Assembly: GCA_963827655.1 (NCBI GenBank)
Contig: CAWHCF010000050.1
Location: forward strand, 123,775-187,774
Source: an uncultured Acidobacteriota bacterium
Lineage (GTDB): Bacteria > Acidobacteriota > UBA6911
DNA length: 64,000 bases
Direction: 5' to 3'
Made by a program: the position numbers and the translations under genes. The notes beneath the pieces were generated by a model, which was not told the origin of the DNA, did no database searches, and saw only the letters and a list, made by a program, of their open reading frames with translations. Positions 1-64,000 of this stretch are shown here, in pieces (the first letter of the stretch is position 1; the number at the start of each line of letters is the position of its first letter).

Positions 1-1
1 T

Positions 2-88
2 GCGGCGCACCCAAGCAGAGGTTGCAGTCAGGCGAATCTGGTGGCCACGGGCGGCGCCGGCTTGTTCTACTGCTTCGCCACTAATTGA
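2..88 (+). CDS. 3' end of a gene truncated by the window edge (lectin-like secreted hypothetical protein)
   Basis: Manual translation from base 2 gives AAHPSRGCSQANLVATGGAGLFYCFATN-stop (TGA 86-88). The GGAGLFYCFA ending resembles a conserved bacterial lectin-like family, recalled from memory and not searched. Confidence 0.55.
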   Translation, partial: AAHPSRGCSQANLVATGGAGLFYCFATN

Positions 89-223
89 GACCGCGTGAGC
101 CTCGAGATGCCCAGGAGCTTCCGGTGGGCGGTTGAAATGATCCGGAGGGTTCTGGATTGCGATAGCGAACTGGCGTCGCGGGCCGCGCTTCGCCCATCAA
201 CAATGGCGTGTCGCCGGATCGCT

Positions 224-332
224 GGAGTGTAACAGCCGAATTGGAGCAAGCGAAGCAAGCTTCGGCACTCCAAGGGCGCGCCTTTGGAGTGCGCGAGCTT
301 GCTTGCGCCTTGTGCCGCGGCAGCTTGCTGCC
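224..332. repeat. REP-like palindromic repeat cluster (GGAGTGCGG / AGCAAGCT family)
   Basis: gcaagcttcggcactcc and ggagtgcgcgagcttgc are inverted units. Related units occur at about 964-1014, 4288-4325, 37323-37350 and 37588-37612. Confidence 0.7.
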
Positions 333-361
333 CGCCCGCGAAATGGCCAGTCTGCAGGCCG

Positions 362-418
362 AAGCCAAAGGGATCCCGGTTAATTGAAGGCGTTCGCCGA
401 ATTTTTTCACAGCTTCTC
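362..418. mobile_element. Isolated end of MITE-A
   Basis: aagccaaagg...ccggtt...ttcgccgaattttttcacagcttct matches the right end of the element at about 898-952. Confidence 0.55.
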
Positions 419-527
419 AGCGTCAGGGCGGGGTCATCAAGATCTCGCTGACACGAGGCCCAAACGCCGGCACTCCGGCTGTGTCTCACCTTCGGCGCTT
501 CTTAACCGCACGTCCAATCCCGGCCTT

Positions 528-952
528 AGAAGATGTGAAAAAATTGATCTGTGGCGCGGGTCATCAGACCCGCGCGTTGCGGGCAACTAAGTTCGTACGC
601 GTGCTTTAGATCTCTTTAACGCGATCCTAATGAATAAGTGGCAGATCGGCTGACGTGAAATGCACGGGTCTAATGAGACTGTTGCAAAGCTCGCCCGGTT
701 CATGTGCGGACGGGCTATCAAGCCCGTCCGCTCCCGACGGGGCACTACTGAACTTCTAAGGCTTAAGGCATAGCGATTACGTTAGACTTGCGACGGGCCA
801 TTGGCTCGTCGCCACAGCGGTGCTCAAATGAATGTCTGAGCCACACTACCAGGGGAATCGTGAGTTTTGCGACGGTCTCTAATGGCCCGCGCCACAAAAG
901 CCAAAGGCGGCCGGTTGATCGAGAGTCTTCGCTGAATTTTTTCATAGCTTCT
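528..952. mobile_element. MITE-A, non-autonomous element with 18-bp terminal inverted repeats
   Basis: agaagatgtgaaaaaatt (528-545) and aattttttcatagcttct (935-952) match at 16/18 as inverted repeats. The flanks are the two arms of a split palindrome (atcccggcct / aggccggg). No coding capacity. Confidence 0.65.
675..879. mobile_element. MITE-B (about 205 bp) nested in MITE-A
   Basis: TIRs gagactgttgcaaagctc and gagttttgcgacggtctc match at 15/18. TAAT is duplicated on both sides (671-674, 880-883). Internal hairpin cggacgggctatcaagcccgtccg. A second full copy lies at 45799-45996. Confidence 0.8.
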
Positions 953-1115
953 GAGGCCGGGGATGGCGAAGCAAGCTTCGCCAAATTGAGGCGGTAGCAA
1001 GCTACCGCACTCCAAGTTCGCGCCTTACTCCAAATCATGGAACTCTCAACTTTGTCGTCTCGGCTTGTCCCCGGCAGGGGCGGCTCATGCGCTATACTGT
1101 GTGGCGGAGGTCCTC

Positions 1116-3206
1116 ATGAGAATTTCATCATCGATGCGCGTGCTGTTCACCGCCTTGCTTGCGATCGCTCCTTTTACTGTTCGCGGCGACGAGGGGATGT
1201 GGACGTTCCACAATCCACCGGCCCAGCAGCTGAAGGAACGTTACGGGTTCAACCTGACCCCGGAATGGCTCGATCAAGTGCGTCTTTCCAGCGTTCGTTT
1301 CAACGACGGGGGTTCCGGCTCCTTCGTAAGCCCGCACGGCCTGGTCCTGACCAACCACCATGTGGCGTTCGGGCAATTGCAGAAGATGTCCACGCCCGAG
1401 AAGAACTATGTCCATGATGGCTTCTACGCCCGGACCCGCGGGGAGGAGATCAAGTCTCCCGACCTCGAGCTCAACGTCCTGGTCTCGATGGAGGACGTGA
1501 CTGCGCGCGTTCAGGGCGTGGTCACGAAACAGATGGCCGACGCCGAGGCCCTGAAGGCAAGGAAGGCGGAGATCGCGAAGATCCAGAAGGAAAGTCTCGA
1601 TTCCACCGGACTGCGCTCCGACGTGGTTTCGCTGTACGGCGGCGGCGAGTACTGGCTCTACCGTTACAAGAAGTACACCGATGTACGGCTGGTCTTCGCG
1701 CCGGAACAGCAGATTGCCTTCTTCGGCGGGGACGCCGACAATTTCACCTACCCGCGCTATTGTCTGGATATGGCGCTCTTCCGCGTCTACGAGAACGGCA
1801 ATCCGGTGGAAAGCAAGCGCTACCTGAAATGGAACGCCGCCGGCGTCAATGCGGGTGATCTGGTCTTCGTATCCGGCCATCCAGGCTCGACGGAGCGGCT
1901 GAAGACCGCCGAGGAGCTCGAGGCTCAACGCGATCACCACCTCCCGATGATCATGCGAATGCTCAATCGGCGCCTGAACGTCTTGAAGCAATATGGCGCG
2001 CGCGGACCCGAACAGGCGCGCCAGGCCGCGAACCAGTTGTTCTCGATCGAGAACGCGCTGAAGGCTATGAAGGGAGAACACGATGGGCTGCTGAACAAGG
2101 GGCTCATGGAGAAGAAGAGGAAGGAAGACTCCGAATTCCGGGGTCTGGTCTCGAAGAATCAGGAACTCGAGGGCCGTTACGGCAGCGCGTGGGAAGACCT
2201 CCGGCTTGCCCAGAAACGGGAGCTGGAGCGTGCCAAGGAGATGCGCTTCCGAACGCTGCGCGGTTCACGCCTGGCCCCCATGGCCCTCTCGATTGTCCTC
2301 TACGTCGAGGAGGTTGGGAAACCTGATGGCGAAAGGCTCGAGGGATTTCACGAGTCCGAGCTCGAATCGCTCCGGTTCCGTCTTCTCTCGCCGGCGCCGC
2401 TCTATCCCGATCTGGAGATCGCGCTTCTGGCTGACAGCCTTCAGGAATCGCTCGAGCAACTCGGTCCCGACGACGCCTTCGTCAAGGCTGCCCTTCAAGG
2501 GCGCGCTCCGGCCGACGTGGCCAGAGAGGTAATCGAGGGGACGAAGCTTACCGATCCGGCGTTCCGGAAGAAGCTGATCGAGCAGGGGAAAGCGGCCGTC
2601 GCCGAATCGAAGGACCCGGCCGTCGCGCTGGCCCGCAGGGTCGAACCCGCTGTGCGCGAGATCCGCAAGTGGCACGAGACCCAGGTGGAAAGCCTCACAA
2701 CCTCGGCGGGCGAAAAACTGGGCAAGGCGCGGTTTGCAGTCTACGGCAGATCGATCTACCCCGAGGCCACGTTTACGCTGCGGCTGGCATTCGGAACGGT
2801 CAAGGGTTATCCGATGAACGGAACCATGGCGCCGCCGAAGACGACTTTCTTCGGGCTTTACGACCGGGCGCGCAGCTTCGATCTGAAGCCGCCCTTTGAA
2901 CTGCCCGAGCGGTACGGCAAGAAGCGCGAGCGCCTGGACCTGTCCACTGCGTTCAACTTCGTCAGCACGGCGGACATAATCGGAGGCAACTCCGGGTCGC
3001 CGGTCATCAATCGGGCGGGCGAAGTCGTCGGGCTGATTTTCGACGGCAACATGGAAAGCCTGGTAGGGAACTATATTTACTACGAGGAGACGAATCGCGC
3101 GATCGCCGTTGACACTGCCGGCATGACCGAGGCCCTGAGAAAGTTGTATGGAGCCGACGCGCTGGTGAATGAACTGGCGGGCGAATCCCCGCAAGCTTCG
3201 CCGTAG
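1116..3206 (+). CDS. S46 family dipeptidyl peptidase (DPP7/DPP11-like), secreted
   Basis: Signal peptide followed by DEGMW, SGSFVSPHGLVLTNHH and DIIGGNSGSP motifs. GGAGG RBS precedes the ATG at 1116. Confidence 0.92.
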   Translation: MRISSSMRVLFTALLAIAPFTVRGDEGMWTFHNPPAQQLKERYGFNLTPEWLDQVRLSSVRFNDGGSGSFVSPHGLVLTNHHVAFGQLQKMSTPEKNYVHDGFYARTRGEEIKSPDLELNVLVSMEDVTARVQGVVTKQMADAEALKARKAEIAKIQKESLDSTGLRSDVVSLYGGGEYWLYRYKKYTDVRLVFAPEQQIAFFGGDADNFTYPRYCLDMALFRVYENGNPVESKRYLKWNAAGVNAGDLVFVSGHPGSTERLKTAEELEAQRDHHLPMIMRMLNRRLNVLKQYGARGPEQARQAANQLFSIENALKAMKGEHDGLLNKGLMEKKRKEDSEFRGLVSKNQELEGRYGSAWEDLRLAQKRELERAKEMRFRTLRGSRLAPMALSIVLYVEEVGKPDGERLEGFHESELESLRFRLLSPAPLYPDLEIALLADSLQESLEQLGPDDAFVKAALQGRAPADVAREVIEGTKLTDPAFRKKLIEQGKAAVAESKDPAVALARRVEPAVREIRKWHETQVESLTTSAGEKLGKARFAVYGRSIYPEATFTLRLAFGTVKGYPMNGTMAPPKTTFFGLYDRARSFDLKPPFELPERYGKKRERLDLSTAFNFVSTADIIGGNSGSPVINRAGEVVGLIFDGNMESLVGNYIYYEETNRAIAVDTAGMTEALRKLYGADALVNELAGESPQASP

Positions 3207-3266
3207 TTGCTTGTGTTTCTTCAGTGGTCAGAACTGCGGAACAAATACCACAAAGACGCGAAGACA

Positions 3267-4126
3267 CTATTTCACGAATGTTCCCAGGCGGAGATCCAGC
3301 AGCGCCTGCTTGATCTCCTCTTCCGTGTTCATCACGAACGGACCATAGCGCGCAATCGGCTCATGCAGAGGCTTGCCGGAAACCAGCAGAAAGCGAACGC
3401 CGCGCTCCGTCGCGCGAACCTGCACTGAATCCCCGTCGCCAAACACGACCAGTCTGGGCTGGGTAACGGCGCTTCCTGCTTCCGGTCTGTAACACCGAAG
3501 ATTCCCCCTCCCTCGTAGACGTAGGCAAAGGCCGTGTGTCCCTGCGGGATCGGATGAGCGAAGGAAACTTCCGCAGGCATTGAAATATCCAGGTAGGTCG
3601 GGTCTAACGCGATTTCGCTGACCGGACCGTGCGCATCGCCGACCATCCCCGCGATCACTTTGATCTTCACCCCGTCCTTGGCGCTTACTTCTGGAATCTT
3701 CCCGGCGGCGTATTCCTGATAGCGCGGACGGGTCATCTTGAGCCTGGCCGGCAGGTTGACCCACAACTGAAACCCATTCAGTCGTCCTCCGCGCACCTGG
3801 GGCATTTCTTCATGCATGATCCCGCTCCCGGCGGTCATCCATTGAACATCGCCGGCGCCGATGCTGCCCGAATGCCCGATAGAATCCCGGTGATTCACGA
3901 CGCCCGACAGCATGTAGGTCACGGTCTCTATGCCGCGGTGAGGATGCATCGGAAATCCCGCGATATAGTCGTCGGGGTTGTCTGAACCGAAATGGTCGAA
4001 CAACAAGAACGGGTCCAGGTAATTCAGCGACCGCGTGGCTATGCTTCGTTTCAGCTTCACACCCGCGCCCTCGACTGTAGGCTCGGGATTCACGATTCGC
4101 TGCACGTTCCTGGGTTGTAATTCCAT
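3267..4126 (-). CDS. Pirin family protein (one frameshift near 3460)
   Basis: DPFLLFDHF, GFPMHPHRGIETVTY and QWMTAGSGIMHEE lie in ORF 3332-4156. The C-terminal EPIARYGPFVMNT lies in a second frame ending at 3267. GGAGG RBS before ATG 4126. Confidence 0.9.
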
Positions 4127-4377
4127 ATTCCCTCCCGCATCGTGGCAATGCCTCAACTAAGGGTCAAAATACTGGCGAGAGATTGGCGAAGTCAAACAAA
4201 GAAAGGACGCCACGGTTCTCCGCGACAACTTCACATTCTGGCGCGAGAGTTGGTGGTCAGTTTTTTGAATCGGATTTTCCGTTTGCCTTGGAGTGCGGCA
4301 GCTTGCTGAGCTTGCTACCGCCCCCAAGGCGCAAGTAAGTTCTTAACCTTACAAGCATCTCATCGGTCTCGGCGATT

Positions 4378-4462
4378 TCGCCCCGGAGGGGGCGACGGAA
4401 ATTAGCCCCGTGGCAAGCGAAGCGCAGCCCGGGGTTAGGGGTTTATAGTTTGTGCGCCCTGA
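4378..4462. repeat. Left half of a composite REP/REPIN-like element split by IS110
   Basis: cgccccggagggggcg hairpin and ggaaattagcc..ggcaagcgaagcgc, which are inverted relative to gcgctccgcttgcc..ggctaatttcc at about 6204-6230. Confidence 0.75.
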
Positions 4463-4477
4463 AGGTCCTGTGTTGTG

Positions 4478-4483
4478 AGTCAA
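4478..4483 (-). promoter_or_regulatory. -35 box (TTGACT) of the IS110 circle-junction promoter
   Basis: Overlaps the transposase stop codon and becomes 17 nt from TATGAT (6119-6124) only when the element ends are joined through the core. Confidence 0.8.
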
Positions 4484-5829
4484 GCAATTTTTTTTAGTTT
4501 GGGGTCCACTTTTTTCCACAGTGCACGGTTGTCCTTGTGCTGACGAACAAAAGTTTTCCACAGGCCCGCGTGATGGATTCGGATCTGTTCAATCATTCGA
4601 TTTACATCGTACATCTGGTTTCGGGCGACCAGTGCCCAGATGACATGGGCCATTCTGTTCATCTCAGCGCAGACGGCCTGCTGGGGACACAGGCCGCGCT
4701 GGATCATTCGCCACTTATGAAACGCAAAGGCGGGGTCAAAGTTGCAGGCGGTCTGCGTAACCAGATACAGCATAGCTCGTTGCTTGTGGTCGCCCCGGGC
4801 GGTCAGATGTGTTTTGTTAAGCGAAGTTCCCGTTTGGGTCCGCTCAGGACAACTGGCCCATTGAGCCGACAAAGCCTTGCCCGAAACGAACCGGGCGAGT
4901 CCCCGTGTGCCCAGCACCAGAGTGGCGGCAGAGACTATGGCGATGCCGGGGATACTGTCGAGCAGCTCGACCTGGCGCGCCGCAGACACGCCTTCTTCGG
5001 GTGTTTCGGTCTCGGCTTTCGCCTGTTGTACATAGGCAACCAGGGTCCGCTCTATATAGGCCAACCTCTTCTCCAGCAACTCGAGCTGAGCGAGCAGAAA
5101 AACCATGGCCTCGGCGTCATCGTCCTCGCCGGCGCTGGCTATCGACTGCTTAGCCAAGAGGATCAGTTGTTGAGCCCGTTCTACTCCGAGAGACCGACCC
5201 CGCCGCTCAGACTTCACTCGAGCCAAAGACAGGGCCTGGCGACGGGCCGCACGTCGTGCGGTGGGAATCTCACTCAACACCGCCCGAGCGAGCTTTGCGA
5301 ACGGGTCGGCGAAAACCTGGGTGAACTCTGGAAAGCACACCAGCACTTGCTCGTGAATCCGGTTTTTGGTTGCCGCCAGATCCTGGACCAAACGCTGACG
5401 TTCACTAATCACACGAGTCATCGCCTGGGCTTTGGGATCGTAATCGAAGGCCTCCAGCCGACGTTCGTATACCCGGGTAAACTCCGCCACATGATCGGAG
5501 TCGGACCCATCGGTTTGATCGCGGCGCGGGTTGGGACCTCCAAAGCGCGCGCTCTGGCCCGGATTGACCCGAATCAGCCTGATATTGCGATCCTGACAGG
5601 TCAACTTCCATTCTCCAAGCCAGGCGATCAGGTTGTCGTCTATCCGTCCGCTGGCCTCGATTCCGATCGTGAGATCCCCCTCTGGCAAGACAGACTTCAG
5701 ACTCTCGAATCCCTCGCGCGACATGTCAAACTGCCGTGCTTTCCAAACCCTTTCTCCGGTCGAATGCACCAGAGTTGCTGCAAAAAAAGACTTGCCTGGG
5801 TCAATGCCCAGCACGAAACTAGCTGTCAT
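4480..5829 (-). CDS. IS110 family transposase/recombinase (DEDD RuvC-like plus Tnp domain), about 449 aa
   Basis: LGIDPGK, IGIEASG and TDGSD supply the DEDD residues. C-terminal LLDSIPGI...RF.SGKAL...PERTQTG...RGDHKQRAMLY. AAGGAGG RBS before ATG 5829. Confidence 0.93.
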   Translation of the reverse strand: MTASFVLGIDPGKSFFAATLVHSTGERVWKARQFDMSREGFESLKSVLPEGDLTIGIEASGRIDDNLIAWLGEWKLTCQDRNIRLIRVNPGQSARFGGPNPRRDQTDGSDSDHVAEFTRVYERRLEAFDYDPKAQAMTRVISERQRLVQDLAATKNRIHEQVLVCFPEFTQVFADPFAKLARAVLSEIPTARRAARRQALSLARVKSERRGRSLGVERAQQLILLAKQSIASAGEDDDAEAMVFLLAQLELLEKRLAYIERTLVAYVQQAKAETETPEEGVSAARQVELLDSIPGIAIVSAATLVLGTRGLARFVSGKALSAQWASCPERTQTGTSLNKTHLTARGDHKQRAMLYLVTQTACNFDPAFAFHKWRMIQRGLCPQQAVCAEMNRMAHVIWALVARNQMYDVNRMIEQIRIHHAGLWKTFVRQHKDNRALWKKVDPKLKKIA

Positions 5830-5856
5830 GGGAGCCCTCCTTGGGTTATCCCGCAT

Positions 5857-6112
5857 CCGGGTCTCTCACCCTTGCGGCGATCCGCCTTAGTCAAGCGCGG
5901 TCCTGTACGAGATGAACCCGGTCTACGGGCGGAAGAGCGACCTTCAGGACGAGCTCGAGGCTCACGGGGCGCACGCTTTCTTCCGCCCGTATTCTTTTGC
6001 GGACTTAAAATGATCCCACGGATTTCCACATTTCCACAGCAATTCACAAAGAGAAAGAAGCAAAGAGAAAGCTACTACTACTACTATTGATATTCTTACT
6101 TAATTGGGTGCC
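5857..6112 (-). ncRNA. Predicted IS110 bridge RNA with target-binding and donor-binding loops
   Basis: A 13-bp perfect stem (5924-5936/5979-5991) encloses GCGCCCC and CCTGAAGG, which match the target flanks. A second stem (5857-5867/5909-5921) encloses ACAGGACC and CAAGG, which match the element ends. The 5' end is estimated from the -10 box. Confidence 0.85.
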
Positions 6113-6118
6113 ACAATG

Positions 6119-6124
6119 ATCATA
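6119..6124 (-). promoter_or_regulatory. -10 box (TATGAT) of the IS110 circle-junction promoter
   Basis: Lies just inside the left end and points into the non-coding end and the transposase. Confidence 0.8.
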
Positions 6125-6128
6125 CAAG

Positions 6129-6250
6129 GGGCGCCGGAGCATTGAGGGCCGTGTCCAGCGCCCCTCCGGGACGCGTCTCTTCGCGTGTCTGTGACCGGGG
6201 GCAGCGCTCCGCTTGCCCCCGGCTAATTTCCTTCGCCCTTTCAGGGCGCG
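6129..6250. repeat. Right half of the composite REP element split by IS110
   Basis: gcgcccctccgggacgc and cgccctttcagggcg palindromes, with inverted similarity to 4378-4440. Confidence 0.75.
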
Positions 6251-6335
6251 AGCTGGCGTAACCGTTCGTTCTGGACCAATACAAGATGCGTGTAAGGTTC
6301 AGAGCAAGCGTGCGCACTCCAAACCAACACGAGCA

Positions 6336-9300
6336 CTAAGGCCACCAGCGCGTTGCGTCCTGCACCGAGGAATACGCCTCGGCCACCGCTTCCGCGCCTC
6401 CAACTGCGGCCAGCGCGCCGGCTGCATTCGCCAGCACGGCGCAGATGTCCTTGCGAGTGCCCGTAGGAAGTCTGGTTATTGCCTGAGAGAACCAATCACC
6501 CCAGAACGGATAGAGACGGGCCGGGAGAAGTTCGAGTTTTGCCAGCCATTCGATCAACGGCGGACTGCTCTTGTGCAAAGAAAAGACGTCTTCGAGCAGA
6601 GCATCCGATAAGAATGGACTTAGCAGGTCGATCACGCGAATTGGATCATCGATCGCCAGCACGGCTTCCCGGGCGACTTCCTCTCGTAACGGAGTCGCCA
6701 ACCGCGCGGCCAGGGCGGCCAGCGCCTCGGCGCGGCGCGGCTTGAAATCAATCTCACGAGCGACAGTGAGCGCCTCGGGAAGTAACTCCTCCGGGAGACG
6801 CGGCGCCAAAGACTTCAGCGCTTCGTAACGTTCGAACAGGGGGATCTTGCGGGTCATCGCGAGCGCCTCAGGCAGCAGAGCCGCCGGAATATGAGGCGCC
6901 AGGTGTGTTAGATTCCAGCTCACGTAAGGAGATTGCTCTACCAGCTCGAGCGCCTTGGGAACGGCCTCTCTCTTAGCGTCCTCCGGCAGGTTGGGAATCA
7001 GTTCCACCAGGGTGTGGAGGCGGTCGTGCTCATAATCGATTCCGAGCGCGAGAGAAAGGGCTTCGCGGGCAACAGCGGAAAGGAGCCTCGCCTTGGAGGC
7101 ACTGCAACAGGTACTGCAAAGCCGGCAACCGGTTTGCCTCCTGCAATTCGGCGGCATGCTTTTCGCGCCTCCTGGATGCAACTATTTCGGCGCACTCCAG
7201 ACAACCGGGGAATAACGCTCCCGCAATACCTGGCACCTTTCCCAGGAATCTTCAAATTCATTCGCAGCCCGAAGAAATTCGTCGATCAGCGATTCTGGAA
7301 CGCTCCTGGCCAGATGGGCCAAAGCCCTGGCCCGCACGTCCAGGAATTTGATCGATCGAGCGCGGGCCAGCGCCTGTGCGAAAAGGGGTGCGGGCAACCG
7401 CGGCGCGAGGTGCTGCAGCACCGTTACCTGATCGTCGGTGTGATGTTCCAGCACGGCAGCGAGTGCCTCTCCCAGCAGCCTTGCCGGAAGATAGGGCGCC
7501 AGCGCGATCATGGAGTTGACCCGATCGCGCGAGTAGATCGAGAGTTCCCGCACCGCGGCCAGCGCTTCGTCGAACAGATGATCCGGGAGATGCGGGGCAA
7601 GGACGGCTAATATTTTCGCTCGCTCTCGGAAGTCCGGCGTTTTGCGCATCTGCGCGAGCGCCTCGGCCAGGGCTCGCTCGCGCGATTCACCGGGAAGGTG
7701 AAGAGCCAGGCTCCATAGGACCTGTTCGCATTCGTATCGATCTCCGACTTCGCGGCGCGCGTCTACCGTCTCGCGCAGCACTTGCTTGGTCTCGCCCTCA
7801 GGCAGGTAGGGCACAAGGTCAAACAGTGCTTCCGAGCGCTTCCACCCGAAGCCCACGCCGATCGAGCGCGCCACCTTCAACGCCTCGCGGAGGAGATCAT
7901 CCCGGAATGGGCCTGTGGCGCGTTTGATGAAGCTCGCCAGCGCGGTGACTCGATAGCCGGCGTCTTCGATCCTGCCGGTCACTGCCACGGCTTTCGGGAG
8001 GAATTCTTGCGGGAGGCACTCGGCTATTTCGGTCAGGGTGGTCGATCGCCTCAGCTCGTCGTCAATTCGCTCAACCGCCGACAGCGCTCGACGCGCGGCT
8101 CGCGACCGGATACTTCCGGTGAGATGAGGGGCAAGCCGCGCCAGCAACTTGGCGCAATCATCCTGGTCCTGAACGGCTGATGCCGCGGCTACGGCCTCGC
8201 GCCGGGCGCCGGGCGCGAGATACGGCGCAAGTTCGACGAAAATGTCGGCGCGCCGCCACTCGTTGATCTTGTTCTCGAAATGCTCTGCATCTCTCAGCCG
8301 CCGGCGCAGAATCGTTCCCCCCAGGAATGCAGGCCAGTGAGGCGCCAGGGCTGAAGCCAGTCTGGACCGAAACACAACCGGGATCGAGCGAGCCGCTCGA
8401 ACGGCTTCCTGAATCACTTGCTCTTTCGCTGTTTCGGGCAGGCGGGGAATCAAGGATACGAGCAGAGTGCCACGGGAATAGCCATCTGCCTGGCGTAGAT
8501 GATGCCAGCGACGTACACGCAACTGGCGCGCGATCTCCAGGATGCTCGAGAGCAGCGATTCCGGCACGAAAGGAACCAGATGTTTCAAAGCGCCGGGAAG
8601 CTCAACTGCGCTTGAAAGAGCCCTTTCCATCAACGACTCGGGCAGCGAGGGGGCTAGAGCCGCGAGCGCCTTGCCCCGGTAATAGTTATCCAGGACGCCG
8701 ATTCTCTCGATCGCCTCTCCAAGACATGATTCGGGCAGATAGGGCGTCAAAGCGGTGAGAGTATTGACGCAAGTATCAGGATCGCGAATGGTCCAAACGA
8801 ACTGCGAGGCTTCCCGAACCAGTGAATCCGGGAGCTGGGGGGCTAGTTCCCGCATCGCTTCGGCTACTTTCGTTGAATATCTGTAGTCGGTGGTTTCCCG
8901 CAAGGCGGTGAGCGCCTCTTGAAGAACCTCTTGCTTCCGTTCGCCTGTGGCATGTCGTGCCAGGGCGCTCAGGGCCTTGCATCGGTCATCGGGAGAAGAG
9001 ACCCTTCGTGCTACCCCCAGCGCCTCCCGCAGCACATCGTCTTTGAAATCCGGCGGCACATACGGGAAAAGCGCCGCCAGCCCCATGGAACTGACATCTG
9101 CATATCTGGCGTTTCGAGCGTAGGCCAGCGCCTGCTCCCATGACCAGACTCCGTGTTTGACCAGGGCCTCCAGGAGCGGTGGTTCGATATGCCAGGCCAG
9201 ACTTCTGAGCGAGGCGGCAATGATGGCGTACCGGACTTCGAGTCCTATGCTGGCGGGGATTTTCCCCTGACGTCCCTCCCCGGCCGACATCCGCTCGCTC

Positions 9301-11291
9301 ATGGCCCGCGCACGGCTGAGATCGCTCAGATATCCCGACGTATCGCCGGCCTGTTCGCGTGCGGCGAACCAGGCGTTCACGGCCTGAGGCCCGAAAGCTT
9401 TGTCCTGCTCGGGCCATTCCACCTGGAAGAGAGCCCGCACATCCCGTTCCCGGCCGGCGCCCTCCAGGTGAGTCACAAGGTGCCGAAGCCCATAGCGCTC
9501 GTCCAGCTGGACGGACGTGGTCTCCCTCAAATTGGGCAACCCGGCCGCAAGTCCTCCCCAGGCGTTGATGTATCGGTCGGCAAAGCGCGAATGCGCGCTG
9601 CGTGTGGCTTCGGCGATTTCTGTCGCGAAGCGACGCTCGCCGCTTGTCATTTCACTTGCATCCGCCCTTCCATCCAGGAATTCTCGCAGACTGGCATGGT
9701 GGAGGCGGTATCGAGGCTCGGGGCCCTCGCTAACCGTGACAAATGCGATCCAAGCCTGTTCCAGGAGCCGCCGTGCTGCGGGCTCAGCCGTCACGCCGGA
9801 AACGGAACAGAGGAACTTCAGGGAACAGTCTTCCTGGGCGGCGGCCAGGCTGGTGAGCAGCGGCAGTTGGATCGCGTCCCACTCGTCGGCGTGCTCTCTT
9901 CGCCATCGCTGCCAGTAGCGGGCATAGTACTGCCACACCCCCTGAGGCAAGGTTTCGAGTTCCAGCGGAGACCGTTCGCCGCTTTCGATTTCGCCGACAA
10001 CGTAGTGCAGATAGATCCATACACCGCGAGATTTATCGAGTAGTTTCTCGACGAAGCGATCCGGCGAAAATTCGCTTTTTCTGAGCGCCTGGGAAATTTT
10101 CTCCAGCCCGGCCGTGCGCTCCACATAAGCGCGCATGTCAGCCAGGTTGTTGGCATCCCCGGCTTCCAGTGTTACAACTCGGCGCGAAGTATCGACCATT
10201 AGCGAAACCTCCACCGGCCTCTGGGAAACCAGGAAATAGACACCTTCCGGCACCACCCCTGGCAACCCCAGGACGTTTTGTCCTGGAGGCGTGCCCGCCT
10301 CATCGAGCGCATCGACGACGACGACAATCTTCTCGCCTGGAGCCACTTCGTCTCGTTTGCGGGCGGCCTCAACCAGCAACGTCTGCAGGTAGTCGGGACG
10401 CGTGGCAGCTCCTGGCAGCACCTCATCGAGGCCGTAAGGATTCAGCTTCCACGAGCGAATCAGCTGAGCCGCCAGATTCTTGAGTCCCGGTCCAATTCCA
10501 TCGGCGCCGGGGGCCAGTTCGACAAAGTGGTGAATGTATCCGCGCTCCTTTACCAGATAAGCGAGCAGGGCTGTCTTGCCCAAACCCGCTTTGGCTTCGA
10601 GCACAAAATAACCGGAGGAACTCTCGGAGAGAAACGTATCGAACTGGCGGGTCAACCATTCGCGGCCGACGAAGCGGTCGAGCCGCACCCTTCGGAATAC
10701 CGACCACGGCTGAATGTAAGCATCGCGCAGCCGCTGGTAATCGCCAACAAACACCTGATTGTGGCTTCCGGAGACGACCACACTGCGGATGACCTCGCCT
10801 CCGACTCCTATCTGCGCCACCAACCAGTTGTGCAGGTCTGCGGTGATTTTGGCCGCAAGCTCATGCGGATTGCTGAATTCGGTGACCGTGTGGCGGTCCG
10901 GTGCCCGCAGCTCCTGTTTAAGCGCGGTCAGCCGCGCCGATTTATCAGGGTCGGTTTCGCGCCAGGATGGGTCGATGGCCGATTCGGCTTTGAAATAAAT
11001 GAAGCAGGGCAGGCCGCGCTCCTGGGCGCGCCGGTACTCTCGCTCGGTGATGCCCGAACCGTAGCGGCCTCCGAAAATGCCGATGTAAACCTGGCTTCGG
11101 TCTACTTCGTCGAGCGATGCCACTTCGGTCGTTTCATCGCGGCTGCCGAAATACTCCATGCCGACGAACTTGGTGTCTCTCATGCGCTGGAGCGAAGCCT
11201 CCACGGCCTCGCGCTCGGGCTTCAGGTCGAGCGAGGTCGAACTCACAAATACCGCTACCGTTACCGCAGGTCGGGGAGGCATGGGGCGCAT
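6336..11291 (-). CDS. DUF4062 (TIR-like) - STAND/NACHT-like NTPase - helical repeat protein (two frameshifts near 7080-7230)
   Basis: N-terminal VFVSSTSLDLKPER...YIGIFGGRYGS.ITEREY (DUF4062), Walker A AKAGLGKT and Walker B IVVVVDALDE. Many L..LAP.LP...L.EAL repeats continue in ORF 6336-7181 and end in RWWP. Confidence 0.85.
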
Positions 11292-11394
11292 TCAAATCCG
11301 CCTTAAAAGGCACGCATTGAATTGCTGGTAGATAGGACCGGCGACTATGTGCTGCTGTTCGCAATTACGGTCACGTATTTTGGCAGTGAGGCTT

Positions 11395-11565
11395 GAAGGG
11401 CCGACAGAGAGTAGCCCGGCCGTAAGGCCGGGATTAGACGTGCATCAGTAAGAAGGAGCGCCGAAGGTGGGACACAGCCGGAGTGCCGGTCCTTCGGACC
11501 TCGTGCCTACTTTCCCCTCAGCACTTTTTACTTTTCACTCTCCACGGGGCCTTCGGCCCTAGGCA
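11395..11565. repeat. REP-like cluster (GGTCCTTCGGACC / CCCGGCCGTAAGGCCGGG family)
   Basis: Short GC hairpins cccggccgtaaggccggg, ggtccttcggacc and gggccttcggccc. Similar units at about 45747-45768, 46068-46088 and 51996-52143. Confidence 0.65.
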
Positions 11566-11628
11566 ACACAGCCGACTCCTACCGCTCTGCCCATACGTCA
11601 GCGTAATTATGAACCAACCAACTCACGG

Positions 11629-12762
11629 TCAACCGTACCCTTCGAAGCAGTCCAGGCCCCGGCTCAGGTCTGCGTGAAGCAGGCGGTGGAAGAGGTGCTC
11701 GCCGGCTTCGCGGCGGGCGGACAGGCGGCCGGCGCGGTAGGCGCGCGACGTGAGACCGCGCTGTACCGAGCGGCAGATGGATGTGTCCTCGTCCTGGATC
11801 CGCTGACCGACGTTGATGCTGGCGAGGTTACGGACGCGCGCTTCCTCCGACGAAACGTCGGAAAAGTAGAAGTCGAAGATCACCTCTGTCCGGTCGATCC
11901 CCAGGGGCCGGACCAGGTTCGTGTCCATCACTCCTTCGTACCAGTTCACCATGAAATTGGGGTAGATCCAATAGTAGAGGGCCAGCTTCCCCTGACGGAC
12001 GGCCGCGGTTTCGGGCTCGGCGCCTTCGCTTGTTACCGGGCTTTTCTGCAGGCAGTGCCGCGGGCCGTTCTCGATGGTATATCTTCCGTAGTCGAGGACG
12101 CTGTCGAGACCCTTGTGCAGGTGAGGGATGTGGTAACCGCCGTCGAGGTAGTTGTCGACGAAAACCTTCCAGTTGCACTCGAAGGCGTAGCGGCGCCTCT
12201 CCATGAAATGGAAACCTGTCAGGCCCAGCGCGTGAAACTGAGCCCTGAGATCTTCACCGAGGAACTCCTCAATCGACGGCCCTTCCGGGTCGAGCCGGAC
12301 GAAGACGAACTGCTCCCATGTAGCAACTGCGATCGGGACCAGGCCGTTCGCGGCGCGATCGAAGTCGCAGACCCCGGCGAAATCGGGTGTGCCTCGCAGC
12401 TCCCCGTCGAGGCCATAGGTCCAGCCGTGATAGGGACAGCGCAGGCTGCTCGCCTCTCCCTGCGGTTCGGTCATGACGGCAGCCGCGTGGTGCCGGCACA
12501 CATTGAAAAAGGCGCGCAGCCGGCCGTCGGATCCGCGCACGACCAGGATCGGCTCTCGGGCCAGCTCATCGGTGACATACCGTCCGGGCTGCGTCACTTG
12601 CTCGACGCGGCAGATCATCTGCCACGACTGGCTGAAGACGATCCGGTTTTCCAGGCCGGCGATCCGCGGGTCGACGTACCAGTCCGACGGGATGGTCCAG
12701 GCCCGCTCGAGCGGAGCCTTCGGGTCGTACGAGTCGACGATTTGCCGGAGCGGGCGGCGCAT
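11629..12762 (-). CDS. Rieske non-heme iron oxygenase alpha subunit (choline monooxygenase-like)
   Basis: Rieske motif CRHH...CPYHGWTY, mononuclear iron motif DNYLDGGYHIPHLH, and C-terminal IQDED.SICRSVQRGL. Confidence 0.9.
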   Translation of the reverse strand: MRRPLRQIVDSYDPKAPLERAWTIPSDWYVDPRIAGLENRIVFSQSWQMICRVEQVTQPGRYVTDELAREPILVVRGSDGRLRAFFNVCRHHAAAVMTEPQGEASSLRCPYHGWTYGLDGELRGTPDFAGVCDFDRAANGLVPIAVATWEQFVFVRLDPEGPSIEEFLGEDLRAQFHALGLTGFHFMERRRYAFECNWKVFVDNYLDGGYHIPHLHKGLDSVLDYGRYTIENGPRHCLQKSPVTSEGAEPETAAVRQGKLALYYWIYPNFMVNWYEGVMDTNLVRPLGIDRTEVIFDFYFSDVSSEEARVRNLASINVGQRIQDEDTSICRSVQRGLTSRAYRAGRLSARREAGEHLFHRLLHADLSRGLDCFEGYG

Positions 12763-12767
12763 GGGTC

Positions 12768-13974
12768 TCACGACAGCGACGGAGGCGTCGCGGTCTTGCG
12801 GGGCGGATTGAAGAACGGCGTCGGGACCACCTTCGCGGAGATCCGGTGTCGCACCGCCTCCACCGTCACCTCCATCCGCAGCATCGTGCCCGGCGCGTCG
12901 TGCGGTTGGCTGATGGTCGCCAGGGCGATGAGCTTCTTGAGAGTGGGCGACCAGGTGGTGGAGGTGGCCTTCCCTACCTGCCGGCCCTCGCGGTAGACGG
13001 GCACTGCGACGCGCGAGGCGATCGCCGGGACCTGGGGCGCGAGGCCGATCTTTTCGTAGAGCGCCTCCAGCTCGTCCCAGCTAAGCTCAAGGCCGACGAT
13101 CCGGCGCGCCGGCCCGCGCCGATGTTCCGCCCTCAGGGCCGCCTGTCCGACGAACCGGCCCTTGTCGAGCGCGACCAGACGCGCGAACCCCAGCTCGAAC
13201 GGCGAGTACTTCTGCGTCTCGATAAGCGCCTTTTTGCTGCTGTGGAAATCGACATCGATCAGCAGCAGCCCGGCCTCGATGCGCGCGACGTCGAGCGCCA
13301 GCATCCCGGTCGGATGGAGGTCGAACGCGCGGCCCGCGTCCATCAGCGTGTCCCATACGCGCGGCGCCTGATCCCAGGGGATCCAGATTTCGTATCCCAG
13401 GTCGCCCGTGTAGCCGGTGCGAGAAATGTCCACCGGCACGCCGGCGATCCGGCCACTCGTGACGCGGAAGTATTTGAGCTTCGAGAGATCCGCCTCGGTC
13501 ACCCGGGCGAGGATGCGGGCCGAGGTAGGGCCCTGTAGCGCCAGCGCGGCGATCTGCTCGGAAATGTCCTCGATCTCCACTTCCATTCCTGTCGCATTCT
13601 GGCGGAACCAGCGCAGGTTCGGGTCGGCCGCGGTCCAGCGGTAGGTGGTCTCGGCCAGCCGCGTGACGGTGCCGTCGTCGATCACCTTGCCGTCGCTCGT
13701 CGCACCAGGGGGTGTAAACGACCTGCCCCACCGATACCTTCCGCATATCGCGGGTGATGATGCGATCGACCAGGCGCGTGGAGTCCTTTCCCTTCAGCCG
13801 GTACTTGTAGAGAGGGGTGATGTCGATCAGCGCCGCCGCGTTGCGGATGGCGTTGTACTCGTGCTCGTGGTGGATCTCGTAGGAGCTGACCGCGTAGTAG
13901 CCGGACCATTCGCGGTAGCTCAGGCTCTCGCACAGGGGGAAGGTCTTCTCGTGCAGCGCGGTACCAATGGGCAC
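12768..13974 (-). CDS. GcvT-family aminomethyltransferase (frameshift near 13696)
   Basis: EYNAIRNAAALIDITPL, YTPWCDE/DGKVIDDG, ALQGP and SRTGYTGDLGYEIW. Split over ORFs 13087-13974 and 12768-13685. GAGGAG RBS before the GTG start. Confidence 0.9.
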
Positions 13975-14301
13975 GGTCGGGCTCCTCGACGGTTGCGGCG
14001 AAGATTATAGTACAAGCGTGATCAGGAAGGCGGGCAAAGAGAAGCTTATCGTCACCGGTTCCGGAGGCTCTGGTGCAAGGTTTCGAATGCTTGATAAACC
14101 GAGTCCGTCCCCCTTTCATTCATGGATATCAGCCCGCGTATGCGCGGGCAATTTTCCATCTCGACTACTAACTCCGATGTGTCGAGAGCTACACATACAT
14201 TTGCCCAGCTGATCAGTTCCATCCCTGCCAGGCCCGATCACAGCCAGGATTTTCCGCCGCTCAAGCTATCTAAAATGCCGCAGATTTCTGCCATCATCAT
14301 C

Positions 14302-15435
14302 CTCAGGAAGAGGACAGTCTCGAAGTTCCGAACGTCAGGAGCTTGACGGCCTCTCGGGCGTCCTCCAGGTACTGTTTCCGGAAGTCTTTGTCCGGAAGCC
14401 TCTCTTCCCTTCCGCCTGGAAATCAATCTCGAGGAGTTGCCCGAGCGCGACTCTCGTGATGCATGCGAGGCTCTCAGCGGTGATCAGATTCTCGAGGGAC
14501 TTCGAATGCACGAAGGCAATAGTCGCCGCCTGGATGTAATTTCTGAAGACAATGACCCCTCGGCCTGCAGGTGATGTCTTATCGATGATGAGGGGCGTGG
14601 GCAGTCCTCTAAATGCCGGACTCACGGACCGCTCGTCCTCGTCAGACTGCCTGAGGTCGTGAATAAAGGTGGTGATAACTCCTGATGACGCTTCCGCCAG
14701 CTCTGTCGTGAGCATCAGTTGCGCCGTCAGCGCGTCGGCCTGCCCGGAGTCTCCGACGAACACGTAGCGATATTCCGGATAGATGGCTGCGAAATTGGCA
14801 AAATTCTGGAACTTCACCACGCCAATCTTGTCTTCGTTCCCATGCGGGATCTTCTGAACCTTGGAATCGATCTTTGACCTCACAAATGTTTCTAGCGTTC
14901 CTATGGTCGAACAAACAAGCTCTCCTGACAGCGCGCTGGGGCACAATCGTCGGCCGCTGTATTCCACCAATTTCGTCAGACTCCCTTCCTCAAATATGCC
15001 GGCGACAGGATTGGGCCGAGCCGACAAGGTCGTGACGGGAATGCCCTCCAGCGTGAACGGCTCACGTTTCAAAGCATCGTAGAATTCCAAGATTCCAGGG
15101 TAGAAGGTCTTCCTTTGGGGCCTCCGTGGATACCGTTCGTCAATAAGATTGGCGTACATCGTGTCATCGACATCTGAAAGGACTTTGACACCGTTCTCCC
15201 GCGGCGCCGTTCGGAGATGATCGACGACCCGAGCCCGACACCCCTCGTTGTCGATATCGTGGCACAAGTATTCCTCGAGATCCTTGTAGTCCCCGTCATA
15301 CTCCAAGGCATACTTCAGCAAAGAGAGGTCCTGTTTGTCGACGAACACAGGAGGCGTTCCATCCGCAATTCGTCCCTCCCAGGGCACCCCGATGACCGAG
15401 CCTCTTGAAAACTCAATCTTGTCGGCCAGGGTCAA
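14302..15435 (-). CDS. App1/DUF2183-like HAD-superfamily phosphatase, possibly truncated or frameshifted at both ends
   Basis: LSDVDDT (motif I), LSARP (motif II) and VFVGDSGQAD (motif IV). No convincing start or RBS. The 3' end appears to continue in another frame (KQYLEDAREAVKLL). Confidence 0.6.
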
Positions 15436-15595
15436 CTCAGCGGCGTTGCGAATCCGTCTGTCGAGGCTTTTCCGCCCGTCTCTGTCGAGTAGATCTCATT
15501 GGCGTCGGAAGCAAGCACTGCTTGGTGGATGGTCTCCCGGTCGTATAGCCCAAGCAGACTGGCTCGAGGAAAAGGCGGCCGGACGCTCGCAGCGC

Positions 15596-16027
15596 TTACT
15601 TCCGCTCGGGGACTGGGCGGCCAAGGGCAATGACAAAGTAGCGGGCTCGCGTGGTTCCTACATTGCGCCAGCCATGTTCTTCGTTCGATGCCACAAGCGC
15701 GACCGACCCGGGCCCCAGGTTGACGCTGCGTCCATGGATCGTCACTTCGAGCGTGCCCTCGCGTATCAGGATCATCTCTTCGTGGTCATGGCGATGAGGC
15801 GGATGCGGCGCCAGCCCTGGAGCGAGTTCGGTTTCGTGCAGTTCAATACCGAATCCGGAATGCAACTCTTGGTTCAGGATCGGTCGCGAGCGATTTTCGC
15901 CGTTAGTGTTAACCTTGAGGTCCTCGTAGCGGTAGGTGTTCGACTTTGATGGCCGGTCCTGGGCGAGGGCGCTGGTCATGGCGAAGGCAAGTAATAGAAG
16001 ACTCAAGTCTCTTTTGTTGAAGCGCAC
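15596..16027 (-). CDS. Cupin domain protein, secreted
   Basis: Signal peptide, PHPPHRHDHEEMILIREG and EEHGWRNVG cupin motifs, GAGG RBS. Confidence 0.85.
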   Translation of the reverse strand: MRFNKRDLSLLLLAFAMTSALAQDRPSKSNTYRYEDLKVNTNGENRSRPILNQELHSGFGIELHETELAPGLAPHPPHRHDHEEMILIREGTLEVTIHGRSVNLGPGSVALVASNEEHGWRNVGTTRARYFVIALGRPVPERK

Positions 16028-16161
16028 AAGTTCCTCCTCTGGTTGTCGTCTGATCGCAGCAAGGTCTTTTTCGCGGGGCCATACCGTTGGGCGCCGCCTC
16101 CGGCTACTCGAAGCGGAGATTATAGTATACTCGCGAGGAATCGCATCCGAAGGCGGTCAGA

Positions 16162-17760
16162 GTGGCTCACTCATACGATGTGATCGTGATCGGCGGCGGG
16201 CATAACGGGCTGGCCCACGCTGCCTACCTGGCGCGTTCCGGCATGAAGGTGCTGGTCCTGGAGCGGCGCCATGTCGTGGGAGGCGCGGCGGTGACAGAGG
16301 AGGTCTTCCCAGGCTTCACCTTCTCGGTCTGTTCCTACGTTGTTTCGCTGCTGCGTCCGGAGATCATCCGGGAGCTGGATCTGCCGCGTCACGGCCTGGA
16401 GATCCTGCCGCTGGACGGCACCTTCACGCCGATGCTCAACGGCGACTACCTGTGGCGCCTTAACGACCATGCCAAGACTCGGCGCGAGATCGCGCGCCAC
16501 TCGCGGCTCGATGCCGAGGCCTACGACGAGTACGGCAAGGCGATGGTCGAGATGGCCAGGTTCGTCAAGCCGATCCTCAGCATGACGCCGCCCGACCCCG
16601 CGCGCCTGGGCCTGAGGGGGATGAGAGACCTGCTGTTCCTGCTGCGGCGGTTTCAGCGGCTCCCCTACCGCGACCAGTATAACCAGGTTCAGCTCATGAC
16701 GATGAGCGCGGTGGACTTCCTCGATCAGTGGTTCGAGACCGACGTGTTGAAGGCGACGATGGCGGCGTCGGGAATCATCGGCACGTTCCTGGGGGTCCGC
16801 TCCCCGGGCACCGCATACGTCCTGTTGCACCATTACATGGGAGAGATTGACGGCGCGTTCCGATCGTGGGGCTTCGCCCGTGGAGGCACGGGGGCAATCT
16901 CCAACGCGATTGCGGAAGCGGCGCGCGAGGCGGGCGCCGAGATCCGGGTCGAATCGCCCGTCGCGAAGATCCTGGTGCGGAGCGGACGCGCCGCCGGTGT
17001 CGTGCTCGAAAGCGGCGAAGAGATCGCGGCGCCGATCGTCTCCTCGAGCGTGGACCCGCGGCTGACGTTTTTCAAATTCGTCGGCAGGGAGCACCTCGAC
17101 GACGAGTTCGCCGCGGAGATCGAACGCTACAAACTGCGCGGCTCGTCGGGCAAGGTCAACCTGGCATTGGATGGCCTGCCGGACTTCCGTTCGCTGCCCG
17201 GACCGGGCCGGCACTTGCGGGGTGCGATCTCCATCTCGCCCTCCGTCGACTACATGGAGCGGGCCTACGACGACGCCAAGTACGGCCGCTTCTCCCGCCG
17301 CCCGTACATCGACATCGTCATCCCGAGCCTGACCGATCCCAGCGTCGCGCCCCCGGGCAAGCACGTAATGTCTTGTTTCGTTCAGTACGCCCCCTATCAC
17401 CTCAAGGAGGGAAGCTGGGATGGCCGGCGCGATGAGTTCGGCAACACGGTAATCGAGACTATCGCCGAGCACGCGCCCAACCTCGAGAACCTGATTCTCC
17501 ACCGGCAGGTGCTGACGCCGCTGGACCTGGAGCGCGAGTTCGGCCTTAGCGAAGGAAACATCTTCCAGGGGGAACTAAGCCTCGAGCAGCTCTTCTTCCT
17601 GCGGCCGGCGCCGGGCTGGGCGCAGTACCGCACCCCAATCCGTAACCTCTACATGTGCGGCTCAGCGACACACCCGGGGGGCGGCATCATGGCTGCCCCG
17701 GGACGGAACGCCGCGGTCGTGATCTTGAACCACGCAAGGCACCGGAGGCTCGCCGGTTGA
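16162..17760 (+). CDS. FAD-dependent oxidoreductase, phytoene-desaturase/PYROXD2-like (paralog 1)
   Basis: VIGGGHNGL dinucleotide-binding motif, LERRHVVGGAAVTEE, and YRTPIRNLYMCGSATHPGGGI. Confidence 0.9.
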   Translation: MAHSYDVIVIGGGHNGLAHAAYLARSGMKVLVLERRHVVGGAAVTEEVFPGFTFSVCSYVVSLLRPEIIRELDLPRHGLEILPLDGTFTPMLNGDYLWRLNDHAKTRREIARHSRLDAEAYDEYGKAMVEMARFVKPILSMTPPDPARLGLRGMRDLLFLLRRFQRLPYRDQYNQVQLMTMSAVDFLDQWFETDVLKATMAASGIIGTFLGVRSPGTAYVLLHHYMGEIDGAFRSWGFARGGTGAISNAIAEAAREAGAEIRVESPVAKILVRSGRAAGVVLESGEEIAAPIVSSSVDPRLTFFKFVGREHLDDEFAAEIERYKLRGSSGKVNLALDGLPDFRSLPGPGRHLRGAISISPSVDYMERAYDDAKYGRFSRRPYIDIVIPSLTDPSVAPPGKHVMSCFVQYAPYHLKEGSWDGRRDEFGNTVIETIAEHAPNLENLILHRQVLTPLDLEREFGLSEGNIFQGELSLEQLFFLRPAPGWAQYRTPIRNLYMCGSATHPGGGIMAAPGRNAAVVILNHARHRRLAG

Positions 17761-19343
17761 GCCCGACACGCGATGTCGTGATCATCGGCGGTGGCCATAA
17801 CGGCCTCGCCGCCGCCTGCCTGCTGGCGCGCTCCGGTCTGCGCCCGCTGGTACTGGAGCGGCGTGACGTTGTGGGCGGCTGCGCCATCACGGAGGAGATT
17901 CACCCGGGGTTCAGGTGCCCGACGCTGGCCCACGCGGCCGGCCCTCTGGCGCTCGACGTGTCTCGCGAACTCGGGCTGGCGAAGCACGGGCTCGAGGTCT
18001 TGCAGCCGGAGGTTCGGGTGTTCGCGCCCTCGCTGACCGGCCCGTCCATCACGCTGTACCAGGACGCCCGCCGCACCGCTCTGGAACTGGAGAGCGTCTG
18101 CCGCAAGGATGGCGCGCGTTACCCCGAGTTCGCCGAAAGTTTCGCCCGGATCGGCCGCTTCCTCCGGCCGGTACTCGCCCTGACGCCGCCGTCATTGAAA
18201 ACTCCGAGCCTGCCCGAGGCCTGGCGGCTCCTTCGACTCGGCAAAGGCTTCCGTGACCTGGGACGCAAGAATGGCTACAGGCTCCTGCGCTGGGGCCCCA
18301 TGGCCGTGGCGGACCTGGTGGCGGAGTGGTTCGAGACCGATCTGCTGCGGGCAGCCGTGGCGGCACGTGGAATCCACGGCAGCTTTGCCGGCCCATGGTC
18401 GGCGGGCACGAGCATCGGGCTCCTGCTCCAGTCCGCCCTTGATGGGCAGCCGGTGGCGCCTTCGGACACGTTCCGCGGCGGGATGGGCGCGCTCGCGCAG
18501 GCGCTGGCCGCCGCCGCCCGGGCGGCCGGCGCCGAGATACGGACCGGCGCCTCGGTCGCGCGTATCGGTATCGAGCAGGAGAGGGCCGTCTCCGTAATTC
18601 TGGCCTCGGGCGAGGAGATCCGCGCGAGGGCGATCGTTTCGAACGCCGATCCCAAGTCGACGTTCCTCGATTTTATCGATCCGGCCGACCTGGATCCCGA
18701 GTTCGTTCAGAGGATACGCAACTACCGATCGTTCGGGACAGTGGCCAAGATCAACTACGCGCTGTCGGGGCTGCCGGGCTTTTCCGGAAGCGGCGCCGGG
18801 AAGATCGGCGCTCTGTCGGGCCGCATCCATATTGGGCCGGAGATCGATTACCTCGAGCGGGCCTTCGACGCGGCGAAGTACGGTGAGTTCTCGGCCGAGC
18901 CCTACATGGACGTCACGATTCCGTCGCTGGCCGACGCTTCGCTGGCCCCCCGTGACGCCCACGTGCTGTCGGTACACGTGCAGTTTGCTCCCTACAAGCT
19001 GCGCTCCGGGGACTGGTCGAGCCGCGGCGAGGAGATGGCCGACAGGGCCGAAAAGACGCTGGCCGACTACGCGCCGAATCTCAAGGGACTGATCCTCACT
19101 CGACAGGTAATCACGCCGGCCGATCTCGAGGCGGTTTACGGGCTGCATGGCGGGCACATCTATCATGGCGAGCAGACGCTGGATCAGGTCTTCACGATGC
19201 GCCCGCTGCTGGGCCTGGCACAGTACCGCACACCGATCCCGAGGCTATACCTCTGCGGCGCAGGGACGCATCCTGGCGGAGGCGTGACGGGCCTCCCGGG
19301 CGCCAACGCGGCGCGGGAGATTTTGAAAGACCTCAAGCAGTAG
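17757..19343 (+). CDS. FAD-dependent oxidoreductase, phytoene-desaturase/PYROXD2-like (paralog 2)
   Basis: IIGGGHNGL and YRTPIPRLYLCGAGTHPGGGV. The TTG start overlaps the upstream TGA (TTGA at 17757-17760). Confidence 0.88.
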   Translation: MSPTRDVVIIGGGHNGLAAACLLARSGLRPLVLERRDVVGGCAITEEIHPGFRCPTLAHAAGPLALDVSRELGLAKHGLEVLQPEVRVFAPSLTGPSITLYQDARRTALELESVCRKDGARYPEFAESFARIGRFLRPVLALTPPSLKTPSLPEAWRLLRLGKGFRDLGRKNGYRLLRWGPMAVADLVAEWFETDLLRAAVAARGIHGSFAGPWSAGTSIGLLLQSALDGQPVAPSDTFRGGMGALAQALAAAARAAGAEIRTGASVARIGIEQERAVSVILASGEEIRARAIVSNADPKSTFLDFIDPADLDPEFVQRIRNYRSFGTVAKINYALSGLPGFSGSGAGKIGALSGRIHIGPEIDYLERAFDAAKYGEFSAEPYMDVTIPSLADASLAPRDAHVLSVHVQFAPYKLRSGDWSSRGEEMADRAEKTLADYAPNLKGLILTRQVITPADLEAVYGLHGGHIYHGEQTLDQVFTMRPLLGLAQYRTPIPRLYLCGAGTHPGGGVTGLPGANAAREILKDLKQ

Positions 19344-19389
19344 CCAAAACCAACCTCCAAGACGCGAAGACTCCAGGAAACGCCAGGGT

Positions 19390-19875
19390 CTACTCCCAGG
19401 CTCCGAGCAGGCGTCGCAGGAGAACGAGCTGGCCGAGGTGATACGCGTTATGGTCTGCGATGAGCAACGCTTCGCGGAGCACGGTGTGTTCCGGCTTGGC
19501 GTCCGGGTGCTGGATGCGCGCCAGCAGATCGGTCTTGGGGTCCTCCACGAGTTTCTGCATCGCCTTCAGGTCGGCGTGAAACGCGGCAACGCTCTTCTCC
19601 CACGCGGTCTCGTCGGGCGGCGCTTCGGTCGAAGACCAATAGCCCGCGGGAAACTCCGGCGAAACATGGGTGGGTTTGCGAGAGAACTCGAGGATGTCCC
19701 ACTGGGCGAGGCGCATGTGCTCCAGCAATTGCCAGGCGGTGTGCGGCGCATCCGGCGGTTTCGCTCCGCGCAGGCGGGCGGGGAAACCGGCGATCGCTTC
19801 GTCGAAGCCGACGTGAGCTCCACCTCCGCGCAAGACATTCAATATGTGCTTCCGCAAAACGTCGTCGGCAGGCAT
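19390..19875 (-). CDS. DinB family protein
   Basis: HTAWQLLEHMRLAQWDIL and DHNAYHLGQ motifs, AGGAGG RBS. Confidence 0.85.
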   Translation of the reverse strand: MPADDVLRKHILNVLRGGGAHVGFDEAIAGFPARLRGAKPPDAPHTAWQLLEHMRLAQWDILEFSRKPTHVSPEFPAGYWSSTEAPPDETAWEKSVAAFHADLKAMQKLVEDPKTDLLARIQHPDAKPEHTVLREALLIADHNAYHLGQLVLLRRLLGAWE

Positions 19876-19948
19876 TACGTCCTCCTTTAAGGGTTCGCGT
19901 TTCTTACTTCGAGCCCTCGTGGTTAGCGCGGCGGCAAAACCAGACCTC

Positions 19949-20821
19949 CTAGTTGGCCGGCCTCAGATTTTCGATAAAATCCCGGTCCTTGGTGCCCTGG
20001 TGGCACACGATGCACGAGCGCTGGCCGCGCTCTTCGAGATCGGAGACCAGAGCGTAAGTCAACCCGCGATCAGTCCACGTGATTACTTTTAGCCCGTCGA
20101 TCGAGTCGTAGTGGAACGTAATGCCCTTTGAAACGATTCTCTCTCCGCCTCGAGGGACCGCTGCCGAGGCGGACGTGATCACGAGTGAAATCGGGCGCTT
20201 CCGCATTTGATACGCCACGTATGCCGCGTAATCATTTCTGAACCCGACCAATCGGGCGCCCTCAATCTGATACAGCTTTTCCTGGCCCGACGACTCCTGG
20301 TAGTTAGGCAGCTCCACGCGGAAGGGAACCTTGCCGGCAAACCACGTGGAGATTTCTTGCGGCGAATCCGACGTGATCTCGAGTGGAAGCTGGCCTCGCA
20401 AGTGTCGCAGGTGAGTGTCTACGGCCATCCTCGCAAAGTTGAACGATCCACCCCAGTACCATAGGATGGCTAGTACGACGGCGATCGCGGCGCCGGCCGG
20501 CATCAGATACGGCCTCCAATTCGCGCGTGTCGTCGTTTTCCTGAGGAAGCGCTGGAGACGATTACGAAATTCCGGAGAGGCGGTGTAAGAGGGAGGCGCT
20601 TCGTTGAGAACTTGTTCGATCCGGGCCCGGAGAACCGGTGATGCCGTGTAGAGAGGCGCTGCCTGGCGGACGATGTCCATCAGACGGCGCTCACGGTCCA
20701 CCTTCTCGCGGCAGCCCTCGCATTTCCTCAAGTGTTCGGCGAAGGCAGCCAGTTCGGCGTCGCGCAATTCATCGTCCAGATAGTAGGCCATCTGGCCAAG
20801 GAGCTCATCACAAGGAGTCAT
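19949..20821 (-). CDS. Transmembrane anti-sigma factor (zf-HC2/ZAS)
   Basis: N-terminal YLDDEL...HLRKCEGC, one TM helix and a C-terminal CIVCH. ATGA-coupled to the ECF sigma gene. Confidence 0.88.
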   Translation of the reverse strand: MTPCDELLGQMAYYLDDELRDAELAAFAEHLRKCEGCREKVDRERRLMDIVRQAAPLYTASPVLRARIEQVLNEAPPSYTASPEFRNRLQRFLRKTTTRANWRPYLMPAGAAIAVVLAILWYWGGSFNFARMAVDTHLRHLRGQLPLEITSDSPQEISTWFAGKVPFRVELPNYQESSGQEKLYQIEGARLVGFRNDYAAYVAYQMRKRPISLVITSASAAVPRGGERIVSKGITFHYDSIDGLKVITWTDRGLTYALVSDLEERGQRSCIVCHQGTKDRDFIENLRPAN

Positions 20822-21375
20822 ATTTTCCTATGCGCAGCTTCCGGCCGCCACTGACCGAGCAATGACCGGAGCTTCTGCCGCGCTCGTCCGAGCCGCGACA
20901 TCACGGTGCCAACCGGACACCGCAAGATCTTGGCGATCTGTTGATAACTGAAACCTTCGATGACGCGGAGCACGACGATTTCGCCATAGAGCTGCGGGAG
21001 GCTCTCGATTGCGGCGCGCACCTCCTCCCGTTTGAGCTTTCGCACCAGGGCTGCGTGCGGGTCATTGCCTTTGCCGTCCAGCCATTCGGCGGGTCCCTCC
21101 TCCTCGGGCTCGAGTCCCACGAAATTCGGGCGGCTATGGGCATGGCGAATCTGGTTGAGCCAGATGTTACGCATGATAACGAACAGCCAGCTCTTGAGGT
21201 TGCTGTCAGCCACCAACTGGCCGAAAGCACGCACGGCCCGGAGGTAGGTCTCCTGGACCAGGTCCTCCGCTTCGGCTTGATTGCGAGTCAGCGTCATGGC
21301 AAACCCGTAGAGCGCATCGAGGTACTCGAGCGATGCTTGCCTGAAGGACTCGCTGCTTTTATCAACTTCGCTCAT
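20818..21375 (-). CDS. ECF RNA polymerase sigma factor
   Basis: AEDLVQETYLRA, KSWLFVIMRN and GFSYQQIAKILRCPVGTVMSRLGRAR. Probable start MSEVDK at 21375. Confidence 0.92.
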   Translation of the reverse strand: MSEVDKSSESFRQASLEYLDALYGFAMTLTRNQAEAEDLVQETYLRAVRAFGQLVADSNLKSWLFVIMRNIWLNQIRHAHSRPNFVGLEPEEEGPAEWLDGKGNDPHAALVRKLKREEVRAAIESLPQLYGEIVVLRVIEGFSYQQIAKILRCPVGTVMSRLGRARQKLRSLLGQWRPEAAHRKI

Positions 21376-21623
21376 TCCGGAGGCTCCGAATTTCGCTCTG
21401 CTCTTATAAGAACACGCGTCCGAAGCGATAATTCCCGGACTCGAAAAAAATTTTGCCAGGCCAGGGAATAAATCGGCGCCACCGGTGTTATTGACCACAG
21501 CAGGATAAGTTGCAAGTTCGAATTTATCTTCGCGAGGGTTTCCCCCCAATCAGGTGTGGCAGCGGGCGATGTCGCCCTGCGGAAGAATCGAAAGTTGCTC
21601 AACCGTTTAATGGAGGCAGCATC

Positions 21624-23015
21624 ATGAGCACAAGAATTGCAAAGCTCAGCCTGGTCGCTTGCTTTGTGGCCGGCGTCTGGTTATCGGTGATCGCCCAGGA
21701 GAAAAGGGAATCCAGCTATGCGCCGGTGGTTACCAACGAGCCGTTTGCCACCACCCTGGCTCGGATGAAGGCCGCCAAGAAGGGGGTCATGGACCGGCAA
21801 ATGGCGCTTCTCAACGAGCGCTACGACCTCTCGAAGCGAGAGGCAAAGGACGTGAAGATGACGCGCGGCAAGCCGATACCGGAAGGACCGGCGACCAAAC
21901 TTGCGAGCGGCCTCACGTGGGACAAGCTGGGCGCCATGAGTCCCGACCAGATCAAGGATGGCGGACACTTCCCGGCGGGATTCATGCCGCTGCCGCACGC
22001 GAACCACCCGGAAGGTGGAATGCTCTTCCCTAAGATGATGATTGATCTGTTAAACAAGATGGGGGAAGGGAATCGGCTGGAACGGTTCGACCTCGATTTC
22101 GATTTGCCTGAACATTTTCTGCCGGAGTTCCCGCCCGCAATCTTCCTGATCACCCGCCCCGACCTGGGCGATGTCTCCCAGGGCAAGCTGGTGACGCTCG
22201 ACAACTTTTTCGAACTCTTCAACGGGATAATGAATCCGAAACAACTGGACGGCCTGCGGCTCCTGGTAAGCCAGTTTCCCCAGCAGCAGTTCAACAATAC
22301 GGACGATCGCAGAACCGAAAAGCCGAGCCGAGGCGTGACCTGTCTGGATTGCCACGTCAACGGCCACACCAACGGCGCGACCCACCTGATAGGCGACATC
22401 CGTCCGCAGGCGCACCGGCGCCGGATCGAAACGCCTTCGCTGCGCGGAGTCAATATCCAGCGGCTGTTCGGCTCCCAGCGGGCGCTGAAATCGGTTGAGG
22501 ATTTCACGGAGTTCGAACAGCGCGCGGCTTACTTCGACGGCGACCCGGTCATCGCGACCAAGAAGGGAGTCAACGTACTGGACCGCGGCAGTGCTGTTCA
22601 CGAAATGGCCGAGGTCCAGGAACTGTTCGACTTTCCACCCGCGCCTAAACTCAACGTGTACGGGAAACTTGACCCCGCGAAAGCCAGCCAGTCCGAGATC
22701 AGGGGCGAGGCGCTCTTCTTCGGCAAGGCCAACTGCTCGATCTGTCATACCCCGCCTTATTACACCGATAATCTGATGCACGACTTGAAGGTCGATCGCT
22801 TCTTCAAGCCGCGGACCATCAATGGCTTGATGGCGACGGCGCAGGGCCCGATCAAGACCTTCCCGCTGCGCGGCATCAAGGAATCGCCGCCTTACTTCCA
22901 CGACGGGCGGCTTCTTACCCTCGAGGATACGGTTGAGTTTTTCAATGTGATTCTCAGCCTGAAACTGGCGGCACAGGAGAAGAGCGACCTGGTTGCGTTC
23001 CTTCGAGCGCTCTGA
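21624..23015 (+). CDS. Periplasmic di-heme cytochrome c (bCcP/MauG superfamily)
   Basis: Signal peptide, CLDCH and CSICH heme motifs, TPSLRG, and KTFPLRGIKESPPYFHDGRLLTLED. GGAGG RBS before ATG 21624. Confidence 0.85.
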   Translation: MSTRIAKLSLVACFVAGVWLSVIAQEKRESSYAPVVTNEPFATTLARMKAAKKGVMDRQMALLNERYDLSKREAKDVKMTRGKPIPEGPATKLASGLTWDKLGAMSPDQIKDGGHFPAGFMPLPHANHPEGGMLFPKMMIDLLNKMGEGNRLERFDLDFDLPEHFLPEFPPAIFLITRPDLGDVSQGKLVTLDNFFELFNGIMNPKQLDGLRLLVSQFPQQQFNNTDDRRTEKPSRGVTCLDCHVNGHTNGATHLIGDIRPQAHRRRIETPSLRGVNIQRLFGSQRALKSVEDFTEFEQRAAYFDGDPVIATKKGVNVLDRGSAVHEMAEVQELFDFPPAPKLNVYGKLDPAKASQSEIRGEALFFGKANCSICHTPPYYTDNLMHDLKVDRFFKPRTINGLMATAQGPIKTFPLRGIKESPPYFHDGRLLTLEDTVEFFNVILSLKLAAQEKSDLVAFLRAL

Positions 23016-23038
23016 GGATAGCGCTAGGGACAAGAGTC

Positions 23039-23075
23039 ACCACTAAGACGCGAGGACGCGAAGAAACACCAAGAA
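23039..23075 (+). repeat. Representative of the dispersed ACCAC-(NAAGACNC)n repeat family (about 16 copies)
   Basis: accac taagacgc gaggacgc gaagaaacac caagaa. Other copies near 3247, 19353, 19894(-), 24362(-), 24416, 24808, 28694(-), 28733, 38791, 42203(-), 44051/44270, 54501, 57107(-), 57149 and 62506. Confidence 0.85.
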
Positions 23076-23083
23076 GGTTGCGG

Positions 23084-24337
23084 CTAGGCCTCGTCCGCGC
23101 CCTTCAATATCGCCGACACATCTTTGATCCCCACGCCGGGGCCGGACGGCACTGTCATCTTGCCGTCCTTGACGGTGATCGGCGGGTCGAACCAGGTCCC
23201 GTATTTCTCTGTCCCCAACTTGTATTCCTGGTAACGTCCGATGTCGGGGACGCACGAAGCGAAATGCAGCATGTACACAAATCCGAATCCGCCCGAGATA
23301 TGCACCGTAGTCGGAATCTTGGCGAGTGCCGCCATCCGTGCCACGCGCACCGACCGGATCATCCCGCCGTAGTAATGCAAGTCGGGCTGCACGATATCGA
23401 CACCCCGGTTGGCGATCATCCACCGGAAACGCCAGTGGCTCGACTCCTGCTCGCCGCCCGCAACCGGGATGGTCAGCGTGTCCGCGACCACCTTGGTCTC
23501 ATCGAGTTCATCGAACGGGCACGGCTCTTCGAAGTAGACGGCCTTGACCTCTTCGAGCATCCGGCCGACTTTGATAGCCAGCGGCGGATCGTACGAGCTG
23601 TTGGAATCGGCATGGATGTCGATTCCGTCGCCGACGGTTTTCCGCACCAGCGGGATCAGCTTTTCGGTCCGGCCCGGCATCGCATCCGCGTTCCGGCTCA
23701 TCCGCCCGCCGACCCGGAATTTCAAGGCCTTCGCTCCTGATTGTTCCAGGAGTTTTGCCAGATATTCGACCTCCTGTTCCGGCGTCGTGTCGCGCCGACC
23801 GCTGGCCACGTAGATGGCGACGTTCTGCCGGACAATGTTTCCCAGCAGCGCTCCCATCGGCTGGCCTGCGATCCGCCCTAACATGTCCAGAATCGCGAAT
23901 TCGACCCAGGCCTGCGGGCTCCATAGCGCCAGACCGTGCAGCTTGTAGTTATCCTGCCATCGGTACAGATCCCACAATAGATCTTCCAGGTCGCGCGCGT
24001 CCTTGCCGATGAAAAAAGGGATCAGCAGTTGTTTGAGAATCTTGTCCAGGTACTGCGCCCGCGGCGGGTTGGTCAGCGAGACTCCCTCCGCCCCGTCCTT
24101 CGACCGCACATGGACGAAGTACTCGCGATCCTTCTTCAGCAGTTTGATCGATTCGATGATCACCGGCGATTTCAGCCGGTCGCGCCTCAGTACCGGAGCC
24201 GCGGCCGCCCGGTCCAGTTCCTCCACCCTCGGACTGGACCGCGTCGTCTTATCCAGCTTGCGCTCGTCCTCGGCCGCCAGCCCGATCGCTCCTAATCCCG
24301 CGGCGCCTGTGAGAAAACTCCGCCGGTTTACCTGCAT
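23084..24337 (-). CDS. Mandelate racemase/muconate lactonizing enzyme family enolase with Tat signal
   Basis: NRRSFL Tat motif, AILDMLGR, KALKFR, HADSN, YFEEP, GGEQ and VDIVQPD. AGGAGG RBS before ATG 24337. Confidence 0.88.
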   Translation of the reverse strand: MQVNRRSFLTGAAGLGAIGLAAEDERKLDKTTRSSPRVEELDRAAAAPVLRRDRLKSPVIIESIKLLKKDREYFVHVRSKDGAEGVSLTNPPRAQYLDKILKQLLIPFFIGKDARDLEDLLWDLYRWQDNYKLHGLALWSPQAWVEFAILDMLGRIAGQPMGALLGNIVRQNVAIYVASGRRDTTPEQEVEYLAKLLEQSGAKALKFRVGGRMSRNADAMPGRTEKLIPLVRKTVGDGIDIHADSNSSYDPPLAIKVGRMLEEVKAVYFEEPCPFDELDETKVVADTLTIPVAGGEQESSHWRFRWMIANRGVDIVQPDLHYYGGMIRSVRVARMAALAKIPTTVHISGGFGFVYMLHFASCVPDIGRYQEYKLGTEKYGTWFDPPITVKDGKMTVPSGPGVGIKDVSAILKGADEA

Positions 24338-24596
24338 AAGCTTCACCTCCTGAGAAAAAGATTCCTGGTGAATCTTCGTGTCTTTGGGTCCTGGTGGTCT
24401 ATGTTTCACAGCGCTACCACGAAGACACGAAGACACGAAGATGTCAAGCGGCAGCCTCATTTTCCCTTGTCACCCCAAGGCTCGAGGTCTAGATTGGCTT
24501 GCTGAAGAGTCAACATTGAATTTGAATCCTCGACCGGGGGAGAGCTGCGTATGATTTGGATGAGCCATCCAGCCCCATTCCTTACAGCAATCCTGA

Positions 24597-24779
24597 TACT
24601 CGGTTTTCAAACCGGTATATGAGATGACGGGCACCGACTTCAGTCTGAGGCAGGGCGGCGCGGCGGTGGACGCCGGATGCCGGCTGCCGAATGTCAATGA
24701 CGATTTCACGGGCCGCGGCCCTGACCTGGGCGCGCTGGAACTGGACCGCCCGGTTCCGGTCTACGGCCCAAGGCGTTGA
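24597..24779 (+). pseudogene. Orphan C-terminal fragment of a secreted beta-helix/choice-of-anchor-Q-like protein
   Basis: Manual translation gives VFKPVYEMTGTDFSLRQGGAAVDAGCRLPNVNDDFTGRGPDLGALELDRPVPVYGPRR-stop. An in-frame stop lies immediately upstream and no 5' part is visible. Confidence 0.6.
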
Positions 24780-24868
24780 ATTCTCCGCGAGGGTCGTCCA
24801 CAGACCAACCACGGAGACGCGAAGAAGCGGCCAGGTGTCTTGTAGAAGAGAGGGAGGAAAGTCGATCT

Positions 24869-26389
24869 ATGAAACGATGGATGCCATTTTTACTGGTGAC
24901 GGCGCTGCTGGGCGCATTGTGCGCTGCTTCTTTTGGTCAGACCCGGAAGCGTCCCAACATTCTATTGGCCATCTCGGACGACCAATCGTATCCCTACACC
25001 TCCGCCTACGGGCATAAAGGCGTTCGGACCCCCGCGTTTGACCAGGTCGCGAAAAGGGGGATGCTCTTCAACAATGCATTCGTCGCTTCTCCTGGGTGCA
25101 GCCCTTCGCGAGCCGCGCTGTTGACGGGCCGCCATACCTGGCAGCTCGAACATGCGGGCACTCATGCCAGTTCGTTCTCGCCGAAATACGCGGTTTATCC
25201 TGACCTCCTCGAACGCGACGGATACTTCGTTGGTTATACCGGAAAAGGTTGGGGACCGGGCGATTGGAAGGTGGGGGGGCGCACTCGCAATCCGGCCGGT
25301 CCGGAGTACAGTCAGCATAAACAGAAGTCCGTCCGGCCAGGCACCAACCCTATCGACTATGCGGCTAACTTCCAGGCTTTTCTGGCCGGCAGACCCAAGG
25401 ATCAACCATTCTGCTTCTGGTATGGAGGGCACGAGCCTCACCGCGCTTTCGCACAAGGGACCGGCCTCAAGGCGGGCAAGAAGCTCGAGGATGTTGAAGT
25501 TCCTCCCTTCCTCCCCGACACTCCGGAAATCCGCAGCGATCTCCTCGACTATCTTGTCGAGATCGAATGGTTCGATCAGCACCTGGGCCGCATGCTGAAA
25601 ATGCTGGAAGAGGCTGGAGAACTCGACAACACCCTGGTGGTTGTGACCAGCGACAACGGCATGTCCTTCCCGCGCGCCAAGGCGAATCTCTACGAATACG
25701 GGATCCACGTCCCGCTTACCATCAGCTGGCCGGGGAACGTGCCGGCTGGACGCGTTGTCGACACACCGGTCAGCCTGGTCGACCTCGCGCCGACGATCCT
25801 CGAAGCCGCGGGTGTCAAGCACCCTGGAGCGCCGCCGATGGTGGGGCGCAGCCTCATGGGGCTTCTTAAATCGGGCGCCGATGACGCGTCGCGGCAAATG
25901 ATCTTCAGCGCTCGCGAGCGGCACTCGTCCTCGCGTCATGACAACCTTGGCTATCCCAGCCGAGTGGTCCGCACTCGCGAGTATCTCTACATCCGAAACT
26001 TGAAGCCTGAACGCTGGCCGGCCGGCGATCCTCGGAAGTATGAAGAGAGCGGCGAACTCGGGCCCATGCACGGGGGCTACCACGACATCGACGAAGCGCC
26101 AACTTTGAGTTTCCTGGTCGCAAATCACAATGACCCTAAAATCGGCCGATTCTTGCACCTTGCCGTGGACAAACGCCCGGCCGAGGAGCTATACGACATC
26201 CGTCAGGATCGCGGCTGTCTCAACAACCTCGCGCAGTCCGCTCAACACGCGGATGTGAAAAAGCAGCTGGCCGCGGCTCTGGAGCGATACTTGACCGACA
26301 CTCATGACCCGCATATGGCGAAGCGGGGCGAAGTGTTCGAAACCTATCCGCGCTACTCGCCTATTCGTAAGTTTCCCCCCTCTCCGTGA
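24869..26389 (+). CDS. Formylglycine-dependent sulfatase (S1; sulfamidase-like)
   Basis: Signal peptide, RPNILLAISDD, CSPSRAALLTG and SDNG...RAKANLYE.G. GGAGG RBS. Confidence 0.92.
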   Translation: MKRWMPFLLVTALLGALCAASFGQTRKRPNILLAISDDQSYPYTSAYGHKGVRTPAFDQVAKRGMLFNNAFVASPGCSPSRAALLTGRHTWQLEHAGTHASSFSPKYAVYPDLLERDGYFVGYTGKGWGPGDWKVGGRTRNPAGPEYSQHKQKSVRPGTNPIDYAANFQAFLAGRPKDQPFCFWYGGHEPHRAFAQGTGLKAGKKLEDVEVPPFLPDTPEIRSDLLDYLVEIEWFDQHLGRMLKMLEEAGELDNTLVVVTSDNGMSFPRAKANLYEYGIHVPLTISWPGNVPAGRVVDTPVSLVDLAPTILEAAGVKHPGAPPMVGRSLMGLLKSGADDASRQMIFSARERHSSSRHDNLGYPSRVVRTREYLYIRNLKPERWPAGDPRKYEESGELGPMHGGYHDIDEAPTLSFLVANHNDPKIGRFLHLAVDKRPAEELYDIRQDRGCLNNLAQSAQHADVKKQLAAALERYLTDTHDPHMAKRGEVFETYPRYSPIRKFPPSP

Positions 26390-26477
26390 TCGAGGAGGGA
26401 ATTACCATTCTTTGCGCCTTGGCGGTTCGGTTTTGTTATCGCCGGTGCGCCGCCACTGCAACACGGAAGACGAATTC

Positions 26478-27401
26478 ATGACAGAAGTCCTGAGCGTACA
26501 CGAGATCTCAAAGACCTTCGGCAGTGTCCGGGCTGTGGACGGCGTGTCTTTTTCGATTCGGAAGGGATCCATCACAGGGCTGCTGGGACGGAACGGCGCC
26601 GGCAAGACGACGATGCTGCGGATGATCAACGGCATCTTTCTGCCCGATCGGGGGACGATCGAAATCTTCGGTTCGGCGAATCACGCTTCCGCCCGCGACC
26701 GCATCGGGTATCTGCCTGAGGAGCGGGGGCTCTACAAGAAGATGAAAGTGACGGAGCAGCTCCTCTTCCTCTCCGAGATCAAGTCGCTCAAGCCGGTGAC
26801 GGTGAAGGCGCGAGCGGAGAGCTGGTTGAAGCGTCTCGAGCTGTGGGAAAAGCGCGACAGCAGGGTGGACGCGCTGTCCAAGGGGAACCAGCAAAAGGTG
26901 CAGCTGATCGGCGCTCTCTTGCACGATCCGGAGCTGGTGATCCTGGATGAGCCGATGTCGGGGCTTGACCCGGTTAATGTCGTACTCATCCGACGTATTT
27001 TGAGGGAGCTGCGGGAGGAGGGTCGCACGATCCTGCTTTCGACCCACATGATGGGAGAGGCGGAAAAGATGGTGGACGAGATACTGCTCATTCACGAGGG
27101 AAAGGTTGTCTTGTCCGGCGAGCTTGACAGCGTTCGATCCTCCTTCGGGAAGAACACCGTCCATTTGTCCTTCGAGGGAGATGGATCCTTTCTCGCTTCC
27201 GCTCCCGGCGTCGGAAGGGCAACTGTCCAGAACAACGTGGCGGAGATCCAATTGAAGGATGGGGCGGATCCGCATAAGCTCCTCGAGGTGGCGATCGGAA
27301 GGCTGCGGATCAGCCGTTTCGAAGTCGCCGCGCCTTCGCTCGAAGAGATTTTTATCGACCGGGTTGGGGCAGGAACTCTTGAAGCAGAGGTGTCGCCATG
27401 A
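26478..27401 (+). CDS. ABC transporter ATP-binding protein (ABC-2/NatA-like)
   Basis: Walker A GRNGAGKT, signature LSKGNQQ, Walker B VILDEP, and C-terminal PSLEEIF. Confidence 0.92.
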   Translation: MTEVLSVHEISKTFGSVRAVDGVSFSIRKGSITGLLGRNGAGKTTMLRMINGIFLPDRGTIEIFGSANHASARDRIGYLPEERGLYKKMKVTEQLLFLSEIKSLKPVTVKARAESWLKRLELWEKRDSRVDALSKGNQQKVQLIGALLHDPELVILDEPMSGLDPVNVVLIRRILRELREEGRTILLSTHMMGEAEKMVDEILLIHEGKVVLSGELDSVRSSFGKNTVHLSFEGDGSFLASAPGVGRATVQNNVAEIQLKDGADPHKLLEVAIGRLRISRFEVAAPSLEEIFIDRVGAGTLEAEVSP

Positions 27402-28690
27402 ACAAGATGTGGGCGATCTTCAAACGCGAGTACCTCCAGGTGGTTCGAAAGCGGTCTTTTCTCATTCTGACAATGCTCGGCCCGATTCTGCTCGCCGGCC
27501 TGATGATCATTCCCGCGTTTCTCGCGGTGAAGGGCCTGGGCGCAAAACGCGTCGCCATAGTGGATGGCACGGAGCGTCTGGCCGAAGCATTCGCGGCCAG
27601 GCAAACCGCGTCCGCGACAAAACGTGGCCAAACGGGACCTTCTTTGCTCGAGTTCGAGTACACGGCAAGCAAGGAGGACCCGGCGACGTCATCCCAGGCA
27701 TTTCTGAAGCAGTTGAGCGACGATGGGGCCAAGACGAAGCGGCTCGACGGCGTGCTCGTGATCCCGCGAGACGCTGTGGAGAACCCGGCAGTGAAACTGA
27801 CCTATTACAGCCGCACTGCGGCGGACCTCATGACCAGAGAGCGCCTCGAACGGATTGTCAACCGGGCCGTGTCCCGGCATCGTCTCGCCTCGCGCGGCAT
27901 CACCCCTTCGGAAAGCGACAATCTTTTGAAAGCACTTCCGATCGAGGCTGTCCAGATCTCCAAGACCGGCGAGCGCAAGACCGGGGGCGAACGCGGCTTC
28001 TTCGTGGCATTCGCGTTTGTCGGGCTGCTCTTCATCCCCATGCTCATCTACGGGCAGGAGATCATGCGCGGGATCGTGGCTGAGAAAACGGACCGCATCG
28101 TAGAGATCCTGATCTCTTCGATGTCGCCGATGCAACTTTTGAGCGGCAAGATCCTGGGGCTGGCGGCGGTGGGACTGACCCAGATCGCGATCTGGCTCCT
28201 GATGGCAGGGGTCGGCATCATGTACGGAGTCGGATTCGCGCCGACGGGAGTTGATGCCGCACAGCTTGTCGAAGCGCGCCTTCTGCCATTCTTCTTTCTT
28301 TTCTACCTGCTTGGATACTTGATTTACGTTTGCGTCTACGCGGCCGGCGGGGCGATAGCCAACTCGGAAAAAGAAGCCCAGCAGCTTTTGACCCCACTGG
28401 TTTTCTTCATGATGGTTCCCTGGATTCTTGCCATGCCTATTATCCAGAATCCGGAGTCGGGGTTGGCCGTGGCTCTATCGCTGACGCCGGTTTTCAGCCC
28501 GCTGACGATGTTCATGCGGATCGTCGTCTCGGAGCCTCCCTTCTGGCAGGTCACTCTGTCGGTCGTCATTTCGCTTGCCACCATCTATGTCATGTTCTGG
28601 ATTACCGGCAAGATCTTCCGCGTGGGTATTCTCTCCTACGGCAAGCGCCCCACGCTTCCGGAGCTGTGGCGGTGGCTGAAAGTGGCGTGA
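27398..28690 (+). CDS. ABC-2 transporter permease (NatB/YhaP-like)
   Basis: One N-terminal TM, a large loop and five further TMs, with EKTDRIVEILISS and GKILG motifs. ATGA-coupled to the ATPase gene. Confidence 0.9.
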   Translation: MNKMWAIFKREYLQVVRKRSFLILTMLGPILLAGLMIIPAFLAVKGLGAKRVAIVDGTERLAEAFAARQTASATKRGQTGPSLLEFEYTASKEDPATSSQAFLKQLSDDGAKTKRLDGVLVIPRDAVENPAVKLTYYSRTAADLMTRERLERIVNRAVSRHRLASRGITPSESDNLLKALPIEAVQISKTGERKTGGERGFFVAFAFVGLLFIPMLIYGQEIMRGIVAEKTDRIVEILISSMSPMQLLSGKILGLAAVGLTQIAIWLLMAGVGIMYGVGFAPTGVDAAQLVEARLLPFFFLFYLLGYLIYVCVYAAGGAIANSEKEAQQLLTPLVFFMMVPWILAMPIIQNPESGLAVALSLTPVFSPLTMFMRIVVSEPPFWQVTLSVVISLATIYVMFWITGKIFRVGILSYGKRPTLPELWRWLKVA

Positions 28691-29035
28691 CACGTCTTCG
28701 TGTCTTAGCGGTTGGTTTTTGTTCCCCCGCCTAACCACGAAGACTCGAAGACACCAAGAAACGCGAAGCATCTCAACTAAATCGTCCTGGCCAATTAGCA
28801 TCGAAGAGCTTATAATCTGATTCTTCTTGGCAATCACGGCGTTTTAATCCCTTTTCTTCGCAGTGAAGTGTGCGAAGTCGCGTCTCTAATCGCGCTTGGC
28901 CAATTCCTTCTCCTCGCCGCCGGTTGTTTTAAACGTATGGTGAAGCTGTTCCGCAAGTTTCCCGTGAAATTCCACCTGAGCCCGCCCTATCTTTCCATCA
29001 GCCCCTTGAAACAAATTCCTATTGGTTAATTGGAC

Positions 29036-31950
29036 ATGCCCGGTCGGACTGTATCCCACTACCGGATCCTGGAAAAAATTGGCGCGGGCGGCATGGGAGT
29101 CGTCTACAAGGCACACGACACCAAGCTCGACCGGTTCGTGGCGCTGAAGTTTCTGCCGCCGGATGCCGGCGCAGATTCCGATGAAAAGCATCGTTTCCTG
29201 AACGAGGCGCGAGCCGCTTCGGCGTTGGATCATCCCAATATCGGCGTCGTGTATGAAATTGACGAAACCGACGACGGGCAGATGTTCATCGCTATGTCCT
29301 ATTACCCGGGCGAAACGCTCAAGCAGAAAATCGCGCGGTCCCGCCGCGACGGCGAAACCACAGCCGACACGGTGGGGGTCGGACTTGCCGTGCCCGAGGC
29401 GCTGAATCTGGCGCTGCAGATCGCGAGGGGGCTTGCCAAGGCGCATGAGCACGGAATCGTCCACCGCGACATCAAGCCCGGGAACGTCATGGTCACGGCC
29501 GACGGTGGCGTCAAGATCATCGATTTCGGACTGGCCAAGCTGAGCGATGCGACCGCCACCATCAGACCCACGACCAAGGGCACGGTCGGCTATATGTCGC
29601 CTGAACAGGCCCTGGGGAAGGATGTCGACGCGCGGTCGGATGTGTGGAGCCTGGGTGTGACGCTGTATGAAATGCTGGCTGGCGAGTTGCCGTTCCGTGG
29701 CACGAACCAGGCGGCGCAGATCCATGCCATCCTGACTGCGGAACCCGTGTCGCTTGGCAAACTGCGTTCGGATGTGCCCGAAGACGTCGAGCGAGTGGTG
29801 GCGCGGGCGATGGAGAAAGATGCGGCGAGGCGCTATGGGTCCGCAGCGGAAATCGCACGGGACCTGGCGGAGTGTCAGGCACGGATGTCGGCGCCGCTGA
29901 CAGCAGCCCCGGATTTGAAGCGCTGGATCGCGCGGCCCGCCGTAGTCGTGCCGGCGGCTCTGCTGCTTGTGGCTTTGGTCGCAGGGGGGGTGATGGTCTA
30001 TCGGAGGAACGCCCAGGTCCGATGGGCGCGCGAGGAGGCGTTGCCGCTGATCGCTCAGCTTGAGGAGCAGGACAAGATCAGCGCGGCCTTTCAGTTGGCA
30101 CAACAGGCCGACCGGGTAATCGCCGGAAACCGGCACTGGTCAAGATAATGGATAGCCTTTCGGTTCCATTCAGCTTCGACACGGATCCCCCGGGTGCCGA
30201 TGTCGAAATCAGGGACTTTGTCGACAACCAGGCTGATTGGATGCCGCTCGGCAAGTCGCCCATCAGAAACGCGCGGGTGCCCAGGACTTATCTACGGTGG
30301 CGAGTCTCCAAGCCGGGATTTGCCCTGCTGCAGGGCGCCCAGTCCGCTTCGGGCAACACTCCCAGGGTAAAGATGGAGCGTGAAGGCATCGCCCCTGCCG
30401 GAATGGTCCGAGTCGCCGGCGGCGCCTACACAGTGAATGTAGGCCAGGTAGGACAACTGCCGATGGCGACCGTCGAACCATTCCTTATCGACCAGTACGA
30501 AGTGACCAACCGGCAGTTCAAAGAGTTCATCGATGCCGGCGGATATCAAAAACCGGAGTTCTGGAAACACAAGTTCCTGAAAGACGGGCAGGAGCTGACC
30601 TGGGAGCAGGCCCTGAATGAGTTTCGAGACTCGACAGGCCGGCCCGGCCCGTCAACCTGGGAGGGAGGCCGCTTTCCAGAGGGCCAGGCCGATTACCCGG
30701 TGGCCGGCGTGAGCTGGCACGAAGCTGCGGCCTATGCGGCATTCGCCGGCAAGCAACTGCCCTCCTTGTACCACTGGTACAAGGCGGCAGACCCGAACAC
30801 CTCGGCCCTGGTCAGTTTGTCCAGCAACTTCTCTCGAACCGGGCCCGCGCCGGTAGGAAAGTATCAGGGAATCGGGCCGAGCGGCACCTATGACATGGCG
30901 GGCAACGTCAAGGAATGGTGCTGGACCGAAACGGGCGGCGGCTTTCGCTTCATCCTCGGTGGAGGCTGGAATGAGCCGACCTACATGTTTCATGACGGCG
31001 ACGCGCGCTCGCCGTTTGACCGTTCTGCGCAGAACGGATTTCGCTGCATGCGGTCTCTCGGCTCAGTGGATCAAAAAGCGCTCGCGCCGGTGCAGCGCAT
31101 TTTTCGCGACTACGGCAAAGAAGAACCGGCGTCCGACGAGGCGTTTCGCATCTTCAGGAGGCTCTACGATTACGATCGCACGGACCTGAAACCCAAAGTC
31201 GAATCGGTTGACGAAGGTGAGGCCGGATGGATCAAACAGAAGGTCTTGATCGACGCTGCCTATGGCAACGAACGCCTGCCACTCTATCTTTTCATTCCGA
31301 AGAACGCCAGGCCTCCCTATCAAACCGTGGTGTTTTGCCCAGGCGCCGGCGCTCTGCGAGCGCCCACCAGCCAGGAGCTTTTTCACTTCAAGACCACGCT
31401 GGACTTCGTCATCCAGAGTGGCCGGGCGGTAGTCTATCCGGTTTACAAGGATATGTACGAGCGCCGCGGCGTCTTTGAACGGCCGCTGACGCTGGTCGAG
31501 GCTAGAGAACGATTTGTGGCAATCACCAAGGACCTGTGCCGCGCGGTCGACTATCTGGAGTCGCGGAAGGAATTTGACTCCACCCGGCTGGCATATATGG
31601 GAAAGAGCTTTGGAGCAGCGCAGGGCGTGGTCTGGAGCACGGTCGAAGAACGGTTCCGGACCGTCATCTATGTCGACGGCGGCTTCTACTTTACACCGAG
31701 GCTGCCCGAGGTCGACGCAATCAATTTCGCTCCCCGCATGCGCCGGCCGGTTCTGATGCTGAGCGGCCGCTACGACTTTACATTCCCACTCGAGACCTCG
31801 CAGCGCCATATGTTCCGGTTGCTGGGAACACCGGAGAAAGACAAGAAGCACGTGTTGTTTGACACGGCGCACGACGTCACTGTCAAGCGGAGCCAGTTCG
31901 TCAAGGAAGTGCTGGATTGGCTGGACAAGTACCTCGGGCCCGTGCGTTAG
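29036..31950 (+). CDS. Ser/Thr protein kinase - TM - FGE-sulfatase domain - alpha/beta hydrolase fusion (frameshift near 30130)
   Basis: Kinase motifs GAGGMG, VALK, HRDIKPGN, DFG and SPE, then a TM. FGE domain YEVTN..F, PVAGVSW.EA, DMAGNVKEW, GFRC. Hydrolase elbow GKSFG with D and H candidates. One added C at aaccggc joins the two ORFs (GNPALVKIMDSL). Confidence 0.85.
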
Positions 31951-32018
31951 TATGGCCATCCGGTGATGAGAAATCGCTTTCCAGAGCGGCTTTCAGGCTT
32001 CGTATACTGCGAAACCTG

Positions 32019-32047
32019 TTGACACTCGCCCGGCAGGGTAATAGTGT
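32019..32047 (+). promoter_or_regulatory. Putative sigma-70 promoter TTGACA-N17-TAGTGT
   Basis: Consensus -35, a 17-nt spacer and a TAnnnT -10, about 465 nt upstream of the receptor start. Confidence 0.4.
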
Positions 32048-32513
32048 CGCGGCCAGACCAGGCCCAAAACATTAACGTGGGCTCCCGGCAGTTTGAAAGG
32101 ACGTGTCTTGATACCTGTGGCTGGGATATCGGCTTTAGCGAGAGCGCCAAGAGTCTAGTCTTTGCGCTCGAACGTCATGCCGGCCAATACGGACGTTGCT
32201 CGACAGGCTGGAATAGCGGTGACACATCAACCTCATCCGGGCGCTGATCGAAAGCTCGGAAAGTTCGCGCAAAATCTCCAGGTACATCTCCCGACGACAG
32301 TTCCCAAGAGCATCTCTCCCCCTGCTTCAAACAGCCACGCATGACTGCCGACGCGTCTTCGGTCCAGTCTGGTCCGCAAGGGTCGCGGTAACATTCTCCG
32401 TTTCTTCGACCGCGATGCCTTGCCACCGCCGCGGAGACCACGAAGGTCGTGCTGCTTCGGAATGCGGCGACGAGGTGTTCAGCCTACATCGGTAGAACAG
32501 GGGAGGAATCAAA

Positions 32514-35500
32514 ATGAGACGGATATTTCAATTATTGTCTGGCCTTGCCTTATTGACGCTCATTCGGCTTTCTGCCCAGATTTCATACGCGCAACATGCT
32601 CAAATCACCGGAAGGGTCACAGACCCGAGTGACGCGGTGGTACCAGGTGTGGAGATCACCATCACCAACGTTCAGATGGGCATACAAAAGACGACTGTCA
32701 CGAACGATTCGGGAATATACGTCGTTCCATTCCTGGTTCCTGCGATGTACGCGATGAAGGTGGAGCTGGCAGGATTCAAATCGATCACGCGCTCGGCCAT
32801 CAAGCTGGAGGTCGACCAGGTGGCCAGGATCGATTTCACGCTCGAGGTCGGCGCAGTAACGGAATCGGTCACCGTTACGGGAGGTGCGCCGCTCTTGCAG
32901 TCCGAGTCCAGCGGAGTAGGACAGGTCGTCGGTCAAAAGAAGGTTGTCGATCTTCCCTTGAACGGCCGCGACTTCACCCAGCTGGCCACTCTGACGCCAG
33001 GGGCTCTGGCCAGCGGAAGCAGCGCTAACCTGGGAGGAGGTCCCCGGATCGTGCTCAACGGTATGCGCGCGTCGAAGACGGCGTTCTTTATCGACGGGGT
33101 CAATGCGTCCAACCAATGGGTCGACGGCGTAGTCGTGCAGCCTGCGCCCGACGCCATTCAGGAATTCAAAGTGCAGTCGAACGCGCTCAGCGCCGAGTTC
33201 GGTCAGGGGGGAGGGATCATCAGCATCGAGCTGCGGTCGGGCACAAACGACTACCACGTAACGTTGTTCGAATTCATACGCAACGACGTTCTGGACGCTC
33301 GCAATTTTTTCAACGCTCCGCCCGCCAAGCAGAGTATTCTGAAGCAAAACCAGTTCGGGTTCACGGCCGGCGGTCCGGTAATCAAGGACAAGACCTTCTT
33401 CTTCGGCGACTACCAGGGAAGGCGTGAACGCCGCGGAGTCATTTTCAATAACCCCGTCGGCTCCGTGAAAATGCGCGGCGGAGATTTTTCCGAATTGAGC
33501 GCGACAATCTTCGACCCGGCGACGACGCGGCCGGACCCTGCGAACCCCGGGAGGACCATTCGCGATCCATTCCCGGACAATAAGATTCCGTCCAACCGGC
33601 TGTCCCCGCAAGCGCTGTACTTTATCGAAAACAATTACATCCTGCCTCCCAACACCCCCGAGGGAAACTACAATCGTTCGGGTAGCCGCATTTCCGATAC
33701 CGACCAGTTCGATCTTCGCGGCGACCACCAGCTTGCGGCGCAACACCTCCTTGTTTGGTTCTTACAGCTTTCAGCAGAATACGTTGGTCAGTCCTGGCCT
33801 CTTCCCGACCAATGGAGCGGCCGGCGACCTGACCCGGACCCAGCGGACCAGCGCGGGTCTGATCCATACTTTCAGTCCTCGCCTGATCAACGAGGTCCGG
33901 GCCGGCTATACGCGCGCCCGATCCATCAACGAAGCACAGGGCGTCGGGGAGACCAACTATACGGTGGAGTCGGGAATTGGCGGCTTCGGCGAAACCAGCG
34001 CGAGGTTTCCCGGCTTTCCTGGATTCGCCATTACCGGTTACGGCGGGATCGATGCCTTGACCTTCCGGCCCGGTTTCCGCAGGAGCAATCAATACAATGT
34101 GATCGATAATCTGACCTGGGTCCGCGGCGAACACAATCTCAAGCTGGGCTTCGATTTGAGATGGTTCTCGGTAGTCGACGAGAACTGCGCCTTCTGCCGT
34201 TCGAACTTCGCGTTTACCGGAACCTACACGGGAAATGGCTTCGCGGATTTCATGCTGGGCATCCCCTTCCAGGGCTTTCGCTCGTTTCCCCGAGATCAGG
34301 TCGGCATTCGCCGGGAGACATCACAGCATTTCTACTTCCAGGACGACTGGAAGGTGGCTCCCAACCTGACGCTCAACCTCGGCGTGCGCTACGAGATGAT
34401 TCACCCGCCGCGACCCACACGGCATGCCTCTGCCATCTTCGATGCCAGCATCGGCAAGATCATTGTAGGAAGCGATGAGAACGGGGAGTTCGACCTTACC
34501 TCCCAGCAGGTGGCCCGGTTCGTGTATCCGCTCTTTTCAGACATCATCGTGAGCGACAAGTCCGTGGGACGCAACGACTCGATGAGGTTCCTGGACAAGA
34601 ACGACTGGGCGCCTCGCGTGGGCATCGCCTGGAGGCCGGTGGGTGACCTCGTCATCCGCGCCGGATACGGAATCTTTTATGGTCTCCAGCAGGTGAACCG
34701 GACCAACTCGACCCTGGTCGCCAGCCCTCCGTTCCTCGCCGACGAACGGTCGGTCTTCAATAGCTCGCCGGCGCCGACCTTCGACCTCACGAATTTCTTC
34801 ACGCCATTCTCGGCCGGGTCGGAAGCCCTTTCTCTGCAGGGTCCCTTTGCCTTCCAGGTTGATTCTCAAATGAGAACCCCCTACTTCCAGCAGTGGAACC
34901 TCACGCTTCAAAAGGCGATCACTGGAGTGGTATCGATCGAGGCCGGCTACGTGGCCAGCAAGGGGACCAAGATCGAGTACTCGCGTCCGATTAACCGGCC
35001 CGATCCGGGCGCCGGCACCATTCAGGTCCGGCGGCCGTTCCCTCGCCTGGGCGACCTGTTTTCCGTTGAGAACAGCGGATTCTCGAATTACCAGTCGTTT
35101 CAAAGCAAAGTTGAAATCAAGAGCTGGCGCGGTCTTTCGTTCCTCGGAGCGTATGCTTTCGCGAAGTCGATCGACAACATCAGCAGCGACCCTCAGGGCG
35201 ACAGCGTGCAAAATGCTCTCAGAACCGATCTGGAAAAGGGTTCTTCAGACTTTGACATCAGACAACGCTTCACGTTCAGCAGCAACTACGCTCTTCCATT
35301 TGGAAACGGCGTTGCGGGTCCGGGCGGCTATCTGATCAGGGACTGGGAAATTGCCGCGATCTTGACCTTGCAGTCGGGTTCTCCGTTCACGCCGGTGATT
35401 TCAGCAGACACAGCCAACGTCGGCGCAACGGCGCGCCGGCCGGATCGCGTCGCGAGTGGATTTTTAGACAACCCCACGCTTCTGAGATTTTATGATGTTT

Positions 35501-35784
35501 CGGCCTTCAGGGTTCCGGAGCCATTCAATTACGGCAACGGCGCGCGAAACATTCTCATCGGTCCGCCGCTGAACAACCTCGATTTTCTGATCATGAGAAA
35601 TTTCCGCTTCAACGTGCCGTGGAGCGAAGACGCTAACTTCCAGTTTCGGGCAGAGTTCTTCAATTTCACCAATACGCCGCACTTCGCGAACCCGGTGAAC
35701 AACATTCAGGCGGCAAGCGCGGGACGAATCCTGAGTGCGGCGCCGGCGCGAGAGATACAGTTTGGGTTAAAGCTGATGTTCTAG
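32514..35784 (+). CDS. TonB-dependent receptor with carboxypeptidase-regulatory-like N-terminus (frameshift near 33740)
   Basis: Signal peptide, GRVTDPSDAVVPG, LPLNGRDF, DAIQEFKV, QDDWKV, RAEFFNFTN and C-terminal REIQFGLKLMF. GGAGG RBS. Confidence 0.9.
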
Positions 35785-35825
35785 GAACCATCGTCATCCC
35801 TAAGAAGGATGCGCGAGACAGAAAA

Positions 35826-37139
35826 ATGATGATATTGAGACTGATCGAGGCTTGTCTTTGTTCGACGCTTGTTGCATGCATGGTTGGATGGTGTGTCACC
35901 CCGGCCGCCGCTGCGACTCTGCGCGCCTCTTGCGTGAAGATTGATATCACTCCAGAGGGCAGCCAATGGTTACTGGGTTACGCCGCGAGACAGTCCGAGG
36001 GCGTGCACGACAGACTCTTTCACCGGATTGTTGCTCTCGCCGACGGGAAGACCGAATTCATTCTGGCTTCGTCGGATCTGGCTCTCGTCTCTCCGTCGCT
36101 GGTCGACGATACGTTGCGGCAGCTCGAGAAGGAGACCGGCCTCAAGCCGCAGCAAATCTGGTGGACTGCAACTCATACCCATTCCGCGCCCGAAGTGGGT
36201 CCACCGGGTCTGGCGTCGTTGTTTCTCGGAGACAGGTACAAGCACGAACCCAACCCTGAGTACTCGGGTCGGGTGATACAGGCGTTCATCGAGGGAATCA
36301 AGCAAGCCCGGGCCCGGCTGGAACCTGCCCGCCTGGGCGCAGGAACGGGGTTGTCGCTGGCCAACATCAACCGGCGCGCCAAGGATGCCGATGGCCGGGT
36401 CTCTCTGGGATTGAACCCGGAGGGCCCGGTGGATCGACAGATCGGACTCATCCGCCTCGAGCGGATGAACGGGTCACCGCTGGCTTTGATCGTGAACTAC
36501 GCCATGCACGGGACGGTTCTGGGGGGCAGGAATCTTCAGATCAGCGGAGACGCCCCCGGAATCGTCGCTGAATACGTCGAGCAAAAGCTGGGCGCACCCA
36601 TGTTGTTCATAAACGGCGCCGCCGGAAACGTGGCGCCGATCTATAGCGGTTACGCGGATTTCAGGAGCGGGCACATCACCCAGTTCAACGTGCTGCTGGG
36701 AGACAGGATTCTGGCGGCAAATCTGCTGATTGCCAGGACGACCGCGGACGTCAATCTCTGGATTGGCCAGAAGGTTATCGAGACGCCGCGAAAGCCCGGA
36801 CTGGGCTGGGTGGACTCTTTGAATCCATACCTTCGGGTGACGAGCGACGGTTCGACCGTGGTTCGGATACCGGTCACTTTCTTGAAGATCAATAGTGATG
36901 TCCTGGTCTGGGCGGCGCCACTGGAGCTTTTCAATGAGATTGCGGTAAGTGTGCGGAATCACTCTCCATATCCTTTCACCTTCTATTTCGGATATAGTAA
37001 CGGCTGGCTTGGATACTTGACTACTGCGGAAGCCTTCAACGAAGGAGGTTACGAACCGGGTGTTTCTCCGTTCACGGCTCAGGCCGAGGCGGATTTCACC
37101 AATGGCGTGATCACGTATCTCCAGGCCATTTCTAGATAG
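35826..37139 (+). CDS. Neutral/alkaline ceramidase-family amidohydrolase, secreted
   Basis: KIDITP, GVHDRL, ATHTHSAP, NRR, NYAMHGT, FINGAAGNV and GGYE motifs. Confidence 0.82.
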   Translation: MMILRLIEACLCSTLVACMVGWCVTPAAAATLRASCVKIDITPEGSQWLLGYAARQSEGVHDRLFHRIVALADGKTEFILASSDLALVSPSLVDDTLRQLEKETGLKPQQIWWTATHTHSAPEVGPPGLASLFLGDRYKHEPNPEYSGRVIQAFIEGIKQARARLEPARLGAGTGLSLANINRRAKDADGRVSLGLNPEGPVDRQIGLIRLERMNGSPLALIVNYAMHGTVLGGRNLQISGDAPGIVAEYVEQKLGAPMLFINGAAGNVAPIYSGYADFRSGHITQFNVLLGDRILAANLLIARTTADVNLWIGQKVIETPRKPGLGWVDSLNPYLRVTSDGSTVVRIPVTFLKINSDVLVWAAPLELFNEIAVSVRNHSPYPFTFYFGYSNGWLGYLTTAEAFNEGGYEPGVSPFTAQAEADFTNGVITYLQAISR

Positions 37140-37364
37140 CCACAATCGCGTTTTGCTCCTCCTTCGGAAGAGAGTCAGCGGCGGACTTTCCCAAACCTGC
37201 CTCAGGGAAGGCGGCGCTGTGCGGCAGTGAGCCAGCCGCCAAAGGTTGCCGGCTGTACGTATGGTGTCCCGCTTGGAGGGATCTCTTCTCGGTGACCTTC
37301 CGCGGATGCGTGCGCGCATTCGGGCGAAGCAGCTTCGCCAAATCGAGGCGAGCGGGTCATCAGA

Positions 37365-37540
37365 CCCGTCGCAAGTAACGTGATCGGGAGCGATTTAGCC
37401 TTAAAAGTTCTTTGGTGCCACTAGGGGGCCCGGACGGGCTTGATAGCCCGTCCGCACATGTACCGGGGGGTTTTGCAACAGTCTCCTGATGACCCGCGCG
37501 CCGTTCGCTGATTTTTTCCACAGCTTCTCACGGCCGGGCT
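37365..37540 (-). mobile_element. Truncated MITE-B followed by a MITE-A end
   Basis: cggacgggcttgatagcccgtccgcacatg...ttttgcaacagtctc (end 37485), then ctgatgacccgcgc and ttcgctgattttttccacagcttct-cacggccggg. Confidence 0.7.
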
Positions 37541-37644
37541 AGTCCTTCGCCCTTCGGGCGACTGGCTAAGCAAGTTCTGCCGATACAAGGCGGTAGCAAG
37601 CTACGGCACTTCCGCAGCGCCGGAAACAGGAAAGAGAAACCGTC

Positions 37645-38799
37645 ATGACCGACCGAGGGTTTGATGAACTCGAACGGGCGCTCGAGTCCGGCGGCGCCGC
37701 GGCCGCGTTCGATCTTCTGACCAGGAATTTCCGCGCAGAGAAGCGATACCCCTTGCTGTTCGAGGCAATGATCATGAACAAACGGCGCCAGCTCGGATTG
37801 CCGTTGATTGCCACCGGCAGCCTCGAGGATATGCCGTCAGAAACGCAAAGCCAGTTGCACGAAGCCTACGTCGCCGCGGCTCGGGAGGTGGGCGGCCTGT
37901 TTCTCTCGGACGGCGATATCCCGGCCGCCTGGCCTTATTTCCGGGCGATCGGGGACCCGGAGCCGGTGGCCGCGGCGATCGAGAAGGAAACCGCGCGAGA
38001 GGGAATCGAACCCATCATCGACATCGCTTTCAATGAGGGAGTCCACCCCTACAAAGGCTTCCAGCTCATCATGGCCCAGTACGGCCTGTGCCGGGCCATT
38101 ACCGTGCTCGAGCAGTATCCTCACCGAAAGGGTCGAGAGGACTGCGTCGACCTTCTGGTCCGCTCCCTGCATGGGGAGGTACTCGAAAGCCTCAGGAGGA
38201 CCATCGCCGAAAATGAAGGCAAGGCGCCCGAGTCTCGCAGCATTGTCGAACTGATCTCGACGCGTGACTGGCTCTTCGGGGAGTGGGCCTATTATGTGGA
38301 CACGTCGCATTTAATCTCTACCATCCGCCTGAGCGCGGACTTGAAGGATCGCGAGATGCTGAACCTTGCCGTCGAGCTCACGGAATACGGCAAGCGGCTG
38401 TCGCATCACTTTCACTACCGCGGCGATCCACCCTTTGAGAATATCTATGCCGATTACGGGATCTATCTGCGTGCGTTGCTGGGCGAGGATGTGGATGGGG
38501 CGATCGCGCACTTTCGCGGCAAAATCGAGGAGAGCGATCCGGGGCAGGTAGGAAGCGGTCCGGCTGAAGTCCTGGTCGGCCTGCTGGCCAGGCTCGGTCG
38601 CTTCCGGGAGGCCATCGAACTCTCGATCGAGCGTCTGCCGGAGGCTGGTCCTGACCAGCTCTCTTGCCCATCCCTGATCCAGCTCTGCCAGCTCGCCGGT
38701 GATTTCGAGCAGCTGCGGAGACTGGCGCGTGAACGAGGAGACCTGTTGAACTTCACGGCCGCGATGCTCCAGGGAGCGCCGCAAAACAAACACCCCTAG
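37645..38799 (+). CDS. Alpha-helical hypothetical protein
   Basis: 384-aa ORF with normal codon usage and a purine-rich RBS region. No catalytic motif recognised. Confidence 0.75.
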   Translation: MTDRGFDELERALESGGAAAAFDLLTRNFRAEKRYPLLFEAMIMNKRRQLGLPLIATGSLEDMPSETQSQLHEAYVAAAREVGGLFLSDGDIPAAWPYFRAIGDPEPVAAAIEKETAREGIEPIIDIAFNEGVHPYKGFQLIMAQYGLCRAITVLEQYPHRKGREDCVDLLVRSLHGEVLESLRRTIAENEGKAPESRSIVELISTRDWLFGEWAYYVDTSHLISTIRLSADLKDREMLNLAVELTEYGKRLSHHFHYRGDPPFENIYADYGIYLRALLGEDVDGAIAHFRGKIEESDPGQVGSGPAEVLVGLLARLGRFREAIELSIERLPEAGPDQLSCPSLIQLCQLAGDFEQLRRLARERGDLLNFTAAMLQGAPQNKHP

Positions 38800-38850
38800 G
38801 ACGCAAAGACACGAAGAAACACCAAGAATATCTATTGAGACGAGGTATTT

Positions 38851-41800
38851 ATGCGATTTGTACGAGCTCTTCAGTTACGGACTGCGGAGCGTCCCCTCCG
38901 CCTCACTTTGTCTAACCGTCGTACTAGCGGCCCTGGTGATGCAGGGCTCAGCCTTCGGACAGGTTCTCTACGGCTCATTGACCGGCAATGTGAGCGACGC
39001 CTCGGGCGCCAGCGTGCCCGGGGCGACGGTCGAAGCCGTGAACGTCGGGACGGGAATCGTGAAGCAAACGATCAGCGACGATCGCGGTGGCTACCTGTTC
39101 AGCGATCTGCAGACCGGGACGTACCGCGTGACTGTCTCGGCGCCGTCGTTCCGCTCGGTCGTCCACGAAAGAGTGGCGGTCAATGCCAATACGGTCATGC
39201 GGCTGGATACCCGCCTCGAAGTCACCCAGGTGGCGGAGACCGTCACGGTATCCGCCGAGGTCGCGGCACTCCAGACGGACCGCGCCGATGTGAGCTCTCA
39301 GATCGAAAACACCCAGATATCCAACCTTCCCATCGGGAGCGGGCGCAATTTCCAGCAGCTGTACAAACTGATTCCGGGCGCCAGTCCGCCGGCTGATGCG
39401 CATTCCGATGCGGGAAATCCGCAGCGCGCCCTCATCACCAACTTCAACGGGGTTTCCTACTCGAACAACAACACGCGTCTGGACGGAGCGACGGTCAGCT
39501 ACCCCTGGCTGCCGCATATCGTTGCCTATGTGCCCCCGGCCGAAGCGGTCGAGACGGTGAATGTCGTCACCAACAGTTTCGACGCCGAGCAGGGAATGGC
39601 GGGCGGGGCGGCGGTGAACGTCGCCATCAGGTCCGGCACCAACGATTTCCACGGCAGCCTGTATGAGTTCCATACCAACAGCGCGCTGCGCGCCCGAAAC
39701 TTCTTCTTTGTGGGCGATCAGCTTCCCAAGAACATCTTCAATCAGTTCGGCGGCACCTTCGGGGGACCGATCGTGAAGAACAAGCTCTTCTTCTTTGGCG
39801 ACTGGGAGCGCACCGTCCGCCGGCAGAACGCCTCCGCGTTTCGGACCGTTCCCACCGAGGGGCTGAGCCGGGGCGATTTTTCGGGGACTGGAGCGCTGAT
39901 CTACGATCCCCTCACCGGCAACCCGGACGGCTCCGGGCGGCAGCCGTTTCCCAACCAGAGTATCCCGCAGAACCGCTTCGACCCGGCCTCGGTAAAAATG
40001 ATCCAGCTCATCCCCGCGCCTAACCTTGCAGGCTTCACCAACAACTATTTCGCGAGCGGGACGTACGAATTTAACCGCGACAACTTCGACTTCAAGGTCA
40101 ACTACAACCCCACGGCGCTCGCGTCTATGTTTGTGCGCTACTCCATTTCGCCGAGCGAGATTTTCGATCCGCCCTCCCTGGGAGAAGCCGGCGGAGACGC
40201 CCTGGCGGGCGGGCAGCCTGGCCGGGCTCCGGGCCGGGTGCAGAGCGCCGCCGTCGGCGGCACCTACACCGTTTCACCGCGCGTCCTGATCGACGGCAAC
40301 ATCGGGTTCACGCGCCAGCGCCTGGGGGCGCAGAACGTCGATATTGACCAGAACTACGGCCTCGATTTCCTGAACATCCCCGGTACCAATGGTCCGGACC
40401 CGCTGCAGGGAGGCTACCCCCGGTTTGTAATTACGGGCTTTTCATCAATTGGAAATCCCAACGTGTCGAACCCTTTCCTGTTTCGCGACAACCAGTACGT
40501 GACGGCCGGCAACGTAGGCTGGACGAAGGGATCGCACTCGCTGCGCTTTGGCGGCGAGTACACCTACTACACGATCAATCATTTCCAGCCCCAGGCAGCC
40601 AATGGCCCGCGCGGCGGCTTCAATTTTACCGGTGGCCTTACTGCGTTGCTTGGTGGGGCCGGGCCCACACAGTTCAACAGTTGGGCCGACTTTCTTCTGG
40701 GCCTTCCCCAGGCTATGGGCAAAGACCTTCAGTACGTCAACCCCTCCGCGGTCCGCATGCCTTCATGGGGTGTGTACTTTCGAGACCAGTGGCAAGTGAA
40801 TCGAAAGCTCACCCTCAATTACGGCATGCGCTATGAATACTATCCGTTCGCGAGGCGCGATCACCGGGGAGCCGAGCGCTACGACCCCGCTACCGACAAG
40901 GTGCTCATCGGCGGCCTGGGTAATGTCCCTGAAGATACCGGGGTGGACGTCGGCGCCGGACAGATCGCTCCCAGGTTCGGCATCGCTTACCGCGTGACCG
41001 AGAACACGGTGGTGCGCGCCGGCTACGGCATCAGCGTCGATCCCAACTCCTTCCGCAACCTGCGCGACGCCTATCCGGTGACGATTTCGTCGCAGTTCTC
41101 GGGCGCTTCCACGCTCCGGGCCGCCGGCTCGCTGCGGACGGGCATCCCTGAAACCACGGGTCCGGACCTGACCCAGGGCATCGTCGACCTGCCGCTCGCC
41201 GTCGGGACCCAAACGTTTCCGCTGGAGTTCAACCGAGGTTACATTCAATCTTTCAACTTCACCATCCAGCGCGACATTGGAGCAGACTTCTACGTGCAGG
41301 CCGCCTACGTGGGCTCGCGCGCCATCCGCCAGACGGCCAATGTCAACATCAACGCCGCTCAAGGACCTGGGGGCGGCAACAGCGGCCGCGCCCTCTTCCC
41401 CCAGTACGGGCGCATTGCCAACATCAACATGCTGATGCCGTTTAACACCGCGCGCTACGACGCGCTTCAGACTCGCGTGACGCGGCGTCTCGGCGCCTCC
41501 CAGTTCGGTTTGTCCTACACGTTCTCCAAATCGATCAACTACGCGGACCAGAGCGATTCGGGCCTCACCTGGCACTGGGTCGAGATGTGGGACCGCAACC
41601 GCGCGCTCGCCGGCTTTGACCGCACCCATAACCTCCAGATCTACGGAATCGCCGAGCTGCCGTTCGGCCGTGGAAAGAAGTGGGCCACTCAGGGCCTGGC
41701 CGCCGCGCTCGCCGGCGGCTGGCAGCTCAACAGCATTTTCAGTATGACCAGCGGCACTCCGTTTAATGTGACGGCGGTCGCGACGTCGTTGAATTCGCCG

Positions 41801-42196
41801 GGCAACACCCAGACCGCCGACCAGGTGAAACCCGACGTGGAAAAGCCCGGTCTGATCGGGCCTGGGACCAGCTGGTTCGACCCCTATGCCTTCGCGCCCG
41901 TGACGGGAGTCCGGTTCGGAAACACCGGACGCAATATTTTGCGGGGGCCGGGAGTGGTTAACCTGGACGCAAGTCTGTTCCGGAACTTCAAGCTGGGCGA
42001 GCGCTTCAATATGCAGTTTCGGACCGAGGCCTTCAACGTTACCAATACGCCGGCCTTCAATAACCCCGGCGCCAACGCATCCTCGCCGATTCGCAGTGCG
42101 GACGGCACTATCACGAATCTGAATGGCTATAGCTCGATTACGGCGGCGCAGCCGACGGAGCGACAGATCCGCTTCGCGCTGAAGCTGCTATTCTAG
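38851..42196 (+). CDS. TonB-dependent receptor with carboxypeptidase-regulatory-like N-terminus
   Basis: GSLTGNVSDASGASVPGA, RDQWQV, RTEAFNVTN and C-terminal RQIRFALKLLF. The RBS-supported ATG at 38851 is out of frame with ORF 38858, so there is either an early indel or a TTG start at 38858. Confidence 0.9.
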
Positions 42197-42258
42197 GCGG
42201 GTCTTGGGTCTTCGCGTTTCTTCGAGTCTTCGTGTCTTAGTGGTCGTTTTTTTGTTTC

Positions 42259-43965
42259 TCACTGGGTTCGCCCGGCAAACTTCGAGAGCAGGTCGATGTT
42301 GCGGGCGAAAGTCCGCGAGGCAATGATCTGCTCACGCGGCGGCTGGTCGCCCTGGAAAATGTCCAGCGTGTCGTTCTCCTTCATGGGGTAGGTCTTCCCG
42401 CCCAGTGTCACGATCATGTCCTTGGCGGCGTAAACCGACACGAGGCGGTTTGCCTTGCCGATGGTTCCTTCTTCGACCCAGGCGCCGCGCGGGTCCATCG
42501 CCGCTATGATGGCGCGGATGCGCTGCTCGGGGCTGGACGCCGCATCGCGGATGGCGCGCGATCCCGAGCCCACGGGCACTTCGCCCCCGGTCCAGGGTGA
42601 AAGGCCGTGGAGCCGGTCCGGTCTTCGCAACGATCCCGGTTCTGCCTTGACGACATCCTGGTAATCCCGCTCGATCTGCTTGAGTTGCTCGCCCGAGGTG
42701 AGGACGCCGTAGTGAGTTATCACGGAAGCGTCGCTGTGACTCAGCTCATAGCCATCGACGGTCGTGGTCGACTGGTCCTGGACCGTGACGCGTGTCCCTT
42801 TGGTGATGTACAGCGGCCGGTTGGTCTGAAGCTCGTAGAACCGGGCCATGCAGTCGGTGCCCTTGGGGCAGGCGCGGCGGCGGTGCTCTGACGGATTTTC
42901 GACTGCGGGCAGGACCGAGCGCTTGTAATACGCCATGGCCCGGGGAATCGGCTCGAGGTATTTCCGGTTTCCCGTCTCGCGATACAGGACGAGCAGCATC
43001 TTCATCACGCTCTGAGATTCGCCGCCGGTGATCGACGGTGGCTCGAAGCGGCGAGCCCAGGCGGGACGCATGTCGCGGTCGTATTGCTGGGCCCAACCCG
43101 GCTGCGGCTCCGGCATCTGGGCGAGGAGGATGAAGTCGCCGCCTCGCTCGGCGGAGGCGCGATAGCGTGGTTCGTTGTAGATGCGCGCGGCCTCGAGCAT
43201 CGTGTCCATCATGTCCACGATCGAGTTGTCGTTGAACGTGTAGTGCGCGGAGTAGTTTGCCCCTGGCCATTCGCGCGGCCACGAGTCCGGATAGCTGGCC
43301 CGCTTGATCGGCAACTCTTTCGCGTCGGGGAACTGGGCGTAGCGCTGGGGCCAGGCGCCATTCGGGTACTGAGCCTTCATCAGGCTATCCAGGGCGAAGA
43401 GCGCCGCTTCGTGAATCTTAGGGTCCTTGAAGCCCAGATCCCGGTCGACCCTGATGAGGAGCCGTATGCAACCCTGCGTCACATTGTCATCCAGATTCGT
43501 GACGCCCTTGGCCTCTGCCGTCGTCAGAGGGCCCTTGCATCCCCGCTCCACCCGATAAGCGTACTGACCCCGGGTCTTGGGATCGAATTCGATGAAGTAG
43601 TCCCATCCTCCCGAGCAAAGCTGGCCGCGGAGCAACGTATTGGCGACGTCGCGGGCCGCCTCGAGGTAATACTGGTCGCCGGTTGCCTCGTAGGCGTCGA
43701 GGTACGCCATGCCGACAATCGGCGTCCCCTCGCGCTGTACTTCGACCCGGTGAGGGGTCTCCGTGTGCTCCGAACGGCCGTAGCTGAGGTCTGCGGCGTA
43801 GCGGAAATGATATCCGCCGTGCGTCGATACCTTGGTGCGGTAAAACTCGACCGCCTTGTGTAGCGCCGCGCGCGCCTCGTCACGAAGGCTCGCCTGCTGC
43901 GAGCCGGCCGGAGGGGCCAGAGTCAGAATCGCTGCCGCTGCGATCAAGAGCGCTGTGCGTGTCAT
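42259..43965 (-). CDS. Pectate lyase, polysaccharide lyase family 10-like, secreted
   Basis: QYPNGAWPQ, TFNDN and WAQQYD..MRPAWARRFEPPSI..GES. Signal peptide from ATG 43965 with an AAGGAG RBS. Confidence 0.82.
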   Translation of the reverse strand: MTRTALLIAAAAILTLAPPAGSQQASLRDEARAALHKAVEFYRTKVSTHGGYHFRYAADLSYGRSEHTETPHRVEVQREGTPIVGMAYLDAYEATGDQYYLEAARDVANTLLRGQLCSGGWDYFIEFDPKTRGQYAYRVERGCKGPLTTAEAKGVTNLDDNVTQGCIRLLIRVDRDLGFKDPKIHEAALFALDSLMKAQYPNGAWPQRYAQFPDAKELPIKRASYPDSWPREWPGANYSAHYTFNDNSIVDMMDTMLEAARIYNEPRYRASAERGGDFILLAQMPEPQPGWAQQYDRDMRPAWARRFEPPSITGGESQSVMKMLLVLYRETGNRKYLEPIPRAMAYYKRSVLPAVENPSEHRRRACPKGTDCMARFYELQTNRPLYITKGTRVTVQDQSTTTVDGYELSHSDASVITHYGVLTSGEQLKQIERDYQDVVKAEPGSLRRPDRLHGLSPWTGGEVPVGSGSRAIRDAASSPEQRIRAIIAAMDPRGAWVEEGTIGKANRLVSVYAAKDMIVTLGGKTYPMKENDTLDIFQGDQPPREQIIASRTFARNIDLLSKFAGRTQ

Positions 43966-44057
43966 GAGCTTGCTCCTTGCCGTTTTTATTAGAGAGGCCT
44001 CCTTTTTGCCACATGCGGGAGGGGAAGCGCCAGCATAATCGCAGAGATCCACCGCTA

Positions 44058-44269
44058 AGGGTTGCGCAGAAATAAGTTGCATCTGCGCAGGCCCAGGCCC
44101 GCTGGCGAGGCCGAGCGACGACCGTACGGCGCGGTACTTAGGAGCGACACGAAGCCAGCGGCCTCCGGGTGCGCCCGAAGGCGCCGTCGTGATGCTGTCA
44201 GTTGGGCAGCCCGGACACTTCTGTTGGCACCGACCTCGCGCCAGAATGTGAAGTTATTCGCGCAGCCCT
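44058..44269. mobile_element. MITE-C (about 210 bp) inserted into an ACCAC-AAGAC repeat
   Basis: Imperfect TIRs agggttgcgcagaaataa and ttattcgcgcagccct. Joining the flanks gives accgc taaggcgc gaagcctc gaagaaacgc gaag, a normal copy of the dispersed repeat. Confidence 0.7.
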
Positions 44270-44361
44270 AGGCGCGAAGCCTCGAAGAAACGCGAAGTCG
44301 GAGTTCGGGCTATGGGTTGTCGATCGAGGCGAGGGCTGCGGCTCGCCTCGATCGCAGGGAA

Positions 44362-45651
44362 TCATGAGAACCGGGTGGTTCCGGGAACCGGCACGGCGGG
44401 CGTCGGAATCGATCCCCAGTCGTACTTCGCGGGGGTCAGGTCCTCGGTGGAATTCATGGCTTGCTCCCAGGTGATGACCTGTCCCGTGTAAGTAGCCATC
44501 CGGCCCATGATCGCAAGCAGCGTGCTCTTGGACATGTACTCGCCGTTGTTGATCGGCTTGCCGCTGCGGATGCTTGCGAACAACTCGTCGTGCTCGGTTT
44601 GATAGAAGTTGATCTTCGGACCATCGAACTCCCACGGGGTCTGGGTAGTCAGCTTCATGCGGGTATCGGTGAAGAAACCGGTCCCCTTGGAACCGTGGAT
44701 ATGGCCGCTGATGTCGTTGTGGCATTTGGCCTGCTGGCGGCAGTAGCTGAAGAGGCGGGCGCCGTTCGCATATTCGTAGATAACCGAGTGATGGTCGTAG
44801 ATATTGCCATACTCGGGACCGGTCCGGACCTGTCGACCGCCGATCCCGAACGCTCGGACCGGGTACTCGTCTTTCATCGCCCAGGTGCAGATATCGAGGT
44901 AGTGCACGTGCTGCTCGACATTGAAGTCGCCCGAGAGCCAGGTGAAGTAGTACCAGTTGCGCATTTGCCACTCCATGTCGCTCCAGCTGGTCTGGCGCGG
45001 CTTCACCCAGATCGAGCCGCGGAAGTCCCGCGCTTCCAGCGCCCGGATCTCCCCGAGCGCGCCGTCGTGTATCCGCTTCATGGTTTCCCGGAAGCCATTG
45101 GAGTAGCGCAAGCAAAGGCCGGAGACGATCGAGAGGTTCTTCTTGCGCGCCTCCTCGCATGTCGCCAGAACCGAACGTACCCCCGGGGCATCGACTGCGA
45201 CCGGCTTCTCGGCAAAAACGTGCTTGCCGGCGTCGACCGCTGCCCGAAGGTGCTTGGGGCGAAAGTGCGGGGGCTCGGCCAGCAGTACGACGTCGACGCC
45301 GGAGTCGATCAGCTGTTTGTAGGCGTCGAAGCCGACGAAGCGGCGCTCTTTCGGGACATCCACTTTGGCGGCGCTCTCGGGCTTTTTGAGCAGCGAGGCG
45401 AGGCTTGACTCGAGGCGGTCTTCGAAGGCATCGGCCATGGCGACTAGCTTGGAATTCTTGTCGGCAGCCAGGGCCTGGTGGGCCGCGCCGGTTCCCCGAC
45501 CTCCGCAGCCGATGAGGCCGACGCGCAGCAGGTCGCTGCCGGCGACATTGGCGCTTCGTGCGATCGAGAGTTTAGCCGCGAGAGCGCCGGAAGCGGCGGC
45601 GGCTGAGGTCTTGAGAAAGCTGCGGCGGGACGAACTGGATTCTTGACTCAT
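44362..45651 (-). CDS. Gfo/Idh/MocA oxidoreductase with Tat signal
   Basis: SRRSFLK Tat motif, VGLIGCGGRG, HVFAEKP and VEQHVHYLD. Confidence 0.92.
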   Translation of the reverse strand: MSQESSSSRRSFLKTSAAAASGALAAKLSIARSANVAGSDLLRVGLIGCGGRGTGAAHQALAADKNSKLVAMADAFEDRLESSLASLLKKPESAAKVDVPKERRFVGFDAYKQLIDSGVDVVLLAEPPHFRPKHLRAAVDAGKHVFAEKPVAVDAPGVRSVLATCEEARKKNLSIVSGLCLRYSNGFRETMKRIHDGALGEIRALEARDFRGSIWVKPRQTSWSDMEWQMRNWYYFTWLSGDFNVEQHVHYLDICTWAMKDEYPVRAFGIGGRQVRTGPEYGNIYDHHSVIYEYANGARLFSYCRQQAKCHNDISGHIHGSKGTGFFTDTRMKLTTQTPWEFDGPKINFYQTEHDELFASIRSGKPINNGEYMSKSTLLAIMGRMATYTGQVITWEQAMNSTEDLTPAKYDWGSIPTPAVPVPGTTRFS

Positions 45652-45661
45652 GCGCGAACTC

Positions 45662-45683
45662 CTGAAAATTGGTGACAGGCTAC
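45662..45683. repeat. Short dispersed repeat GAAAATYGGTGACAGG (3 copies)
   Basis: gaaaattggtgacaggctac here. Reverse copies gtagcctgtcaccgattttc at about 49484-49503 and ccgtcaccgattttc at about 46153-46167, both adjoining gene ends. Confidence 0.6.
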
Positions 45684-45746
45684 TTCTTTTAGCCGTTGGA
45701 CTCTTAGTCTTACACGCAAATCGGCGCCGGCTTGATTTGTAAATGT

Positions 45747-46088
45747 GTGCCGCGCCTTCAGCGCTTCCGATAACTGGAGAATTTAATCCCGACCTTACGA
45801 GACTGTCTCGAACTCAGATTCCCCTGGTAGTGTGTTCAGAATTCTTCCGAGCACCCTGTGGCGACGGGCCATTGGCCCGTCGCAAATAACGTAATCGGAA
45901 TGCCCTAACCTTAAAAAGTTCAGTAGTGCCCCTTGGGAGCCGGACGGGCTTGATAGCCCGTCCGCACATGAACCGGGCGAGTTTCGCAACAGTCTCTGAT
46001 GACCCGCGCCACAGACCCAATCTTTTTCACACCTTCCGAGGCCGGGATAACATCATACACAAACCCTGAGCGCTGAAGGCGTGGCACT
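45747..46088. mobile_element. Nested composite: REP arms enclosing MITE-B (45799-45996) and a MITE-A end
   Basis: Outer inverted gtgccgcgccttcagcgct / agcgctgaaggcgtggcac. 45799-45996 is the reverse complement of 675-879 with scattered mismatches. It is followed by tgatgacccgcgccac and tttttcacaccttc-cgaggccgggat. Confidence 0.8.
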
Positions 46089-46165
46089 TGCGTGTAAGCT
46101 TCAGGTAATACTCGCGCTATATATTACAGCCAAAAAAGGGGAAAGGATAGGTCCGTCACCGATTT

Positions 46166-49100
46166 TCAGAAATTGATCCGCAATTCGCCGGTCATCGCCC
46201 GCGCCCCGGCGCGCTCGATCAGGCCGCGCGTCGCGGTGATCCTCCCCACGGTCCCGGGGGCCGAAAGATTCCCGCTGGGAAGAGCAAAATTAGGATGGTT
46301 GAATACATTCCGGATGTTGAGCTGGAACTCGATGTCGAGCGATTCGCGCGCGTAGATGCTCTTGATGACGTTGAGATGCTGCACGTTCAGGCCCGGTCCC
46401 TCCAGGATGTTGCGGCCCGCGTTGCCGAAGCGGCCGCTGTTGGCCGCCGGCATGACGAAGGCGCTGATGTCGAACCACCGATCGATGCTTTGCTCGCCCG
46501 ACGGCAGGTTGCCATCGGCCACTCGATCGGGCCGGCCGCCCGAGATCCCGGTTCCTGAAATGTCGCGGCCGGTAAAGGAAGGGGTGAAGAATCGCCCGCT
46601 CTCGAAGTAAAGCAGGCCGGCCATCGCCCATCCGCCGACCAGGTGATGCACCCAAGATGGAGATCCACTCAGGTAGCGACGCCCGCGCCCGAAGGGAAGC
46701 TCATACATCACCGACCCATTGACCCGATGGCGGACGCCATAGGCCTCGCGTCCGCGCTCGCGGCTGCGGTTAAACGGATTCTCGATTGTCGGGCCCAGGT
46801 CCGAGCCGTCGTCGTCAATGTCGCCGATCTGAGTACTGTAGGTCCAGGCCGCCTGAAACTGGAGGCCCTGCATGAAACGGCGTTCGGCTTCCAGCTGCAG
46901 CCCATGGTAAATGGAGTTGCCGCCGTTATCGGCGAAGGTCAGGCCGCGGTACTGGGGAAAAGGACGGCGCGCGTTGTTGAACGCAACCGTGCTCGGCAGC
47001 GGCACGTTGAGATCCCGGCGATAACCCAGGTTGGTTCCTCGTGTGCCGACGTAAGAAGCCCGGAGACCGATGTTGGAGATCTCGCGTTCAAGCGTCAGAC
47101 TCCACTGCTGGATGTGGGGGTTCTTGAGATTCACCTTGAAACCGCTGGCGGCGATCGTCCCGATGCTCCCTACGGCGCCGAAAGGATTCGGGAAGACAAA
47201 GCTGGGCCGGTTGGCTTCGAAGTTCTCGAACGTCTCGGTAAAACCGAACAACGGGCTGCCGGTCCCTCCGATCACGTCGGTGCCGAAGTTGTCCATGAAG
47301 ACACCGTAGCCCGCGCGCAAGACCGTGTTGGTCGAGGGGCGGAACGCGAGGCCCAGGCGAGGCACCACGTTGTTCTGGTCCACATCGCGCAGCGTCTGAG
47401 GAAAGCCCATCTCCGCCGCTGTCACCACCTGGATGTCAGGGGGAAGCAGCGGGTTGACGCTTGCAAGGGCGGCCTCATCGGGAACCACGAGAGCCGCGGT
47501 GCGCGGGTCGAGGTTGTACATCTTGCCGTCCTTGTCGACCGAAGCGAACTGATACTCGTAGCGGATTCCCCAGTTAATCGTCAGTCGGGAACTGGCCTTC
47601 CAGTCGTCCTGGACAAAGAGGTAGAGGTCCGAGCCGCGCCGGTACACCGGTCCGCGCAGAGTGGCCCGGGCGGCGGTCTTCGGAAGGCCGAGCAGGAAAT
47701 CGGAATAGGCATGCCCGGTGAAGAAGTTGGTGAAAGAGAAAGCCCCGAAGAACTGGTCCGGCGTGCTGAAGCTGTTCACGTGGCTGCGCACCAGGTCGAC
47801 GCCCGCCTTGATGCTGTGCCGGCCGCGGACGAGCGTCACGCTGTCGCTGCCGTGAAAGACCTGCTCGACCAGCGGGCGTGTTCCCGCCGACCCGATGGTG
47901 TTGAATCCGGGGATCGCAAACTGGGGCATGCCACGCAGCTCTTCGGCGTCGGTGGGCGATAGCCCCTGGATACCGGTGTAGCGCAGCACTTCCATTCCAA
48001 GCAGGGGCCCCAGGACGCGGTTGTTGCTCCGCTGCATGCCGAAGCGGAACTCGTTCACGGTTCCAGGCGTGAACGTGTGGGTGTCGGAGATCGCCAGAGT
48101 CGTGTTGCGCCGGTACTGATCCTGGGTGCCGATGGTGATCAGGCTGTTGGTCAGAGGCTGGCTCGGAAAGGCGCGATAGCCGACCCGCACGTAGAACATG
48201 TTCCTGTCGGTGATCTTCTGGTCGATCCTCGCGTCCCAGCGATTCTCCAGCTGTTTCCGGTCGAACAGGACGCGATTATTGAGCGAAAGGAGGTCCGGAG
48301 GACCGAAGTTCGGCATGGGATAGAAGCGCTCCTGCACGCGCAGCGCGACCGCATCCAGCCGGCTAGCGGGAATGACGTTGCCGGAGAAAGCAGCGCCGGT
48401 CAGGGGATCACGGATCGGTATCATCACTCCGCGGCTGTCGACCACCTGCGAGAAATCGCCCAGGCGCATCGCTGCGGTCGGCACGGTCGCATTGGCGCTT
48501 CCCTTTCCGGGAGTGCGCTGCCCGAAGTAAGAAAGCATGAAGAAGGTGCGGTCGTGGCCGTCATACAGTTTCGGGACATATAGCGGTCCTCCCACGGTGA
48601 CGCCCAGCGAATGGTCCTTGAAGACGGGCGCGGTCGCGGCGAAGAAGTCGCGCGCGTTCAAGGCCGAATTGTTGTGGAAATAGTAAACGCTGCCATGGAC
48701 CTTGTTCGTGCCCGACTTGGTCACGGCCGACATGACTCCGGGCGATCCGAACTCTGCGCTGTTGTTGGCTGTGTGGAGCTTGAGCTCCGAGATCATCTCC
48801 AGGGTTGACTGCGTTCCGCTTAGCGGCGTTCCGCCGCGCGGGCTCATAATGCCATCGAACAGGAACTCGGCCTGGGCGGAGCGCGCGCCGTTAAACGCGA
48901 AGGTGAAGGTCGTCACGCTCTGGACGCCGGGGAGGGTCAGGACGTAGGCTGTCCAGTCGTTTACGCCCATCACGGTCGGGAGCCAGTCAAGCTCCTTGGA
49001 ATCGCGGCGGTCGGCGATTTGAGCGGTCTCGGTCTCGATCACAGGAGCCGGCGCCGTCACGTTGACTTCGGCCGACTGTTCCCCGACCTCCATCCGGACG

Positions 49101-49453
49101 TCGATCCGGACGCTCGCCCGGCTCTCCACTGAAACACCGTCGCGGACGAATGTCTTGAAGCCGGGCAGCTCGGCGCGCAGGCGGTACGTTCCCGGGAGCA
49201 GGTGCGTAATATCGTAAGTTCCCGCCTCACCGCTCAGCGCTGTCTTGGCAATATTGGTGCTGGTGTTGGTAACCACGACCGAGACCCCCGGGACGACGGC
49301 TCCGGTAGCGTCTGTGACGAGCCCTCCGATGCTTCCAAAGGTGGACTGAGCCGGGCAAGGCCTTGGGTCTATCGTCGCGAGCACCAGTAGCACGATCCAC
49401 AGCCTGGCGGCCATCGTCATCCTCCAGTCGAGATCCTTCGCTCGCAGTGTCAT
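46166..49453 (-). CDS. TonB-dependent receptor with carboxypeptidase-regulatory-like N-terminus
   Basis: GSIGGLVTDATGAVVPG, KSGTNKVHG, QDDWKA, NVFNHPNF and C-terminal ELRINF. GAGGAG RBS before ATG 49453. Confidence 0.9.
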   Translation of the reverse strand: MTLRAKDLDWRMTMAARLWIVLLVLATIDPRPCPAQSTFGSIGGLVTDATGAVVPGVSVVVTNTSTNIAKTALSGEAGTYDITHLLPGTYRLRAELPGFKTFVRDGVSVESRASVRIDVRMEVGEQSAEVNVTAPAPVIETETAQIADRRDSKELDWLPTVMGVNDWTAYVLTLPGVQSVTTFTFAFNGARSAQAEFLFDGIMSPRGGTPLSGTQSTLEMISELKLHTANNSAEFGSPGVMSAVTKSGTNKVHGSVYYFHNNSALNARDFFAATAPVFKDHSLGVTVGGPLYVPKLYDGHDRTFFMLSYFGQRTPGKGSANATVPTAAMRLGDFSQVVDSRGVMIPIRDPLTGAAFSGNVIPASRLDAVALRVQERFYPMPNFGPPDLLSLNNRVLFDRKQLENRWDARIDQKITDRNMFYVRVGYRAFPSQPLTNSLITIGTQDQYRRNTTLAISDTHTFTPGTVNEFRFGMQRSNNRVLGPLLGMEVLRYTGIQGLSPTDAEELRGMPQFAIPGFNTIGSAGTRPLVEQVFHGSDSVTLVRGRHSIKAGVDLVRSHVNSFSTPDQFFGAFSFTNFFTGHAYSDFLLGLPKTAARATLRGPVYRRGSDLYLFVQDDWKASSRLTINWGIRYEYQFASVDKDGKMYNLDPRTAALVVPDEAALASVNPLLPPDIQVVTAAEMGFPQTLRDVDQNNVVPRLGLAFRPSTNTVLRAGYGVFMDNFGTDVIGGTGSPLFGFTETFENFEANRPSFVFPNPFGAVGSIGTIAASGFKVNLKNPHIQQWSLTLEREISNIGLRASYVGTRGTNLGYRRDLNVPLPSTVAFNNARRPFPQYRGLTFADNGGNSIYHGLQLEAERRFMQGLQFQAAWTYSTQIGDIDDDGSDLGPTIENPFNRSRERGREAYGVRHRVNGSVMYELPFGRGRRYLSGSPSWVHHLVGGWAMAGLLYFESGRFFTPSFTGRDISGTGISGGRPDRVADGNLPSGEQSIDRWFDISAFVMPAANSGRFGNAGRNILEGPGLNVQHLNVIKSIYARESLDIEFQLNIRNVFNHPNFALPSGNLSAPGTVGRITATRGLIERAGARAMTGELRINF

Positions 49454-49491
49454 GACTCTCCTCGTTTCGAAAAAGGGAAAAAGGTAGCCTG

Positions 49492-50724
49492 TCACCGATT
49501 TTCCGTCACGGTCTGCAACCAGGCTTCGTAAATCATGCGATCCTTCTCGCGTTCCCAACGCTGAGGGTCGAGAGCGCTCAATTGCTCCCGGCTCAAGCCG
49601 GGAACGCCGCTGCCGAGAGCCAGGGTCCCGCCCTCTCGATGTTCACTCGCGTACAGGGGATCCAGTTCCACCCGCTCCCGGCGCGCCCACTCGCTCACGT
49701 GAGTCTCGGGCATGCCCCGGATGCCGGCCTCGGACCAGGCCGGGAAATCGAGAGTTCGTTCCAGCCACAACGCGACCGCTCGCGTCACGAAGAAGGGGCG
49801 ATGGCCGACTCCCGGCACGAATCCCGTCTCGAAGATTCTGTCGTCGTTCCCCCTCAATCGCGCGACGCGCCCTCGCAGGTTATCGAAAAACTCCGCGGCG
49901 TTCTGCGGGATCCGCACCGTCGTGTCCTCCAGGCCGTTGAAGACCAGAGTCGACCCCCGCGATGCGTGAAGCGCATAGATCACGGCGGCGCGGTCGCCGA
50001 GGAAAGCGAGGGAACGGTAAGAAAGGCCCGTGCACATCGGCTTGGTGTTGTCCCAGTACTCGCCGGGCCCGTCCAGATTGCCCCCGCCTACCAGCACACA
50101 TGCGCGGAGCCGCGCGTCGACCGCGCCCGCCAGGGCGAGCATGAAGGAGCCGAGTGAATAACCGGCCGCGGCGATCCGATCCGGGTCGACCTCCGGCCGG
50201 GCGCGCAGGTAGGAGACGGCCTGCATCACGTCCGTGATCATCTGGCCCGCCAGGCGCCGCCCGATCGGCTCCCGGGGTTCGACGATTCTATCGTGAGCGC
50301 GAGTGCCCGACTTCCGTTCGGCATTGCGCTCCCCTTCGCCCAGCGGATCGTACGTCAGCACGGCTGCGCCCGCCCTCGCGTACAGGATTCCGGAGTAGAA
50401 CGCATACCAGCTGAATTTATCGCCTCCATGCCCGTTCACTACGATGAAGGCAGGGATTCTTTCGCGGCGCTCCTTTGGAAGATAAAGGATCGCGGGCACC
50501 CGCAAGCCAAACTGTGTGCCGTAGGTGATCCGTTCAGCGATAACGCCCTCGACCGGCTCGAATCGGCCGTGCGATTCGGCCGCGAGGGGCGGCAATGGTT
50601 GTGGGATATGAAGCGTGTCGCGGATGGCGGAGCGCCACTTCTCCTCCTGCGCGGGAGTGGAAAGTTCCACGCGCCAGGCCAGCGGCAGCATGATGAGTCC
50701 GCTCAGCAGGATCTTCAGGAGCAT
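49492..50724 (-). CDS. Secreted alpha/beta hydrolase (acetylxylan esterase/DLH-like)
   Basis: Signal peptide, VPAILYLP, VNGHGG, YDPLGEGER, VDPDRIAAAGYSLG nucleophile elbow, and GHRP. Confidence 0.82.
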   Translation of the reverse strand: MLLKILLSGLIMLPLAWRVELSTPAQEEKWRSAIRDTLHIPQPLPPLAAESHGRFEPVEGVIAERITYGTQFGLRVPAILYLPKERRERIPAFIVVNGHGGDKFSWYAFYSGILYARAGAAVLTYDPLGEGERNAERKSGTRAHDRIVEPREPIGRRLAGQMITDVMQAVSYLRARPEVDPDRIAAAGYSLGSFMLALAGAVDARLRACVLVGGGNLDGPGEYWDNTKPMCTGLSYRSLAFLGDRAAVIYALHASRGSTLVFNGLEDTTVRIPQNAAEFFDNLRGRVARLRGNDDRIFETGFVPGVGHRPFFVTRAVALWLERTLDFPAWSEAGIRGMPETHVSEWARRERVELDPLYASEHREGGTLALGSGVPGLSREQLSALDPQRWEREKDRMIYEAWLQTVTENR

Positions 50725-50903
50725 CAGGAACTCCTTTCCCTGTGCCTATCAGTGGCTGCTTGATCTAAACGGGTGCGTGACCTGAACCATGCCCGAAACG
50801 ACTTGAGAAGATATGACACCTTTGCGGGATGGAAGTCAAGACAAGCTTGCCGATTGCGGATTTCGTGTCTGCAAGACGTCTAAGTGGTATTTGCTTTGCA
50901 GCG

Positions 50904-51801
50904 TCAAAGCGCTAAGATCGAAGACGCGAGGCTTTTCACTACCAGGTGGGTTTGGTGTTCTTCGTGATGCTGCTTTTCTCCCTCCCGTGGCATGTAAGAG
51001 GAATGATTCATGTTCTCCTTTCCACTCATGTTTGTCTGCCATTCGCCATTATCGATCCACATCGAGAGGAAATAGTCTTTGGCGCAAGGGTCATCGCCGA
51101 GCACGGTCTTGCCGAATGGACACTTGCCCCATTCCTTGTTGGTTGACGGAGCATGAACGGTGGAGATGTAGAGTTGAGCCGCGGTTCGGACGGCGTCGGT
51201 ATCAGAATTTCCGACGGCCGAGTCGAACGAGACGTTTCCTTTGTTCCAATCGTTGATGAAGTTGCCGAACGCGTGGGGGTAAAACTGGACGAAACGCGCT
51301 CCAGCCGTAGTTTTGGCTCCGACGCTGCGCCATGTCGCGCCGAGGGTTTGTCCGTAGCAGTTGGTCCCCCAGACAATGCGGATGGGAATCTTTGTGAATC
51401 CCGTCTTGTCCGGTTTCAATTCATTGGTAATGTCAGTGGTGGTGACGAAATTCTTCACTGCCATACGAGCCGTTGCTGACCATGAACTTCTGCGGAAGGC
51501 CGTGCGAGAAAACGAATAGATCGGTGTAGTAGCCGTCTGCGGTCAGCTGGGTAAGATACTTGAAGAGGTTCGCTTTGGTGGGCAGGTCCTTGATGTCCGC
51601 GAGTTTTTCGTCAGCCTCGCTGAGATCCGCCCAACTCGGCAACGAGTTATGTTTCAGCAGCACTTTGTACTGGTATCCCTCCATCGCCTTCTTGAGCTGG
51701 AGCGTGTCCTGACCGAGCGACTCGTACTTGCTCTCTTTGCCGTAGTAAAACAATATTAATGAAGCGGCGCCCTTATTAGCCGCCGGTACTTTCGGTGCCA
51801 T
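50904..51801 (-). CDS. Hypothetical protein with a caspase/clan CD-like His-Cys pattern (frameshift near 51455)
   Basis: Strong AAGGAGG RBS before ATG 51801. ORFs 51433-51801 and 50904-51464 join at GSYGSE/NFVTTT. Motifs DLFVFSHG and IRIVWGTNCYG. The true stop may be TAG at 50939 after a second indel. Confidence 0.65.
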
Positions 51802-52324
51802 GGTTTCCTCCTTTAAGAATAACGAACATCGGTGCCGTGCTGTGCGGCACGGCGTACATGCTTACTGCCATTAGATAGTGGCGGCATGCTTCTCGAAATT
51901 TCATCTCGCGTTAACCAGGGCCGAAGACCCGCCAGTGAATAGCCGCGCCACGTGAGGGACTGTCTCAGAACCTGCCCGGCACTGCGAACAGGTTCTGTGC
52001 CGGTCCCTCGGACCTCGATGTCATCTGCACCACAAGCCACGTCCTGACGGGCGTGGCTACTCACTGACGGGCCTTCGGCCCTGGCTACCGGCACCCGAGC
52101 TTCTGTGCCTGTGAAATGTCCAAACACCATGGTCCTTCGGACCGCCAGCGAGCACTGTCTGGATCACAGGTACGTCCTTAAGAAATATTTGCTCCCTTCC
52201 GACTGCCTGAGCTAGGATTGAGCCCGCACAGGACTTTCGGTCATTGATTCGTCAATAGCCTCTTCTCGATGCCGTTCGAGCCCTCCAGAAAGCAAGTCCT
52301 CAAATACCTGAAGCCCACCGGGAA

Positions 52325-52373
52325 GTCCTTAGGAGGTTCTTAGATTCTTCTTAATCAGTTCTTAGGCGCTTAG
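52325..52373. promoter_or_regulatory. Putative wHTH operator: four CTTAR direct repeats at 11-bp period
   Basis: CTTAG at 52328, CTTAG at 52339, CTTAA at 52350 and CTTAG at 52361, located upstream of an OmpR/PhoB-type wHTH gene. Confidence 0.6.
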
Positions 52374-52452
52374 TGAAACGTTCAAACCAACATATTGTCG
52401 TTCACGAGGGGCTTCGTTCGGGTGAAGTCCCCGAACGAACCTTAGGACCGTT

Positions 52453-54490
52453 ATGAGCAGGCAAATGCGGCATTACTACAAGTTTGGCCCTTTCCGTCTC
52501 GACCCTGCCAAGCGTGACCTGCTGCGCGACGGCGAGATAGTGCCGCTGCCTCCCAAGGTCCTGGACCTCCTGCAGGTGCTGGTGGAAAACAACGGCGAGA
52601 TAGTAGAGAAGGAAGAATTGATGAGCAGAGTCTGGCCCGACAGCTTTGTCGAGGAGGGCAATCTGTCGGTAAATATCTTCGCCCTCCGGAAAGCGCTCGG
52701 AGATGATGGCAATCAGCATCAATTCATCAAGACCGTCCCCAGGCGTGGATACCGCTTTGTGGCCAGTGTGTCGGAAGTCTGGGGCGAGGGCGATGAAATG
52801 AAATCGGAACGTCTGGAAGCTGCTGCGGCGTCTATGCTCCAGGGTGACGATTTCCGGTCAAAGCCTCAACCGTACCAGCCACTCCCGTCCAGAGCAAGTT
52901 TCGGCCAGGCCGCCTCGAGGGCGGATGACTTGCAGACTTTTGCCGGCAGGGAAGAAACCCCCGAACCACCTTCATTGGATGCGCTCAATGAGACGGCGAA
53001 GAGAAGGGTTGGCCCGAGAGCGGTTCGGAGGGCGCTGGCTTTCTCGCTGTTAGGGGTCGGGCTCGTTGTCGGGCTCACTTATTTCTGGACTTCAAGAGAC
53101 ACGGCACGGACCATTGCCGCCAGGAAGACCCACGCGATCGCCGTGCTTCCTTTCAAAACGATCAATACGGACGACGAATATCTCGGTCCTGGGCTTGCCG
53201 ACGCCTTCATTGCTGAACTCACAAACATAAAACAACTTACCGTCAGGCCCCTCAGCGCATCGCTGAAATACACCAGCACAGGTCAGGACCCGGTCGAGGT
53301 CGGGCGCTCGCTCCGTGTGGACACGGTGCTGGAAGGGAGCCTCCGGAGAGTCGGTGATAGTCTTCGCATGACGGCACAACTCGTCAGGGTGGAGGATGGC
53401 TTGCGTCTGTGGGAGGTCAAGTCCTCCGAAGAGTTCGACAATATCCTGGCGGTGCAAAAAGCCATACCTGGACAGGTGGCGCAGGCTCTGGCGCTCGATC
53501 TCAAGAGGCCGCAGTTAGCGAAGCATCATACCGGCAACGTTGTGGCGTATCTGCTCTATCTCAAAGGCCGCTACTTGATAAACCAAAGGACTCCAAAGGC
53601 ATTGAAGCAAGCCGTTGAATGCTTCGGGCAGGCAACCCGTTTAGACCCGAACTACGCCCTGGCTTATGCCGGTCTGGCATATTCCTGGATGGTACCCATA
53701 TACCCTGAGACCGCAATCAAAAGGATGGCGGAGGCGAAGTCAGCGGCAATCAAAGCGCTTGAGCTTGATGACACAGTGGCCGAGGCGCACACCGCGCTCG
53801 GCCGCGCCCTGACATTTTGCGACTGGGATTGGGCCGGTTCGGAAAAGGAATTCAAGCGAGCCATTGAGTTAAATCCCAATTATGCCGAAGCTCACTTCTG
53901 GTATTCACTCAACCTATCGGCGATGAGGCGGCATGATGAAGCAATTGCGGAGATGAAATGGGCCCAGGAGATCGATCCGTTCTCGCCCAAATACAACTTT
54001 CATCTTGGATGGGCATTCTACCTGGCCCGCCAGTACGACCAGGCCATCGCGCAACTGCGCAAGACTCCCTTCGAGTTGGATTCTTCGTATTACCAGGCTT
54101 ACTGGCGGCTCGGACTGGCTTATGTGCAGAAGGGGATGTATGAGGAAGCCTTCGACGCGCTTGAGAAAGCGGCTGTTCTTTCGGGAGACAGGCCGCTGGT
54201 GAAGGCCACAATCGGATATGCGTACGCGAAGTCCGGCAACCGGGCCAAGCGCAAAGAATCGTGAACCAACTGAGCCCGTTATCGCGGAACGAGAAACCGG
54301 TCCCTTCATTACTCTTGCGAGCATTCACGCGAGTCTTGGAAACAAGGATAAAGCATTCGAATTGCTCGAAAAGAGTTACCAGCAACGCGACTCGCGCATC
54401 GTCGATACTAATGTGGACGCCATGCTGGACAGCGTTCGCCCTGATGCGCGATTTGATGACCTGGTGCGACGCATGGGCCTCACTCCGTAG
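52453..54490 (+). CDS. Winged-helix (Trans_reg_C) - TM - TolB-N - TPR transcriptional regulator (frameshifts near 54250 and 54300)
   Basis: YKFGPFRLD...LPPKVLDLL...[12 protein letters not shown]...LRKALGD...TVPRRGYRF, a TM, AIAVLPF, TPR repeats, and C-terminal [18 protein letters not shown] in another frame. Confidence 0.88.
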
Positions 54491-54607
54491 CTCGTCGCTG
54501 ACCACGAAGACGCAAAGACGCTAAGAAACACCAAGAATCCGGTTTCTGCTTGCGTCCTCGAACATCCCGGTATAGAAAATCTCCATAACATAGGGATAGA
54601 GCAAGCA

Positions 54608-55426
54608 ATGGCGCATGGAGTAAATCGAAAGGCTCTGATCGCGCTTCTTTTCCTGGCCGGTTTCGCATCACGGCTGAACCTGGGCGTGTCTTTCCAGGAG
54701 GAAAAAGCGCGGAAGAACCCGTTTGAAGGCGATCCCAAGGGCATTGAGCAAGGGATGAATCTGTACCGGTTTCGATGCGCGGTGTGCCACGGCATCGATG
54801 GCCGGGGAGAGCGGGCGACCGATCTCACCGAGATTCTCCGCGATAAGTCCGATGCTAAAATATTCCGGGTCATTGAACGAGGCATTCCCGGAACGGAGAT
54901 GCCCGCCGCACCGCTCTTCGGCGATGAGATCTGGATGGTCATCAGTTATCTCAGGACGTTCGGCGGCGCGGGCGCCGGAGCCGACCCGGGCGGGGATGCC
55001 GAGCAAGGGAAGAAAGTCTTCCGGGGCAAGGGAGGGTGTACTGTGTGCCATGGGATCGATGGCGAAGGCGGGCGTCTCGGTCCTGATCTGTCACGCATCG
55101 GCGCCGCCAGGTCCCAAACGGCCCTGGCTCGAGAAATCCGGAATCCGAGCGAGTATATTACCCCGGGTTACGAGCCGATAACGGTGGTCACGCGCGATGG
55201 CAAGCGGATCCGTGGCTGCAGGAAAAGCGAAGACGCCTTTTCCGTCCAGATGATGGATAACGGTGAGGAACTGAGAAGCTTCCTGAAAAAGGACGTGCGT
55301 GAAGTCGTCGAGGACCGACAGTCTCTCATGCCGAACTATGGACCCGAACGATTAACCGACGGCGAACTTCGCGACCTGGTGCGCTACCTCAGTCTTCGCC
55401 GATCGGCTGAACCGGCTGAAAAGTGA
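54608..55426 (+). CDS. Di-heme c-type cytochrome, partner of the PQQ-family dehydrogenase
   Basis: CAVCH with GIPGTEMP, CTVCH with GPDLSRIG, and SLMP axial Met. Signal peptide. Confidence 0.88.
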   Translation: MAHGVNRKALIALLFLAGFASRLNLGVSFQEEKARKNPFEGDPKGIEQGMNLYRFRCAVCHGIDGRGERATDLTEILRDKSDAKIFRVIERGIPGTEMPAAPLFGDEIWMVISYLRTFGGAGAGADPGGDAEQGKKVFRGKGGCTVCHGIDGEGGRLGPDLSRIGAARSQTALAREIRNPSEYITPGYEPITVVTRDGKRIRGCRKSEDAFSVQMMDNGEELRSFLKKDVREVVEDRQSLMPNYGPERLTDGELRDLVRYLSLRRSAEPAEK

Positions 55427-55435
55427 GGCGTTGAC

Positions 55436-57058
55436 ATGATCCGTACATTGCTCTTCGCGGCGAGCTATGCAATCACCTTCGGACTCCTGGGTTGGTGCGC
55501 GACCGCCATAGGCCAGGAGATTACCGGACAGAACCTGCTCGACGGCTTGAAGAATCCCGCCCGCTGGCTCATGTATTCCGGCGATTACACGAGCCAGCGT
55601 CACAGCCCTCTCGCTCAAATTACCCCGGCTAACGTGGATCAACTGGCGGTCCAGTGGACATTCCAGACGGGTGTATTGGGAAAGTTCGAGGCCGTCCCGA
55701 TCGTGATAGACGGAGTCATGTACGTCACCGGCCCGAACAATAACGCCTGGGCGCTCGACGCCCGGACCGGCCGCCGTTTCTGGCGCTACCAGAGAGACCT
55801 TCCGGATCGGATACCGGTCTGCTGCGGCATGGTGAATCGAGGGTTTGCGGTCTACAAAAACCGGCTGTACATGACCACACTGGACGCCCATCTGATCGCG
55901 CTGGATATGAAAACGGGGAGCGTCATCTGGGACGTCGAGATCGAAGACTACAAACGCGGCTACTCCGGAACGGTCGCGCCCCTGGTGGTGAAAGATAAGA
56001 TTGTCGTGGGAATCGCCGGCGCGGAATACGGGGTGCGAGGCTTTCTGGATGCGTTTGATGCTGAAACGGGAAAGCGAGTCTGGCGCTTCTGGACCATTCC
56101 GGAACCTGGCGAGCCCGGAGGCGACACATGGTCGGGGGAATCCTGGAAACGCGGCGGAGGCTCGACCTGGGTTACCGGGAGCTACGATCCTGAATTGAAC
56201 CTGATCTACTGGGGCACGGGAAACCCCGGCCCGGATCTCTACGGCGGCGATCGCAAGGGAGATAATCTGTATTCGGATTGTGTGGTTGCGATTGACGCGG
56301 ACTCGGGGAAGCTTCGCTGGCACTACCAGTTCACGCCCCACGACATCCACGATTGGGACGCGGTTCAGGTGCCGGTTCTGGCGGATATGAATGTCGACGG
56401 AGCGAGACGCAAGGTGATGCTGTGGGCCAACCGCAACGGCTTCTTCTACACGCTCGACCGCACCAACGGCAAGCTGATCGTAGCGAAGCCATTCGTGAAC
56501 ACGACCTGGGCGAAGGAAATCGGGGCGGACGGCAAACCGATCCTCTTGCCGAACAACGAGATTGCGAAGGAAGGAACCGTGACTTGCCCGGGCGTGGGTG
56601 GTGGAACGAATTGGATGTCCCCTGCCTTCAATCCGACCCTGGGATTGTTTTTTGTAACCTCGCGCGAGTACTGCGACAAGTTCTACGCCTGGCCGCAGGA
56701 GTTCATTGAGGGGCAATATTATTTCGGCGGCGCCTTCCAGCGCGACAACCTGCGCGGTTATGGGGCGTTGAGGGCGATTGACCCCGTGACCGCCAGCGTG
56801 AAGTGGGAGTTCAAGTATTTCGCACCTTCTACGGCGGGCGTGCTTTCTACGGCGTCGGGTCTGGTTTTTGCCGGGGACTCGGACGGAAATGTGATGGCAT
56901 TCAACGCGCGCACCGGGAAGAACCTGTGGCACTTCCAGACCGGGGGCAGCATAATCTCCGCACCGACAACCTTTCAGGTGAATGGGAAGCAGTACCTGAT
57001 GCTGCCCGCGGGAAACACCCTCTTTGCGTTTGCGCTGCCCGGGAACGGAGCGCCCTAG
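55436..57058 (+). CDS. PQQ-dependent dehydrogenase, methanol/ethanol family
   Basis: WLMYSGDY.SQRHSPL.QI, vicinal CC (PVCCGMVNRG), AEYGVRG, WGTGNP, PHDIHDWD and RNGFFYTLDR. Confidence 0.92.
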   Translation: MIRTLLFAASYAITFGLLGWCATAIGQEITGQNLLDGLKNPARWLMYSGDYTSQRHSPLAQITPANVDQLAVQWTFQTGVLGKFEAVPIVIDGVMYVTGPNNNAWALDARTGRRFWRYQRDLPDRIPVCCGMVNRGFAVYKNRLYMTTLDAHLIALDMKTGSVIWDVEIEDYKRGYSGTVAPLVVKDKIVVGIAGAEYGVRGFLDAFDAETGKRVWRFWTIPEPGEPGGDTWSGESWKRGGGSTWVTGSYDPELNLIYWGTGNPGPDLYGGDRKGDNLYSDCVVAIDADSGKLRWHYQFTPHDIHDWDAVQVPVLADMNVDGARRKVMLWANRNGFFYTLDRTNGKLIVAKPFVNTTWAKEIGADGKPILLPNNEIAKEGTVTCPGVGGGTNWMSPAFNPTLGLFFVTSREYCDKFYAWPQEFIEGQYYFGGAFQRDNLRGYGALRAIDPVTASVKWEFKYFAPSTAGVLSTASGLVFAGDSDGNVMAFNARTGKNLWHFQTGGSIISAPTTFQVNGKQYLMLPAGNTLFAFALPGNGAP

Positions 57059-57191
57059 CAGCGTCTCTTTCTTCCGGCACCCTTATCCCCCAGTACACGT
57101 GTTTGTTGGCGTCTTCGAGTCTTCGTGGTTAGAGTCGTGGAACAAAACCAACCACGAAGACGCGAGGACTCGAAGAAACGAGGCTAGAGTC

Positions 57192-58583
57192 ATGCCGGTA
57201 GGAAGGGTCGATACATCACGGTTCTGGGAGCAGCTTCTCCAGCTAGTCGACGAGGGACGTGTCATTCCTGTCATCGGCCAGGATCTACTCCTGCTGCCCC
57301 TGGCCGACCCGCAGGTCCTTCTGTACCCCTTTCTGGCCGAGCGTATGTCGCAGTATCTGGAACTGAACGAGGGCGAGGCGCCCGCCGGGGAATCCCTCAA
57401 TTCGGTTGCCTGCCGTTATCTCGCGAAAGGCAACGACCCGGAAGACATCTATTCGGCTCTCAAGGCGGTGATGCCTGGGGAGGACGAGTTGCCGATTCCG
57501 GAGACGCTGATCAAACTCGCCGGGATTCGTTCGTTCAAGATCTTCGTCAGTATCACGTTCGATTCACTACTCGAACGCGCGATTAACCAGGTGCGTTTTG
57601 GCGGGCAGCAAAAGACCCAGGTTCTGGCCTATTCTCCCAATCGAAAGGAAGATCTCGATGGCAGCATGACGTCGTTGAATCGACCCGTTGTCTTCCACCT
57701 TTTCGGCAAGTTGTCGGCCGTTCCGGATTACGCGGTGACCGAGGAAGACACACTCGAATTCATCCACTCTCTGCAAAGCGAATCGAAGCGGCCCCAGCGG
57801 CTTTTCGACGAGCTGAATCAGGCTCACCTGCTCATCGTCGGCTGCAGCGTCACGGATTGGCTGGGACGTTTTTTCCTGCGCGTCGGCAGACGCGAGCGCC
57901 TCTTGCTGGCGCGCGGCAAGACCGACTTCATTGCAGACTCCAGGGTGCGTGACGATAAGAGTCTGGTTCTCTTCCTCCAGCAGTTCAAGACCGGGACCAA
58001 GATCTATCCCGGCGGGGGAGCTTTGGAATTCGTGAACGAACTGTATGAGCGGTGGACGGCTCGCCACCCCCAGCAAACGAGTGCCGCGGCCCCTCCTCCG
58101 GTCCAGCAGGCAACCGCCGGGCCGGGCATGGAGGATGGCGCGGTATTCCTGAGCTATGCCAGCGAGGATCTGGCCCCGGTGCAGCGCATCAAGGATGACC
58201 TGGAACGCGCCGGAGTGGACGTCTGGTTCGACAAGGCGGATCTCAACGCGGGAGACGAGTATGAACTCAAGATCAAACGCAACATCGAAAGATGTTCACT
58301 CTTCGTGCCCGTGATATCGCGCAACTGTCTGACGCCAAGGCGGCGTTTTTTTCGGATCGAATGGAATCATGCCCAGAGCGTGGCTCTACAGGTTCCTCCC
58401 TCCATGCAGTTCATCCTCCCGGTGGTCCTCGACGATACCTCTCCCAACGAGCCCTTTCTGCCTGAAAAGTGGGGCCGCCTGCACTGGCAGGCTCTGACCG
58501 GAGGGCAGACCACGCCGGAGTTTATCGACACGGTACGCAGGCTCTATCGTGATTATCAAAAGTACAGCCTGGGCGCGCGATAG
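57192..58583 (+). CDS. SIR2-like (degenerate) plus TIR domain protein
   Basis: N-terminal VIPVIG, FVSITFDSLLERA, VFHLFG and LLIVGCS..DW (SIR2_2-like). C-terminal VFLSYASED, VWFD, LFVPVIS and FFRIEW (TIR_2). Confidence 0.82.
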   Translation: MPVGRVDTSRFWEQLLQLVDEGRVIPVIGQDLLLLPLADPQVLLYPFLAERMSQYLELNEGEAPAGESLNSVACRYLAKGNDPEDIYSALKAVMPGEDELPIPETLIKLAGIRSFKIFVSITFDSLLERAINQVRFGGQQKTQVLAYSPNRKEDLDGSMTSLNRPVVFHLFGKLSAVPDYAVTEEDTLEFIHSLQSESKRPQRLFDELNQAHLLIVGCSVTDWLGRFFLRVGRRERLLLARGKTDFIADSRVRDDKSLVLFLQQFKTGTKIYPGGGALEFVNELYERWTARHPQQTSAAAPPPVQQATAGPGMEDGAVFLSYASEDLAPVQRIKDDLERAGVDVWFDKADLNAGDEYELKIKRNIERCSLFVPVISRNCLTPRRRFFRIEWNHAQSVALQVPPSMQFILPVVLDDTSPNEPFLPEKWGRLHWQALTGGQTTPEFIDTVRRLYRDYQKYSLGAR

Positions 58584-58585
58584 TC

Positions 58586-61500
58586 ATGACGGTTGATGCC
58601 GCAATTCCGACTCCCGCCACCGAAACGGTCGATGCCCAGAATCCCTGGCCGGGCCTGGAAGCCTTCAAGGAGGAAGATCACAACTTCTTCCACGGGCGGG
58701 AAACCGAGATTGAAGAGCTGCATCGCCTGGTCCAGCGCGAGCGGCTCACCGTGCTCTTCGGCGTGTCCGGCCTTGGCAAGACCTCACTCTTGCAGGCAGG
58801 ACTCTTTCCGGCGATGCGGAACGAGAATGTGCTTCCGGTGCGCATCCGCCTCAATTACTCGCCGGGTATGCCGGAGCTCTCCACCCAGATCAAGGAGGCG
58901 ATCACCCGCGAGGCTGCAGCCAATCACATCGAAGCTCCCCGCTTCGAGGGGACGCTGTGGGAATCGTTCCATCGCCAGGATGCGGACTTCTGGAACCAGC
59001 GTAACCGCGTGGTGATACCCCTGCTCGTGTTCGACCAATTCGAGGAGGTCTTCACCCGCGGACGCGAAACTCCGGAGCGCGCTCGCGACGCGGAGGCGTT
59101 CTTGACCGAGCTGGCGGACCTGATCGAGGGGCGCCCGCCCGAGTCCGTCAAGGCCCGGATCGATGTGGATCCGGCCGAGGCGCGGTCCTATTCCTTCCAG
59201 CGCCACAACTACAAGGTTCTTCTGAGTCTGCGAGAGGATTTTTTAGCCGATCTTGAAGGCTTGAGCGACCGGCTGCCATCGGTCATGCGCAACCGCCTGC
59301 GATTGTGCCCCATGAATGGCGAGCAGGCGCTTTCGGCAGTGACCCGGGCGGGCGGGCACTTGATCGAGAAGGACATCGCTGCCCGCGTGGTTCGATTCGT
59401 CGGAGCGGAGAGCGTAGGCGGCCGGACCGACCTGGCGAATCTCGAGGTCGAACCGGCCCTGCTCAGTGTCTTTTGCCGGGAGCTGAACCTTACGAGGATC
59501 GAGCGGAACGAGCCCAAGATCACGGCGGAGCTTCTGGAGGGCCGCCAGAGTGAGATTCTCTCCGCGTTTTACGAGCGCGGCCTGGCCGGTATCGCAGCGC
59601 CGGTGCGCGCGTTCATCGAGGACGACCTGATAACGGCGTCGGGCCGCCGAAATAGCGAGCCTTATGAAGAGGCTCTGAACAAGCCGGGGGTGACCGCCGA
59701 AGATATCAGTCTGCTCGTAAACCGGCGGCTCCTGCGGATCGAGGATCGTGCCGGCATGTCCTGGCTTGAACTGACCCACGATCGGCTGACCGGGGTCGCT
59801 CGCTCCAGCCGCGAAAGTCGTCGGCAGCGCGAGGCTCAGGCCGCAGCCGAGGCCGCGCAGCGCGAGGCCCAGGAGAAGGAGCGGCGCGCGCAGCAGGAAC
59901 TGCGCGAGAAAGCGCGAACCCTCCGCATGGTTCGAATCTTGCTGGTGGCGGCGATCGTCGCCATGGTGGCGGCCATCGTCGGCGCCTATTTCGGATTCAG
60001 AGAACAGCAGCGCGCACAGGCTGCCGCTGCGCGCCGAACGGGAAGCTAAACACGCGGCACAGGAAGCCCTGGCGGGTTCAAATTTCAAGGAAGCGGTCAA
60101 TCTGGTCGAGCGGGACCAGGCGGCCGAAGCGTTGCTTTACCTGGCTCATGCGCTGCGTCTGGACCCGGACCAGCTGCCCATCCAGACGTACACGCTCAGT
60201 CTGCTGAGCCGCAGAAACTGGCCGCTCCCAATCAGCGTGTTCCAGAGCGACGCTGAGTTCGAAGGATTTAACCTCAGTTCGGACGGCAAACTGATCGTAA
60301 CAGCGGCGCGAGATGGAAAGGCGCAGATCTGGGATGCCGCGACCGGCGCGGCGAGGGGAGGCGCCGCTGGTCCACCAGGGAGTCGTGACCTCGGCGAATT
60401 TCAGCCTGGACGGAAAGAGCGTCGTAACGGCGTCTGAGGATAAAACCGCGCAAGTCTGGAGCGTTGAGACCGGGCGAGCAATCGGGGAACCCCTGCGGCA
60501 TGAGGACGCGGTTGCTTCTGCCGGGCTTAACCCGGATGGAACGCGGGCCCTGACCGTGTCGGCGGACGGAGGATCGGCTTTGTGGGAAGTTGAGACCGGT
60601 CGAGTCCTCTTCAATCTGCGCCGCGGCCAGGACGTCGTCATTGTCGCCCAGTTGAGCCGGGACGGGAAGCGCGCGGTGACCGGGCTGCAGGATGGCACGG
60701 CGCGGATCTGGAATGTCGAAACCGGCGCGCCTCTCGCGACGTTAACCGGCCACGGCAGGGAGAAGAGAATCGAGCACGCTCAGTTCAGTCCTGACGGAAA
60801 GCGGATTGTCACGGCGTCGGCCGACGGCACCGCGCGTATCTGGGATGTCCAAACCGGCCGGTCCATCGGCGGGCCCCTGAAGCATACGGATGTGGTCTGG
60901 CACGCCGATTTCACTCCGGATGGCCGGTACGTCGCCACAGCCTCCGACGACAGGACGGCCGGCATCTGGAACGTTGAGACCGGCTTGCCCCGAGTGGAGC
61001 CCATCCGTCATCCCAATGCGGTTTACACGGTCGGGTTCAGTCCCGACGGCCGGCGTCTGGTGACGACCTCGGCGGACTATACCGCGCGAGTCTGGGATGT
61101 CGCCACCGGGCGGCCGCTGACTGAGCGTATGCGCCATGGCGACTGGCTCGAAGCTCGTTTCAGCGAAGACGGCGCCCGTATTGTAACGGCGTCGTGGGAC
61201 AGGACGCTTCGGCTGTGGGACGTGCGGCCATCTGCAGCCGTTGCGGACCCGATGCGGCACACGACGCAGGTGACATCGGCCCGGTTCAGTCCGAAAGGCA
61301 GATACGTGCTGACGGTCTCGAAGGACAATACCACGCGGGTCTGGGACGTCGAGACCCTCCGCCCCATCGGTGAGCCGATGCCTCACGAAGCCGAAGTCAC
61401 GTTCGCCGAGTTCAGCCCCGACGAAAGCCGCGTGATGACCCTGACGCAAGATGGGTCGGCCAGAGTCTGGAGTGGCGAGCGATGGGATCGAAGCGAGCCT

Positions 61501-62538
61501 TTGGGAAAAGCGCATTCGCTGGCCTTCAGCTCCGATTGGACTCGCGCGCTGACGGCGGCCTCCGAGCAGGTGGTGGAGGTTTCCGACGTGAAGAGCGGCG
61601 GGCTCATCGGCGCGCCCTTGAAACACCCGAGCAAAGTCACCGCGGCCAGCCTCAGCCGGGATGCGAAGCGCGTGATAACGGTAACGGAGGGTGGCAGGGC
61701 AAGGCTCTGGGATACCGCCAGCGGACAAGCCGTCGGCGAGCCGCTAACCGACCGCGGCGGGATCAGCTTTGCCCGGTTCAGTCCGGACGGGAGACGCGTG
61801 CTGACTGCGTCGAAAGAGAATACCGCGCGAGTTTGGGATGCCCAAACCGGCCGAGCCACCAGTGAGCCTCTGCGCCATTATGACTCGGTTACATCGGCCG
61901 AGTTCAATTCTGACGGCTCGCGTGTGGTGACGGCGTCACGAGACACGGCCTTCATATGGAATGTCGAGACCGGCGAAATCATCGGTCAACCGATGCGTCA
62001 CCAGGACAATGTTGTTTCAGTGCGGTTCAGCCGGGACGGCCGGATGGTCGTGACGGCCTCTCAAGACCAGACCGCGCGCGTCTGGGATGCCGAGACCGGA
62101 CAGACTGACGGCGAGCCCCTGCGTCACGAGGGAGCCGTGCGCGCCGCGGAGTTCAGCCCGACCGGCGAGCGCGTTGTAACAGCCTCAGACGACGGGACGG
62201 CGCGGATGTGGCACCTCTTGAGCGGGTCACCGGCTGAAGCCGGCGCCCTGGCGTCACTGGCCGAGGCGGTGGGGGGATCCGTTTTCAGCGAACAGGGCGT
62301 GATTGTGCTGGTGAAGGACACTATCGCCCGGTTCACCAGCCTTCGGCAGGAGACCGCCGACGCGAGCGGACCGGGCACACGCGCCTTCATCCGCTGGTTC
62401 CTGGCAGATCGGGCCACCCGGACGATTTCCCCGCTGTCCAGGATCACGGTTCCAGATTACAACCGGCTCCGCCACGTGGAAGCGGAATCAAGCCCGGAAC
62501 AAATACCACTAAGACGCCAAGACACAAAGAAACCCTAA
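58586..62538 (+). CDS. nSTAND1-type NTPase - TM - WD40 repeat protein (frameshifts near 60030 and 60360)
   Basis: NPWPGLEAF, FHGRE, GVSGLGKTSLL, LVFDQFEEVFT, LREDF and ELTHD, then a coiled coil, a TM helix and about 14 FSPDG..VTAS.D.TARVWD repeats. Starts 2 nt after the TIR gene stop. Confidence 0.87.
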
Positions 62539-62584
62539 CCAGGCAAGGGCTGCGCCCTTGATATCCCGCCAAAAGCAGCGGGAT

Positions 62585-62725
62585 AGAAGCCAGGAGTCAG
62601 AAGCCAGAAGCCAGAATCGCCTTTGCATTATGCATTCAGCAGGCGGCTGACTTCCTCCAGGAGATTCATCCTTCCTCGCCTTTTACCACACATTCTTGCT
62701 CCTGACTTCTGACTTCTGGCTTCTA
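62585..62725. repeat. Inverted pair of 7-mer tandem repeats (CAGAAGY)n
   Basis: agaagccaggagtcagaagccagaagccagaat (62585-62617) and attcttgctcctgacttctgacttctggcttct (62692-62724) are approximately complementary. Confidence 0.75.
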
Positions 62726-62773
62726 ATGTGAACAAAATTCTCATAAGCTCGGACATAACGGTCTAGATACTCG

Positions 62774-63997
62774 ATGCGTACTATTCTCTTTGCCGTTCTT
62801 GCCGCCGGCGTCATTCTCGCGCAGGATCTTCGGATCGAGACACTTCACGGCCGCCAGGCGTTCGTGCTCGAGAATCGGCAGATCCGTGTCAGCGCGCTGC
62901 GCGGCGGCGGGCATCTTGCCGAGATCCGCTTCCGTTCCGGTGACGCGCCCAGGACGATTAATCCGATGCGTGTCCCCCACTACCAGACCATCGAACCTTA
63001 TCAGTACGATCCCGGCCGCCACGATGCGCTCTACGGCAGCGACAGCCACCGCTGGCTGTCGAGCGGCTACATGGGGCATCTGCTCTGCTTTCCGGTCTTC
63101 GGGCCCCCTTCCTCGCCCGCCGAGGTGAAAAACGGGCTCGGTAACCATGGCGAGGCGCCGATTGTCGAATGGAAACCCGTGGGGGCGCCGGAGAAGGGAC
63201 CGGACGCCATCAAGTTCCGGTACGGCGCCGATCTTCCAAAGACACAGTTCCGCGTCGACCGGACGCTGACGCTCCCCGCTGATGAAGCCGTGCTCCTGGT
63301 CGAGGAGTGGGTGGAGAATCTCATGCCGTATGACCGGCCGATCAATTGGGTGCAGCACGCGACGTTCGGCCCGCCCTTCATCGAGCCGGGCAAGAGCTTT
63401 CTCGATCTCAGCGGCACCCAGGGGCAGGTCACCGCGGGCGGGGCGTCGACCAATTCGCTCCAGCCCGGATCCGCGCTGCGCTGGCCGAATGGCCTTGACC
63501 CGGACGGGGGCACGGTGAGTCTCCGGCCGTTCCAACCCAAGCCGCGCGCCGGCACTTACTTCGCCGTTTTGATGGACCCGAACCGCCCCCTGAACTACTT
63601 CACCCTGTACAACCCGGATTTTCCGGTCCTGATCGGCTACCTGTTCCGCGCCTCGGAAAATCCGTGGATAGGCGATTTTCAGGAAAACCAGCGCAATCAG
63701 GGCAAGCCCTGGGATGGCAAGACTGTTACCCGTGGTATCGAATTCGGCACGACTCCGTTCGCGGAAGGATTGCGCCGCAGCGTGGAACGCGGCTCGATGT
63801 TCGGGGTTCCTACTTACCGCTGGATTGGCGGGCGCGAGAAGCTGAAGACGACGTTTGCGGTTTTCCTGGCCGAGATTCCGCGAGACTTCAACGGTGTCGA
63901 AGATGTCTCGATCGACGGCGAGAGCATCACGATTCGCGAGCGCGGCTCGACCCGTCGCATCACTATCCCGGCCGGCGGATTATCGACGTTCCGCTGA
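62774..63997 (+). CDS. Secreted hypothetical protein, galactose mutarotase/aldose epimerase-like fold
   Basis: Short signal peptide, LENRQIRV...GGHLAEI, HGEA, and E.VENL...DRPINWVQHATFGPPF pattern. Confidence 0.65.
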   Translation: MRTILFAVLAAGVILAQDLRIETLHGRQAFVLENRQIRVSALRGGGHLAEIRFRSGDAPRTINPMRVPHYQTIEPYQYDPGRHDALYGSDSHRWLSSGYMGHLLCFPVFGPPSSPAEVKNGLGNHGEAPIVEWKPVGAPEKGPDAIKFRYGADLPKTQFRVDRTLTLPADEAVLLVEEWVENLMPYDRPINWVQHATFGPPFIEPGKSFLDLSGTQGQVTAGGASTNSLQPGSALRWPNGLDPDGGTVSLRPFQPKPRAGTYFAVLMDPNRPLNYFTLYNPDFPVLIGYLFRASENPWIGDFQENQRNQGKPWDGKTVTRGIEFGTTPFAEGLRRSVERGSMFGVPTYRWIGGREKLKTTFAVFLAEIPRDFNGVEDVSIDGESITIRERGSTRRITIPAGGLSTFR

Positions 63998-64000
63998 AGC

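What the first reader, a model, noticed from the sequence alone, without database searches (positions are those of the whole stretch)
5857..5991. Bridge RNA whose four guides match this element's own target and donor sites
Seen in sequence (minus strand): the reconstructed target is GGCGCCC-CT-TCAGG and the circle donor is ACAGGAC-CT-TGTAT. A 13-bp stem (tacgggcggaaga/tcttccgcccgta) encloses GCGCCCC (plus 5966-5972, identical to the left target flank) and CCTGAAGG (5941-5948, complementary to core plus right flank), separated by a small gagc/gctc hairpin. A second stem encloses ACAGGACC (5899-5906, identical to the right element end) and CAAGG (5870-5874, complementary to CCTTG at the left end). 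Both left guides end in CG where the DNA has CT. Established: this is the target-binding/donor-binding loop architecture of IS110 bridge RNAs such as IS621, whose donor I recall as ACAGTATCTTGTAT. Inference: this is a new, divergent RNA-guided recombinase system with fully legible programming.
Basis: partly seen in the sequence, partly recalled or inferred. Interest (0 to 1): 0.88.

Follow-up and report, generated by a model that had tools for sequence, protein, structure and literature searches.

The report
Bridge RNA of an IS110-type element
This is the guide ("bridge") RNA gene of a small jumping gene of the IS110 family, a known kind of RNA-guided DNA recombinase, found here in a distant, unstudied branch whose enzyme has threonine where the studied enzymes have their catalytic serine.

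Summary
Window 6126-4465 (minus strand) is a 1,662-bp IS110-family insertion sequence, flanked by CT on both sides. It sits in the loop of a REP-like hairpin that occurs about 30 times in this genome. A second exact copy lies in another copy of that repeat, and uninterrupted copies show the reconstructed target.

The 297-nt left end encodes an IS621-type bridge RNA, with a target-binding loop at 5991-5924 and a donor-binding loop at 5921-5857. In 32 metagenomic homologues the two target guides covary with the flanking DNA. All 8 distinct right guides match 40 of 40 variable positions. The 13 distinct left guides match 84 of 104. No permutation of 10,000 reached either value. One donor-guide change is mirrored in the element's right end, and a handshake-guide position tracks target position 6. 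A split TTGACN-17-TATGNT promoter forms only in the circle.

So this is a real bridge RNA of a known kind, not a new system. Three features are unusual. The 449-aa recombinase is only 17-18% identical to IS621. Its whole clade has Thr at the IS621 Ser241 position. A conserved roughly 50-nt leader with two pairs of direct repeats has no explanation. No direct RNA evidence was obtained.

The parts
4465..6126 (-). Body of the insertion sequence (1,662 bp; 1,664 bp with one CT core). It consists of a 297-nt non-coding left end, the recombinase gene and a 15-nt right end.
   Evidence: Junctions read. A second exact copy, 1,666 bp with both cores, lies on contig C53 with different flanks. Uninterrupted target copies were found.
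6127..6135 (-). Left target flank GGCGCCC (6135-6129) plus the left core CT (6128-6127).
4458..4464 (-). Right core CT (4464-4463) plus the right target flank TCAGG (4462-4458).
4478..4483 (-). -35 hexamer TTGACT in the right end. It overlaps the recombinase stop codon TGA (4482-4480).
   Evidence: In the inferred circle it lies 17 nt upstream of TATGAT. The hexamers and the spacing are kept in 28 of 29 homologous loci that have both ends.
6119..6124 (-). -10 hexamer TATGAT at the start of the left end.
   Evidence: No sigma-70-like site exists in the left end of the integrated copy.
6047..6071 (-). Conserved leader, part 1: two direct repeats CTTTCTCTTTG (6071-6061 and 6057-6047). Function unknown.
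   Evidence: column identity 0.93 over 26 distinct left ends.
6023..6038 (-). Conserved leader, part 2: two direct repeats TGTGGAAA (6038-6031 and 6030-6023). The first UGUGG is predicted to pair with CCGCA (6002-5998), closing a 5' stem-loop of variable length.
   Evidence: (helix 1, 96.9% of cells paired, no compensatory change).
5924..5991 (-). Target-binding loop module. The 13-bp outer stem pairs 5991-5979 with 5936-5924. A 3-bp stem pairs 5976-5974 with 5939-5937. The inner hairpin lies at 5964-5950.
   Evidence: helix 2: 16 pairs, 6 with compensatory changes, 98.8% of cells paired.
5965..5973 (-). Left target guide UGCGCCCCG. Positions 3-8 are identical to the top strand of the target. 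Position 9 is G where the DNA has T.
   Evidence: Identity to the flank at positions 3-9 is 21, 19, 23, 24, 24, 17 and 22 of 24 unique pairs. At positions 1-2 it is only 6 and 8 of 24.
5942..5948 (-). Right target guide CCUGAAG, complementary to the core CT plus TCAGG on the top strand.
   Evidence: 26 of 29 loci match 5 of 5 variable positions. The other 3 differ at one position that still allows a G-T or U-G wobble.
5940..5941 (-). Handshake guide of the target loop (GU), complementary to donor positions 7-6 (C, A).
   Evidence: Sequence read. The assignment rests on analogy with IS621 positions 81-82 (PMC11208158, passages from section 11).
5857..5921 (-). Donor-binding loop module. The outer stem pairs 5921-5915 with 5863-5857. 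The second stem pairs 5912-5907 with 5869-5864. The inner stem-loop lies at 5900-5882.
   Evidence: helix 4: 13 pairs, 5 with compensatory changes; helix 5: C-G changes to U-A in 9 sequences.
5899..5906 (-). Left donor guide ACAGGACC, identical to the right end plus the first core base.
   Evidence: Locus L032 has ACGGGAC both in the guide and in its right end.
5871..5881 (-). Right donor guide, discontiguous: AU (5881-5880) and GCAAG (5875-5871). It is complementary to C8-T14 of the donor (CT-TGTAT), with a G-T wobble at T12.
   Evidence: Sequence read. The pattern is analogous to IS621 A157-U158 / G161-G165 (PMC11208158 section 8). Locus L029 has A at the wobble position. Guide and donor are otherwise invariant, so covariation cannot be tested.
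5869..5870 (-). Handshake guide of the donor loop (GG), complementary to target positions 7-6 (C, C).
   Evidence: The second letter is G in 18 of 18 pairs whose target position 6 is C. It is C in 4 of 6 pairs whose target position 6 is G.
4480..5829 (-). Recombinase gene (449 aa), with Shine-Dalgarno AAGGAGGG at 5842-5835. The DEDD residues are D10, E58, D107 and D110. The Thr333 codon is 4833-4831 and the Ser336 codon is 4824-4822.
   Evidence: Pfam PF01548 and PF02371. Alignment to IS621 and ISCro4 chains. AF2 model and Foldseek search. Motif tables.

Best explanation
Window 6126-4465 (minus strand) is an active IS110-group insertion sequence. Its 297-nt left end encodes a bridge RNA.

Shown from sequence:
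- The element has no inverted ends and is flanked by the core CT.
- It sits in the loop of a repeated hairpin, GCGCCC-CTTCA-GGGCGC.
- The genome holds two exact copies at two different sites.
- The RNA folds into two stem-enclosed internal loops.
- In the target loop, the left guide (5971-5965 effective) is identical to the target top strand, so it can pair with the bottom strand. The right guide (5948-5942) is complementary to CT plus 5 nt of the right flank.
- In the donor loop, ACAGGACC (5906-5899) and AU...GCAAG (5881-5871) do the same for the joined ends ACAGGAC-CT-TGTAT.
- Two dinucleotides (5941-5940 and 5870-5869) are placed to pair with positions 7-6 of the other DNA, as handshake guides do.

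Inferred by analogy with IS621:
- Excision to a circle joins a -35 in the right end to a -10 in the left end. This promoter drives the RNA, and probably the recombinase mRNA that follows it.
- Recombinase tetramers hold one loop on the target and one on the circle junction.
- The top strands are cut 3' of the core T by the hydroxyl residue of the Tnp-domain loop. Here that is Thr333 or, less likely, Ser336.
- The strands are exchanged, and the Holliday junction is resolved on the bottom strands.
For: 1. Anatomy and coordinates are confirmed.

2. The protein has the DEDD_Tnp_IS110 domain (9e-19) and the Transposase_20 domain (2.6e-11). A profile of the clade hits the IS621 and ISCro4 chains at 1.6e-21 and 3.4e-22. 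The 10 best Foldseek hits of the AF2 model (pLDDT 84.4) are all IS621 or ISCro4 chains.

3. Transposition is recent. There are two exact 1,666-bp copies in two different copies of the target repeat. The genome also holds 14 unoccupied CGCCC-CT-TCAGG sites against 2.4 expected from composition.

4. Guide and target covary across the window plus 32 metagenomic loci.
- Right guide: the right junction was readable in 29 loci, giving 8 distinct guides. These match 40 of 40 variable positions, against a permuted mean of 22.5 (sd 3.2). 0 of 10,000 permutations reach 40.
- Left guide, positions 1-8: 13 distinct guides match 84 of 104, against 64.4 (sd 3.3). 0 of 10,000 permutations reach 84.
- Left guide position 6 (C or G) matches the flank in 24 of 24 unique pairs.

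5. The donor guide is tied to the donor. L032 carries the same A-to-G change in the guide and in its right end.

6. The handshake position covaries with target position 6: 18 of 18 and 4 of 6.

7. The secondary structure is supported on 26 distinct left ends. 97.2% of cells are paired. 13 of 43 pairs carry compensatory changes, against 2.7 (sd 0.9) in shuffles (0 of 500 reach 13) and 0-4 in the slid controls.

8. The split promoter TTGA[CT]N-17-TATG[ACT]T is kept in 28 of 29 loci with both ends. The integrated left end has no sigma-70-like site.

9. The details agree with the IS621 papers.
- The IS621 left donor guide pairs only through the first core base (PMC11208158 section 8). That explains the non-matching ninth base of the donor guide here.
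- The first core base is variable and the second is T, as reported there. Here the left junctions read CT, TT or AT, while the right junction is always CT.
Against: - No direct evidence of the RNA was obtained. Metatranscriptome contigs cover the left end only at depth 2-4. They can show neither ends nor strand, and DNA carry-over cannot be excluded.
- Single-sequence folding energy is unremarkable: z = 0.18 for the whole left end and z = -1.37 for 156 nt.
- Positions 1-2 of the nominal 9-nt left target guide match no better than chance.
- Position 9 of the left target guide is a mismatch in this copy.
- Two loci fit their left guide poorly: L014 matches 3 of 9 and L025 5 of 9.
- The right donor guide and its donor are invariant, so their pairing rests on analogy.
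- Rfam gave no bridge-RNA match.
- The protein scores 128.7 bits against the NCBIfam IS110 model, below its cut-off of 140.
- The catalytic-serine position of IS621 holds threonine here. Serine chemistry therefore cannot simply be assumed.
- All homologue DNA comes from short metagenome contigs.
Confidence: 0.9

Rival explanations
1. The recombinase recognises the target hairpin and its own ends as protein alone. The conserved left end would then be a set of protein-binding sites plus the 5' untranslated region. The short matches to the target and the donor would be incidental or inherited.
For: The target is a structured REP-like hairpin. A preprint on ISPpu10 reports that a target stem-loop adds specificity beyond base pairing (10.64898/2026.03.19.712850, abstract only). 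The left end contains strongly conserved direct repeats that look like binding sites. The RNA itself was not shown.
Against: The guides lie about 150-260 nt inside the element, yet they change together with DNA outside it. This holds for 8 distinct right guides and 13 distinct left guides, and 0 of 10,000 permutations match the observed agreement. The stems around the guides carry compensatory changes. This is the pattern of an RNA, not of a protein site.
Confidence: 0.03
2. The structured left end mainly controls transcription or translation of the recombinase in cis, as an attenuator or by occluding the ribosome-binding site. Its complementarity to the DNA sites would be secondary.
For: The donor-binding module ends 28 nt before the start codon. 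The CU-rich leader repeats contain UCUCUUU, which could pair with the AAGGAGG ribosome-binding site through G-U pairs (my reading of the sequence; not tested).
Against: This does not explain why the guides covary with the insertion sites. The two roles do not exclude each other.
Confidence: 0.04
3. The bridge RNA reading is right, but the nucleophile of this clade is the nearby Ser336 rather than Thr333, because the catalytic loop is shifted by three residues.
For: Ser336 is invariant in the 35-sequence alignment. It is S in 18 of the 21 Thr-type representatives. The loop 329-345 is modelled with pLDDT below 50, so its register is not fixed by the model.
Against: IS621 S241-G242 aligns without gaps to T333-G334, between a conserved P..R and G. 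Thr is present in 21 of 21 clade representatives, while the +3 residue is T in two and Q in one.
Confidence: 0.25

Closest known systems
IS621 of Escherichia coli: bridge RNA and recombinase (Durrant et al. 2024, PMC11208160; Hiraizumi et al. 2024, PMC11208158; passages and sections 8 and 12 read)
   Same: - The RNA is encoded in the left end, upstream of the gene.
- The order is a 5' stem-loop, then the target-binding loop, then the donor-binding loop.
- The left guides equal the top strand and the right guides complement it.
- The core is CT, with an invariant T.
- The left donor guide pairs only through the first core base.
- The right donor guide is discontiguous, with a G-T wobble at T12.
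- Handshake dinucleotides follow both right guides.
- A sigma-70-type promoter is split across the circle junction.
- The targets are repeated extragenic hairpins.
- The donor is identical at 12 of 14 positions (IS621 donor as printed in PMC13396178).
- The DEDD residues align.
   Different: - The recombinase is 449 aa, against 326 aa for IS621. Foldseek alignments give 17-18% identity.
- About 70 residues are inserted between the two long coiled-coil helices, and the C-terminus carries extra helices.
- Thr333 aligns with Ser241.
- The effective left target guide covers 5 flank bases plus the core, against 7 plus the core in IS621. The right target guide covers 5 flank bases plus the core, against 2 plus the core.
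- The left end is 297 nt, against 191 nt in IS621. The extra part includes a conserved leader of about 50 nt made of direct repeats.
- Four bases rather than two appear to be looped out of the right donor guide (inferred).
ISCro4 transposase (PDB 9t56; name as in the PDB listing)
   Same: It is the best sequence match among solved structures (4.9e-07 with the single sequence, 3.4e-22 with the clade profile). It was solved as a synaptic complex with both bridge RNA loops and both DNAs.
   Different: It is 341 aa long, has SGSS in the catalytic loop, and is 17-18% identical. I read no paper on it.
ISPpu10 of Pseudomonas putida (preprint 10.64898/2026.03.19.712850; abstract only)
   Same: It is an IS110 element whose insertions all fall in copies of one conserved intergenic sequence that forms a stem-loop.
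   Different: In ISPpu10 the stem-loop is a 5' extension beside the paired target. Here the insertion point lies in the hairpin loop itself. Whether the hairpin adds specificity was not tested.
IS1111-group elements (bridge or seek RNA in the right end; PMC11208160 section 12)
   Same: They have the same DEDD recombinase family and the same two-loop RNA logic.
   Different: In IS1111 elements the RNA lies downstream of the gene in a long right end, and subterminal inverted repeats span 7-17 bp. Here the right end is 15 nt and the RNA lies upstream. Only a 3-bp ACA/TGT pair flanks the donor.
Nop5 / Nop56 / Nop58 of box C/D RNPs
   Same: They are the next-best structural matches after the IS110 recombinases (Foldseek ranks 12 and below). 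This agrees with the title and abstract of preprint 10.1101/2024.06.21.599552 (search listing only).
   Different: They have no RuvC DEDD nuclease function and guide RNA methylation rather than DNA recombination.

Membership tests
IS110 family, IS110 group (bridge recombinase plus bridge RNA) | N-terminal RuvC-like domain with the DEDD motif | tested here: met
   PF01548 at 9.1e-19. D10, E58, D107 and D110 align with IS621 D11, E60, D102 and D105 (residue numbers from PMC11208158 section 6). Most full-length rows printed read DEDD at these columns; some read DEDS, DEDE or DEDV, and fragments have gaps.
IS110 family, IS110 group | C-terminal Tnp domain (Transposase_20) | tested here: met
   PF02371 at 2.6e-11. 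The Foldseek top 10 are all IS621 or ISCro4 chains.
IS110 family, IS110 group | Conserved catalytic serine in the Tnp-domain loop (IS621 S241, followed by G242) | tested here: not met
   S241-G242 aligns to T333-G334. 84 of 87 close relatives read T-G-x-S; the other 3 are fragments lacking the region. Of 150 representatives, 21 have T (all in this clade), 124 have S and 5 have a gap. A hydroxyl residue is retained, and Ser336 lies 3 residues further on.
IS110 family, IS110 group | NCBIfam equivalog NF033542 (IS110 family RNA-guided transposase) at or above its cut-off | tested here: not met
   128.7 bits against a cut-off of 140.
IS110 family, IS110 group | No terminal inverted repeats; a 2-nt core (CT) at both junctions; a long non-coding left end and a short right end | tested here: met
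   CT lies at 6128-6127 and 4464-4463. The left end is 297 nt and the right end 15 nt. The empty sites carry a single CT.
IS110 family, IS110 group | Left-end RNA with two internal loops whose left and right guides match the target and the donor | tested here: met
IS110 family, IS110 group | Guides covary with the target and donor DNA across orthologues | tested here: met
   One search gives the permutation tests (0 of 10,000 for both target guides). One search gives the per-position results and the handshake covariation. One donor-guide event was seen (L032). The right donor guide is invariant and therefore untestable.
IS110 family, IS110 group | [quoted passage not shown] | tested here: met
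   TTGACT-17-TATGAT by sequence, conserved in 28 of 29 loci. Activity was not tested.
IS110 family, IS110 group | The RNA is expressed and bound by the recombinase; recombination depends on the guides | not testable with these tools
   Only contigs from RNA libraries were available, and they are inconclusive.
IS1111 group | Bridge RNA in a long right end; subterminal inverted repeats of 7-17 bp | tested here: not met
   The right end is 15 nt and the RNA lies in the left end. The group definition is taken from PMC11208160 section 12.

The most novel reading that the evidence does not exclude
This element would represent a deep clade of bridge recombinases that departs from IS621 in three linked ways. 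It uses a threonine nucleophile instead of the family's serine. It has acquired an insert of about 70 residues in the coiled coil and a C-terminal extension. It also carries an extra RNA or DNA module in the leader, conserved as strongly as the bridge RNA stems: two CTTTCTCTTTG repeats and two TGTGGAAA repeats. The insert would bind this module, adding a layer of control over expression, assembly or direction that IS621 lacks.
Probability: 0.25. Interest if true: 0.65.

Novelty: new variant of a known kind. Interest (0 to 1): 0.45.

Why it matters
Bridge recombinases are under development as programmable genome-rearrangement tools, and almost all mechanistic knowledge comes from IS621 and its close relatives. 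This element gives a natural and evidently active orthologue at 17-18% identity. Its guides, core preference and handshake positions can all be read from natural covariation.

- **Different split of recognition.** The left target guide is short and the right target guide covers 7 nt. Durrant et al. found that extending the right guide improves efficiency and allows cores other than CT.
- **Threonine at the nucleophile position.** The clade-wide Thr bears directly on the chemistry of the composite RuvC-Tnp active site.
- **Conserved leader.** It points to a part of the system that the IS621 model does not contain.

For annotating this genome the result is ordinary: an IS110-family insertion sequence in a REP-like repeat.

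Tried and rejected
- **Rfam.** A scan of 4200-6500 at E up to 1 gave no bridge-RNA family. It gave only weak Acido-Lenti-1 matches in the flanks.
- **Folding energy.** Single-sequence minimum free energy did not stand out from shuffles, so I did not use it as evidence.
- **Homologues in genomes.** A scan of 400 other genomes of the phylum at E <= 1e-30 found the protein only in the window's own genome; the threshold was strict. The genome-contig scan gave one partial, distant locus, L011. All usable homologue DNA therefore came from the metagenome scan. Of its 40 loci I used the 32 that hold the gene start or the left end, and left out L039, L040, L042 and L047-L051.
- **Fetching IS621.** A blastn search of the left end against E. 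coli genomes found nothing. The comparison with IS621 therefore rests on the papers' text and on PDB chains.
- **RNA evidence.** 24 runs were listed. I laid 4 RNA-library runs from 3 studies. Contigs at depth 2-8 cover most of the element, including 5832-6145. They cannot show transcription, ends or strand. No circle-junction joint was seen. One contig bridges an uninserted relative of the repeat.
- **Integrated promoter.** No sigma-70-like promoter was found in the integrated left end.
- **Third right-junction match.** A third copy of the right-junction 14-mer lies on contig C26. It sits inside unrelated, probably coding sequence and is a chance match.
- **IS1111 / seekRNA type.** Considered and rejected, because the RNA lies upstream of the gene.
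- **Leader as a second promoter or an anti-Shine-Dalgarno element.** Considered from my own reading only and left open.
- **Literature on threonine.** Searches for IS110 + threonine + bridge RNA and for IS110 + nucleophile + threonine found nothing relevant in the held library.
Full report
**What is there.** On the minus strand the window holds an ORF of 449 aa (5829-4480). It carries the two Pfam domains of IS110-family transposases: DEDD_Tnp_IS110 at 9.1e-19 and Transposase_20 at 2.6e-11. Upstream lie 297 non-coding bases, and 15 lie downstream. The left junction reads GGCGCCC-CT-TGTAT (6135-6122). The right junction reads ACAGGAC-CT-TCAGG (4471-4458).

**The target is real.**
- The window's own genome (8.18 Mb, 53 contigs) holds a second copy of the element on another contig.
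- With both cores, the two copies are identical over 1,666 bp, but their flanks differ by point changes. They are therefore two separate, recent insertions.
- Both copies sit at the centre of a palindromic repeat of roughly 270 bp. About 30 copies of the repeat aligned up to the junction, the two occupied ones included.
- Uninterrupted copies read, for example, GACGCCC-CT-TCAGG and GTCGCCC-CT-TCAGG. The commonest form is TGCGCCC-CT-TCAGG-GCGCA, a GCGCCC/GGGCGC hairpin with the insertion point in its loop.
- The 12-mer CGCCC-CT-TCAGG occurs 14 times unoccupied, against 2.4 expected from base composition.
- The two junctions share CCTT, so this copy alone cannot place the crossover. The homologues and IS621 place it at CT.

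**The RNA.**
- Folding 156 nt recovers the 13-bp stem 5991-5979 / 5936-5924 and the second stem system. The folding energies are not exceptional (z = -1.37; z = 0.18 for the whole left end).
- The evidence comes from comparison instead. A protein search found 87 relatives at 41-98% identity, nearly all on metagenome contigs of 1.4-2.5 kb.
- A metagenome scan returned 40 loci, of which I used the 32 that hold the gene start or the left end.
- On 26 distinct left ends (A2), RNAalifold recovers the same stems.
- For a structure I wrote out (43 pairs), 97.2% of cells pair. 13 pairs show compensatory changes, against 2.7 (sd 0.9) in shuffles (0 of 500 reach 13) and 0-4 when the partners are slid.

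**Guide and target covariation.**
- *Right target guide.* The right junction was readable in 29 loci. In 26 of them the five variable bases of the right flank are the exact complement of the guide. In the other three, one position differs in a way that still allows a G-T or U-G wobble. Taking one row per distinct guide (8 guides), 40 of 40 positions match. Permuting guides against flanks gives 22.5 (sd 3.2), and 0 of 10,000 permutations reach 40.
- *Left target guide.* Thirteen distinct guides match 84 of 104 positions (1-8), against 64.4 (sd 3.3), and 0 of 10,000 permutations reach 84.
- *Per position (24 unique pairs).* Positions 3-9 match in 21, 19, 23, 24, 24, 17 and 22 pairs. Positions 1-2 match in only 6 and 8. 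Six of the seven misses at position 8 are U opposite a top-strand C, which is wobble-compatible with the bottom-strand G.
- *Effective guide lengths.* The effective left guide is thus 5 flank bases plus the core. The right guide covers 5 flank bases plus the core. IS621 uses 7 and 2 flank bases respectively (PMC11208160).
- *Worst fits.* These are L014 (3 of 9) and L025 (5 of 9).
- *Donor side.* It is almost invariant, but L032 has ACGGGAC both in its guide and in its right end. L029 has A at the position that otherwise makes a G-T wobble with donor T12.

**Fine details that match the IS621 structures.**
- *Ninth base of the donor guide.* In IS621 the left donor guide pairs only as far as the first core base, and the next RNA base pairs within the RNA (PMC11208158 section 8).
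- *Ninth base of the target guide.* It is U in 22 of 24 unique homologue pairs. It is G only in this lineage (the window, L012 and L043), where it is a true mismatch.
- *Handshake guides.* After the right target guide come G and U, complementary to donor positions 7-6. After the right donor guide come G and G, complementary to target positions 7-6. The second of these is G in 18 of 18 pairs whose target has C at position 6, and C in 4 of 6 whose target has G. This is the handshake-guide arrangement of IS621 (PMC11208158, passages from section 11).
- *Core.* Left junctions read CT, TT or AT, following guide position 8, while right junctions always read CT. This fits top-strand cleavage 3' of the core T, with the target's core staying at the left junction (inference). 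It also fits the published statement that the first core base is less conserved than the T.

**Promoter.** TTGACT (4483-4478, overlapping the stop codon) and TATGAT (6124-6119) lie 17 nt apart once the ends are joined. The same arrangement is present in 28 of 29 homologous loci with both ends. The exception has a 1-nt deletion in the -10 hexamer. The integrated left end has no sigma-70-like site. This matches the circle-junction promoter described for IS621 (PMC11208160 section 5). The RNA would then start near 6112 and be about 255 nt long up to 5857, longer than the 177 nt of IS621. That is inference. The RNA-library contigs I could lay are uninformative.

**The protein.**
- It is a distant family member. 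It scores 128.7 bits against NCBIfam's IS110 model, whose cut-off is 140. As a single sequence it gives E = 6.9e-05 to IS621 and 4.9e-07 to ISCro4. A profile of the clade gives 1.6e-21 and 3.4e-22.
- The AF2 model (pLDDT 84.4, pTM 0.76) finds IS621 and ISCro4 chains as its ten best matches in the PDB (E from 3.9e-10 down, TM-score 0.57-0.59 on the target, 16-18% identity). Nop5/Nop56/58 proteins follow.
- D10, E58, D107 and D110 align with the IS621 DEDD residues. The numbering of the IS621 chain was checked against D11, E60, D102 and D105.
- Compared with IS621 (RuvC 1-122, coiled coil 123-188, Tnp 189-326), the model has long helices at 132-165 and 236-273 with about 70 residues of short helices between them. 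It also has extra C-terminal helices at 421-449.

**An unexpected point.**
- IS621 Ser241-Gly242 aligns without gaps to Thr333-Gly334.
- 84 of the 87 close relatives read [Q/E/K]-T-G-x-S. The other three are fragments that lack the region. The 38-44% identical loci L011 and L046-L049 read T-G as well.
- Of 150 representatives at 50% identity taken from 1.84 billion proteins, 21 have Thr. All 21 belong to the best-scoring group. A further 124 have Ser and 5 have a gap.
- In the Thr group the residue three places further on is Ser in 18, Thr in 2 and Gln in 1. The canonical position is therefore the better-conserved hydroxyl.
- Two exact copies and many distinct insertion sites show that these elements move.
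- Two literature searches found no relevant paper on a threonine at this position in IS110 enzymes. The supplements could not be read.

**An unexplained part.** Between the promoter and the 5' stem-loop lie two direct repeats CTTTCTCTTTG (6071-6061 and 6057-6047) and two TGTGGAAA (6038-6031 and 6030-6023). Their column identity over 26 distinct left ends is 0.93-0.94. The bridge RNA stems score 0.95-0.97 and the guides 0.79-0.84. Nothing in the passages I read on IS621 corresponds to this leader.

**Verdict.** It is not a new kind of system. Bridge RNAs are predicted for 85.7% of IS110-group elements (PMC11208160 section 12), and this one has the canonical architecture. It counts as a variant because of the threonine, the enlarged recombinase, the shifted guide lengths and the conserved leader. 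I score interest at 0.45.

Noticed in passing
window 4831-4833 (Thr333 codon) and 4822-4824 (Ser336 codon), minus strand: The IS621 catalytic Ser241 position holds Thr in this protein and throughout its clade. 21 of 150 representatives at 50% identity have Thr, all in the best-scoring group, and 124 have Ser. No relevant paper turned up in two searches.
   Followed up: partly
window 6071-6023, minus strand: The leader upstream of the bridge RNA contains two direct repeats CTTTCTCTTTG and two TGTGGAAA. They are as conserved as the RNA stems across 26 distinct left ends. Their function is unknown.
   Followed up: partly
window 6129-6270 and 4330-4462; about 30 places in the genome (e.g. L003-L006): The IS target is the central hairpin of a palindromic repeat of roughly 270 bp. 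Its two arms each resemble the Rfam motif Acido-Lenti-1 (24.2 and 18 bits, below the cut-off of 37). That 'sRNA' motif may therefore belong to a REP- or MITE-like repeat here.
   Followed up: partly
window 52037-52082, plus strand: A match to Rfam Acido-Lenti-1 above the gathering score (43.9 bits). It lies away from the insertion sequence.
   Followed up: no
loci L012-L046, left and right junctions: The left-junction core is CT, TT or AT and follows position 8 of the left target guide. The right-junction core is always CT. This is a natural footprint of which strand's core survives at each junction.
   Followed up: partly
window 7182-11291, minus strand: A 1,369-aa ORF next to the insertion sequence has an N-terminal DUF4062 domain (3.4e-17) and a weak NPHP3_N-type P-loop match, followed by long repeats. 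It may be a defence-type NTPase.
   Followed up: no
window 3267-4156, minus strand: The pirin gene appears split over two overlapping frames. The Pirin N-terminal domain lies in ORF 3332-4156, and a pirin-like C-terminal end lies in ORF 3267-3764. This suggests a frameshift or an assembly error.
   Followed up: no
window 6336-7181, minus strand: A 281-aa ORF directly left of the target repeat has no Pfam match. By eye it resembles the repeats of the neighbouring 1,369-aa ORF.
   Followed up: no
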